Shown here: one piece after another, positions 1 to 64,000 of the stretch
Numbering within the stretch: position 1 is the stretch's first letter
How the letters are laid out: every line of letters starts with the position of its first letter
Assembly: GCF_009914755.1 (NCBI RefSeq)
Contig: NC_060939.1
Length of the DNA stretch: 64,000 bases
Reading direction: 5' to 3' (one strand)
From: the human T2T-CHM13v2.0 reference genome, Homo sapiens
The notes under the pieces: generated by a model
The model's input: the letters and a program-made list of their open reading frames with translations, nothing else
Told to the model about the DNA's origin: nothing
Databases searched by the model: none
Translations under genes and position numbers: made by a program

Positions 1-149
1 GAGAATTACTTGAACCTGGGAGGCAGAGGTTGCAGAGAGCTGAGATTGCACCATTGCACTCCAGCCTGGGTGACATAGCAAGACTCTGTCTCACGGGTGG
101 GGAAAGCGGGGAGGGCTGGGATTACAGGTGTGAGTCACTATGCCTGGTC

Positions 150-2876
<2,727 letters not shown>

Positions 2877-5280
2877 TCAGCCGGGCACAGTGGGTCACAC
2901 CCATAATCCCAGCACTTTGGGGGACTGAGGTGGGTGGATAATAAGGTCAGGTGTTCCGAGACCAGCCTGGCCAACATGGTGAAACCCCGTCTCTATTAAA
3001 AATACAAAAAAAATTAGCCAGACTTGGTTGTGCGCACCTGTATTCCCAGATACTTGGGAGGCTGAGGCAGGAAAATCGCCTGATTCCGGGAGAGGTTGCA
3101 GTGAGCCAAGATTGAGCCATTGCCCTGCAGCCTGGGTGACAGAGGGAGACTCTGTAGTATAAGAGGAAGGAATGCATGTTTGTAGTATAAGAGGAAGGAA
3201 GGCATTAGAAGGAGGCCTGAAGATTCATTTGGGGGATTTGGGGTGATAGGTAAGGTCAGGGCTTGGAGAGGACAGGAAACTTTTCTTTTTTTTAGACAGT
3301 GTCTCACTCTGCCTCCCAGGCTGGAGTGCAGTGGCGCAATCTCTGCTCACTGCAACCTCCGCCTCCTAGTTCAAGTGATTCTCCTGCCTCAGCCTCCCAA
3401 GCATCTGGGACTACAGCCACACACCACCATGCACAGCTAATTTTTGTTTCTTTCTTTTTTTTTTTTTTTTTTTTTTTTTTTTGAGACAGAGTCTCACTCC
3501 CTCACCCAGCCTGGAGTGCAGTGGCACGATCTCAGTTCACTGTGACCTCCACCTCCTGGTTCAAGTGATTCTCCTGCTTCAGCCCCCCGAGTAGCTATGA
3601 TTACAGGCATGTACCACAAGCCTGGCTAGTTTTTGTATATTTTATTTTATTTTATTTTACATTATTTTATTTTATTTTTGAGATGGAGTTTTGCTCTTTC
3701 GCCCAGGCTGGAGTGCAGTGACGCAATTTCGGCTCACCACAAGCTCCGCTTCCCAGGTTCATGCCATTCTTTTACCTCAGCCTCCCGAGTAGCTGGGACT
3801 ACAGGCACCCGCCACCACACCTGGCTAGTTTTTGTATTTTAGTAGAGATGGGGTTTCACCAAGTTGGCCAGGCTGGTCTCGAACTCCTGACATTGTGATC
3901 TGCCCACCTCAGCCTCCCAAAGTGCTGGGATTACAGGCATGAGCCACTGCACCTGACCTATTTTTTTAAGACGGAGTCTTGCTCTGTTGCTCAGGTTGGA
4001 GTGCAGTGGTGCAATCTTGGCTCACTGCAACCTCTGCCAGTTGGGTTCAATAAATTCTCCTGCCTCAGTCTCCTGAGTAGCTGGGATTACAGGCATGCGC
4101 CACCACACCCAGCTAATTTTTGTATTTTTGGTAGAGACAGGGTTTCACCATATTGGCCAGGCTGGTCTCGAACTCCTGACCTCAGCTGAGGAGACTGAGA
4201 CAATCCTGGTCAACATAGTAAAACCCCATCTCTACTAAAAATACAAAAATTAACTGTGCGTGGTGGCACATGCCTGTAATCCCAGCTACTTGCCAGGCTG
4301 ATGCAGGAGAATCACTTGAACCAGGGAGTCAGAGGTTTCAGTGAGCCGAGGTCACACCACTGCACTCCAGCCTGATGACAGAGCAAGACGCCATGTCAAA
4401 AAAAAAAAAAAAAAAAGGCTGGGCGCAGTGGCTCACGCCTGTAATCCCAGCACTTTGGGAGGCCCAGGTGGGCAGATCACGAGGTCAGGAGATCGAGACT
4501 GTCCTGGCTAACATGGTGAAAACCTGTCTCTACTAAAACTACAAAAAAAAATTAGCAGGGTGTGGTGGCGGGCACCTGTAGTCCCAGCTACTCGGGAGGC
4601 TGAGGCAGGAGAATGTGGCGTGAACCCAGGAAGCGGAGCTTTCAGTGAGCCGAGATCGTGCCACTGCACTCCAGCCTGGGTGACAGAGCAAAACTCGGTC
4701 TCAAAAAAAAAGAGAGAGAGAGAGAACTTAGTAATTTTAAAGTTTTTTTTTCTTATTGTGACAAAAAGCATGAGGTTCTCAAGGTTCACGCCATGATGGT
4801 GCCACTGCACTCCAGCCCCTTCCCTCTACTTTGCTGCCACTCGGATGGGGGAAGCTCTGGAAGACTTCTTAGGGAAGTGGCATATAAACTGTGTGTCATA
4901 CTTGTTGTTGTTTTTTTTTTTTTTTTTGGAGACAGGGTCTTGCTGTGTCCCACAGGCTGGAGTGCAGTCGCATGATCACAGCTTACCATGGCCTCAAACT
5001 CCTGGCTCAAGCAATCCTCCCATCTCAGCCTCCCAAGAGGCTAGGACTACAGGCAAACACCACCACGCCCAACTAATTTTTAAAATTCATCCCACGTAGA
5101 AGAGGGGGAAAGGCATGAAAGGGCATTTGTGGCAGAGGAACAGTGTGAGCAAAGACCAATAGTCTGGGAAAAGGAGGAGGATAGGCTGTGGGTGGAGCAG
5201 GAAATGTGGGTGCTTCTCTTGGCAAAGGATTCTGAATGCCAGGTGAGCAGGATGAATGTATCTTGTGGGCGCCAGAGAGG

Positions 5281-5510
5281 CCTGGGCCTCAGCCTGCCCC
5301 TGTAAAATGAGGTGATTAGACTGGTCTGCTTCAGGCCTTCCTAGGGCAAGGGGCTGTCACAGAAAGGGTCTACTCTAGGTTCTTCCAGGTTCAACCCCAG
5401 AAAGGCAGAATGGGAAGTGGCTGGAGCAGCTCAGAGGCTAGGGGTAATATTTTGCTCCAGAGCCCAAGTCTGAGAATGACTATTTTACCAAGCTGTCTGC
5501 ATTGCATCCC
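5281..5510 (+). repeat. Copy 1 of a diverged ~230 bp local direct duplication (copy 2 at ~6761-6985)
   Basis: Shared colinear blocks CCTGGGCCTCAG, CTGTAAAATGAGG, CTTCAGGCC.TCCTAGGGCAA, TTCTTCCAGGTTCA, CTGGAGCAGCTCAG, GCTCCAGAG, GAGAATGA.TATTTTACCAA. Confidence 0.85.
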
Positions 5511-6760
5511 TAAGTCACCCTGGCTAACCCTCCACCCAGTCAGGGTCCTGCAGGGAAAACCCAGGCCTTGGGTCAGGAGGCAAGAAGGGTGATGGGTGTC
5601 TTACCCCTGGCTCCACCCTAGGTAAGGGTTGGCCCTCTTGGAGCCTCAACTTGCTCATATGCACAATGGAGGAGCTGTGCCTTGGGCTCTCTAAGCCTCT
5701 CTCCCCAGGACAGCACTGTCATTCTGGAGATGGGAACAGCATTAGCAAAGGAACGGAAGTAGGATTGTGAGGACCTTGTTGGGCAACAGACAGGCAGGTG
5801 AGGCTGGAGAATGGAGTCCCTAGAAGTGGATGGTTCTTGTTGGGGTTGGCTGGATCCAAGGGGTATGACCTTCCTCCTTATGTGCAGAACTGGGTGAGCC
5901 CTAGGTCATGGCCAGCAGCCCTCGGAGTGGGACTGAGGACCTGTTGGGAAACCAGTTTGGCAAGGCCATCATCTCCATGATGTCATCCAGCCACTGTGTT
6001 CTCTGGGCAATAGTGCCAGGCAAACTTCTGGCCCTGCAGGAGGAGAAAGGGCCTCAGATGCCCACTGGGCAGCAATGAATTCCAGGAGACCCAGCCTCAC
6101 AGACAAAGGAGAGGCAAGGGGCTGGAACAGGAAGGAGAGAGTTCTGGATGTGCCAGCCTGGACCTCTTTAGACTTCTGGGAGTCCCTGATGCCTGGGCGC
6201 AGGGAGTGGGGGTCTAGGCTCATGGTGGGACACTATGTAATTGCTACCTGATGGGTTGGACACTGGCTCCTGATCATGCTTATACTACATGTGTGGCAAT
6301 TTTGTTACCACTATGACCTTCACAGCTTGAGTCCTGTGAGGTAGGACCACCATTATACAGATAAGGAGACAGACTCAGAACCCTCGTTCTTTTGTTGTTT
6401 TTTTTTGTTTTGTTTTGTCTTTGAGACAGAGTCTCACTCTGTCACCCAGGCTGGAGAGTGGAGTGGCACAACCATGGCTTACTGCAGCCTTGACCTCCCA
6501 GGCTCACAGTGGGACTACAGACACATGCCACCATGCCCGGCTAATTTTTTTTATTTTTTGTAGAGACAAGGGTCTCCCTGTGTTGCCAGGGCTAGTCTTG
6601 AACTCCTGGGTTCAAGCAATCCTCCTGCCTTGACCTTCTGAAGTGCTAAGATTACAGGCGTGAGCCACTGCGCCTGGCCAGAACATTTGTTCTTAATCAC
6701 CATATTCTACCATCCACCATTTGGAAGCTCCGCTTGGATGAAGCCTGAGCACTGGGGAGA

Positions 6761-6985
6761 CCTGGGCCTCAGTCTGCCCATCTGTAAAATGAGGGGGTTT
6801 GACTGGCTTCCTTCAGGCCCTCCTAGGGCAAAAAACTGTAACAAGAAGGGTCTAGATTCTTCCAGGTTCAGCCCTGGACTGGCAGAGTAGGGAGTATCTG
6901 GAGCAGCTCAGGGGCCGAGGGTATTTTGGCTCCAGAGTCCAGTCCGAGAATGAATATTTTACCAACCTGTCAGTGTGGGATCCCA
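6761..6985 (+). repeat. Copy 2 of the ~230 bp local direct duplication
   Basis: Same colinear blocks as 5281-5510. Confidence 0.85.
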
Positions 6986-7176
6986 GCAAACCCTTCTCTC
7001 TACTTCTGAACATAGCACCTGAATCTTGGCATCACAGAGTCCTGGATACCCACCTTATGGTTCAAATAGGTAACTGAGTCCCAGAGAGGACAAGGGACAG
7101 GCTTCAGGTAGTGTAGCAAATCAGGAGCAGAGCCATTCTGCATCCCAGATTCTCAACCTCCCAAAACTTTGTTTCC

Positions 7177-7505
<329 letters not shown>

Positions 7506-9254
7506 TTAAGCATGAAATAACTGACACATATTGAGTGCCTATGGCATACCATGCACTCATGTAACCATCACCACAGCCCTATAAAGCAGATGCTAATAGT
7601 CTGTCCCTTTTATGGGCAAAGAAACTGAGACTCAGAGAGGGGAAGTCATTTGTCCAAGTTGACACTGCATGTTGGTGGTAGGGAAGGGATTTGAACCCAG
7701 GTATATAGGCCCTTCCCCCTCAGCAGATCCAGTAAGCCTCACTGGAGGCATGAAGACCTGTAGACAGCAGGGTGGATGGCTCCTTTGCTGGTTCTGAAGG
7801 CGCGCAGTGTCCAATTCAGAGTTTCCACGCAGGCCTGGCCTCTCTGGGGCAGGCAGAAAAGTGCTGAGGCTGCAGAAGGGCTCTGAATCTTCCCAGAGGA
7901 GGCGGCCATGGTGGGAGGCAGTGCTCTGCACCAACCTCAGAGCCAAGTGTAGACATGGTGGCTGGACCAGCTGCAAGCAAGGGAAGGCAGGCAGGGTGGG
8001 GCCCAAACCCTAACCCAGCCTCCAAGCCGTGTTCCCAGCCTTCCGCCAGCCAGGCCCTGCCCTACCACCCTTCTCGCTCCCCACCTGGATTTGAGATGAG
8101 GACGCCGGGCCTAATAATAGCCAAATGGCAGCAGAGGCAGTGCCTGGAGCCACTGCCAGTTGGAGCCTGGGGTCCCCCATGGTCTCATGTTGGCCTCCAA
8201 CAGGGTTCAGAACTTTAAAAGTACTGCACTCCAGCCTGGGCGACAGAGTGAGGTCTTGTCTCAAAAACAAAAACAAAACAAAACAAAAACCCTTTAAAAT
8301 AGCAACTGCTTATGAAGTTTATAATATGTGCTGGGCACTGTGCTAAAGCATAGCCCACAGTAACTTACTTATTCCTCACCCTACCCCCCCTGGCTAAGAC
8401 TATTTCTTTTTTTTTTTTTTTTAAGACAGAGTCTCACTCTGTCACCCAGGCTAGAGTGCAGTGGCACAATCTCGGCTCACTGAAACCCCTGCCTCCCGGC
8501 TTCAAGTGATTCTCCTGCCTCAGCCTCCCAATTAGCTGGGATTACAGGGGCCCGTCACCACGCCTGGCTAATTTTTGTATTTTCAGTAGAGACGGGGTTT
8601 CGACATGTTGGCCAGGCTGGTCTTGAACTCCTGAACTGAGGTGATCCATCTGCCTCGGCCTCCCAAAATGCTGGGATTACAGGCATGAGCCACTGTGCCT
8701 GGCCAGGCTAAGACTATTCTTAGCCCTTTTGATGGATGGAACACTGCCCCTGATGATAACAGGAACTTGGCAGCCTTCAATTGCTGAGCATGCATACTGT
8801 CCCTCCTTGGCACTCTGCTAAGCACTTTCTTTGTATTTTCCCATTGATTCCCCATGGCATTATGAGACAGATGCTAATTTCTTTAGACGAAGAAAAAAAT
8901 GAGGCCCAGAGAGAAAAGTGACTTGCCCAAGGTCACACAGCTATAATGGACAGAGTCGAGACTCAAACCTAGGACTTTCTAACTGTAGCGAGGCTAAGAC
9001 CTTAGATTCTGGAAACAGACAAACTTAAGTACGGTGGGTTCATCACTGCTCCTTAGCTATGCAGCCTTGGCAAGTCACATCACCTGCCTGAGCCTCTGTT
9101 TTCTCCTCTGTAAATTGAGGGTTTGGGGGAGATAATACTAACACTCCCTGACAGCTATTAAGCCCACGTTGGGTGTAATAAAATAGGTAATTTACAGCAC
9201 ACATTTCCATGGTGCATTCCCTCAGTCAATTCTCACAATAGCCCCCAATGTTAG

Positions 9255-9425
<171 letters not shown>

Positions 9426-9431
9426 TAGTGA

Positions 9432-9632
<201 letters not shown>

Positions 9633-10009
9633 TGAGTCTCAGAGAGGAGCGGCACTTGCCCAAAATCAATAGCAAGTGAGTCAGGACTTAAGCCCAGGGC
9701 TGTGGTTCTAGAGGCTGAGCTCTTTTTTATTTTTTAAGACAGGATCTCTGTCACCCAAGCTGGAGTGCAGTGGTGTGATCATGGCACACTACAGCCTTGA
9801 CCTGTCTGGGCTCAGGTGATCCTCTCACCTCAGCCTCCCGAGTAGCTGGGACTACAGGCACTCACCACCACACCTGACAAATTTTTATAGAGATGGAGTT
9901 TCCCCATGTTGTCCAGGCTGGTCTCAAACTCCTAGTTTCAAGTAATCCGTCCACCTCAGCCTCCCAAAGTGCTGGAATTACACAGGTGTGAGCCACCATT
10001 CCCAGCCAG

Positions 10010-10405
10010 GCATGTGACTATTTTTGGCCAATAGAATATATGGAAGTGGCATTGCCAGTTCGAAGCCTGGGTGTTAAGAGATTGGGCCTTAAGAGATTCC
10101 ACTCATTCTCTTGGAACTCTCGCAGCTGTTATGTGAACAAGCCTGGGCTATCCTGCCTAAGAGACCACTGGAACAGGGACTAGTTATCCTAGCTGAAGCT
10201 GTCCTAGTCAGTCACCATCTAATCCAATAGCTGACCACAGATACATGAGTAAGCCCAACTGAGACGAGAAAAATCTTTAGCTGAGCCCAGGCTAAAGTGC
10301 CAGTCCATGAAATCTTGAGCTAAAAAAATGGTTGCTGTTTTAAGGCACTAAGTTTTGGGGTGGTTTGTTATGTAGCATTGTTGTGGCAATTGATAACTGA
10401 TACAC
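10010..10405 (+). mobile_element. MaLR LTR (MLT1 family) remnant
   Basis: Ends in MLT1-like 3' terminus TTAAGGCACTAAGTTTTGGGGTGGTTTGTTATGTAGCA...GATAACTGATACA; subfamily not resolved. Confidence 0.7.
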
Positions 10406-10419
10406 AGTTTTATTCAGTG

Positions 10420-10805
10420 TAATTAATGCTGGCTGCTGTAACAAACCAAATATCTCAGTGGTTTAACCCAATCAGAGTTTATTTCTCACTCCTGCAAAGT
10501 CTGATATAGGTTGGGGCTCTCCCAGGGAGCTCTTTTCCAAGCAGTGACCTTGCCCCCCAATCCTGCCTCCACCCCAGGCTCTCCGTGGAATCTATTCCTG
10601 AATCCTCTGCATGTGGAAAGGGAATCAGAAAATCAAAGGAGGCACATCCACACTTAACTGCCTTTGCGCAGGGGTCACGTATAATTTCATTGGCCTTTAT
10701 GTAGTCACATGACTCTACTAACTGCAGGAAAAATGAGAACATGACCTTCCTGTGTGTCCAGGAAAAGGAAACAGGTTACAGAACACAAAGCATTGCTTCT
10801 GTTAC
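10420..10805 (-). mobile_element. Probable second old MLT1-type LTR remnant
   Basis: GCTGCTGTAACAAA...ATCTCAGTGGTTTAAC...AGTTTATTTCTCACTC resembles the reverse complement of an MLT1 3' end. Confidence 0.5.
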
Positions 10806-11337
10806 ATTCCTCCTGTTGTGGGGCTGGTGTGCGTGCATGCATGCGTGCGTGTGTGTGTGTGTGTGTGTGTCTGTGTCTGTATGTGTGGTGGGAGTTGGAG
10901 GGGCGTGTGTGTTAAGTAGAGAATTAACATCTATAAAGAATCAACAGTGGTGCATGCCTGTAATCCCACTACTCTGGGGAGCTGAGGCAGGAGGATTGCT
11001 TGAGCTCAGGAGGTTGAGGCTGCACTGAACTGAGATCATGCCATTGCACTCCAGCCTGGGTGACAGAGCAAGACCGTGTCTCAAGAAAAAAAAAAAAAGA
11101 GAGAGAGAGAGAGAGAATCAACTTCAGCACCTACCATGTGTTAGCTTAAATAAGGGACAAGTTATAGGTAAAGAATTTGAGGTTCAGCTTAACTGGGCCT
11201 GGTGCCGCATGCCTGTAGTCCCAGCTACTTGGGAGACTGAAGTGGGAGGATCACTTGACCCTAGGAGGTTGAGGCTGCAGTAAGCAGAGATTGCCCACTG
11301 CATTCCAGCCTGGGTGGCAGAATAAGACCTTGTCTTA

Positions 11338-11665
<328 letters not shown>

Positions 11666-11724
11666 TCAGAAAGGTTGAGGAACTTGCCCCAAATCATACA
11701 GCAAGCCAGTTGAGTAGCTATTTT

Positions 11725-11960
11725 GCGGTAGTGAAGGGCTCAGGGAGATCTGGAGTTGGACAGATCTAGGTACAAATCCCAACTCTGTCAATTCTTCACT
11801 GTGTGACATTTGGCAAGTTACTTAATTTCTCTAGGCCTCAGTTTCCTCATCCACAAAGTGGGGAGCTAATACTTCCAACCTTATAAGGTTGGGAGTGATC
11901 ATTCACAGAGCTTGCATGGGATGGGGATCCTGGTACATGGGCCTTACATAATGAATGTCA
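11725..11960. mobile_element. MIR element (one of several; others near 8860-9200, 21940-22070, 22430-22650, 51860-52030)
   Basis: MIR core: AAATCCCAACTCTGTC...TGTGTGACATTTGGCAAGTTACTTAATTTCTCTAGGCCTCAGTTTCCTCATC. Confidence 0.8.
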
Positions 11961-12122
11961 GCCACATAGGCAGAAATGATGCTATCTCTGATCTTACCCT
12001 GCCAGGGTCCATGAATTTGGCCAAGGGGATTTATTATGTTTTCGATAAATCCTATCCCTTCCCTCTGTCTCTTGTGGTGTAAATGGTTTTATTTACTTCA
12101 TTAAGAGATGGCAATTTGGCTA

Positions 12123-12462
<340 letters not shown>

Positions 12463-12482
12463 TTAATTAATTAAGTTTTTAA

Positions 12483-12758
<276 letters not shown>

Positions 12759-13123
12759 TGAATATTTGTTACTGAATAAACCTTTATAAGCACAAAGCCC
12801 CTGAACACCTATGGCTGCTGACAGATGTCTGAAATGCCTCCATTACTGCATTTTTTTTTGAGACAGGGTCTAGCTCTGTCGCACAGGTAGGAGTGCAGTG
12901 GCGCAATCATGGCTCACTGAAGCCTTGAACTCCTGGGTGCAAGCAATCCTCCTGCCTCAGCCACCGAAGTAGCTGGGACTACAGGCACACACCACCATGT
13001 CTGGCTAATTTTCTTATTTTTTGTACAGATGAGATCTTGCTGTGTTGCCCAGACTGGTCTGGAACTCCTGGCCTCAGCAATACTCCTGCCTTGCCTCCCA
13101 AAGTATTGGGATTACAGGAGTGA

Positions 13124-13456
<333 letters not shown>

Positions 13457-13759
13457 TAAATAATTTTTAAAGTTTTGTTTTGAACAGGTAGTTCTGGGAG
13501 GTCAGAGGAGTTATCTCTCAGGAGATAATTATGCTCAAGTCTGGAAGATAAGAAATTGTTGAACAAAAAACTAAGTTGGTCTCGACGTGGGGGTGGGGGT
13601 GTTCCAGGCAAGGGGAACAGACTACGCAAATGTCCCAAGGCAGGAACAATCTCCAGAAACTGATGGAAGACCAACGTGAGTGAAGTATGAAGGGTAAGGG
13701 AGAAGTGGGGTTTGGATGGGGAGAGGGGAAAAGGCCCAGACTGAAAGGCCCCTGTGGGA

Positions 13760-13888
13760 ACCTTCATAATTTGCAGGACCTGGTGCAAAATGAGAAAAAG
13801 GAGCTCCTTGTTCAAAAATTATTAAGTATTTCAAGATAGTGACAGCAGAGCATTACACTGACCCTTCATTGCATGAAGCTGGCCCTGC
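13760..13888. mobile_element. MER45A-like hAT DNA transposon fossil (internally deleted)
   Basis: CATAATTTGCAGGACCTGGTGCAAAATGA...CCTTGTTCAAAAATTATTAAG...ACAGCAGAGCATTA...CATGAAGCTGGCCCTG matches recalled MER45A. Confidence 0.65.
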
Positions 13889-15049
13889 TCATGGACCATA
13901 GTAAGAGGAAAGGACTTTCATGTGAGGGCTGCAGGGACCCATGGAAGGTTTTTGAGCTAGAGGTGATGAGATCTGATTTGCATACGCTTTAGTTGCTGTC
14001 GTCACTACCCCACACCTGGATGATGTGTGTCTCTGCACAGGTGGCCTGCTTCACTTTCCTCTTAAACATGTCACTCCCCTGCTCAAGAACCTGGGGTGGT
14101 TCCTACTTCCTATTAGACCCAGCCCAGATTCCCTATCCAGACACCCAGAGGCCCTTCAAAATCTTCCCTTACTGGATTTAGTTAATCTAATGTCAACAAA
14201 GGCTGTGTGCTGAATCCCAGAGAGATGATGACTCAACCCAAGTTCACACAGCAATTATAGGAGAGCAAGTCAAGGCTGGAACCCAGGTTTCCTGAGGTCG
14301 GCCCATCCAGCCCTGAGCGAAGGTGCAGTCCTCTGAAGTGTTTTGTATCCCCCATCCTAGCACAGAGCCATGCACACAGTAGGTGCTCAATCTGTGCCTG
14401 TGGCCGTGAGTTCGTTCCTCTTAGGGCACATCTCTGCCAGGGCATGGGTGTCCCAGAGTCCAGGATGCAGTTAGCATCCTTCCTGACTCCTTCTCTCCCT
14501 CATCCCTACCTCTAGGCATTCACCAAGCCCCACCGCACCCAGGCCAGCTGGCCAGGTCCTGCCCATAGACATGTTGTTTGGCCTGTGCAGTGTTTTAAAG
14601 CTTTTCCAATTCATCGTTCTAACATTTTAAAAAATCCGGAAACTTCACATGGCAACCCGCATCTTGTGTCTCTTTGCAAAGTCTCAAGCCTGGGTCTGGG
14701 TTCCTTCGGGGAGGCAGTTCTCTCCAACCTCTGAGCTTGCGGTGGGTGGGGTGGGGAGCGGTCACTGTAGTCCCCAGTGGGGCGCCTGAATTTGGGACTT
14801 TGAAGCGACAGTGCCCTAATTACCTCCAAGGACCAATAAGGATGCTGGAAGCTGATTCAATCAGACGTATAATAACCCCTCCTTCTGGAGCGGGGCCAGG
14901 TGGGGGCAAACGCCGCCTCTGGTCTCTAACAACAGGGAGTAGGAGGGGTGTTTTGCCCTAAACCTTACAACTAGCCCCAACCTGATGTTTGACTTCAGAA
15001 TCCCTTAGGGCTTCATAGATGAAATGAATGCCCCTGAGAGAGGCCATGC

Positions 15050-15410
15050 TGCTTCCTCTCACCTGGCCTCTGCCTTTGCTTTCTTCTCCCCCGGGACTGT
15101 GCTCTTCGACCTCATCTTCACTCTGGCTGGCTCCGGATTACCATTCAGATCTTAACTCACACGTCACCTCCTTAGAAAGGTCTTCCCAGAGCACGTATCT
15201 GAAGCTCCCCAAAATTACTCTGTACTGTAATTACTCCCCATCACAGCACTGACGATCGGAAATGATTAATTTTTTTGTTGTCTCCTGCTAGACTGTGAGC
15301 TCTGAGAAGCCAGGGACTTGGGTTTGTCTCGCTCAACAGGGTCCCCAGGACCTAGAAAGGATCTGGCATCAACGAAGGGGCTCAACACACATGTGTGGAA
15401 CAACTGAACC
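15050..15410 (+). mobile_element. L2 3' end remnant
   Basis: GTCACCTCCTTAGAAAGGTCTTCCC...CTAGACTGTGAGCTCTGAGAAGCCAGGGAC...GGGCTCAACACACATGTGTGGAA resembles the L2 3' terminus. Confidence 0.65.
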
Positions 15411-15743
15411 ACTGGATTCACAAAACAGCTTTCCCTGAAGGATGCATGTGACCCCTGGGTCAGCCAGCCAGCATGGGTGGGAGCCAGTAAGGAGGCAGCC
15501 AATTTGCAATTAGGGAGCAATTAATAACTACCCAATTGGTACAAAAGACAGCTGAGGGGCTGGGAGGAGAACAAGGGAATGAAGCTCAGAAAGGAGCCTC
15601 AGGTCTTTCTTGGAAAATACTGGGAGCGGGCAATGAGGAATCCCCGGGGTAACATTTGAAAACCTCTTCTGTTATTGGAGATTTAAATGATCAGAAGCCC
15701 CCCTAAAAGGACTTGGTCCCTTTAAAACATTTTTTTTTTTTGA

Positions 15744-15950
<207 letters not shown>

Positions 15951-16307
15951 TGACCTCAGGTGATCCACATGCCTCGGCCTCCCAAAGTGCTGGGATTACA
16001 AATGTGAGCCACCATGCCTGGCCAAAACATTTTTTAATGGTTTGTAGAGATGAGATTTCACTATGCCCAGGCTGGTCTTAAACTCTTGGACTCAAGAGAT
16101 CTGCCCACCTCGGCCTCCCAAAGTGCTGGGATTATAGGCATGAGCCACTGAGCCCAGCCAGGACTTGGTCCTTTAAGAAGCAGGTGTGGGCCGGGTGCGG
16201 TGGTTCACGCCTGTAATCCCAGCACTTTGGGAGGCTGAGGCAGGCGGATCACAAGGTCAGGAGATCGAAACCATCCTGGCTAACACGGTGAAACCCTGTC
16301 TCTACTA

Positions 16308-16515
<208 letters not shown>

Positions 16516-16653
16516 TCATGCCTGTAATCCCAGCACTTTGGGAGGCCTAAGGGGGAGGATCACGAGGTCAAGAGATCAAGATCATCCTGGCCGACATGGT
16601 GAAACCCCATCTCCACTAAAAATACAAAAATTAGCTCGGTGTGGTGGCACTCA

Positions 16654-16835
<182 letters not shown>

Positions 16836-17182
16836 TCAAGAGGCTGAAGTAGGAAGATTGTTTGAGTCCAGGAGTTTAAGCTTGCACTGAGTCATGATCA
16901 CACCACTGCACTCCAGCCTGGGCAACAGAGACAGACTCTGTCTCTAAATAAATCAGTAAATCCTGCCTTAGATAAAAATTGCAGACCAGGTGTGGTGGCT
17001 CACACCTGTAATCCCAGCACTTTGGCAGGACGAGGTCGGTGGATTGCTTGAGCTTAGGAGTTCAAGAGCGGCCTCGGCAACATGGCAAAACTCTGTCTTT
17101 ACAAAAAAATACAAAAATTAGCCAGGCATGGTGGCATACACCTGTAGTCCCAGCTACTCAGGAAACTGAGCTGGGAGGATCA

Positions 17183-17308
<126 letters not shown>

Positions 17309-17355
17309 TTAATTAGGAGGTTTGATATGGAGCAAGTCATCCTTTCATGTTTTGA

Positions 17356-17706
<351 letters not shown>

Positions 17707-18522
17707 TCAAAAAAATAAAATAAAATATTCTATGGGGTTCGAGAGTTTCGTTTTTAGGGCCAAAGCATTATTATTGGAGGAAGGCAATCCCTACTTCTCC
17801 CACTTATTTCTGCCATGGGAGGAGGGTTCTCCTGCCCAACACCCACAGGCCCAGGCACCTGGAGGCAACTCTAAAAACAGCAGGAGACTACTGAAGGAAA
17901 TTGTCCATCTCTACGAGGCACTCCTTGTGTCTCCAGAATTTATTAAATGACATCACAGTAAGACTTGGCAAGTAGGATAAGGGAGTTAGACCAGGGAGGA
18001 CAGACAGAAGTCTGCAGGCCTGAACACAGGCAGGAAGGAAACGGAAAATGCAAACAGGAGAGGTGAGGCCAGAGCTGAGCACTGCAGAAGGAAAATGAAC
18101 AACCCTAGTTTGTATTACAGAACACTTTCACAAGTACGGTCTGCCTTTATCCTCAGCAGTTCTTACTGGTAAGATATAATGATATCCATTTTATAGATAA
18201 GGATCCTAAAGCCCAGCAAGGTCATGGATCTACACATAACTGAGCCACACATCTTAGATCAGTGCTTTTTCTGCTTGGCACACCCCACAGGGACTGGCAC
18301 ATAATGGGTAAAGAGTTGACATTTATTGAAGAAAAGTAGAAGGTATGCATTTGACAGCACTTAAAAAAAAATGTAGGCCAGGCGCGGTGGCTCACGTCTG
18401 TAATCCCAGCACTTTGGGAGGCTGAGGTGGGTGAATCACCTGAGGTCAGGAGTTTGAGACCAGCCTGGCCAACATGGTGAAACCACATCTCTACTAAAAA
18501 TACAAAAATTAGCCCAGTGTCA

Positions 18523-18768
<246 letters not shown>

Positions 18769-18779
18769 CTAGCTCTGTC

Positions 18780-19131
<352 letters not shown>

Positions 19132-19186
19132 CTAGCTCTGTCTCTTACTTGAATGTGATCTCACCCTGTGTGCCTCAGCTTCCTCA

Positions 19187-19618
<432 letters not shown>

Positions 19619-19927
19619 TTATGGCAGCATGGATGAGAGACACTGTTCTCATGTATTTTGTTTCACAAGGACAATAATAAAACTTGTTTACTGTGATGAC
19701 AATTAAATAAGATAATGCAGGTAAGGTGCTTAGCAGAGGCTTGTACATAATGAACTCAGTAATGGTGCTTGTTTTTACTGCTATTTTTGTTGTTTTTACA
19801 GATTAAAAAAACAAAGGCTCTGATAGGTGATATGTAGGCCAGGCACACAGCTATTGGTTGTTGAGCAGGATTTGAACCCACAGCTTTTATTTATTTATTT
19901 ATTTATTTATTTACTTATTTACTTACA

Positions 19928-20063
<136 letters not shown>

Positions 20064-20255
20064 TGAGTAGCTGGGACCACAGGCACATGAAATCATGACC
20101 AGCTAATTTTTATATTTTTAGTAAAGACAGGGTTTCGCCATATTGGCCAGGCTGGTCTTGAACTCCTGACCTCAAGTGATCCGCCCACCTTGGCCTCCTA
20201 AAGTGCTGGGATTACAGGCGTGAGCCCACTGCACCCAGCCTATTTATTTGCTTTT

Positions 20256-20552
20256 AGAGACGGAGTCTCACTATGTTGTCTAGGGTGGAATGCAGTGGCT
20301 ATTCACAGTCACAATCCCTCCACTGATCAGCACAGTTTTGACCTGCTCCATTTTCATCCTGGGCCTGTTCACCCCTCCTTAGACACCCTTGCTTACAGGA
20401 GGTCACCATATTGAAGCTGAACTTAGCACAGACACTCGATCAATATAGCACACTACAGCCTAGAACTCTTGGGCTCAAGAATCCCTAGGCTTATCCTCCT
20501 GCCTCAGCCTTCTGAGGAGCAGGAACCACAGGGACACACCACTGTTCCCGGC
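20256..20552 (-). pseudogene. 7SL RNA (SRP RNA) retropseudogene, RN7SL-P family, near full length
   Basis: Contains the 7SL S-domain that Alu lacks (reverse complement): GCAGTGGCTATTCACAG...CTGATCAGCAC...TTTTGACCTGCTCC...TTCACCCCTCCTTAG...GGAGGTCACCATATTGA...GAACTTAG; many substitutions and small indels. Confidence 0.92.
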
Positions 20553-21085
20553 ACCATATCTTCTTGACACTAAGAGACCAGGCTCTGAACCACTGTGTTC
20601 AAGTTACCCCGTTGTGGGGCCTCTGTTCCTGCCCTAGGGGCCTCCCTGACTCAGCAACTGTGGGTGGCCTTGCTTCTGTGCCTGGACAGCAGAGGAGGTG
20701 AGAAGCCTTCCAGTTCCTTGAAAACCAAATACGGCCAGACCAGGCCTCTGAGGCCCAACCCTCAGGCTTGGCCTGCTCCTGCCTGCTCATATGGGCTGTG
20801 GGGCGCAACTCCCTACTCAACCTCCTGGCTCTGCTCCAGGGGGCTCTGGCAGAACCTCCATCCAGATCCTCCTTCTCAGGATCTTGTTGGGAAAAATACT
20901 GAAAGAGAACATAAAATGAGTGCCTCTCATCCATGCTGCAATAATTCCTAATTCTAAGACTTTGCTCATGTAATTTGGTCCACGGAGTACCTCTCAAATC
21001 AGTGTTTAATGTGTCTTTGGTGGCCAGTGTGAGCTATCAGGAAGAGTTACTTTATAACTGTGAGACCTGCAGTAAGTCACTCATC

Positions 21086-21132
21086 TCATCCATCACCCAT
21101 CCATCCATCCATCCATCCATCTACCCACCCAT
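21086..21132. repeat. (CCAT)n microsatellite
   Basis: Read directly from sequence. Confidence 0.9.
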
Positions 21133-21227
21133 TGGGCACCTACCTGTGCCAAACACATTACATACAGACTCTTCTTCCAGACCGGAAACTCCATGAGAAT
21201 TGCAGACCAGGTGTCAAAAGATAATTA

Positions 21228-21530
<303 letters not shown>

Positions 21531-21561
21531 TTAAAAAAAAGATAATTATTCAACCAATATC

Positions 21562-21909
21562 CATGTGTCTCAATGTGTCTCCTCCAATTTATATATTGAA
21601 ACATAATCTGCAATGTGGTAGTATTAAGAGGTGGGACTTTTGGGGGCGATCACTTCATGAAGCTCCATCCTTATAAATGGGATTAGTGCCCTTATAAAAG
21701 AAGCCTGAGGGAGTTTGTTCACCCCTTCTACCATGTAAGGACACATAGAAGACGTCCTCTATGAGGAACAGGCCCTCATTGACACCCAATCTACTGACGC
21801 CTTGTTCGTGGATTTCTCGGCCTCTAGAACTATGAGCAACATATTTCTGTTGTTTATATATTACTGAGTCTGAGGTATTTTGTTATAACAACAGGAGCAG
21901 ACTAAGACA
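21562..21909 (+). mobile_element. MaLR MST-type solo LTR
   Basis: AATGTGTCTCCTCC...GTATTAAGAGGTGGGAC...GGGATTAGTGCCCTTATAAAAG...TTTTGTTATAACAACAGGAGCAGACTAAGACA (MST 3' end). Confidence 0.8.
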
Positions 21910-22641
21910 ATGAACCGATGGGCCAAGGCTTGTCCTTACTACAGTCCTGGTAAGGCTGTTATCATTATCACCCCCATTTCACAGTTGAGAAGCCCGACAC
22001 TCAGAGAGGGGAAGTACAAAGAACATACAGCCAGAGATGAGTGGAGCTGAGACTTGGCCAAGTTCTTAACCCTCCTAACAGGGAGGAACCATGCTAAGGG
22101 GCAGGCCCTGGAGGAGGACACGGACCATTTCTCCTTCAGCTCTTGGCTTCCTTGGCAGGAAGTGGATTAATTCTTTCTCTTGTCTCCTTCCTAACCAAGC
22201 CTTTGAGGGTGCCCAGCTCAGAGTCTACAAAGTCCTTTTCAAGGTTTCCAGAGCCCTCCTCTCAGCCCTGTAGGGGATTCAGGGCGGGGGGACCTTCCTC
22301 ATGGTTCAGATGGGAGAATCGAGGCCTCTACTGCCCACAGTTACGTGCCATATTAGGGGCCTGGAATCTCATGCTTCAAGAAACTGAGCATGGAACTGGC
22401 TGCTAGATATTTCCTGTAGGTGTGGTATGAAGCTCTTAGAGTCTGACAGGTCCTAGCTCTGCCACTTACAAGTTATGCAGTCTTAGAGGAATCACTTCAC
22501 CCCTCTGAACTGCAGACTTCTCCCCTGAATAGTGAGGACAGTGCTAGTACCTATTTGAGAGATGTTGGGAGGATGAAATGAAACAATGCTTGTGAAGCAC
22601 TTAGCGTAGTACCTGGAACATAGTCAGTGCTCCAACAATGA

Positions 22642-22878
<237 letters not shown>

Positions 22879-23113
22879 TAATTTTTGTATTTTTAGTAGA
22901 GACAGTGTTTCACTGTGTTGGCCAGGCTGGTCTCCTACTCCTGGCCTCAAGTGATCCACCCTCCTTGGCCTCCCAAATTGTTAGGATAACAGGCGTGAGC
23001 CACCATGCCTGGCCAGCTAACGTCTTTTTTATTGCTACTATGTACCAGACACATTCATCTGGACAATATCCCTGTAACTTAGTGCCATTTTACAGATGTG
23101 ATAACTAAAATTA

Positions 23114-24785
<1,672 letters not shown>

Positions 24786-24786
24786 G

Positions 24787-25924
24787 TGGCTGGGTGGCTT
24801 GGGTGGCTGGGCTGGCTGGCTGGCTTGGCTGGGTGGCTTGGCTGGCTGGCTGGCTGGCTTCGGTGGCTGGGTGGCTTGGCTGGCTTGGCTGGCTGGCTGG
24901 CTGGCTTGGCTGGCTTGGCTGGCTGGCAGGCTTGGCTGGAATGACTGGATTGGCTGGCTTGGCTGGCTGGCAGGCTTGGCTGGAATGGCTGGCTTGGCTG
25001 GCTTGGCTGGCTGGCAGGCTTGGCTGGAATGGCTGGCTTGGCTGGCTTGGTTGGCTGGCTGGCTTGGCTGGCTTGGCTGGCTGGGTGGCTTGGCTGGCTT
25101 GGCTGGCTGGCCAGCTTGGCTACCTTGGCTGGCTGGCAGGCTTGGCTGGATTGGCTGGCTGGGTGGCTTGGCTGGCTTGGCTGGCTGGCTGGCTGGCTTG
25201 GCTGGCTTGGCTGGCTGGCAGGCTTGGCTGGAATGGCTGGCTTGGCTACCTTGGCTGGCTGGCAGGCTTGGCTGGATTGGCTGGCCTGGATGGCTTGGCT
25301 GGCTGGCTGGCTTGGCTAGCATGGCTGGCTTGCTTGGCTGGCTGGGTGGCTTGGGTGGCTTGGCTGGCTGGCTGTCTTGGCTGGCTGGCTGGCATGGCTG
25401 GCTTGGCTGACTAGGTGGCTTGACCGGCTTGGCTGGCTGGGTGGCTTGGCCGGCTGGGTGGCTTGGCCGGCTTGGCTGGCTGGCTGGCTTGGGGGGCTGG
25501 CTGGCTTGGCTGGCTTGGCTGGCTAGGCTGGGTGGCTGGGTGGCTTGGCTGGCTTGGCTGGCTTGGGTGGCTTGGCTGGCTAGGCTGGGTGGCTGTGTGG
25601 CTTGGCTCGCTTGGGGGGCTGGCTGGCTTGGCGGGCTTTGCTGGCTGGGTGGCTGGCTGGCTTGGCTGGCTGGCTGGCTTGGCTGGCTTGGCTGGCTTGG
25701 ATGGCTGGCTGGCTTGGCTTGCTTGGCTGGCTGGTTGGCTTGGCTGGCTTGCTTGGCTGGCTTGGCTGGCTGGCTGGCTTGGCTGGCTGACTGGCATGGT
25801 TGGCTTCGCTGGCTTGACTGTTTGGGTGGCTTGGCCAGCTTGGCTGGCTGAGTGGCTTGGCTGGCTTTGCTGGCTGGGTGGCTTGGCTGGCTTGGCTGGC
25901 TGGGCGGCCCACTGGCTTGGCTGC

Positions 25925-25957
<33 letters not shown>

Positions 25958-28348
25958 TTGGCTGGCTGGGTGGCTTGGTTGGCTTGGCTGGCTGGCTGTC
26001 TTGGCTGGCTGGCTGGCATGGCTGGCTTGGCTGACTGGGTGGCTGGCGGGCTTGGCTGGCTGGGTGTCTTGGCTGGCTGTGTGGCTTGGCTGGCTTGGCT
26101 GGCTGGGTGGCTTGGCTGGCTTGGCTGCCTAGGTGGCTTGGCTGGCCTGGCTGGCTGGCTGGCTTGGCTTGCTTGATTGGCTTGGCTGGCTTGGCTGGCT
26201 GGCTGGCTGGATTGGCTGGCTGGGTGGCTTGGCTGGCTGGGTCGCTTGGCTGGTTTGGCTGGCTGGGTGGCTGGCAGGCTTGGCCAGCTGGGTGGCTTGG
26301 CTGGCTGGGTGGCTTGGCTGGCTTGCCTGGCTGGGTGGCTTGGCTGGCTTGGCTGGCTGGCTGGCTTGGCTGGCTAGCTGCCTTGGCTGGCTTGGCTGGC
26401 TGGCTGGCTTGGCTGGCTTGGCTGGCTGGCTTGGCTGGCTTGGCTGGCTTGGCTGGCTTGGCCGGCTGGCAGGCTTGCCTGGCTTTTCTGGCTTACTGGC
26501 TTGGCTGGCTTGGTCGGCTTGGCTGGCTGGCTTCGGTGGCTTGGCTGGCTTGGCTGGCTGGCAGGCTTGGCTGGCTTGGCTGGGTTGGCTGGCTGGCTGT
26601 CTTGGCCGGCTTGGCTGGCTGGCTGGCTTGGCTTGCTTGGCTGCCTGTGCTGGCTGGCTGGCTGGGCTGTCTGGCTGGTTGGCTGGCTTGTCTGGCTTAG
26701 CTGCCTGTGCTGGCTGGCTGGCTGGGCTGTCTGGCTGGTTGGCTGGCTTGGCTGGCTTGGCTGGCTTGACTGACCGGCTTGGCTGGCTTTGCTCTCTTGG
26801 CTGGCTTGGCTGGGTGGCTGGCTTTGCTGGGTGGCTGGCTGGCTTGGCTGGTGGTCTGGTTTGGCTGGCTGACTGGCTGGGCTGGCTGGGCTCGCTGGCT
26901 GGCTTGCCCGGCTTGGCTGGCTGGGCTGGCTGGGCTCGCTGGCTGGCTTGCCCGGCTTGGCTGGCTGGCTGGCTGGGCTGGCTTGGCTGCCTTGGCTGGC
27001 TTGGCTGGCTGGCTGGCTTGGCTGGCTTTGCTGGCTGGCTGGCTGGGCTGGCTTGGCTGGCTTGGCTGGCTGGGTGGCTTGGCTGGCTGGCTGGTTTGCC
27101 TAGCTTGGCTGGCTGGCTTGGCTGGCTGGGTGGGTTGGCTGCCTTGGCTGGCTGGCTGTCTTGGCTTTCTAGCTGGCATGGCTGGCTTGGCTGACTGGGT
27201 GCCTGGCTGGCTTGGCTGGCTGGGTGGCTTGGCTGGCTTGGCTGGCTTGGGTGGCTGGGTGGCTTGGCTGGATTGGCTGGCCGGCTGGGCTGGCTTACAC
27301 GGCTGGCTGGCTTGGCTGGCTTGGCTGGCTGGCTGTCTTGTGTGGCTGGCTGGCATGGCTGGCTTGGCTGACTGGGTGGCTGGCGGGCTTGGCTGTCTGG
27401 GTGGTTTGGCTGGCTTGGCTGGCTGGGTGGCTGGCTGGCTTGGCTGGCTGGGTGGCTTGGCTGGCTGCGTGGCTTGGCAGGCTTGGCTGGCTGGGTGGCT
27501 GGCTGGCTTGGCTGGCTGGGTGGCTTGGCTGGCTTGGCTGGCTGGGTGGCTTGGCTGGCTTGGCTGGCTAGGTGGCTTGGCTGGCTTGGCTGGCTCGGGT
27601 GGCTTGGCTGGCTTGCCTGGCTTCGCTGGCTTGGCTGTCTGGGTGGCTTGGCTGGCTTGGCTGTCTGGGTGGCTTGGCTGGCTTGGCTGGCTGGCTGCCT
27701 TGGCTGGCTTGGCTGGCTGGGTGGCTTGGCTGGCTTGGCTGGCTGGGTGGCTGTCTGGCTTTGCTGGCTGGGTGGCTTGGCTGGCTTGGCTGGCTTGGGT
27801 GGCTTGGCTGGCTAGGCTGGGTGGCTGTCTGGCTTGGCTGGCTGGGTGGCTTGGCTGGCTTGGCTGGCTTGGGTGGCTTGGCTGGCTAGGGTGGCTGGCT
27901 GGCTTGGCTGGCTTGGGGGGCTGGCTGGCTTGGCTGGCTTGGCTGGCTAGGCTGGGTGGCTGGGTGGCTTGGCTGGCTTGGCTGGCTTGGGTGGCTTGGC
28001 TGGCTAGGCTGGGTGGCTGTGTGGCTTGGCTGGCTTGGGGGGCTGGCTGGCTTGGCTGGCTTTGCTGGCTGGGTGGCTGGCTGGCTTGGCTGGCTGGCTG
28101 GCTTGGCTGGCTTGGCTGGCTTGGATGGCTGGCTGGCTTGGCTTGCTTGGCTGGCTGGTTGGCTTGGCTGGCTTGCTTGGCTGGCTTGGCTGGCTGGCTG
28201 GCTTGGCTGGCTGACTGGCATGGTTGGCTTCGCTGGCTTGACTGTTTGGGTGGCTTGGCCAGCTTGGCTGGCTGAGTGGCTTGGCTGGCTTTGCTGGCTG
28301 GGTGGCTTGGCTGGCTTGGCTGGCTGGGCGGCCCACTGGCTTGGCTGC

Positions 28349-28381
<33 letters not shown>

Positions 28382-31300
28382 TTGGCTGGCTGGGTGGCTT
28401 GGTTGGCTTGGCTGGCTGGCTGTCTTGGCTGGCTGGCTGGCATGGCTGGCTTGGCTGACTGGGTGGCTGGCGGGCTTGGCTGGCTGGGTGTCTTGGCTGG
28501 CTGTGTGGCTTGGCTGGCTTGGCTGGCTGGGTGGCTTGGCTGGCTTGGCTGGCTAGGTGGCTTGGCTGGCCTGGCTGGCTGGCTGGCTTGGCTTGCTTGA
28601 TTGGCTTGGCTGGCTTGGCTGGCTGGCTGGCTGGCTTGCCTGGCTGGGTGGCTTGGCTGGCTGGGTCGCTTGGCTGGTTTGGCTGGCTGGGTGGCTGGCT
28701 GGCTTGGCCAGCTGGGTGGCTTGGCTGGCTGGGTGGCTTGGCTGGCTTGCCTGGCTGGGTGGCTTGGCTGGCTTGGCTGGCTGGCTGGCTTGGCTGGCTT
28801 GGCTGGCTGGCTGGCTTGGCTGGCTTGGTTGGCTTGGCTGGCTGGCTGGCTGCCTTGGCTGGCTTGGCTGGCTGGCTTGGCTGGCTTGGCTGGCTTGGCT
28901 GGCTTGGCCGGCTGGCAGGCTTGCCTGGCTTTTCTGGCTTACTGGCTTGGCTGGCTTGGTCGGCTTGGCTGGCTGGCTTGGGTGGCTTGGCTGGCTTGGC
29001 TGGCTGGCAGGCTTGGCTGGCTTGGCTGGCTGGCTGGCATGGCTTGCTTGGCTGCCTGTGCTGGCTGGCTGGCTGGTTGGCTGACTTGTCTGGCTTAGCT
29101 GCCTGTGCTGGCTGGCTGGCTGGGCTGTCTGGCTGGTTGGCTGGCTTGGCTGGCTTGGCTGGCTTGACTGACCGGCTTGGCTGGCTTTGCTCTCTTGGCT
29201 GGCTTGGCTGGGTGGCTGGCTTTGCTGGGTGGCTGGCTGGCTTGGCTGGTGGTCTGGTTTGGCTGGCTGACTGGCTGGGCTGGCTGGGCTCGCTGGCTGG
29301 CTTGCCCGGCTTGGCTGGCTGGGCTGGCTGGGCTCGCTGGCTGGCTTGCCCGGCTTGGCTGGCTGGCTGGCTGGGCTGGCTTGGCTGCCTTGGCTGGCTT
29401 GGCTGGCTGGCTGGCTGGGCTGGCTTTGCTGGCTGGCTGGCTGGGCTGGCTTGGCTGGCTTGGCTGGCTGGGTGGCTTGGCTGGCTGGCTGGTTTGCCTA
29501 GCTTGGCTGGCTGGCTTGGCTGGCTGGGTGGGTTGGCTGCCTTGGCTGGCTGGCTGTCTTGGCTTTCTAGCTGGCATGGCTGGCTTGGCTGACTGGGTGC
29601 CTGGCTGGCTTGGCTGGCTGGGTGGCTTGGCTGGCTTGGCTGGCTTGGGTGGCTGGGTGGCTTGGCTGGATTGGCTGGCCGGCTGGGCTGGCTTACACGG
29701 CTGGCTGGCTTGGCTGGCTTGGCTGGCTGGCTGTCTTGTGTGGCTGGCTGGCATGGCTGGCTTGGCTGACTGGGTGGCTGGCGGGCTTGGCTGTCTGGGT
29801 GGTTTGGCTGGCTTGGCTGGCTGGGTGGCTGGCTGGCTTGGCTGGCTGGGTGGCTTGGCTGGCTGCGTGGCTTGGCAGGCTTGGCTGGCTGGGTGGCTGG
29901 CTGGCTTGGCTGTCTGGGTGGCTTGGCTGGCTTGGCTGGCTGGGTGGCTTCGCTGGCTTGGCTGGCTAGGTGGCTTGGCTGGCTTGGCTGGCTTGGGTGG
30001 CTTGGCTGGCTTGCCTGGCTTCGCTGGCTTGGCTGTCTGGGTGGCTTGGCTGGCTTGGCTGTCTGGGTGGCTTGGCTGGCTTGGCTGGCTGGCTGGCTTG
30101 GCTGGCTTGGCTGGCTTGGCTGGCTGGCTGCCTTGGCTGGCTTGGCTGGCTGGCTGGCTTGGCTGGCTTGGCTGGCTGGCTTGGCTGGCTTGGCTGGCTT
30201 GGCTGGCTTGGCCGGCTGGCAGGCTTGCCTGGCTTTTCTGGCTTACTGGCTTGGCTGGCTTGGTCGGCTTGGCTGGCTGGCTTGGGTGGCTTGGCTGGCT
30301 TGGCTGGCTGGCAGGCTTGGCTGGCTTGGCTGGGTTGGCTGGCTGGCTGTCTTGGCCGGCTTGGCTGGCTGGCTGGCATGGCTTGCTTGGCTGCCTGTGC
30401 TGGCTGGCTGGCTGGGCTGTCTGGCTGGTTGGCTGGCTTGTCTGGCTTAGCTGCCTGTGCTGGCTGGCTGGCTGGGCTGTCTGGCTGGTTGGCTGGCTTG
30501 GCTGGCTTGGCTGGCTTGACTGACCGGCTTGGCTGGCTTTGCTCTCTTGGCTGGCTTGGCTGGGTGGCTGGCTTTGCTGGGTGGCTGGCTGGCTTGGCTG
30601 GTGGTCTGGTTTGGCTGGCTGACTGGCTGGGCTGGCTGGGCTCGCTGGCTGGCTTGCCCGGCTTGGCTGGCTGGGCTGGCTGGGCTCGCTGGCTGGCTTG
30701 CCTGGCTTGGCTGGCTGGCTGGCTGGGCTGGCTTGGCTGCCTTGGCTGGCTTGGCTGGCTGGCTGGCTTGGCTGGCTTTGCTGGCTGGCTGGCTGGGCTG
30801 GCTTGGCTGGCTTGGCTGGCTGGGTGGCTTGGCTGGCTGGCTGGTTTGCCTAGCTTGGCTGGCTGGCTTGGCTGGCTGGGTGGGTTGGCTGCCTTGGCTG
30901 GCTGGCTGTCTTGGCTTTCTAGCTGGCATGGCTGGCTTGGCTGACTGGGTGCCTGGCTGGCTTGGCTGGCTGGGTGGCTTGGCTGGCTTGGCTGGCTTGG
31001 GTGGCTGGGTGGCTTGGCTGGATTGGCTGGCCGGCTGGGCTGGCTTACACGGCTGGCTGGCTTGGCTGGCTTGTGTGGCTGGCTGGCATGGCTGGCTTGG
31101 CTGACTGGGTGGCTGGCGGGCTTGGCTGTCTGGGTGGTTTGGCTGGCTTGGCTGGCTGGGTGGCTGGCTGGCTTGGCTGGCTGGGTGGCTTGGCTGGCTG
31201 CGTGGCTTGGCAGGCTTGGCTGGCTGGGTGGCTGGCTGGCTTGGCTGGCTGGGTGGCTTGGCTGGCTTGGCTGGCTGGGTGGCTTGGCTGGCTTGGCTGG

Positions 31301-32081
31301 CTAGGTGGCTTGGCTGGCTTGGCTGGCTCGGGTGGCTTGGCTGGCTTGCCTGGCTTCGCTGGCTTGGCTGTCTGGGTGGCTTGGCTGGCTTGGCTGTCTG
31401 GGTGGCTTGGCTGGCTTGGCTGGCTGGCTGCCTTGGCTGGCTTGGCTGGCTGGGTGGCTTGGCTGGCTTGGCTGGCTGGGTGGCTGTCTGGCTTTGCTGG
31501 CTGGGTGGCTTGGCTGGCTTGGCTGGCTTGGGTGGCTTGGCTGGCTAGGCTGGGTGGCTGTCTGGCTTGGCTGGCTGGGTGGCTTGGCTGGCTTGGCTGG
31601 CTTGGGTGGCTTGGCTGGCTAGGGTGGCTGGCTGGCTTGGCTGGCTTGGGGGGCTGGCTGGCTTGGCTGGCTTGGCTGGCTAGGCTGGGTGGCTGGGTGG
31701 CTTGGCTGGCTTGGCTGGCTTGGGTGGCTTGGCTGGCTAGGCTGGGTGGCTGTGTGGCTTGGCTGGCTTGGGGGGCTGGCTGGCTTGGCGGGCTTTGCTG
31801 GCTGGGTGGCTGGCTGGCTTGGCTGGCTGGCTGGCTTGGCTGGCTTGGCTGGCTTGGATGGCTGGCTGGCTTGGCTTGCTTGGCTGGCTGGTTGGCTTGG
31901 CTGGCTTGCTTGGCTGGCTTGGCTGGCTGGCTGGCTTGGCTGGCTGACTGGCATGGTTGGCTTCGCTGGCTTGACTGTTTGGGTGGCTTGGCCAGCTTGG
32001 CTGGCTGAGTGGCTTGGCTGGCTTTGCTGGCTGGGTGGCTTGGCTGGCTTGGCTGGCTGGGCGGCCCACTGGCTTGGCTGC

Positions 32082-32114
<33 letters not shown>

Positions 32115-34340
32115 TTGGCTGGCTGGGTGGCTTGGTTGGCTTGGCTGGCTGGCTGTCTTGGCTGGCTGGCTGGCATGGCTGGCTTGGCTGACTGGGTGGC
32201 TGGCGGGCTTGGCTGGCTGGGTGTCTTGGCTGGCTGTGTGGCTTGGCTGGCTTGGCTGGCTGGGTGGCTTGGCTGGCTTGGCTGGCTAGGTGGCTTGGCT
32301 GGCCTGGCTGGCTGGCTGGCTTGGCTTGCTTGATTGGCTTGGCTGGCTTGGCTGGCTGGCTGGCTGGCTTGCCTGGCTGGGTGGCTTGGCTGGCTGGGTC
32401 GCTTGGCTGGTTTGGCTGGCTGGGTGGCTGGCTGGCTTGGCCAGCTGGGTGGCTTGGCCGGCTGGGTGGCTTGGCTGGCTTGCCTGGCTGGGTGGCTTGG
32501 CTGGCTTGGCTGGCTGGCTGGCTTGGCTGGCTTGGCTGGCTTGGCTGGCTGGCTGGCTGCCTTGGCTGGCTTGGCTGGCTGGCTTGGCTGGCTTGGCTGG
32601 CTTGGCTGGCTTGGCCGGCTGGCAGGCTTGCCTGGCTTTTCTGGCTTACTGGCTTGGCTGGCTTGGTCGGCTTGGCTGGCTGGCTTGGGTGGCTTGGCTG
32701 GCTTGGCTGGCTGGCAGGCTTGGCTGGCTTGGCTGGCTGGCTGGCATGGCTTGCTTGGCTGCCTGTGCTGGCTGGCTGGCTGGGCTGTGTGGCTGGTTGG
32801 CTGACTTGTCTGGCTTAGCTGCCTGTGCTGGCTGGCTGGCTGGGCTGTCTGGCTGGTTGGCTGGCTTGGCTGGCTTGGCTGGCTTGACTGACCGGCTTGG
32901 CTGGCTTTGCTTTCTTGGCTGGCTTGGCTGGGTGGCTGGCTTTGCTGGGTGGCTGGCTGGCTTGGCTGGTGGTCTGGTTTGGCTGGCTGACTGGCTGGGC
33001 TGGCTGGGCTCGCTGGCTGGCTTGCCCGGCTTGGCTGGCTGGGCTGGCTGGGCTCGCTGGCTGGCTTGCCCGGCTTGGCTGGCTGGCTGGCTGGGCTGGC
33101 TTGGCTGCCTTGGCTGGCTTGGCTGGCAGGCTGGCTGGGCTGGCTTTGCTGGCTGGCTGGCTGGGCTGGCTTGGCTGGCTTGGCTGGCTGGGTGGCTTGG
33201 CTGGCTGGCTGGTTTGCCTAGCTTGGCTGGCTGGCTTGGCTGGCTGGGTGGGTTGGCTGCCTTGGCTGGCTGGCTGTCTTGGCTTTCTAGCTGGCATGGC
33301 TGGCTTGGCTGACTGGGTGCCTGGCTGGCTTGGCTGGCTGGGTGGCTTGGCTGGCTTGGCTGGCTTGGGTGGCTGGGTGGCTTGGCTGGATTGGCTGGCC
33401 GGCTGGGCTGGCTTACACGGCTGGCTGGCTTGGCTGGCTTGGCTGGCTGGCTGTCTTGTGTGGCTGGCTGGCATGGCTGGCTTGGCTGACTGGGTGGCTG
33501 GCGGGCTTGGCTGTCTGGGTGGTTTGGCTGGCTTGGCTGGCTGGGTGGCTGGCTGGCTTGGCTGGCTGGGTGGCTTGGCTGGCTGCGTGGCTTGGCAGGC
33601 TTGGCTGGCTGGGTGGCTGGCTGGCTTGGCTGGCTGGGTGGCTTGGCTGGCTTGGCTGGCTGGGTGGCTTCGCTGGCTTGGCTGGCTAGGTGGCTTGGCT
33701 GGCTTGGCTGTCTGGGTGGCTTGGCTGGCTTGGCTGGCTGGCTGCCTTGGCTGGCTTGGCTGGCTGGGTGGCTTGACTGGCTTGGCTGGCTGGGTGGCTG
33801 TCTGGCTTTGCTGGCTGGGTGGCTTGGCTGGCTTGGCTGGCTTGGGTGGCTTGGCTGGCTAGGCTGGGTGGCTGTCTGGCTTGGCTGGCTGGGTGGCTTG
33901 GCTGGCTTGGCTGGCTTGGGTGGCTTGGCTGGCTAGGGTGGCTGGCTGGCTTGGCTGGCTTGGGGGGCTGGCTGGCTTGGCTGGCTTGGCTGGCTAGGCT
34001 GGGTGGCTGGGTGGTTTGGCTGGCTTGGCTGGCTTGGGTGGCTTGGCTGGCTAGGGTGGCTGGCTGGCTTGGCTGGCTTGGGGGGCTGGCTGGCTTGGCT
34101 GGCTTGGCTGGCTTGGATGGCTGGCTGGCTTGGCTTGCTTGGCTGGCTGGTTGGCTTGGCTGGCTTGCTTGGCTGGCTTGGCTGGCTGGCTGGCTTGGCT
34201 GGCTGACTGGCATGGTTGGCTTCGCTGGCTTGACTGTTTGGGTGGCTTGGCCAGCTTGGCTGGCTGAGTGGCTTGGCTGGCTTTGCTGGCTGGGTGGCTT
34301 GGCTGGCTTGGCTGGCTGGGCGGTCCACTGGCTTGGCTGC

Positions 34341-34373
<33 letters not shown>

Positions 34374-35058
34374 TTGGCTGGCTGGGTGGCTTGGTTGGCT
34401 TGGCTGGCTGGCAGTCTTGGCTGGCTGGCTGGCATGGCTGGCTTGGCTGACTGGGTGGCTGGCGGGCTTGGCTGGCTGGGTGTCTTGGCTGGCTGTGTGG
34501 CTTGGCTGGCTTGGCTGGCTGGGTGGCTTGGCTTGCTTGGCTGGCTAGGTGGCTTGGCTGGCCTGGCTGGCTGGCTGGCTTGGCTTGCTTGATTGGCTTG
34601 GCTGGCTTGGCTGGCTGGCTGCCTGGCTTTGCTGGCTGCCTGGCTGGGCTGGCTTGGCTGGCTTGGCTGTCTTGGCTGACCTGCCTGGCTGAGTGGCTTG
34701 GCTGGCTTGGCTGACTGGCTTGGCTGGCTTTGCTGGCTGGTTTTCCTGTCTTGGCTGGCTGGCTGGGCTGTCTTGGCTGGTTGGGCTGGTTGGCTGGCTG
34801 GGGCGGCTGGGCCTGCTGGCTGGCTTGGCTGGCTGGCTGGCTTTGCTGGCTTGGCTGGCTGGCAGGCTTGGCTGGCTGGTTGGCTTGGCTGGCTTGGCTG
34901 GCTTGGCCGGCTTTCCTGGCTGGCTGGCTTGGCTGGCTTTTCTGGCTGGCTGGCTTGGCTGGCTTGGCTGGCTGGCTAGCTTGCTAACTTGGCTGGCTTG
35001 GCTGGGTTGGTGGCTTGGATGGCTTGGCTGACTGGCTTGGCTTGCTTGGCTGGCTTGG
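24787..35058. repeat. ~10.3 kb GGCT/GGCTT/GGGT (AGCC/AAGCC) simple-sequence satellite with ~2.4 kb higher-order repeat
   Basis: Continuous 4-5 bp units; rare variant motifs recur at ~2.4 kb spacing (G(C/T)CCACT at 25907, 28331, 32064, 34323; CTTACACGG at 27294, 29692, 31044, 33412). Confidence 0.97.
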
Positions 35059-35665
35059 ACATTAAATATAATATATTTGGTACATTAAATATAAACATTG
35101 TATACATTAAATATAAACATCTTTTATACATCAAACATAAACATTTTATACATTAAATGTAAACATATACATTAAATATAAACATCTTGTATACATTAAA
35201 TATAAGAATACATTTGGTACATTTAATGTATACAATACATTAAATATAGACATTTTAGACATTAAATATAAGCATATATTCAGCACATTAAATGTAAACA
35301 TATTTTATACATTAAATATAAATACTGTATATGTTAAATATAAATATGTATTTTCTATATTAAATATAAATATGTATTCTGTACATTAAATATAAACATT
35401 TTCTATATTAAATATAAACATGTATTTTGGATAGTAAATATAACTATACATTGTCTATATTAAATATTAACATGTATTTTGTATATTAAACATAAACATA
35501 TATTTCCCATATTAAATATAAACATATATTTTTATGTCAAATATAAATATATATTTTATATATTAAATATAAATATGTATTTCCTGTATTAAATATACAC
35601 ATATATATTAAATATAAATATATTTTTCCATATGAAATGTAAACATATTTTAAACATTAAATATA
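35059..35665. repeat. AT-rich degenerate minisatellite (~25-30 bp unit, core ACATTAAATATAAAC), ~20 copies
   Basis: Core motif ATTAAATATAAA recurs throughout; begins immediately at the end of the GGCT array. Confidence 0.9.
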
Positions 35666-35705
35666 TTCATCTTAGATATGGCCCGTGTTGGAATGTGTAA
35701 TAGAT

Positions 35706-35877
35706 TGAGTATATAATGTCTACTCAATATAAAATTTATATTTATATATGCAGTAATGATTCAGGTTGATTGTAGTTAAGAAAAACAAGCTCCAAATTCG
35801 AAAGAAATATGTAAGAAGAGAGACAGGGAGAAAAAATAATGAGGCAGGTAAATGCAACAGACAATTCGAGACCCACA
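35706..35877 (+). repeat. Diverged paralogue of 43718-44201 lacking the Alu (empty site)
   Basis: GTATATAATGT.TACT...ATATTTATATATGCA.TAATGATTCA..TTGATT...TTAAGAAAAACAA.C.CCAAATTC...TAAGAAGAG...AAATGCAACAGA.AA.TC...GACCCA found in both places. Confidence 0.8.
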
Positions 35878-36169
35878 AGTGCAGAGCAGGCTTCCCAGAC
35901 CCGGGTAATGTCTCCTGGGCTGATAGGAAGCCCTCAACCCCCCAAGTCCTTGTCAGCCATAAACCGCCTGAGCACAGAGCCAGAGGGACCATGTTGGGGC
36001 TGGGCCTCCCGACTTCAGTTCCTCTCATTCTGTGCAAAGGAAAAACAATTCAGAATCTACAGAGGTTTAGACGTGTGTAGATGTGGACAGAGAAGTCCGG
36101 GCACAGTGGTTTACTGCCCAAGAAGACAGTGAGTCCCCGGAGGAATAGAATAATATACATCATGCTAAT

Positions 36170-36450
36170 ATATGTCATCCCAGTACTTTGGGAGGCCGAG
36201 GTGGGTGGATCACTTGAGGTCAAGAGTTCGAGACCAGCCTGGCCAACATGGTGAAACACCGTCTCTACTAAAAATACAGAAATTAGTTGGCTGCAGGGGT
36301 GGATGCCTATGATCCCAGATACTCGGGAGACAGAGGCAGGACGAACTGCTTGAACCTGGGAGGAGGAGGTTGCAGTGAGCTGAGATCATGCCATTGCACT
36401 CCAGCCTGGGGGACAGAGCAAGATCCCGTCTCAAAGAAAAAAGAAAAAAA
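36170..36450 (+). mobile_element. Alu (5'-truncated)
   Basis: Alu body with A-rich tail. Confidence 0.9.
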
Positions 36451-36872
36451 GAAGTTGTGAGTGCTAAGTTCTCTCTGGATTTTCAGGAGGCCAGTTCTCC
36501 AGTCCACGGTGTCCTGGGAGGACAGGGGTTCCTGAGGGTGAACAGAGCCTGTGCCCGGTCAGGTAGGATCACATGTCCCTGAAGTTCAGAACCCAGGAGA
36601 ATGGGGAGGGTCCTGGGGGTTCCTGCTGCATGGAGGGAAGACCCTCTTTCCACAGGGGCCCCAGAGAGCGAGAGGAAGGAGGAGGGCAGGTCAGTGAGTG
36701 TGATGGTCACAGTGGAGAGGGAAGCAGAAAGAAGTGTTCCCACAACGACACACACAGTGTCCACGCTGAAGCTACAGAGAGGACCTCTCCACCTGTGTCT
36801 GCCGCAAAGCAGTAGGGCGTCTTCTGGCAGCCCAGAGTCACCTCCAGATCCCACCTGCACCATGCTTCCTGC

Positions 36873-38530
<1,658 letters not shown>

Positions 38531-38921
38531 ATATGCTGTGTACTTATATTCTATATATTATAAAACATTTTATAAAATTATACATGTATAAAATGTTACA
38601 TAAAAATTTTAATATAATACCATTTTATTGCATATATTTCTAAATTTAATATAATGAAATTTTATATATAATAATGTATAACATTTCTAAATTTATTATA
38701 ATACAATGATATATAATTATTTTCTCATATTATAATTATACATAAGATAATTTATTATAAATAAAATTTTATATAATCTACATTTATTATAATAAAACAT
38801 ATAACACATTTCTAAATTTAATACAATAAAATACTATGTATAATAATTTATAACGTTTCAAAATTTATTATATAATTTTATTATACAATTATTTTGTACA
38901 TAATTATATATAGTATATAAT

Positions 38922-39268
38922 TGTATTTATAGAAATATAATTATGCATATACAATATGTAATTTTATTTTTACATAGTATATATGCATAATTATGTATTA
39001 ACAAATATAATAATAATTTTATATACTTATTTACATTAAGTTACATATTATATAAATGATGTTATATGTTATATATATTACATATATTTTTGCTTAATAT
39101 ATTAAATTTAATCTATAAAATTATGTATTACAAATAAAAGTGTATTTTACATATACACTACATATAACTTTATTTATATAAAAATATAAAAGTCACATGG
39201 TTAAGTTAATAAAATATATTTATATCAATCTATTCATATAAAATATACACAATGCATATTTATATAAA
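38922..39268 (+). repeat. AT-rich segment directly duplicated at 40326-40679
   Basis: Colinear TGTATTTAT.GAAATATAATTATGCA...CATAATTATGTATTAACAAATATAA...AATTTAATCTATAAAATTATGTATTACAAATAAAAGT...TATACACAATG.ATATTTATATAAA. Confidence 0.9.
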
Positions 39269-39511
39269 TACAAAGTATATAAAACTTTTACCAGTAGGAT
39301 GCAAAGAGTTGCTGACCGTCTGCAGAAATCCTGAACCTCTGGAAGCAGAATAAAATCTTACCTCCCAGTCTGCTTTGAAAGGAACAGTAAAGCAGTCCCG
39401 AACCCCAAACCCACCCTAAGGGGAGATGGGGGAGTTGGGATGGACACGTTGACCAGTGAGGACTTTCCTTTGCTGGTTTTGAGGTGTCTTAGCCCAGAAG
39501 CTAAGACGGGA

Positions 39512-39850
39512 AGTGATTCTGGAGCAGGTGAGCTGATCACAAGCCTGAGCCAAGAATCCATGGAGCTCATAAATAGCAGAAGCCAGGACCCTGTGCAAAT
39601 CCTTCTGAAATATCCCCCGTTTACTGGGCTCCTAGGGGTGGGGAAGAAAAATTCCCTGACATTTCGGCCTCAGGGAAAGAGAGAGACATCCCACTGGCCG
39701 GAAGCCTCTGCTATTTTTCAGAAGACACCTGGGGCATCACCCTTTCCCAAATGACGGTGATTTTCAGAGTGGTTCACTTTTTGGAGAGACATTTCTGCCC
39801 TGGAGATCCATACATATTGAATCCAAACGAATACTTTTTAATTAAAAAAA
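39512..39850 (+). repeat. Left arm of a ~340 bp inverted repeat (right arm 40680-41018)
   Basis: ORFs 39440..39754(+) and 40776..40970(-) give near-identical peptides (SQDPVQILLKYP.FT.LLGVGKKNSLTFRPQGKRET.HWP), and the DNA is reverse-complement colinear. Confidence 0.93.
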
Positions 39851-40325
39851 ATTAAACATTAGAAAGTTCAATATTGAGGCAGCTACGAGTTTGAATTCCT
39901 CATTTTTCCTAAATGCATGTTGTCAAAATCTGTATTGCATTTAGTAACTACCTATGTTTCTAATGTATATAAGGTTACACAATGTTTTCTTCTTTTTCTC
40001 CTCCTCAGGGTCAGAATTTGAAATAAAAGTTTTGGAAAGAAAAAACACTCTTGTCTGTTTGTGCAAAAATAAAAGAACCCATATTTTAAGAATATTTTAA
40101 GATAAATACAAATTGTGTGTGTGGGGGGGTTGCTTATAAGAATTCTTCATATCCTAAATCAAAGATAGATCTTGTTATTAACCAGAAAACAAAATGTGTG
40201 TGTATAAATGTACAACACTCTTACACTCACACAAACACAGGCACACATGCGCACACACACATTCACGCACTCACTGATGTACTCACACAAACACAGGCAT
40301 TCATGTATAAATACACACCTAAGCA

Positions 40326-41018
40326 TGTATTTATGGAAATATAATTATGCACATACAACATATAATTTTATTTTTACATAGTATATATACATAATTATGT
40401 ATTAACAAATATAAGATCAATTTTATTATATACTTATTTACATAAAGGTATATATGATATAAATGATGTTATATGGCATGTATATATCACATATAACTTT
40501 GCTTAGTATATAAAATTTAATCTATAAAATTATGTATTACAAATAAAAGTATATTTTACATATACACTATATATAACTTTATTATTTATATGAACTATAA
40601 AAATCATATGTTTATATTAATAAAATATATTTATATCAATATATTAATATAAAGTATACACAATGTATATTTATATAAAAATTTTTAATTAAAAAATATT
40701 CATTTTGGTTCAATATGTATGGATCGCCAGGGCAGAAACGTCTCTTCAAAAGGTGAACTGTTCTCAAAATCACCGTCATTTGGGAAAGAGTGATGCCCCA
40801 TCCGTTTTCTGAGAAACAGCAGAGGCGTATGGCCAGTGGGGTGTCTCTCTCTTTCCCTGAGGCCGAAAAGTCAGGGAATTTTTCTTCCCCACCCCTAGGA
40901 GCTCTGTAAACCGGGGATATTTCAGAAGGATTTGCACAGGGTCCTGGCTTCTGTTGTAAATGAGCTCCATGGATTCTCAGCTCAGGCTTGTGATCAACTC
41001 ACCTGCTCCAGAATCACT
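40326..41018. repeat. Composite duplicate: direct copy of 38922-39268 fused to inverted copy of 39512-39850
   Basis: Junction at ~40680 lies on the palindrome TTTTTAATTAAAAA. Confidence 0.9.
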
Positions 41019-42200
<1,182 letters not shown>

Positions 42201-42297
42201 CAGGTAGAACAGGCCTGCATTACCTGATAACGCAGTTAAATCAGACGTGATGCTGCCTACCGAGGAGACCTGGAGGCTTCCCATGAATGGGCTTTCA

Positions 42298-43030
42298 GAA
42301 GAGAGGTCTCTGGGTGCATTTGGTGACACCCCAGGCAGTGGGGGAGACGTCCAGGCTGGAAGGCCAGCCACAGCCAGCTCTGCTCAAGGATGCCACGTCC
42401 ATTTGCTTCAGTAGGATATGCACCCTGGTAACCCAGGTTCCTGCCTCTCCAGGAAACCCCACTGAGGTCAGCACATCCCCCCAGGTTTAGAAGGGGTCTC
42501 TGGGTGCATTTGGTGACACCCCAGGCAGGGGGGGGACATCCAGGCTGGAAGGCCAGCCACACCCAGCTCTGCCCGCAGATGCCATGTCCATTTGCTTCAG
42601 TAGGATCTGCATCCTGTAAACCCTGGTTCCTGCCTCTCCAGGACACCCCACTGAGGTCAGCACACTGCCCAGGTTTAGAAGGGGTCTCTTGGTGAAATGT
42701 GGTGACACCCCAGGCAGAAGGGGGGACGCCACAGCCAGCTCTGCCCGCGGATGCCACATCCATTTGCTTTAGTAGAATCTGTACCTTGGATTCCCAGGTT
42801 CCTGCCTCTCCAGGACACCCCACTGACGTTAGCACACCCTCCAGGTTTACAAGCGGTCTCTGGGTACATTTGGTGACACCGCAGGCAGAGGGGGGACGCC
42901 ACAGCCAGCTCTGCCCGCGGATGCCACGTCCATTTGCTTCAGTAGGATCTGCACCCTGTAAACCCTGGTTCCTGCCCCTCCAGGACACCCCACTGAGGTC
43001 AGCACCCCCCACCCCCCACCCCCAGGTTTG
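42298..43030. repeat. GC-rich four-copy tandem repeat, ~172-190 bp unit
   Basis: GGTCTCT.GGT...T.TGGTGACACC starts near 42305, 42495, 42683, 42855; copies 3-4 lack the TCCAGGCTGGAAGGCCA segment found in copies 1-2. Confidence 0.93.
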
Positions 43031-43584
43031 TCCAGCTTCGCTGTCTGGGGAGAGACACAGAAAGACCACATTCGGTGGAATTCTGGCTATAACCTTTTGT
43101 GGCCGGCAAGAAGGATCACCAAGCTGTCCTGTTACCTCGCTGGAGTGATCACTGGTTTCACGCTTGGCCCCCGTGCAGTGAGTGCCTGGGCCAGGCTCGA
43201 TTCCTGGAGCTCCGGTGAAATTTGGGCTTGGAGCTCATGCCTGCACCATCCAGAAAGCAGAAGGCAGCCGGCCCGGGCTGTACGGTTTGTAGAATCAGAG
43301 AGAACACTGCTTGCCTTCATGTCTGTACCACAATAAATCTGCCAACTGCAGTCAAAGTCTCTGGATTCCTGACCCCTCATTTTATTTTGTCTATTACGGA
43401 GTGGAAGGAGTGAGAAAGATTTTGCTTCCTATTTTGTTTTGCAAAGTGTTTCTAAGAAAAACAACCCATGTTCTGAAAATGAGATTCTGAGTGTCCCCTG
43501 GGCGTGATGAAAACAAATTTTGGGAATCCAAGGGCCTGAGAGGCAGAGTGAATGTCATTTGCATTTCCCTGCGAATGACAAAGT

Positions 43585-43715
43585 CACTTTTTATTTATTA
43601 TTATTATTATAGATTCAGGGGATCCACGGGCAGCTTTGTGACCTGAGGATATTGTACGTTGCTGAGGTTTGGGGTATGAATCATCCCGTCACCCAGGCAC
43701 TGAGCATTGTACATT
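43585..43715 (-). mobile_element. L1PB-like 3' end fragment
   Basis: T-rich tail followed by AGATTCAGGGG...GCTGAGGTTTGGGGTATGAAT.ATCCCGTCACCCAGG. Confidence 0.7.
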
Positions 43716-43844
43716 CCTGAGGTATATAATGTGTACTAAAAATAAAATGCATATTTATATATGCACTAATGATTCAACTTGATTCCTTGTAATTAAGAAA
43801 AACAAACCCCAAATTCTAGAGGAGTTCTAGAATATATAAGAAGA

Positions 43845-44256
<412 letters not shown>

Positions 44257-44339
44257 TCAACCCTTGTACCCCCGCCCCTGCTTCCTGCTCTATTAGTACT
44301 GAGGGTCTGTGGTGCCCCTTCATTGTGTCCAGGTGCAGG

Positions 44340-45370
44340 CAATGTTTAGCTCCCACCTATAAGCGAGAACATGTGGTATTTGATTTTCTGTTCCTGGCGT
44401 TAATTCACTAAGCATAGTGCCCTTCAGCTTCATCCATGTGACTACAAAGGGCATGATTTTATTCTTGTTCATGGCTGTGTAGTATTCCATGATGCGGAAG
44501 GACCACATTTGCTTTATCTAATTGAGAACATGTGGTATTTGATTTTGTTTCTGGCATTAATTCACTAAGCATAATGCCCTTCAGCTTCATCCATGTTGCT
44601 GCAAAAGGCATGATTTTATTCTTGTTCATGGCTGTGTAGTATTCCATGATGCAGAAGGACCACATTTGCTTTATCTAGTGAAGAACATGTGGTCTTTGAT
44701 TTTCTGTTCCTCATATTGATTCACTAAGCATAATGCCCTCTGGCTGCATCCATGTGGCTGCAAAGACAAGATTTTATTTTTTTCATCACTGTGTAGTATT
44801 CCGTGGTGTAGAAGGGCCACATTTGCTTTATCCAGTTGAGGACATGTAGTATTTCATTTTCTGTTCCTGGCATTAATTCACTAAGCATAATGTCCTTCAG
44901 CTGTGTCCATGTGGCTGCAAAGGACATGATATTATTCTTTTTCATGGCTGCATAGTATTCCATGATGCAGAAAGACCACATTTGCTTTATCTAGTGGAGA
45001 ACATGTGGTATTCGATTTCCTTTTCCTGGCATTAATTCACTAAGCATAATTCCCTTCAGCTGCGTCCATGTGGCTGCAAAGACATGATTTTATTCTTTTT
45101 CATGGCTGTGCAGTATTCCATGGCGTAGAAGGGCCACAATTGCTTTATCCAGTCAAGAACATGTGGTATTTGATTTTCTGTTCTTAATTCATTAAGCATA
45201 ATGCCCTCCAGCTACATCCATGTGGCTGCAAAGGATGTGATTTTATTCTTTTTCATGGCTGTGTAGTATTCGATGCTGTAGAAGAACCACTTTTGCTTTA
45301 TCCGGTACCCTACTGATGGGCAACTAGGTTGATTCCATGACTTTCCTATTGTAAGTCATGCTGTGACGAA
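44340..45370 (-). repeat. Six-copy 158-bp tandem repeat derived from the L1 ORF2 C-terminus/3'UTR boundary
   Basis: Unit starts (GAGAACATGTGGT-like) at 44365, 44524, 44681, 44838, 44997, 45155; minus ORFs repeat MEYYTAM.KN.IM.FAATWM.L..IMLSEL, the L1 ORF2 end; last copy continues into ordinary L1. Confidence 0.93.
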
Positions 45371-46032
45371 CCTTACAGGGCTGGGCACTATAATCCCAGC
45401 ACTCTGGAGGGCCAAGGTGGGCAGATCACCTGAGGTCAGGAGTTCAAGACCAGCCTGGTCAACATGGTGAAACCCTATCTCTACTAAAAATACAAAAACT
45501 AGCCAGGCATGGTGGCGCATGCCTGTAATCCCAGCTGCTCAGGAGGCTGAGGCAGGAGAATCGCTTTAACCCAGGAGGCAGAGGTTGCAGTGAGCCAAGA
45601 TTGCTACTGCACTCCAGCATGGGCAATAGAGCGAGACTCCATCTCAAAAAACAAACAAAAAAAAAGGAACTTTACCATGCATGTATCTTTTTGGTAGAAT
45701 GACTTCTTTTCCTTTGGGTAGATGCCCAGTCTTGGAATTGCTGGTGCAAATGGTGGAGCAGTTTGGATTCAGGAGGTACATGTACAGGTTTCTTACATGC
45801 GGACGATGTGTGATGCTGAGGTCTGGGGTATGAGTGATCCCATCACCCAGATAGTGAGCATAATACCCCACAGTTGGTTTTTTCAACTCTTGTCCTTCTA
45901 CCTTCCTCTCTCCCCCTAACTAGAACCCAGTATCTGTTCCCTTCTCTGTGTCTACCTATACACAACATTTAGCTCCCACTTATAGTGAGAACATGCAGCA
46001 TTCTGTTAATTTACTTAAGATAATGGCCTCCA

Positions 46033-46499
46033 CACTGTTCACAATAGCAAAGATGTGGAACCAACCCAAATGCTCATCAGTGATAGACTGGATAAAGAAA
46101 ATGTAGCACATAGACACTGTGGAATACTATGCAGCCATGAAAAAGGATGAGTTCATGTCCTTTGCAGGGACATGGATGAAGCTGGAAACCCTCATGTTCA
46201 GCAAAGTGAAACAGGAACAGAAAACCAAACAGTGCATGTTCTCACCATAAGAGGGAAGTGAACAATGAGAACACATCGACCCAGAGAGGGGAACATCACA
46301 CACTGGGGCCTGTTGCAGGGGTGGGGGACTGGGGGAGGGACAGCATTATGAGAAATATCTAGTGTAGATGATGGGTTGATGGGTGCAGCAAACCGCTATG
46401 GCACATGTATATCTATGTAACAATCCTGCACATTCTGCACATATACCCCAGAACTTAAAGTAAAATAGAAAAAATAAAAAATAATAAAAATAATTAAAA
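46033..46499 (+). mobile_element. 5'-truncated L1PA 3' end nested in an antisense older L1, 16-bp TSD
   Basis: TTCACAATAGCAAAG...GGAACATCACACACTGGGGCCTGTT...CCCAGAACTTAAAGTA plus A tail; TSD AAGATAATGGCCTCCA at 46017-46032 and 46500-46515. Confidence 0.9.
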
Positions 46500-46760
46500 A
46501 AGATAATGGCCTCCAGCTACATCCATGTTGCTGCAAAAACAAACAAACAAAAAAAACAAAAAAATGATTTTGTTCCTTTTCAGGGTTGCGTAGTATTCCA
46601 TGGTGTAGATGTACCACATTTTCTTTGAGGGTAGAGGGTGGGAGGAGGGAGAAGATCAGCAAAAATAACCTGTGGCTGGGTGTGGCAGCTCACACCTGTA
46701 TTCTCAGCAGTTTGGGAGGCTGAGGTGGGTGGATCACCTGAGGTCAGGAGTTTGAGATCA

Positions 46761-46964
<204 letters not shown>

Positions 46965-47456
46965 TCATAAAAATAATAATAATAACCTGCTAGGCTTAGG
47001 ACCTAGGTTGATTCCATTACAAAAAAAAAAAAGAAAAAACTAACTTTTTAAAAGAAGGATCTCTCTGTTCAAAAACAAAACCAATGCCCTGTCAGGAAAG
47101 ATGTTCTGTGTTTCTGGTAAAGCTGGAAGGAACCTACAGGAAGGAGTCACCCCATAAAACTAGTGGAGCAGCATTACCTTTTGAGGTGAGGGCTACTTCT
47201 GTTAGGCCACCAGGATGAGTGCCTTCCTGGGGAGTGTGGTTCATCCTATACCATCCAGGAAGCAATTCCTGCCCCCAAATCACTTGCCAGCTTCTGCCCC
47301 GTAAGTAAAATCCCCAGCAAGCGGGCAGCAAGGAGCTGCTTGCCTTGGAAGTCAGCTGAAGTCTCTGCCCACCACCCAGACTGTGTCCTCTGGGAAAGGC
47401 CAGGTCTTCCAGTTGGATGGTTTTCACATTAGCGGCTGCTTAGAATCATCAACATT

Positions 47457-48119
<663 letters not shown>

Positions 48120-48289
48120 TTACCACTGGACCTCCATGTTCTAGTTTCAAAGCTCTGCTGGCCACAGTGGCTCATGTCTGTCATCCCAGCACTTTGGGAG
48201 GCTGAGGTAGGAGGACTGCTCGAACCCAGAAGCATGAATCCATCCTAGGCAGCATAGTGATAATAGTGTCAAATGAGAGCCAGTGTCCA

Positions 48290-49330
48290 GTAATTCCCCA
48301 AATATCTGAGAATTTTCTTTTCTTTAAGTCACAGTCATCCTGGCAGAAGGCTGTAGGTCCCTTTGGGGAAGACTGGGAAAAAGATTAACAATGTAAATTT
48401 TTGGCAATGTAGCAGCGTACTTCCCCAAGATCACCCAGCCTCCCCTTCACTTAAGGGGTTGTGGGCCTGTGAACTGGCTCAAGTCTGGGAATTGATTGAG
48501 GGTTTTAGATCTGTGTTTCATTAATTTGAGTTAGTCTTTTATTCAGTTGACCTAGAATTCTTCATTTTTTAAACAACAACTAAGACTTTGGTACAGCCCA
48601 TTAGCTCTCCCTGTGGATACCATGGACTACACAATGCCATGGGTGTCTGTGAGTCAAATCATTCTGACTGCTGCTTTGACACTGCTTTCCACTGTGGTGA
48701 CCACACCCACCTCATCTTTGGTGATTAAGGACAGCCCATGTTCCCTGCCACCCCAGGATTCAATTATCCTCATTTTACTTAAAGATACCAGTCCAGTGGC
48801 TGCAGTTCCTGCTGTAACATTTTGCCTACTGAGAGCACAAGCTCAAAGCTCTTCCAGGATACTGGGCTCATCTCACAATATTCTTTCTCATGATCGTTGT
48901 GAGGAGTATGTTCTGTAGACCCTTCAGTGTGAGTGAGCAGGTCTGACATAATAAATCCAGTCTCCCTGAGTTTTTGCATACCTTTCTGTACACATAAACC
49001 AAGGAAGTTGTGGCATCTCAACTTTATGTACCTTAGGTAAACTCTGATTCTGTTTCAGCCAACCAACCAAGTCACCAAACAAATAAGCAAACAGCCAACC
49101 AATCAACCAACAAGCAAGCAAGCAAGCAACAAACCAACCAAACAACCAAGCAAGGAAGCAAGCACCACCAACCAAGCAAGCAACCAACCAAGTAACCGAT
49201 CAAACCAACCCTTGGAGCCCTTTCTAAAGCTTTGACCTACAACTCTGAGTCCAGAATCTCTGTTTAGTGGGCCAACATTAATAAATTTAGCCTAATCCAA
49301 CTTTATGTTACTTTCACCATGGTGCCACAC
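48290..49330 (-). mobile_element. ERVL (HERV-L/ERVL-type) internal gag remnant, interrupted by a microsatellite
   Basis: Minus-strand fragments KVEMPQLPW, GMQKLRETG, WIYYVRPAH resemble ERVL gag (EMP.LPW..VEEGIQRLREIG..EWI.H.RP); frameshifted. Confidence 0.75.
49056..49210. repeat. Degenerate (AACC/AAGC)n microsatellite
   Basis: Read directly from sequence. Confidence 0.9.
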
Positions 49331-49410
49331 ACTTAATATCCATTCCCACATATATTCTCCAGATTTCCTTCTGTATAAATTGCATGTGTGTGTGTGTGTG
49401 TGTGTGTGTG

Positions 49411-50359
49411 TAGAAAGAGAGGATCAACTGAAAAATCACACAATTTTATAAATTTAGAAAAGAGAGCTTTATTTCTTATAAAGGTTTGCAGTCTGCAAGG
49501 TGGCCATTATGACAGGCTGGGAAGTGTGGCCTACAGCCAAGGCCAGAGGCAGGCATTTCCAGGGAGGGAGGGAGAGGACAGGAATTTGAGCCAAATGAGT
49601 TGGCTACATATACATACTCAATAGGATATCAGAGGAGCTATATCATTTTATGAGAATACTCATAAAAGAGGTCCTAACACATGCATATTCAATAAACATG
49701 CATGTTCATTCTGGGGTGGAGACTTGGCATTTAAATGTATTATAATTAGGCCCTACACATCAAAAAGTGAAGCAGGGACATGAAGGTACTCAGCCTCGTA
49801 AAGGCACAGCCTCTAAAACTGGCCAGAACCAGTCCATGGAGGATGGTCTCTTATCAGGAGAAAGTTACTGAAATCAGTCCCTTGTCCAGAGAAAGCTGTC
49901 GTTAAGGTTAGTGGGGCAGGAGATCAGTTACTCAGCATCTGTGAACTGGGTGAGTTGTAATTGTTTTAATCTTCTCTCACAGCCATCTCTCACAGCCAGT
50001 GCTTGCTTGGCTGCTAGAGAAAAATAAAACCCATGTGGTAGCTAGAATTTAGTTAATTCTTTAAGAGTAGGGTACAAGACTTAACCCTCGCCTGGCATGG
50101 CCCTAGGTCCTGTTTATAATTTGAGGTCTTATTGCCACAAAGAGTCTGTTCTGTCAGTCTCATGATCTCTATTTTAACATCAATGCTGTTCAGTTGTTGG
50201 GTCTAAACCATAAGAGGGAGGGAGGTACAGGGAGGTATGTCTGACTTCCTGTCCTGTCATGGCCAAGAACTGAATTTTAAGATTTATTTGAGGTTCCGTT
50301 GGCCAACAGGGGGTCTGTTAAGTTGGGTGGGGGGCTTAGGATTTTAGTTTTAGTTCTCA
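49411..50359 (-). mobile_element. ERV1 MER4-group solo LTR (MER49-like, ~950 bp)
   Basis: Minus strand starts TGAGAACTAAAACTAAAATCCTAAGCCCCCCACCCAACTTAACAGACCCCCTGTTGGCCAA, the MER4-group LTR 5' signature; subfamily guessed from length. Confidence 0.75.
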
Positions 50360-52221
50360 AGGGAGATAAAATAATTTAATCAATTGGCCCCTGCGACTGT
50401 GGGACTAACATGGCTATGATCTGTCGGACAGACTTCAGGGTGGCACCCAGGCAAAATTCTATGCTGTAGTAAATGCATCATGCACATTTGTAACAATATG
50501 TACATAACAATGTCACAAAATACTTTCACGGTGACACCTAGATTAGTATTTTATTGAATAGCTGATGATATAAACTGGCTCATTTGATGCCAAGACTGAC
50601 CATTACCACCATACCAAGGTCATCACTGATCAGAGGCCTAACCCAAGGAGGGGGTCATGTGCAGACCCAGCAGTGGGGAGGAAAGATGCTGCAGAGGAGA
50701 CAGATGCCCACAGAGGCCCCTGAGCAGATACCATGCTCACTAAGTGGTAAGTATAGACTCAACGTAGGCTGTAAGGTCTCCCCCTGTGCAAATGGGACAT
50801 CCACTTGAGAGTCAAGGGCCTGTTTGGGTGGCAGGGATAGCCACTTCTGAAGGTAGAAAGGAAATAAGCCACCAAATTGGTATCTTTCTGTGAAATGGAC
50901 ATCGTGCTTAGAATCTCCATTTTCCCCACAACCTGGAGGAATAAGTACTGTCATGTGCATTTTGTAGCTGAGGAATCTGATGCAACAAAATTAAATTACT
51001 TGCCTAAGCAATTAGCAATTAACCAAGTCTTTCTGACTCAGAAACTCAGCTGTTGCCTGTTCATATCCAGCCCCTGTATTGGGGTCAAGATCTGGCCTGT
51101 TCTCAATGCAGCAAGATCCAGGCAGATCACACTGGACTCCCAGCACTGAATCTGGCTCAAGGGGACATCAAATTTGACTGGGTCGTGGGGCTCAGGAGCA
51201 TCACTCTCAAAAATAGTGGTACAGGAAGAGGCGATGACCCTAAACAGCATTTGCAGGCAGATCCCATGTTAATCATAAGGGTCAGGACTCTCTCACTTTT
51301 CTGTCTCTCTCTCTGTCTCTCCTCTAGGGCTGACCCCACATTGGACACCACTGCATCCATGTCCATCACACACCACAGCTGCCTTTTCTTCTGCCTGCTT
51401 ATGGGAAAGTCCCCTCCTCTCCTCCGTTTTCTTCTCTTCCTGCCCTATCACACCGTGCACTTCTCCCTTTCCTTAAAGAACCACCATCAACTTTAGGAGG
51501 AGGGAAAGGGGTGGCTCTGGCAGGAAAAGCCAGAATCCCCTCTAGCCAGCAGAGAGAGAGGAATGGCTGCATGTTTTCTCCCCCAATCCAAGGCACTAGG
51601 TTTTGGCTAGGTTGCAGGTTCCAAGCTGCTCTCCTGCTGTGTCGGTGAGTTCTGGTTAACCTGCAACCTCCTGATGTGGCCACTGCAGTTCATCGAGTCT
51701 TCAGGGACTCCCCATGGCCTGGAGTACTTTGCCTTGCTTACACGGGAGAGGAGAATGGATTTATAGAGAACATCATCTAAATCCAACTTGACCATTGTGT
51801 GGCCACACTTGCTAGATTGCTTTAGTCTAAATCTAGCATTGTAGAAAGACGGGGGAGCTTGGAGCTGCACAAACCCAGGTCTGGAACTGGCTCCTTACCT
51901 TGAAAGGTGAATAATCCTGGCAGGACTCTTAGCCTTCCTGGGCCTCAGTTTCTTTATCTGTTTCTTGGGAAGGAGGATCTCTGCTGGTTGGTTGGGTGAT
52001 GTGGGGGCTGTGTGAAAACAACTTGTCAATACAAGCCAAAATAGGAATATTTCTCCACAGAGTATGAAGGTCAAATGAGAGAATACATTTAAATTAAATG
52101 GAAAATTTAAATGGCAAAAAAGGCAAAGCTGTATTGAAAGTTCTGAGCTTCTCTATAAGGAGCTTTTTGACTATGTAAGAATCCTATACTCGTTCCCCCT
52201 AAATATAAAAAAAAAAGTTGA

Positions 52222-52512
52222 AGGAGGCAGAAGGGAGAGTGATGCACGATGGGCGAGGACTTCACCTACTGTTGCTGGCTTTGAGGATGGAGGAAGGAGG
52301 CCACAAACCCAGAAGCTGGAGCCCCTAGAAGCTAGAAAACGCAGGGACCTGATTCATCCCTTGAGCCTCCAGAAGGGACATAGCCCCACCAGCACCTTGA
52401 CTTTAGCCCAGTGAGATCCTCTTAGGACTTTTGGCAACCAGAACTATAAGACGGAAATGGAAGCCCCTGAGTCTGTAGCTGTTTGCTGCAGCAGCAATAG
52501 AAAACTAATGCA
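52222..52512 (+). mobile_element. MLT1 (MLT1D-like) LTR 3' part
   Basis: GCTGGCTTTGAGGATGGAGGAAGG.GGCCAC...GAGCCTCCAGAAGG...CACCTTGACTTTAGCCCAGTGAGA...CAGCAGCAATAGAAAACTAATGCA. Confidence 0.8.
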
Positions 52513-52530
52513 GAGCCCAAGAAATCACTG

Positions 52531-52745
52531 GTGATGAGATGGGGAAGTGGGCTCAGGAGGTCTGGATCTGTGATGAGATGGGGAAAGTGGGGGAGGTCTG
52601 GATCTGTGATGAGATGGGGAAAGTGGGCTCAGGAGGTCTGGATCTGTGATGAGATGGGGAAAGTGGGCTCAGGAGGTCTGGATCTGTGATGAGATGGGGG
52701 AAGTGGGCTCAGGAGGTCTGGATCTGAGTTGGGGATCTGGAGTGG
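52531..52745. repeat. G-rich ~40-bp VNTR, 5 copies (GTGATGAGATGGGGAAAGTGGGCTCAGGAGGTCTGGATCT)
   Basis: Near-identical units read directly; the second has a small deletion. Confidence 0.95.
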
Positions 52746-53486
52746 AAGGGGAATTCATTTGTTCATTGTCTATCCTTTTGCATTGATTCAGTTTTTTTTC
52801 CATATATATATATGTGAATTTCACAATAAAAGTTTTTTCCAAAATAAAAGAAACAAAAGGGGCTTTTTGCAACTCAATTCCTATCTATGTCTGAGTCCAC
52901 TTGTATTGAATGAGTCTTTCTGCTAACGTCCTTATATTTGGGTGACAATCTGAATGTCAGTGACCAATCAGAGCAGAGGCAGACCTTGGAGTGGGCAGGG
53001 CATCCTGAGGGCCCTGATTCCTGCCATGAGGCATAACCCTTTAGGTGCCAGACCATGGGGAGGTCCAGGGGTTGCAGGGGAGGGCTGTGCATCTGCAATG
53101 ACTCTCAGGGGGCTCCCAGTGGTGGCAATTGGTGAATCTGCACGGCAGTGTTTCAATATTGTCACAGCCCTGCTGTCTCTCATGCTCTCAAAAAGCATTT
53201 CTCTTACCTGTGACAGACTTCCTATACCTAACAGCTTGCAAAAATGTTCCAGGTTAACGAGAATAATCTCTCGGAGCCATACCTACCTGCTTGGGGTCTC
53301 AGTTTCCCCAACTGTCTCCAGACAAGTTAGGCTAGAAGGCCCCTGAGCCTCAGCCCCTCTATACCCCTCCTGTCACCCAGACCTGATCTGGGGCTTGCAC
53401 CCTGGGTGCAGCATGACAGGGGTGGGCAGGGGCTGGCTCTGGGCCAGAGGACCCTTTCTGATGGACTTCAGCTGTTGGCCTTCCAG

Positions 53487-54730
53487 GGGAGACTGATCAA
53501 CCTCACAAGAGTCATACGGTGAGTAGCGGTGGGCAAATCCATCCCCCTCATCTTAGATTTATGGGGAGACAGAGAGAAAGAGGAGACACTCCAGGAAGAC
53601 CTGCAGGTGGGAGTACCAGGTTGAAACCAAGGACACCTTCCTGGAGGAGCTGCTGTTTGAGCCAGCTCTGAGAACAGGTGGGGACAGGACTGGAGAGGAG
53701 AAGGGTGTCCCCTATGAGCAAAGACTGGCCACCACCCAATCTAACACCCCCACAGGGACCCTGTGGCATCCCTGTCCAGTCCCTGTCACCACCCAGTTTT
53801 TCCCTCTGGACCCAGGAATTCAAAGTAAGCAAGGAGGTCCGCTGCTCCAGTTGGCTGCATATAATTACAACCTTGAGCCCAAGCAGCACTTTGGGTCCTG
53901 GTTTGGGACCATGAAGCGGCTCGGTGAGACTGAGAGGTAAGGCCAGGGCAGGAATTGGGATAGTGGGATTGAACTCTCCCTGGGGGCCAGCCTCAGAAAG
54001 CCTGTGGCCATGGCCTCTTGGTCAACATCAGATCCTGTGGTCTGGCAATGCCTGGGGTACCCAGACCTCACTCTGGACAGGCCCTGGGAGGGGGCCCTGG
54101 TGAGATTCCTGGCAGCCTCACAGCCACTCTTCTGTCCATAGCTACAACATGTCATGCCAGCTGGAGGCTCCATCCCAGTTGGCTGGGAGCACAAAGGCCA
54201 GGAAGATAGACATCACCCACCACAGGAGCCAGTCGGGTCCTGAACCAGGGCGGGCAGAGGTTGGCTGCCTTGGGATATGGGTGGGCTCAGGGAGTCAGAC
54301 AGCAAGGGACTAGCCTCCCATCCTACTGCTGACCAGCCCTGTGACTGGGGAGAGTCACCTTACTTCTCTGGGCCTCAGTTTCCCCCTCTGTGGAGTGACA
54401 CTAAATGATCTCTCTGGAGACTGGGATCAATAGGGCACTGGTGATTGACCAGGCACTCAGCACATGCCTGGAGCACACGGTGCAGGGCTGTGGTGGGGAG
54501 GTGGCCTGAGTTCCTGGGGAGTCACCCATGTGTGCCTGCCGTTCTGACCAGCCACCAGGCACTCAGGGCAGAGCCCACTACCAGCAGCAGCTCACACCCC
54601 GATACCAGCTCAGAGGCGGCCCCTAGCTCAGCAGCAGGGACATCACGGACACTTTAAGCTGCTACTAGGGTGGCTTCTCCAGCTCCCACGTGGAGAGGGG
54701 TCCCAGCTGAGTCCCACTCACGTGGAGTCT
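53487..54730 (+). pseudogene. Unprocessed RALGDS/RGL4-like pseudogene fragment (C-terminal RasGEF/CDC25 region plus Ser-rich linker), four exons
   Basis: AG/GT-bounded exons 53487-53518 (GRLINLTRVI), 53816-53936 (EFKVSKEV/LLQLAAYNYNLEPKQHFGSWFGTMKRLGETE), 54142-54231 (SYNMSCQLEAPSQLAGSTKARKIDITHHRS), 54552-~54730 (HQALRAEPTTSSSSHP/QLRGGP*LSSRDITDTLSCY*GGFSSSHVE) are colinear with recalled RALGDS GRLINFEKRRK-EFEVIAQIKLLQSACNNY...QFGAWFRAVERLSETE-SYNLSCELEPPSESAS...-RQAPSTELSTSGSSHS...QLRCGPYLSSGDIADALS...SSSSDVE. Frameshifts plus TAG stops at 54624 and 54666. Confidence 0.85.
54325..54410. mobile_element. MIR fragment in intron 3 of the RALGDS-like pseudogene
   Basis: CTGTGACTGGGGAGAGTCACCTTACTTCTCTGGGCCTCAGTTTCCCCCTCTGT is MIR core-like. 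Confidence 0.7.
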
Positions 54731-55190
54731 CATGCCCATGAAACTGCCATTCACCACTGGCCAGGCTCATGAGGCCGCATGAAACGGGGGTCACTGGGCA
54801 GGAGATATCAGGGGAACAGAGAGGGTGGTTGAATTTTTGTATAATAGGCAGTGCAAGTGTTTACCGTTTGGGAGGGGAAAGGTTTGTTATTATTAGCAAT
54901 GTTACACTTGAATATTATACTAAAATCCAGTTTCTCTATAACCTGGGAGTTGCTCTTTTGTTCTTTCTTTTCCCATCTTAATTAAAATGAGATGCAGACT
55001 CTCACGGTCCACAGTCGATTAAGAAATCTTGCACGGCCATCAGGTTATGTCTTGGAGAGCAGAGTTTCAGTACCATCAGCCTGGCAAGGAGCCGAGCCTG
55101 CTCCTCAGAGCTGCCGGGACTGCGAGAATTGGCATGTTCACAGGGCACTGTCACAGCCTCTGAAACATGCTGTCTTTAAAGACGTTTGCA

Positions 55191-55500
<310 letters not shown>

Positions 55501-57486
55501 CAAAGACATTTGCAAGGACCATGTCCTCACCCAGAATGGTGCCTGCCTTTCTACAGTTTTTCAGGAAGAGGAAACATTTTCTGCTTCTCTCGCTGAGGTT
55601 TTTTTTAACCACCCATTAGGAACCTATAGATTTCAGGATCGAACACTGGGATTCCCTCAGCACTAAAGGAGGAAAATTGCAAACAGAGCTGAAAGTGCAA
55701 TGTGCAAAGGTGAGGCTAAGGAAGGTTCTTAGCCAGTAGACCAAGGGCAGGAAGGACACTGCCTCCTCAGTCTCCCACTAGGGAACTTGTGATTCGTCTC
55801 CCCTGACCTCAGAATTCCTTGTCATGTTTGTTTTGTCTCCAAGGGAAGGGTTTGAATTACAGAATTTAAGGCTAGAGTGAGCCTCGTGCAGTTAACATTA
55901 ACCCTCTCTCTCCTTCGCTGGCCGAGGTGAAGTCCGGGAACATGTAGTTCTGACGTCCACTCTCTCGGGGGATCACCAGTTCACCCATCTCACCTGGCAA
56001 GCTGGGCCCTAGTTTGGCGACAGGCATCTTCCACCCACCTGGGAGGCAGGGTTCAACACTCTGCCTCTGACCTTGTTTCCTTCTTCTGCCATCTGCTTAG
56101 GCAGCCAGAAGGGGTTGTCCAGCCAGCACCTGGGCTTTGGCGCTCCTCAAGTAGGTGGAGGAAGTTTCAGGCACCTGGCTCCTCAGGTGTCTGCCATCCA
56201 GGTGCTCTTCAGGCCTGCCCAGCAGAGCTCTCTTGATCCAGCTAGAACTGGCCAGAACTGACTCACTCAGGAATGTGTAGACTTTGGCATCAGGGGCTGC
56301 TTTAATTTGCACAATTTCCAAATACCTCTTTTTTCTTCTTTTTCTGATGAGTCATCTCCCTAGACTTGCATTTTAAAGAGATAGATAGTTATCAGGTTCC
56401 AGAGAAGACATGGTAGAACATTTATATCTCAAAGACACAGAGCTGAGACTTCAGTTTTAGATACTATAATTTGCCTAAACCAAAAAGGAAGGTGTAGGTA
56501 AAGTTCTAGTCAAGACAGGATGGCCAGGAAAAACACCTTAAACCAAGGGACGGCTTGCTTTGCTGATTTAAGCCAATGGCTTCTTTATCATAAGACTTCC
56601 CAGTGATTTAGTCCTCCCTCTCTTCCAGTGCACAGAGACATACCCCTCCTTACAAATAAAAATGTTCTTTATAGATGTAAATTTATTTTACAAAAATGTT
56701 TCAAAATAACCAGATGAAAATCATCCTTATGCCAGAAAGACTTGTTTTTTTTTTTTCATTACTAGAAATGAAACAGTAAGTATTTGTTGTATTGACATAC
56801 TTAGGCTTAGACCTATGTTTAACATGAAAGCCTAATAATAGCACTGTGGTTAGACTGTAGCCTATTTTTCCAAACCATCATTTTATTATTAAGGAAACGA
56901 AGGATCAAATACCTTTCATTCATCTGATATGATCCTTTAAAACACATTCCACTAATAAGTCCCATTTGGAACAGCTGAAAATCTTTTAATAAAACTTTTT
57001 AAAGATGAGCTCATGGCTTAGTGTAAATTTCACAAGCTTAATTAGGTCAAATGGAAGGAACTCAGATGAGTAGTTGCCCAATCAGAGCCCATTTGTAAGT
57101 CATCAGACCCCTCCATGACCTTAAAACTCCACTCTGACTTAATTATTGCAAACCTATATACAACAAAGTGAAAGGATTAATTTTCATTCATCAACCTCTC
57201 AATCCCAGATTTTCAAAGAAAAAACCTATGTAAGGAATACTTACCAAAACCAGACAGGAAAATTAGAGCCTGCATACTTTAGAGTCAAATTTGTTCCACT
57301 ACAGCCAGGTCGCATACAATTACATCATTTGGTTCTTCATACACTCTAGAACTGACTAGGACAGACTTTAGCATAGAAAAACTGTAAGAAATCGGTTCTG
57401 AAACATAGAAATTGCAAAGTTCAAAAGGCTATGAAAAAAACTAATGTAAATGAGAGACTCCCCTCCTTTTGTTTTAAAGAAATAGA

Positions 57487-58240
57487 CCCATCAGAGAAAT
57501 GCAAATCAAAACCACAATGAGATACCATCTCACACCAGTTAGAATGGTGATCATTAAAAAGTCAGGAAACAACAGGTGCTGGAGAGGATGTGGAGAAATA
57601 GGAACACTTTCACACTGTTGGTGGGACTGTAAACTAGTTCAACCACTGTGGAAGACAGTGTGGCCATTCCTCAGGGATCTAGAACTAGAAATACCATTTG
57701 ACCCAGCCATCCCACTACTGGGTATATACCCAAAGGATTATAAATTGTGCTGCTATAAAGACACATGCACATGTATGTTTATTGCGGCACTATTCACAAT
57801 AGCAAAGACTTGGAACCAACCCAAATGTCCAACAATGATAGACTGGATGAAGAAAATGTGGCACATATACACCATGGAATACTATGCATCCATAAAAAAT
57901 GATGAGTTCATGTCCTTTGTAGGGACACGGATGAAGCTGGAAACCATCATTCTCAGCAAACTATCGCAAGGACAAAAAACCAAACACCGCATGTTCTCAC
58001 TCATAGGTGGGAATTGAACAATGAGAACACTTGGACACAGGAAGGGGAACATCACACACCAGGGCCTGTTGTGGGGTGGGGGGAGGGGGGAGGGATAGCA
58101 TTAGGAGATATACCTAATATAAATGATGAGTTAATGGGTGCAGCACACCAACATGGCACATGTATACATATGCAACAAACCTGCACATTGTGCATGTGTA
58201 CCCTAGAATTTAAAGTATAATTAAAAAATAAAAAAAGAAA
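57487..58240 (+). mobile_element. 5'-truncated L1PA (relatively young) 3' end with open ORF2 C-terminus and TSD
   Basis: ORF 57499..58017 is the L1 ORF2 C-terminal 172 aa incl. [18 protein letters not shown]; G-rich 3'UTR, A tail; TSD AAAGAAATAGA at 57476-57486 and 58238-58248. Confidence 0.95.
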
Positions 58241-61061
58241 GAAATAGATGTTCTGTAAAAATATACACAATTTTTACAGACAAATACATTTATAAGTTGT
58301 TTTTGTCTTAAAAATTGGGGATATTTCATATTTATAACTAATTATTGAACCTTAAGTTTTCTTGGCCATTTCTAGGCTAATAAACTAAGAATCATGTAAA
58401 CTAAGCCAAAGTAGAATAGACATAAAAGTCCTGAACACTTCAACTTCTATCCTTCAAGAAGTATACCTCGCAAAGCTCATTTGAGAGAGGAAAAGCTTTC
58501 CTCCACCCTCTGTTTTACAGCGCTGAGGCTTCTCATCACATTTCTATGACTTGTAGCTTAAATCCATGTTACATGGTCACTGGCATTGTTAGTGCTTCTC
58601 TTTTAACACTGTAGGAGATAATCAATTTGGTGGTGTATTTAATTCTATCACTAGAGGATTGTAAAATTACATATATTAATACCTCACTTTAGAGGCCACT
58701 TAATTTTTTTCCAAGGGGATATTTGACTATATTTCACTTGTGTCTTATTTAATGATTTTATAATTTAAACCCTAAATTATAAATCTAGAATTTAGAAAGT
58801 ATATTTCCCCACTGGATTACATTTTTGGAAATATTATTTTATATGTGCACAAATATTACAAAATCACTGTAGACACCTGAAAACTATATTATCTTTTAAA
58901 GGCAATATTTACATTAAACTGGTATAACAAAATTGTTTGATGCATTTTTTCCAGTACATTTTGTATATATTATGTTTAACCTTTTTTTATTCAGCAAATA
59001 ATTTTTGAGTATCTACTAAGTGCTAGGTTCTGCATTACTAACTGAATTTAAAGAGTGAAATAACAGACATGGTCTCAGACAATAAAAATTAACATTAGGT
59101 CACCTATTTATATATTTTTAAATGGTAATTATGAAAACTTTTTGAGATTTTTAACTAGATAACATTATAATAATACACTTGATGTTGTTAATATTTGCCA
59201 GTGAGCAAAAAAGAAAATAAAAAGATGGTTTTATTCAATATACACTTTAAAATTGCAGAAAATAGTCAAGTTTCTCTGCTTTGCAGTTGAATGTCTATGT
59301 GTTTTTCTCTGCAACTTGGCTTTTGTGGAGTGAAACAATTATTCTTCCAGCCCAATAAAAGCAGAAGAGTAACAATAAATCTGATATTTTAAATGCTTAT
59401 CAAAAGATAGTAGACATATTATTTCAGAATACTGAGTTCAATAAGTTGACCTACAAAAAAAGCCAAACTGACAGTATTACTGAATAAGGAAAGGCCCAAA
59501 GAGACAAAATATTTTTTATTTTGTAACCTCGGTATGACACAACTTACCCTAACTATAAAGACCCTAAATGACCAAGATGGGTGCTTATAATATGGAGAGT
59601 AAAAAAGTCATTTCACTTTTAGCTTTTTTATTTCTCTCAGAATAAAAAGTGTATAAGGAGTTGATAAAGAAGTTGATACTATAAGTTAGTACTACAATGA
59701 CAGCACTTTTCAAGAAAAGACTTTTTTCTCTCTTACAAATATCATGTTAGCAGTATTTGTTTTCTCCAGAAATAATGAGGAAATAAAAACATAAGTATGT
59801 GGGTAATTAGTTAGTTTCTTAAAGAAATGAGTTAGGCAACAGGCTAATAATGTATACTTCACTGGCTTTTGAATGCCAACAATCATATTCTTTATAAAGC
59901 ACAGAGAAGATTTTTCTAAAGAATAAGTATGTGAACCTGAAAAGTAATCACCACTTGGTAGTGATAATATGGATAGGGTGAAGGGCGTCATCAAGAAGCA
60001 ATGAAAAGATACATTTGCAGTTAAATTTGAAAACCATGATGTTTAATACATATAGTAATAAAGAATACTTTCTCCTGTTTCAAAATCATTTTAGAATTTA
60101 AGATAGAAGCTAAAATACCTAGGGATAATGATATGACTATCAAAAATTAAAAATTAAAGGACATTTTGAGTATTATAAGTTAAGAATGAGAACTTATTAC
60201 CCAATGAACAGGGGATAATTCATTATGCTCCATATTCATTGAATTAAAAGACAGGCCCATTACGTGGATAATTTGAAAGTTTAATTTTATTTAAAAGTCT
60301 TGTTTCATTCATCAAGCAAAATGATTAGCTCCCAGAAATATTCTAGGATTGCATATCCCCAACTCTGTAGGAAGTATAGAAAGAATGTTATAAGGGCCAC
60401 CATCTAAACATTATTATGTAAATAATTTAGTACCATTCCATTTGCCTTTGTAGATTTAAAAATGTAAATGGCTTTCTCATATTAGGAAACATCACTTTTC
60501 AAAACCCAGATAAACATAGTACATTGCAAGAGAATAATTATTTTCTTTATTAAAAAAGAAATACTGGATGCTAAGTCCAAAAGACATAAATTATTTTATA
60601 CTAATAACTACTAACATTTTATTCATGAAAATATAAAGGTCAAAGATTTTAAAATGATCTTTAAATGATTAATAACATGTTGATCTTTTTCTTCTTTCTG
60701 TAAAACTTTTTGAGTCTTAAAAATACTAAACTATACAAGCAATATTAAATGGTATATAAACTTGGATTAAAATATTCAAATTTACTAGAATGTAGACATT
60801 GGAAAGAATGAAAATAAACAGAAGCATAAAGCAGCAGCTATAAAATTAAGAAAGCAACTAAGAGTGTTTAAAGTACATATTCATCTGTAGTCTAATGTCT
60901 ACCATAAAAAATGACTCTTCTCAGTAAAACACAAATTGTTCATGAAGGGAAAAAGCATGTTGTATTAGAGAATATTCAACATAATTTCTTTAGTACTAAC
61001 TTGTGCCTGGAGTATTATTGGTTTTTCTATTATGAACTTATGTACTTGATAATTTTTTTCA

Positions 61062-61266
<205 letters not shown>

Positions 61267-61794
61267 GAGTGTAATATCGGTATACACAGGTAATATACTG
61301 AATGAAACAAATAGAATAATTTGAAGAGGTATCTTGATGAACAAGGAGTCATTAGAAAGGTTGTATTCATGTCTTTGAAGGAAATTGCAATGTGAGAAAT
61401 TAATACTTTGACTACTATACTAAAAGTTTATTGCTAACGTATTGAGTTATTAACGTGTGTTAGGCAGAGTACCATATAATTTACAAGTGTTATCTCATTT
61501 ATTGTAGGTAAAATGTAATTTCGAACTCTGGGAGTATAAATGAATTAGATAGAATAAAATTCTATTTAAATGGCCATCAGTAAATCGGTATCTAGGAACA
61601 GGGTGATACAGTGCCCAAGTTTTCTATTCTTACTAAATGTTGTGTTTCATTTTCAATGTTTTCTTGGATATTGCTCTTTTTTGGTGATTTTGATTTTTTT
61701 TATTTTAGAAAACTAATAAATTGACTCTTCTTGGTACTGACTCGGGTTTTATAGAAGAAGAAGTAATTAAATTCTGTACATTTACCTTTACCTC

Positions 61795-62476
61795 ATTTTT
61801 TGTCTTTTAAATTTATTTTAATTGACATATAATAAATGTACATGTTATGGGGTACAGCGTGATATTTTGATATATTTATGCAATGTGTAAAGATCAAGTC
61901 AGAGTCATTATCATATCCATTACCTAAATCATGTATTATTTCTTTGCAGTGAGAATATTCAAAATCTTTTATTTTAGTTATTTGAAAACACACAATAAAT
62001 TCCCGTTAACTACAGTCACCCAACAGTGCTGTAGAGAACTAGAACTTCTTCCTTCTCTCTAGCTGTAATTTTGTATGTATTAACCACAGTTTTCTTATAC
62101 TCTTCTTTCTCCTACTCTTTCCAGGATATGATAACCAAAACTCTACTATCTACTTCTATGAGATTAAAAATTTTAGCTTCCATACATAAGTGAGAACATG
62201 TAGTTATGTGGTGTTTATGTTTCTATGCCAGGCTTATTTCACCTAACATAATGCCCTCCACTTGCATTCTTGTTGCCACAAATAACAGGATTTTGTTCTT
62301 TATTATGACTAAATAATATTCCATTATATATGTATGTCACATTTCTTTATCCATTCATCTGTTGATGGACACTTTTGTTGATTCCATATCTTGGCTATTG
62401 TGAATAGTGCTGTAATAAACATGGGGGTGCAGGTAACTCTTTGATATACTGATTTTCTTTCCTTTGGATATATACT
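61795..62476 (-). mobile_element. L1MA-like 3' end (antisense)
   Basis: TTTTAATTGACATATAATAA.TGTACAT...GCTTCCACATACAAGTGAGAACATG...TCTTTATCCATTCATCTGTTGATGGACAC...TTTCCTTTGGATATATAC. Confidence 0.85.
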
Positions 62477-63175
62477 GAAAACCATATGATTAAATTAATA
62501 AACACAATAAAAGCGTTTGGCAAAATTAAATATTCTTACATGACAAAAAACCTCTCAACAATTTAGTATAGAAAATATATGCCTTAACACAGAAGGACAT
62601 AAAGGACAAATCTACAACTAAGATCATACTGAGTGTGGAAAAGGTGAAAGATTTTACTGTGAACAAGAAAAAGATTTTACTGGAACAAGAAAAGGATGCC
62701 TATTCTCACCAATCATATTTCACATAGTGAAAGTCTTAACCAGGACAATTAGGTGAGAGAAAGAAATAAAGGACATCTGAATTGGAAAGGAGACAGTCAA
62801 ATTGTCCCTGTTTAAAGGCAATGTGATCTTATACACGGAAAAAAATAAGACTCTACCAAAAGCTTCTTAGGGTGATACATGAAATTAATAAAGTTGCAGG
62901 ATATAAATCAACATACAAAAATCAGTAGCATTTCTATATATTGATAGTAAACTAGCTGAAACAAGAAATTAAGAAAGCAATTCCTTTTACAATAGCTACA
63001 AAAATGTACTTAGAAATAAATTTAACCAAGGAAGTAAAAGATTTTGACAACAAAAATGACAGGTATTAATGAAAGAAATTAAAGAAAACACAAAAAAGGA
63101 AAGACATCCATGTTTACAGATTGAAATAACTAATATTCTTAAAATGACCCACTATCCTATGTGATTTACAAATTT
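62477..63175 (+). mobile_element. Degenerate L1 ORF2 (RT region) fragment, sense
   Basis: AAAACCATATGAT...GGAACAAGAAAAGGATGCC...TAAAGTTGCAGGATATAAATCAACATACAAAAATCAGTAGCATTTCTATA...TTTAACCAAGGAAGTAAAAGA. Confidence 0.85.
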
Positions 63176-63915
63176 GGTACAATCACTAGCTTGTATTTTT
63201 AAAAGCACCTTTGCTGCATATTCTTAAGACATTCAACAATGCCTGGATTTAAGTTTGAGGTATTATTATATCTATTTTATACTGGGCACAATATGATGTT
63301 ATCAGAGGTAACGGTTTTGATTGGTCCTAGGTCATACAGTAATATATACATTGTGATTTATAGACATGCTATCTTTTAATACTCAGGCATTTAGAAAGTT
63401 CATTTAGAAAAAGTTATAAAAACTTGCCTTCCTTTCTGACTATATCACCTAAAAATCCTAATTTAAGAGGTAATAACATTTTTTATTTGATATACAATTT
63501 ATCAACACAATAAAAATCTAACAATTATCATGTGCAGAGTGTGAAAATCTCATCAGATTAAGGAACACAAAGACATCTTTTTCATATTTCGAATGTAAAA
63601 CTGTTTTGGAAACTGTTATTTTTAGAAACAGTTAAAAACATTTTTTCATTAGTTTTTCATGTAAAATTATGACAACCAGCATGAAATAACTGTCATCACA
63701 GAAGCATGGTATATTCGATTCCAAAACATATTCTTTGTAAGTTTTAATATATTTATGTATTATTTATACTTAGATTGTAACCCATAATGTTACAATTTAT
63801 GTTACAATATTATTTTTCCTTCAACTCTTAAGAATATTCTTAAATAATAAAATTAAAATTAATGAATTATAATTTTTGTTGCTTGGGAAAAAGAGTAGAC
63901 ACACACGTGACAGTG

Positions 63916-64000
63916 CATCACTTCACCCCATCATTTCATCTCATTTCATCATTTCATCTCATCATTTTATCCCATCATTTCATCTCATTCCATCTCACCT
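63916..64000. repeat. Start of a degenerate CATTT/CATCT/CAT pentamer-like satellite (HSat2/3-related simple repeat), truncated by window edge
   Basis: CATCATTTCATCTCATTTCATCATTTCATCTCATC...; only ~85 bp visible. Confidence 0.6.

What the first reader, a model, noticed from the sequence alone, without database searches (positions are those of the whole stretch)
25400..34620. Hidden higher-order structure in the GGCT satellite: ABC-ABC-BC-ABC-A
Seen: marker A (G(C/T)CCACT) at 25907/28331/32064/34323, B (CTTTTCTGGCTTAC) at 26483/28929/30233/32636, C (CTTACACGG) at 27294/29692/31044/33412. This gives a ~2.4 kb unit plus one ~1.3-1.35 kb partial duplication. Core copies are nearly identical, while both ends (24787-25400, 34620-35058) carry their own variants. 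Inference: recent unequal crossover in the core with older edges, a miniature of alpha-satellite HOR layering; probably a large VNTR.
Basis: partly seen in the sequence, partly recalled or inferred. Interest (0 to 1): 0.7.

Follow-up and report, generated by a model that had tools for sequence, protein, structure and literature searches.

The report
Nested duplications in a CAGC satellite
A 10-kb simple-sequence satellite near the chromosome 15 centromere is built from near-identical kilobase blocks, most likely an older 2.4-kb repeat that was later re-duplicated as a 3.7-kb block; such block patterns are already known from other human satellites, so this is a well-resolved but ordinary case.

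Summary
The pattern is real: all 12 markers sit where stated, and exact internal matches reach 720 bp against at most 137 bp in 40 null arrays. The strongest period is 3.73 kb, not 2.4 kb. The extra BC block groups with BC1, not with its neighbour, so the simplest history is a 2,424-bp unit followed by one out-of-register duplication of about 26331-30095 at a 33-bp microhomology. A sister copy of the locus 1.55 Mb away (flanks 11 mismatches in 3,963 bp) carries the same unit in a 22-kb, differently scrambled array. It lacks that junction and six changes that pair copies 3.73 kb apart. Three features need further exchanges. The edges are unamplified, not a decayed older layer: the left edge is as close to the monomer pattern as the core, and core motifs occur in 97%-identical paralogues. 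The array belongs to the diverged (CAGC)n satellite listed by Warburton 2008. Kilobase periods in simple satellites are a known class (nested tandem repeats), not alpha-satellite higher-order repeats. Length polymorphism between people was not testable.

The parts
24787..35058 (+). Whole diverged (GGCT/GGCTT/GGGT)n array, (CAGC)n on the minus strand, about 10.27 kb
   Evidence: TRF periods 4, 9, 26; monomer counts
24787..25480 (+). Left single-copy edge with local 44-292 bp duplications; orthologous to the first 668 bp of the sister array, which then carries about 0.9 kb that the window lacks
25481..27904 (+). Unit 1 (A1 B1 C1), the 2,424-bp nested repeat unit
27905..30095 (+). Unit 2 (A2 B2 C2'), truncated in C at the junction
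   Evidence: 16 substitutions in 2,169 bp against unit 1
26331..30095 (+). First copy of the 3.73-kb block (end of A1, B1 C1 A2 B2 C2')
   Evidence: continuous diagonals at offsets 3750/3733/3707/3720; 8 substitutions in 3,571 bp
30063..30095 (+). Junction of the out-of-register duplication, inside a 33-bp stretch that is identical at 26331-26363 and 27665-27697
   Evidence: junction probes absent from the sister array
30096..31637 (+). Partial unit B3 C3, a copy of B1 C1
   Evidence: 3 substitutions in 1,273 bp against BC1; 6 substitutions and 3 indels against BC2
31638..33951 (+). Unit 3 (A3 B4 C4), a copy of A2 B2 C2 up to about 33710, then a terminal short C tail shared with the sister's last unit
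33952..34621 (+). Terminal partial A4 with a 118-bp local duplication and three private substitutions; 34015-34715 is missing from the sister's right end
34622..35058 (+). Right single-copy edge
23110..24786 (-). Tandem truncated Alu fragments (Alu identity recalled); the array starts about 10 bp past an Alu poly(T). The chr22-derived duplicated segment ends at 23108
35059..35667 (.). AT-rich repeat that begins the duplicated segment matching C23/C24 near 0.69-0.70 Mb (read as pseudoautosomal region 1); joined to the array at a shared TTGG
   Evidence: the same junction at 10 loci

Best explanation
The array is a diverged (CAGC)n satellite whose core is a 2,424-bp unit in tandem, and the ABC-ABC-BC-ABC-A order most likely arose when a 3.73-kb stretch (about 26331-30095) was later duplicated out of register, probably by misaligned exchange at a 33-bp identity shared by the end of A and the inside of C. 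Shown: the two periods, the pairing of B1C1 with B3C3 and of A2B2 with A3B4, the 33-bp identity at the junction, and the sister array that has the 2.4-kb head-to-tail join but not the 3.73-kb join. Inferred: the 2.4-kb unit predates the inverted 15q11 segmental duplication and the 3.73-kb event followed it; at least one or two further in-register exchanges (conversion or unit loss) occurred; the process is neutral, recombination- or template-switch-driven block turnover, which recurs in every long array of this family with its own period. The edges are the part not swept into the amplified block, and each sister lost different single-copy sequence there.
For: Offsets and maximal matches. Nulls. 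Copy pairing. Six changes absent from all probed sister copies pair blocks 3.73 kb apart: 26215 (A2, A3); the 35-bp deletion, 26686 and 27019 (B2, B4); 27553 and 27596 (C1, C3). Divergence order: 8/3,571 for the 3.73-kb pair, 11/3,963 for the sister flanks, 16/2,169 for unit 1 v unit 2 (p=0.005 and 0.014 against the unit pair). A 33-bp identity has p about 0.001 for a random jump and 0.005 for an in-phase jump. The 4 of 4 array segments of 10 kb or more that were read whole have 72-78% duplicated 60-mers, with top offsets 3733, 15451/2584, 4104 and 2241; a 6-kb stretch on chr16 shows 2983.
Against: Three features do not fit one event: site 25633 pairs A1 with A3; 26953 T of B3 is in 2 of 5 sister copies; the C2 tail is the long form while the C4 tail is the short form shared with the sister's last unit. 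Absence from the sister could reflect loss there, not later origin. The 3.73-kb pair and the sister flanks do not differ significantly in divergence (p=0.82). Of the distinct jumps resolved, most overlap by 11-52 bp but two show none (-3, -1). No reads and no other haplotypes were available.
Confidence: 0.78

Rival explanations
1. A two-unit (4.85 kb) duplication followed by a 1.1-kb deletion through the same 33-bp identity, or trimming from a longer ancestral array like the 22-kb sister, gave the same order.
For: It gives the same copy pairing. The C2 and C4 tails need a second event anyway. Both sisters lost single-copy sequence.
Against: It needs more events. The six changes that pair copies 3.73 kb apart are absent from the sister, so the window array is not a simple subset of it.
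Confidence: 0.13
2. One reading: four 2.4-kb units plus a local 1.3-kb duplication of BC, with older layers pushed outwards as in alpha satellite.
For: Marker order and the 1304-1352 offsets exist; the right edge is more diverged; the edges are single-copy.
Against: BC3 groups with BC1 at all five shared BC sites and with BC2 or BC4 at none of them. The left edge is not more diverged. Core motifs with rare variants are shared with four 97%-identity paralogues (178-297 bp against at most 30 in shuffles). No CENP-B core motif (recalled motif) on either strand.
Confidence: 0.04
3. The periodicity is an assembly artefact (false duplication or mixing of paralogues).
For: Low-complexity array with a near-identical sister locus; reads were not examined.
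Against: The copies differ by 8 substitutions and 3 indels; the junction and 14 or more alleles are absent from the sister, so sister reads cannot have built them; other loci show their own periods. From recall, the array is shorter than typical HiFi reads.
Confidence: 0.02
4. The block order is kept by selection for a function (protein binding, transcription or a G-quadruplex scaffold).
For: Strong strand asymmetry; the plus strand folds more stably than base shuffles in 4 of 4 120-bp tests.
Against: The sister and the other arrays have unrelated block orders and lengths from 2 to 30 kb. No annotated gene overlaps it. G4Hunter reaches 1.2 in 3% of windows and there is no three-tier quadruplex motif, PRDM9 13-mer or CENP-B core (recalled motifs).
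Confidence: 0.03

Closest known systems
Diverged (CAGC)n satellite at 2p11.2 and 22q11.1 (Warburton et al. 2008, PMC2588610; passages, outline and section 6 read)
   Same: Same monomer periods (4, 9, 26); related arrays found here at C2:87.40-87.44 Mb and C22:17.24 Mb.
   Different: Their table lists only the 2p11.2 and 22q11.1 arrays, with no higher-order note for either, and section 6 names none for CAGC. The 15q11 arrays and their block structure are not in the passages seen.
Nested tandem repeats of HSat2/HSat3 (Altemose et al., bioRxiv 10.1101/2021.07.12.452052; passages read) and the irregular 1.6/2.5-kb repeats of an Xp22.33 VNTR (PMC2588610)
   Same: Kilobase units built on a diverged simple repeat, with periodicity that varies locally.
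   Different: Different monomer; only about four units; sits in a segmental duplication with a datable sister copy.
Block mutations in tandem repeats (TRCompDB, bioRxiv 10.1101/2024.08.07.607105; passages read)
   Same: Multi-motif block duplication attributed to unequal crossover, reported at 29,964 loci; mutation rate raised in segmental duplications.
   Different: The blocks here are kilobases long and nested; the catalogue covers non-centromeric repeats and its text has no 'chr15' hit; I did not open its supplements or database.
Alpha-satellite higher-order repeats and layered expansion (same Altemose preprint)
   Same: A homogeneous amplified centre between unamplified flanks; nested duplications.
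   Different: No ordered 171-bp monomers, no symmetric age gradient, no evidence of a kinetochore role; edges under 1 kb.
GC-rich CAGGG repeats at pericentromeric duplication junctions (Eichler 1999, Horvath 2005; seen only as citations and through PMC2566985 passages, otherwise recalled)
   Same: A GC-rich interspersed array at the join between two duplicated segments, spread over pericentromeric 1q, 2p, 15q, 16p and 22q.
   Different: Different monomer; a causal role in duplication is not shown here.

Membership tests
Diverged (CAGC)n satellite | Monomer periods 4/9/17/26 of CAGC type | tested here: met
   TRF periods 4, 9, 26; offsets 9, 17, 26 among 12-mers; Warburton's table
Diverged (CAGC)n satellite | Common descent with the 2p11 arrays | tested here: met
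   Same array/AT-rich junction at 10 loci; shared rare-variant motifs
Nested tandem repeat | Multi-kilobase unit on a diverged simple repeat, not a fixed count of equal monomers | tested here: met
   2,424-bp unit of 560 tokens, mostly 4 and 5 bp; definition
Nested tandem repeat | Periodicity varies locally and between arrays | tested here: met
Alpha-type higher-order repeat with layering | Ordered set of distinct, similar-length monomers | tested here: not met
   Mixed 4/5-bp monomers with irregular sub-duplications
Alpha-type higher-order repeat with layering | Symmetric gradient of older, more diverged flanks | tested here: not met
   Left edge p=1.0, right edge p=0.01 uncorrected; core sequence is old
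Alpha-type higher-order repeat with layering | CENP-A occupancy of the youngest layer | not testable with these tools
   No chromatin data; no CENP-B core motif by pattern
VNTR | Length polymorphism among human haplotypes | not testable with these tools
   One genome held; only paralogue differences seen
GC-rich duplication-junction repeats | Located at the join of unrelated duplicated segments | tested here: met
   chr22-derived segment ends at 23108, C23/C24-derived segment starts at about 35055; neither source stretch fetched (9 kb each) holds the array
GC-rich duplication-junction repeats | Enrichment at junctions over chance, or a causal role | not tested
   The 10 junction copies look like one inherited event; no genome-wide control was run

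The most novel reading that the evidence does not exclude
The (CAGC)n satellite was seeded in, or repeatedly recombines with, one 25-bp spot of antisense Alu (4 of 10 distinct array ends seen lie there), acts as a landing site that fuses duplicated segments in pericentromeric DNA, and rebuilds its kilobase block order within a few million years; the two sister pairs in 15q11 would then be a small, fully readable model of how higher-order satellite structure is born.
Probability: 0.25. Interest if true: 0.55.

Novelty: new member of a known kind. Interest (0 to 1): 0.27.

Why it matters
It adds a resolved example of how simple satellites gain kilobase periods. Two arrays copied in the same inverted duplication diverged from 10 to 22 kb and from 2.7 to 15 kb while their flanks changed by 0.2-0.6%, so junctions can be ordered and dated, which is hard in megabase satellites. 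The arrays are short enough for single long reads, so rate and mechanism can be tested in pangenome and pedigree data. No function or disease link is suggested.

Tried and rejected
Local 1.3-kb duplication of BC2: rejected by copy pairing. Chance periodicity: rejected by two nulls. Older decayed edges: not found on the left. Coding: stop-free frames up to 1,181 codons follow from the lack of A on one strand; the longest ATG frame is 365 codons of low complexity and no gene is annotated, so not pursued. G-quadruplex, PRDM9, Chi-like (4 hits) and CENP-B motifs gave nothing notable. A first count of 12 substitutions for the 3.73-kb pair included 4 misaligned positions at the 71-bp tail difference; I recounted on 26377-29990. 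The automatic jump finder kept only jumps with 80-90 bp exact flanks and missed several junctions visible. Literature: motif strings and family names were searched; only PMC2588610 names the CAGC arrays. Hoyt, Altemose and Vollger preprint texts gave no passage on them (CAGC was searched in the first two only), nor did PMC2566985, PMC3814877; PMC4411736 concerns another minisatellite. Horvath 2005, Bailey 2003 and one further recalled id were not held, and no supplements or browser tracks were seen, so a prior description there cannot be excluded. The chr16, chr22:17.24 Mb, chr1 and two chr2 arrays were read only in part or not at all.

Full report
Observation. The window holds one array at 24787-35058 with monomer periods 4, 9 and 26, made mainly of GGCT (1,041 of 2,368 tokens), GGCTT (524) and GGGT (165). 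All 12 markers lie at the stated positions. Exact internal matches reach 720 bp and cover 74% of the array at 150 bp or more; 20 monomer shuffles and 20 order-3 Markov arrays reach at most 57 and 137 bp. The amplified core is 25481-34621 and both ends are single-copy.

Structure. The strongest offsets are 3733, 3750 and 3720, ahead of 2398 and 2424. The maximal matches form one continuous diagonal from about 26377-29990 to 30127-33710. Pairwise alignment shows that the extra BC block is a copy of BC1 (3 substitutions, 1 indel in 1,273 bp), not of its neighbour BC2 (6 substitutions, 3 indels), while BC4 groups with BC2 and A3 with A2. The join lies in a 33-bp stretch that is identical at the end of A (26331-26363) and inside C (27665-27697); identities this long span about 0.1% of random jumps and 0.5% of in-phase jumps. 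The 3.73-kb pair differs by 8 substitutions in 3,571 bp (0.22%, 95% interval 0.10-0.44), the 2.4-kb units by 16 in 2,169 (0.74%), p=0.005. With a recalled rate near 0.5e-9 per base per year that is roughly 2 and 7 million years; this is rough, because conversion between monomers and pre-existing allele differences disturb the clock.

Sister locus. Both flanks match an inverted copy at C15:19.54-19.56 Mb, with 11 mismatches in 3,963 bp. Its array is 22,061 bp against 10,268 bp by the same rule. It covers 97% of the window array in shared 40-mers, against 17-29% for nine other regions. It contains the same C-to-A head-to-tail join, so the 2.4-kb unit likely predates the split, but it is broken by other jumps, some at the internal 1,160-bp and 118-bp homologies. 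It lacks the window's junction (4 of 4 long probes). Six changes are absent from every probed sister copy and pair blocks 3.73 kb apart: 26215, the 35-bp deletion, 26686, 27019, 27553 and 27596. Against a single event: 25633 pairs A1 with A3, 26953 T occurs in B3 and in 2 of 5 sister copies, and the C4 tail is the short form found in the sister's last unit while C2 has the long form. One or two further exchanges are therefore needed. The timing is an inference: the sister could have lost these lineages, and the 3.73-kb pair is not significantly younger than the split (p=0.82).

Edges. Edits per base against the three-monomer pattern are 0.058 (left edge), 0.059 (unit 1) and 0.094 (right edge); p=1.0 and p=0.01 uncorrected. 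Unit 1 shares 178-297 bp of rare-variant matches with four chr1/chr2 paralogues (shuffles at most 30 bp), and none with the 18.25-Mb array, so the core is old sequence recently amplified. The edges are not fixed: the window lacks about 0.9 kb that follows the sister's first 668 bp, and the sister lacks window 34015-34715. This is amplification of a middle part, not an age-graded layering.

Family and setting. Arrays of this type occur on C1, C2, C15, C16 and C22 (counts are lower bounds). A second sister pair at C15:18.25 and 19.29 Mb, with flanks 21 mismatches in 4,785 bp, has 2,744 bp with no duplicated 60-mers against 15,196 bp with 72%; about 3.3 kb of the long array has no 70-bp match in the short one, so loss as well as gain occurred. 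The four segments of 10 kb or more read whole have 72-78% duplicated 60-mers, each with its own offsets; the five complete segments under 6 kb with both ends seen or nearly so have 0-31%. The window array lies between a segment 97% identical to C22:31.52 Mb, ending at 23108, and a segment 90-92% identical to C23/C24 near 0.69-0.70 Mb, which I read as pseudoautosomal region 1. Neither source stretch holds the array, nor does the C22:22.66 Mb copy. The array/AT-rich join occurs at 10 loci and looks like one inherited event. Four of ten distinct array ends seen fall within about 25 bp of the same place in an antisense Alu, next to its CCAGGCTGG (Alu identity recalled); six do not. Origin inside an Alu and joining by microhomology both fit.

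Mechanism. Most likely neutral block turnover: the monomers give many 10-50 bp identities; a misaligned exchange or template switch at one of them duplicates or deletes a kilobase block; repetition makes nested periods. The geometry is shown; crossover versus replication is not resolved. The plus strand folds somewhat better than base shuffles (4 of 4 tests), but G-quadruplex, PRDM9 and CENP-B motifs are absent or rare.

Comparison. Warburton 2008 lists diverged (CAGC)n arrays of 25.7 kb at 2p11.2 and 10.2 kb at 22q11.1 without a higher-order note, and describes kilobase higher-order repeats in other simple satellites and VNTRs. Altemose et al. call such units nested tandem repeats and separate them from true higher-order repeats. 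TRCompDB reports block duplications at 29,964 loci. Eight searches found no description of the 15q11 arrays; several older duplication papers were not held and no supplements were read.

Verdict. Real, partly reinterpreted, and a new member of a known kind. Interest 0.27; the sister pairs and the Alu-anchored ends are the parts worth following.

Noticed in passing
L011-L013 (G000:C15:19538727-19560789, minus): Sister array of 22,061 bp built from the same unit, with nested offsets 15451, 2584, 6548, 11568 and 3883.
   Followed up: partly
L030 and L014-L015 (C15:18253108-18255851 and 19284917-19300112): Second sister pair, 2.7 v 15.2 kb. In both pairs the distal copy is the longer one. The flank after the 18.25-Mb array matches window 41869-44973 at 90-96%.
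   Followed up: partly
window 23110-24786: Tandem truncated antisense Alu fragments (periods 227-292 and 47 bp); similar Alu runs of 6-7.6 kb separate paired arrays on C2.
   Followed up: partly
L016-L020 (C2:87413351-87443519): About 30 kb of array with a strong 2,241-bp period; probably the array that Warburton lists at 25.7 kb in an older assembly, but boundary rules differ, so no length difference is claimed.
   Followed up: partly
L032 (C16:32674001-32680000): Clean 2,983-bp period, 86% duplicated 60-mers; the array continues to at least 32.698 Mb.
   Followed up: partly
window 35059-44973: Duplicated segment matching C23/C24 at 0.68-0.70 Mb (88-92%), with 11-15 autosomal copies on C1, C2, C15, C16 and C22.
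   Followed up: partly
window 49059-49210: Short degenerate CCAA/GCAA repeat just before the predicted lncRNA LOC105379203; loosely like the minus-strand monomer.
   Followed up: no
window 42556-43010 and 44365-45302: Tandem repeats of 172 bp (2.7 copies) and 157 bp (6 copies).
   Followed up: no
window 24787-35058: CpG observed/expected is 0.08 despite 67% GC, and A makes up about 2% of the plus strand.
   Followed up: no

What the first reader, a model, noticed from the sequence alone, without database searches (positions are those of the whole stretch)
53487..54730. Hidden intron-containing RALGDS/RGL4-like pseudogene missed by the ORF track
Seen: four exons with AG/GT boundaries and compact introns (297, 205, 320 bp). 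Exons 1 and 2 (32 and 121 nt) are each 1 nt short of the length implied by the recalled RALGDS peptide, and exon 4 has a frameshift and two stops. Known (from memory): RALGDS has this peptide order, and RGL4 is a RALGDS-derived gene ending shortly after SCQLEP. Inference: this copy has RGL4-like residues (EFKV, LLQ.AA, SCQLE) yet keeps the downstream Ser-rich exon, so it may be a relic of a separate, old RalGDS-like paralogue, possibly unannotated and spread by segmental duplication. The intronic MIR supports DNA-level origin.
Basis: partly seen in the sequence, partly recalled or inferred. Interest (0 to 1): 0.8.

Follow-up and report, generated by a model that had tools for sequence, protein, structure and literature searches.

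The report
Dead RalGDS/RGL4-type gene fragment, copied twentyfold
This is a real but dead, intron-keeping fragment of an ancient RalGDS/RGL4-type gene that was later copied about twenty times around human centromeres; it is an ordinary genomic fossil, useful mainly for tracing how RGL4 arose.

Summary
Window 53487-54700 has four exon-like blocks that align exon by exon and intron by intron with RALGDS (chr9) and, for the first three blocks, with RGL4 (chr22).

The relic is longer than reported, 53406-55984. It is cut off 81 nt upstream of the 33-nt micro-exon. It lacks a ~4 kb interval that holds all RA-domain exons. It then continues into sequence homologous to the RALGDS 3' flank, interrupted by an Alu.

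It is old. It differs by 33% from RALGDS and 41% from RGL4 in introns. In the ML tree the duplicated family, RALGDS, and a clade of RGL4 plus the other old relics meet at one node. Two derived characters shared with RGL4 and those relics (chr7, chr9, chr16), polarised by RGL1 and RGL2, suggest it is the earliest branch of the RGL4 lineage (about 0.65).

All 20 full copies (chr1, 2, 15, 16, 22) carry the same frameshifts. Exon blocks vary as much as introns, so it was dead before it was duplicated.

There is no catalytic domain, no open frame and no RefSeq model. Interest is modest.

The parts
53406..53486 (+). Remnant of the intron upstream of the micro-exon. 53406 is the 5' breakpoint of all homology.
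   Evidence: Matches to RALGDS, RGL4, chr9_109.56, chr16_38.81 and chr7_65.25a all begin at 53405-53407. 81% identity to the RGL4 intron.
53487..53518 (+). Block 1: homologue of the 33-nt RALGDS micro-exon (GRLINFEKRRK), with a 1-nt deletion (32 nt). AG before, GT after.
   Evidence: alignment. 32 nt in 20 of 20 copies; the acceptor is AG in 17 of 20 and AT in 3 chr16 copies.
53519..53815 (+). Intron 1 (297 nt), alignable to the RALGDS and RGL4 introns.
53816..53936 (+). Block 2: homologue of the 122-nt RALGDS exon (EFEV...SETE). It is 121 nt, with a private 1-nt frameshift plus the -1/+1 change shared with RGL4 (LLQLAA).
   Evidence: 121 nt in 20 of 20 copies.
53937..54141 (+). Intron 2 (205 nt).
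54142..54231 (+). Block 3: homologue of the 96-nt RALGDS exon (SYNLSCELEPP...). It is 90 nt and reads SCQLE as in RGL4. It has TTG where RGL4 has its TAG stop.
54232..54551 (+). Intron 3 (320 nt). It holds an old interspersed repeat (MIR-like core about 54332-54480) that is also present in the RALGDS intron.
   Evidence: The core recurs at 3 unrelated loci. The name MIR is recalled, not from a call.
54552..54700 (+). Block 4: first ~149 nt of the Ser-rich RALGDS exon. It has a 7-nt deletion and in-frame TAGs at 54624 and 54666. It is cut at ~54700 by the deletion junction.
54700..55190 (+). Homologue of sequence 0.6-1.2 kb downstream of the RALGDS stop codon (3'UTR or flank). The ~4 kb in between, which holds all RA-domain exons, is missing.
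   Evidence: RALGDS exons are mapped, the RA domain is named, and the C-terminus is confirmed.
55191..55498 (+). Alu insertion with target-site duplications at 55178-55190 and 55502-55514. It is also the start of a second-tier duplicon carried by 10 more loci.
55499..55984 (+). Homologue of the RALGDS downstream flank (chr9 locus positions 5752-4851). This is the 3' end of detectable homology.
   Evidence: Also matched by chr9_109.56 and chr16_38.69.

Best explanation
Window 53406-55984 (+) is a non-functional, unprocessed (genomic-DNA) fragment of an ancient RalGDS-family gene.

Shown:
- It is colinear, introns included, with the 3' part of RALGDS and of RGL4.
- It is truncated 81 nt upstream of the micro-exon, so it has none of the RasGEF catalytic exons.
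- It lacks the ~4 kb holding the RA-domain exons.
- It carries frameshifts and stops.
- It sits on the opposite strand inside an intron of the lncRNA LOC105379203.
- It lies in a duplicated segment present 20 times in full (plus 1 partial) near the centromeres of chr1, 2, 15, 16 and 22. All copies share the same lesions, and the exon blocks drift as fast as the introns.

Inferred:
- The lineage split from RALGDS on the order of 100-200 My ago. This uses intron JC 0.43 and recalled neutral rates.
- It is most likely (about 0.65) the earliest surviving branch of the lineage that also gave RGL4 and the old relics on chr7, chr9 and chr16. It split off before RGL4 acquired its exon-3 stop codon.
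- It died early. It was then swept, already dead, into a primate pericentromeric duplicon within roughly the last 20 My.

It does nothing today. It is a fossil.
For: Anatomy and homology:
- RALGDS locus match E = 1.1e-84. There is one colinear chain 53406-55984 with a jump over about 4 kb.
- Base-level alignment shows identical splice-site positions. RGL4 is colinear over 53406-54191.
- The chr9 locus is RALGDS: its RA exon hits PDB chain 1rax_A, the RalGDS RA domain, at E = 7.9e-23, and Pfam finds RasGEF and RA.
- The chr22 locus is RGL4: 99% identical to human RGL4, 473 aa.

Truncation:
- No ORF from upstream RALGDS or RGL4 exons hits anywhere else in the 64 kb window.
- Pfam gives 0 families for 7 of 7 window ORFs.

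Age:
- Intron p-distance is 0.329 to RALGDS and 0.406 to RGL4. Exon p-distance is 0.305 and 0.406, so there is no excess conservation of exons.

Placement:
- ML tree: the duplicated family, RALGDS, and a 100%-supported clade of chr9_109.56, chr16 and chr7 relics plus RGL4 meet at one node.
- RGL1 (SACNSY) and RGL2 (SCEVE) share the RALGDS states. All relics and RGL4 share GGCTGCA..AAT and CAG.
- Exon 2 has 5 sites for a root on the RALGDS branch against 1 and 1 for the alternatives.

Duplication:
- 20 full copies and 1 partial.
- Block lengths are 32/121/90/149 in 20 of 20 copies. Pairwise divergence is 0-4.0%, median 2.9%.
- Variable columns: 38 of 392 in exon blocks against 81 of 903 in introns, Fisher p = 0.68.
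Against: - The rooting rests on few characters. Several of the 5 exon-2 sites belong to one small -1/+1 event. Exon 3 (RGL2 only) is uninformative: 2, 2 and 3 sites.
- The ML tree itself does not join the window lineage to the RGL4 clade. It leaves a three-way node with RALGDS. One 1-nt indel at the exon-3 acceptor is shared by RALGDS and the window family only.
- The RA-exon deletion has different end points in the window family (RALGDS locus ~16116-16073 to 12133) and in chr9_109.56 and chr16_38.69 (~16033-16056 to ~11949-11894). It therefore cannot be counted as one shared event.
- No expression data, GENCODE annotation or other mammalian genomes could be consulted. 'Dead' and 'unannotated' rest on sequence and on the RefSeq table only.
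- The dates use recalled substitution rates.
Confidence: 0.8

Rival explanations
1. It is an independent ancient duplicate of RALGDS, unrelated to the event that produced RGL4. On this view the root lies on the branch between {RALGDS, window family} and {RGL4 plus the other relics}. The RGL4-like residues are then convergent or ancestral.
For: The window family is closest to RALGDS in raw distance: JC 0.42-0.45, against 0.52-0.58 to RGL4 and the chr7 relics. A clock-like midpoint falls on the internal branch (my arithmetic distances). RALGDS and the window family share the shorter exon-3 acceptor. The deletion junctions differ from those of chr9_109.56 and chr16_38.69.
Against: RGL1 and RGL2 share the RALGDS state at the two diagnostic places. 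That makes GGCTGCA/AA and CAG/Q derived and shared by the window family, RGL4 and every other relic (5 against 1 against 1 in exon 2). Rates are plainly unequal: root-to-tip 0.21 to 0.53, so midpoint rooting is unsafe.
Confidence: 0.25
2. It is a recent segmental-duplication copy of the present RALGDS or RGL4 gene.
For: It lies in a classic duplicated region, and one copy lies 1.46 Mb upstream of RGL4 on chr22 in the same orientation.
Against: 33-41% divergence in introns from both genes, against at most 4% among the 20 copies. The Alu at the homologous site in RALGDS is 82% identical while the flanks are 63-68%, so the two Alus are separate insertions and not inherited.
Confidence: 0.01
3. 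It is a processed (retrotransposed) pseudogene, or a chance resemblance.
For: A processed RGL4-type copy does exist on chr10, so retrocopies of this family occur.
Against: Three introns are retained and align to the parental introns. Homology continues into the flank beyond the coding region. E-values are 1e-84 for DNA and 1e-11 for protein.
Confidence: 0.01
4. Some copy is still used, for example as exons of an unannotated plus-strand (testis) transcript or as a regulatory element of the antisense lncRNA.
For: AG/GT pairs survive at blocks 1-3 in 17 of 20 copies. The relic lies in an intron of LOC105379203 (hub table).
Against: There is no open frame. The frameshifts are shared by 20 of 20 copies. 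Exon blocks are no more conserved than introns among copies or between old lineages. There is no Rfam match in 49000-58000. There are no upstream exons or promoter-bearing 5' part.
Confidence: 0.04

Closest known systems
RALGDS (chr9q34; T2T chr9:145.31 Mb, minus strand)
   Same: Same exon order and identical splice positions for the micro-exon, the EFEV exon, the SYNLSC exon and the Ser-rich exon. Alignable introns, including the old repeat in intron 3. Alignable 3' flank.
   Different: RALGDS is intact, with RasGEF_N, RasGEF and RA domains. The window piece has only the last ~11 codons of RasGEF, no RA exons and broken frames. It is 33% diverged.
RGL4 / Rgr (chr22:24.14 Mb; human protein 473 aa, P0001)
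   Same: Colinear over 53406-54191. Shares the derived LLQ.AA (-1/+1) and SCQLE states. Both lack an RA domain. A passage in PMC8163975 excludes RGL4 from its list of RA/RB-domain proteins.
   Different: RGL4 is an intact gene that stops at SCQLEPENP in exon 3. The window has TTG at that codon and keeps part of the next (Ser-rich) exon and the RALGDS-type 3' flank, for which no homology was found downstream of RGL4. Intron divergence is 41%.
Other old RGL4-type relics in the same genome: chr9:109.558 Mb, chr16:38.67-38.93 Mb, and chr7:57.68, 64.5-64.6 and 65.1-65.5 Mb
   Same: Same gene region, introns kept, and the same two derived states. chr9_109.56 and chr16_38.69 also lack the RA exons and continue into the RALGDS-type 3' flank.
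   Different: They are 33-43% diverged from the window copy. chr9_109.56 keeps an upstream exon; the chr7 and chr16_38.81 relics show no homology beyond intron 3. The deletion junctions differ. They form a 100%-supported clade with RGL4 that excludes the window family.
Primate pericentromeric segmental duplications (mosaic duplicons with Alu-rich boundaries)
   Same: 20 full copies at 96-100% identity on chr1, 2, 15, 16 and 22. A nested duplicon starts inside an Alu.
   Different: Nothing unusual. The only special feature is the much older gene fossil carried as cargo.

Membership tests
RalGDS-family RasGEF gene (RALGDS, RGL1-4) | RasGEF catalytic domain (PF00617) | tested here: not met
   Pfam gives 0 families for 7 of 7 window ORFs. 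The RALGDS exon just upstream of the micro-exon covers profile positions 146-170 of 181 and has no counterpart in the window. Only about the last 11 codons could be present.
RalGDS-family RasGEF gene (RALGDS, RGL1-4) | RA (Ras-association) domain at the C-terminus (absent in RGL4) | tested here: not met
   The interval holding the three RA-coding exons of RALGDS (chr9 locus about 16100-12133) is missing.
RalGDS-family RasGEF gene (RALGDS, RGL1-4) | Sequence homology with conserved intron positions and phases | tested here: met
   Identical splice positions against RALGDS and RGL4. E = 1.1e-84.
Unprocessed (duplicated) pseudogene | Parental introns and flank retained; disabling lesions; no open frame | tested here: met
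   Three introns and the 3' flank align. There are frameshifts in blocks 1, 2 and 4 and two in-frame stops.
Processed pseudogene | Introns removed, poly(A) tract, target-site duplications | tested here: not met
   Introns are present. Contrast the intronless chr10 copy.
RGL4 lineage (RGL4 plus its fossil paralogues) | Derived states relative to RALGDS, RGL1 and RGL2: the -1/+1 change giving ..QxAA.., and GAG>CAG giving SCQLE | tested here: met
   Exon 2 counts are 5 against 1 against 1.
RGL4 lineage (RGL4 plus its fossil paralogues) | Monophyly with RGL4 in a rooted tree | tested here: inconclusive
   The unrooted ML tree gives a three-way node of window family, RALGDS and the others. There is no alignable outgroup for introns. 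Exon 3 is uninformative.
RGL4 proper (orthologue or recent copy) | TAG stop after SCQLEPENP; high identity to RGL4 | tested here: not met
   The window has TTG at that codon. Intron divergence is 41%.
Segmental duplication (at least 1 kb, at least 90% identity) | Multiple long, highly similar copies | tested here: met
   20 full copies, with pairwise divergence 0-4.0% over 1.4 kb. The flanks are also shared.

The most novel reading that the evidence does not exclude
The human genome may hold a so far undescribed fossil record of an ancient burst of RalGDS-derived genes. There are at least five old intron-bearing lineages (this 20-copy family, chr9:109.56, two on chr16q11 and two or three on chr7) plus one retrocopy on chr10, and RGL4 is the only survivor. 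The window family is the earliest branch. It shows the state before RGL4's stop codon arose: Ser-rich exon still attached, RA exons already lost by genomic deletion. If so, RGL4's lack of a Ras-binding domain would trace to a DNA deletion in a proto-RGL4 gene. It would not trace only to the point mutation that now ends the protein.
Probability: 0.4. Interest if true: 0.45.

Novelty: new member of a known kind. Interest (0 to 1): 0.3.

Why it matters
On its own it is one more dead gene fragment in duplicated pericentromeric DNA and has no plausible present function. It has two modest uses.

- It adds an item for pseudogene annotation of T2T-CHM13: about 20 loci with no RefSeq model.
- Together with its older cousins on chr7, chr9, chr10 and chr16 it gives dated intermediate stages for how RGL4 (the Rgr oncogene homologue) arose from RALGDS and lost its Ras-association domain.

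It also marks a duplicon whose oldest branch appears to be at chr2:110.4/110.8 Mb.

Tried and rejected
- Pfam on the single-block translations gave nothing. This is expected, because the blocks lie beyond the RasGEF profile.
- The first blastn of the window against the RALGDS and RGL4 loci was swamped by Alu and L1 hits. I filtered by hit multiplicity.
- I searched for further RalGDS or RGL4 exons anywhere in the 64 kb window. There are none outside 53401-55663.
- I searched for homology between the RGL4 or chr7 downstream regions and the Ser-rich exon or the RALGDS 3' flank. None was found, so whether RGL4 once carried the same deletion cannot be tested.
- I looked for a single shared RA-exon deletion as a rooting character. 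The junctions differ, so I rejected it as evidence.
- The Alu at the same site in RALGDS and in the relic might have meant a young common origin. I rejected this: Alu-Alu identity is 82% against 63-68% for the flanks, and there is no Alu at that site in chr9_109.56 or chr16_38.69.
- A 68% hit of upstream window sequence to chr9:109.46 Mb looked like wider paralogy. The sequence looks like an old interspersed repeat (recalled consensus), so I dropped it.
- A protein search with the relic's own exon-2 translation found 1 candidate and 0 hits. This is weak evidence that no annotated protein of this lineage exists.
- Rfam over 49000-58000 found 0 matches.
- Literature: 4 searches. None of the listed titles concerned RALGDS or RGL4 pseudogenes (I checked passages of four papers only). 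One search returned only unrelated papers.

Full report
**Observation**

The sequence at 53487-54730 has four exon-like blocks.

| Block | Window coordinates | Length | RALGDS counterpart |
|---|---|---|---|
| 1 | 53487-53518 | 32 nt | 33-nt micro-exon (GRLINFEKRRK) |
| 2 | 53816-53936 | 121 nt | 122-nt exon (EFEV...SETE) |
| 3 | 54142-54231 | 90 nt | 96-nt exon (SYNLSCELEPP...) |
| 4 | 54552 onward | ~149 nt kept | Ser-rich exon |

- Introns are 297, 205 and 320 nt. Each block is preceded by AG, and blocks 1-3 are followed by GT.
- A whole-genome DNA search placed the window at chr15:17,980,001-18,044,000 of the held assembly. It found a 69% match over 915 nt on chr9 (E = 1.1e-84) and a short 81% match on chr22.
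- I fetched both loci.
- The chr9 locus is RALGDS. One of its ORFs matches the solved RalGDS RA domain (1rax_A, E = 7.9e-23). Pfam finds RasGEF and RA pieces. Its last coding ORF ends in the same C-terminus as mammalian RALGDS proteins.
- The chr22 locus is RGL4. One exon is 99% identical to 'ral guanine nucleotide dissociation stimulator like 4 [Homo sapiens]', 473 aa. The locus lies near the hg19 position given for RGL4 variants in a table passage of PMC4225141.

- The 33-nt micro-exon has lost 1 nt.
- The 122-nt exon is 121 nt.
- The 96-nt exon has lost 6 nt in frame.
- The Ser-rich exon has a 7-nt deletion and two in-frame TAG codons.
- The repeat core in intron 3 is present in the RALGDS intron too, so it predates the duplication. 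I call it MIR from recall only.

**Full anatomy**

The relic is larger than reported. Sensitive blastn gives one colinear chain.

| Window | RALGDS locus (chr9) | Note |
|---|---|---|
| 53406-53527 and 53534-54743 | 17466-16073 | micro-exon through the Ser-rich exon |
| 54700-55190 | 12133 to ~11550 | starts 0.6 kb downstream of the stop codon |
| 55191-55498 | - | Alu insertion |
| 55494-55984 | 5752-4851 | downstream flank |

- About 4 kb is therefore missing. It holds the rest of the Ser-rich exon, all three RA-domain exons and the stop codon.
- Every comparator (RALGDS, RGL4 and three old relics) stops aligning at 53405-53407. No upstream RALGDS or RGL4 exon ORF hits anywhere else in the 64 kb window. 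The fragment is therefore 5'-truncated 81 nt before the micro-exon and has no catalytic domain.
- This explains the empty Pfam result. The RasGEF profile is already at position 170 of 181 in the exon that is missing.
- Retained introns and flank show that the copy was made from genomic DNA, not from mRNA.

**Copies**

- The 1.5 kb around the blocks occurs in 20 full copies at 96-100% identity: chr15 x4, chr22 x1, chr2 x7, chr1 x3 and chr16 x5. There is also one partial copy at chr22:17.22 Mb. The same 20 loci are found with the RALGDS exon-2 peptide.
- All 20 have block lengths 32/121/90/149. Pairwise divergence is 0-4.0%, median 2.9%.
- Exon blocks vary as often as introns: 38 of 392 against 81 of 903 variable columns, Fisher p = 0.68. 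The lesions therefore predate the spread, and nothing has constrained the blocks since.
- The upstream 3 kb is shared by the same 21 loci.
- The 3' tail from inside the Alu onward, and the next 1.5 kb, are shared by 10 further loci. This is a nested duplicon with an Alu boundary.
- Rooted with RALGDS and chr9_109.56, the two chr2:110.4/110.8 Mb copies branch first (86% support).
- The window copy and chr15:19.52 Mb differ by 0.07%.

**Older relatives**

The genome searches also found much more diverged relatives.

| Locus | State |
|---|---|
| chr7: 57.68, 64.51, 64.63 Mb | old intron-bearing relics |
| chr7: 65.10 Mb | short 68% match over the intron 2 / block 3 region (only); not examined further |
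| chr7: 65.25 and 65.52 Mb | old relics, two pieces each |
| chr16: 38.67, 38.69, 38.81, 38.93 Mb | old intron-bearing relics |
| chr9: 109.558 Mb | old relic that keeps an upstream exon |
| chr10: 46.94 Mb | intronless, so processed |

chr9_109.56 and chr16_38.69 also lack the RA exons and continue into the RALGDS-type flank. Their junctions (about 16033-16056 to 11949-11894) differ from the window's (16116-16073 to 12133). This could be one old deletion trimmed on both sides later, or two separate deletions. I cannot tell which.

**Phylogeny**

- I built an ML tree over 1167 aligned columns of introns and exons, under K2P+G4. Three groups meet at one node: the window family (stem 0.198), RALGDS (0.26), and a 100%-supported clade of chr9_109.56, chr16_38.69, (chr16_38.81, chr7_65.25a) and (RGL4, chr7_64.63/57.68).
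- Intron p-distances from the window are 0.329 to RALGDS, 0.340 to chr9_109.56 and 0.406 to RGL4. Exon distances are about the same. These exons have therefore been essentially unconstrained in the dead lineages.
- For the root I used RGL1 and RGL2 exons found in the same genome.
  - RGL1 (LLQSACNSY) and RGL2 (SCEVE) share the RALGDS state.
  - The window family, RGL4 and every other relic share GGCTGCA..AAT (a -1/+1 change giving ..AA..) and CAG (SCQLE).
  - In exon 2, 5 sites favour a root on the RALGDS branch, against 1 and 1 for the alternatives. Exon 3 is uninformative: 2, 2 and 3 sites.
- I therefore read the window family as the earliest branch of the RGL4 lineage, with probability about 0.65. 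The rival, an independent old RALGDS duplicate, gets about 0.25.
- Consistent with an early split, the codon that is TAG in RGL4 (and in chr16_38.81 and chr7_65.25a) is TTG in the window and TCA in RALGDS and chr9_109.56.

**Age**

- With recalled neutral rates of about 1-2.2e-9 per site per year, JC 0.43 to RALGDS suggests a split on the order of 100-200 My ago.
- At most 4% divergence among copies suggests spread within about the last 20 My.
- A passage of PMC3141262 says RGL4 is present in primates and apparently other mammals but missing in rodents. This fits an old origin.
- RALGDS has its own Alu at the homologous site, with a homologous target-site duplication. The two Alus are 82% identical while the flanks are 63-68%, and chr9_109.56 and chr16_38.69 have no Alu there. 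These are parallel insertions and not a sign of recent common ancestry.

**Function**

I find none.

- There is no catalytic or RA domain, no open frame and no conservation of the blocks.
- There is no Rfam match.
- There is no RefSeq model. The only annotated feature is an antisense lncRNA whose intron contains the relic (hub table).
- No protein in the large protein set shares words with the relic's exon-2 translation (weak evidence).

**Known or new**

- The four literature searches listed nothing about RALGDS or RGL4 pseudogenes. The names RGL4P, RALGDSP, 'RGL4-like' and LOC105379203 occur in 0 papers.
- I saw only search listings and the cited passages of four papers. I read no supplements.
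- I could not consult GENCODE, pseudogene databases or repeat-family tracks.

**Verdict**

The object is an ordinary kind of thing: an old unprocessed pseudogene fragment carried in a segmental duplication. Its modest value lies in reconstructing the history of RGL4.

Noticed in passing
L052 (chr10:46,939,790-46,942,876), about positions 1450-1780, minus strand: An intronless (processed) copy of an RGL4-type mRNA. The exon before the micro-exon, the micro-exon, and the EFEV-type and SYNLSC-type exons lie contiguous. It carries the derived AA and SCQL states and several stops.
   Followed up: partly
L023, L024, L025, L048, L050, L053, L054 (chr7:57.68, 64.63, 65.25, 65.52 Mb); L056, L057 (chr16:38.81, 38.69 Mb); L055 (chr9:109.558 Mb): Several old (30-45% diverged) intron-bearing RGL4-like relics. 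The chr7:65.25 Mb relic aligns with RGL4 for 2 kb further upstream. chr9:109.558 keeps the exon before the micro-exon.
   Followed up: partly
window 55178-55514; chr9 locus L014:1244-1565: The relic and RALGDS each carry an Alu at the homologous site, with homologous target-site duplications. The Alus are 82% identical and the flanks 63-68%, so this looks like parallel insertion at a hot spot.
   Followed up: yes
window 55202 onward: Ten further loci (chr9:44.8, chr2:92.0/94.7/95.0, chr10:38.8/43.1, chr22:6.4/11.3/17.5, chr14:8.5 Mb) share the sequence starting inside the Alu. This is a nested duplicon with an Alu boundary.
   Followed up: partly
chr22:17,222,989-17,226,244 (not fetched): This copy lacks the equivalent of window ~52880-54082, so it has lost blocks 1 and 2.
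   Followed up: no
window 52531-52727: In the three chr2 copies at 87.38, 110.42 and 110.80 Mb this ~196-nt stretch matches several adjacent places, so it is tandemly expanded there.
   Followed up: no
proteins P0005-P0079: Old World monkeys have many predicted 'ral-GDS-related protein-like' proteins, mostly 77-92% identical to a human RGL4 exon. Armadillo has several 'RALGDS-like' proteins that keep an RA domain. These are lineage-specific expansions of this gene family.
   Followed up: no
L021:6036-6077 (RGL4 exon 3), L056, L025: The TAG that ends RGL4 lies in the same codon as a TAG in the chr16:38.81 and chr7:65.25 relics. The stop is therefore older than those splits. chr7:64.63 has CAG there.
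   Followed up: partly
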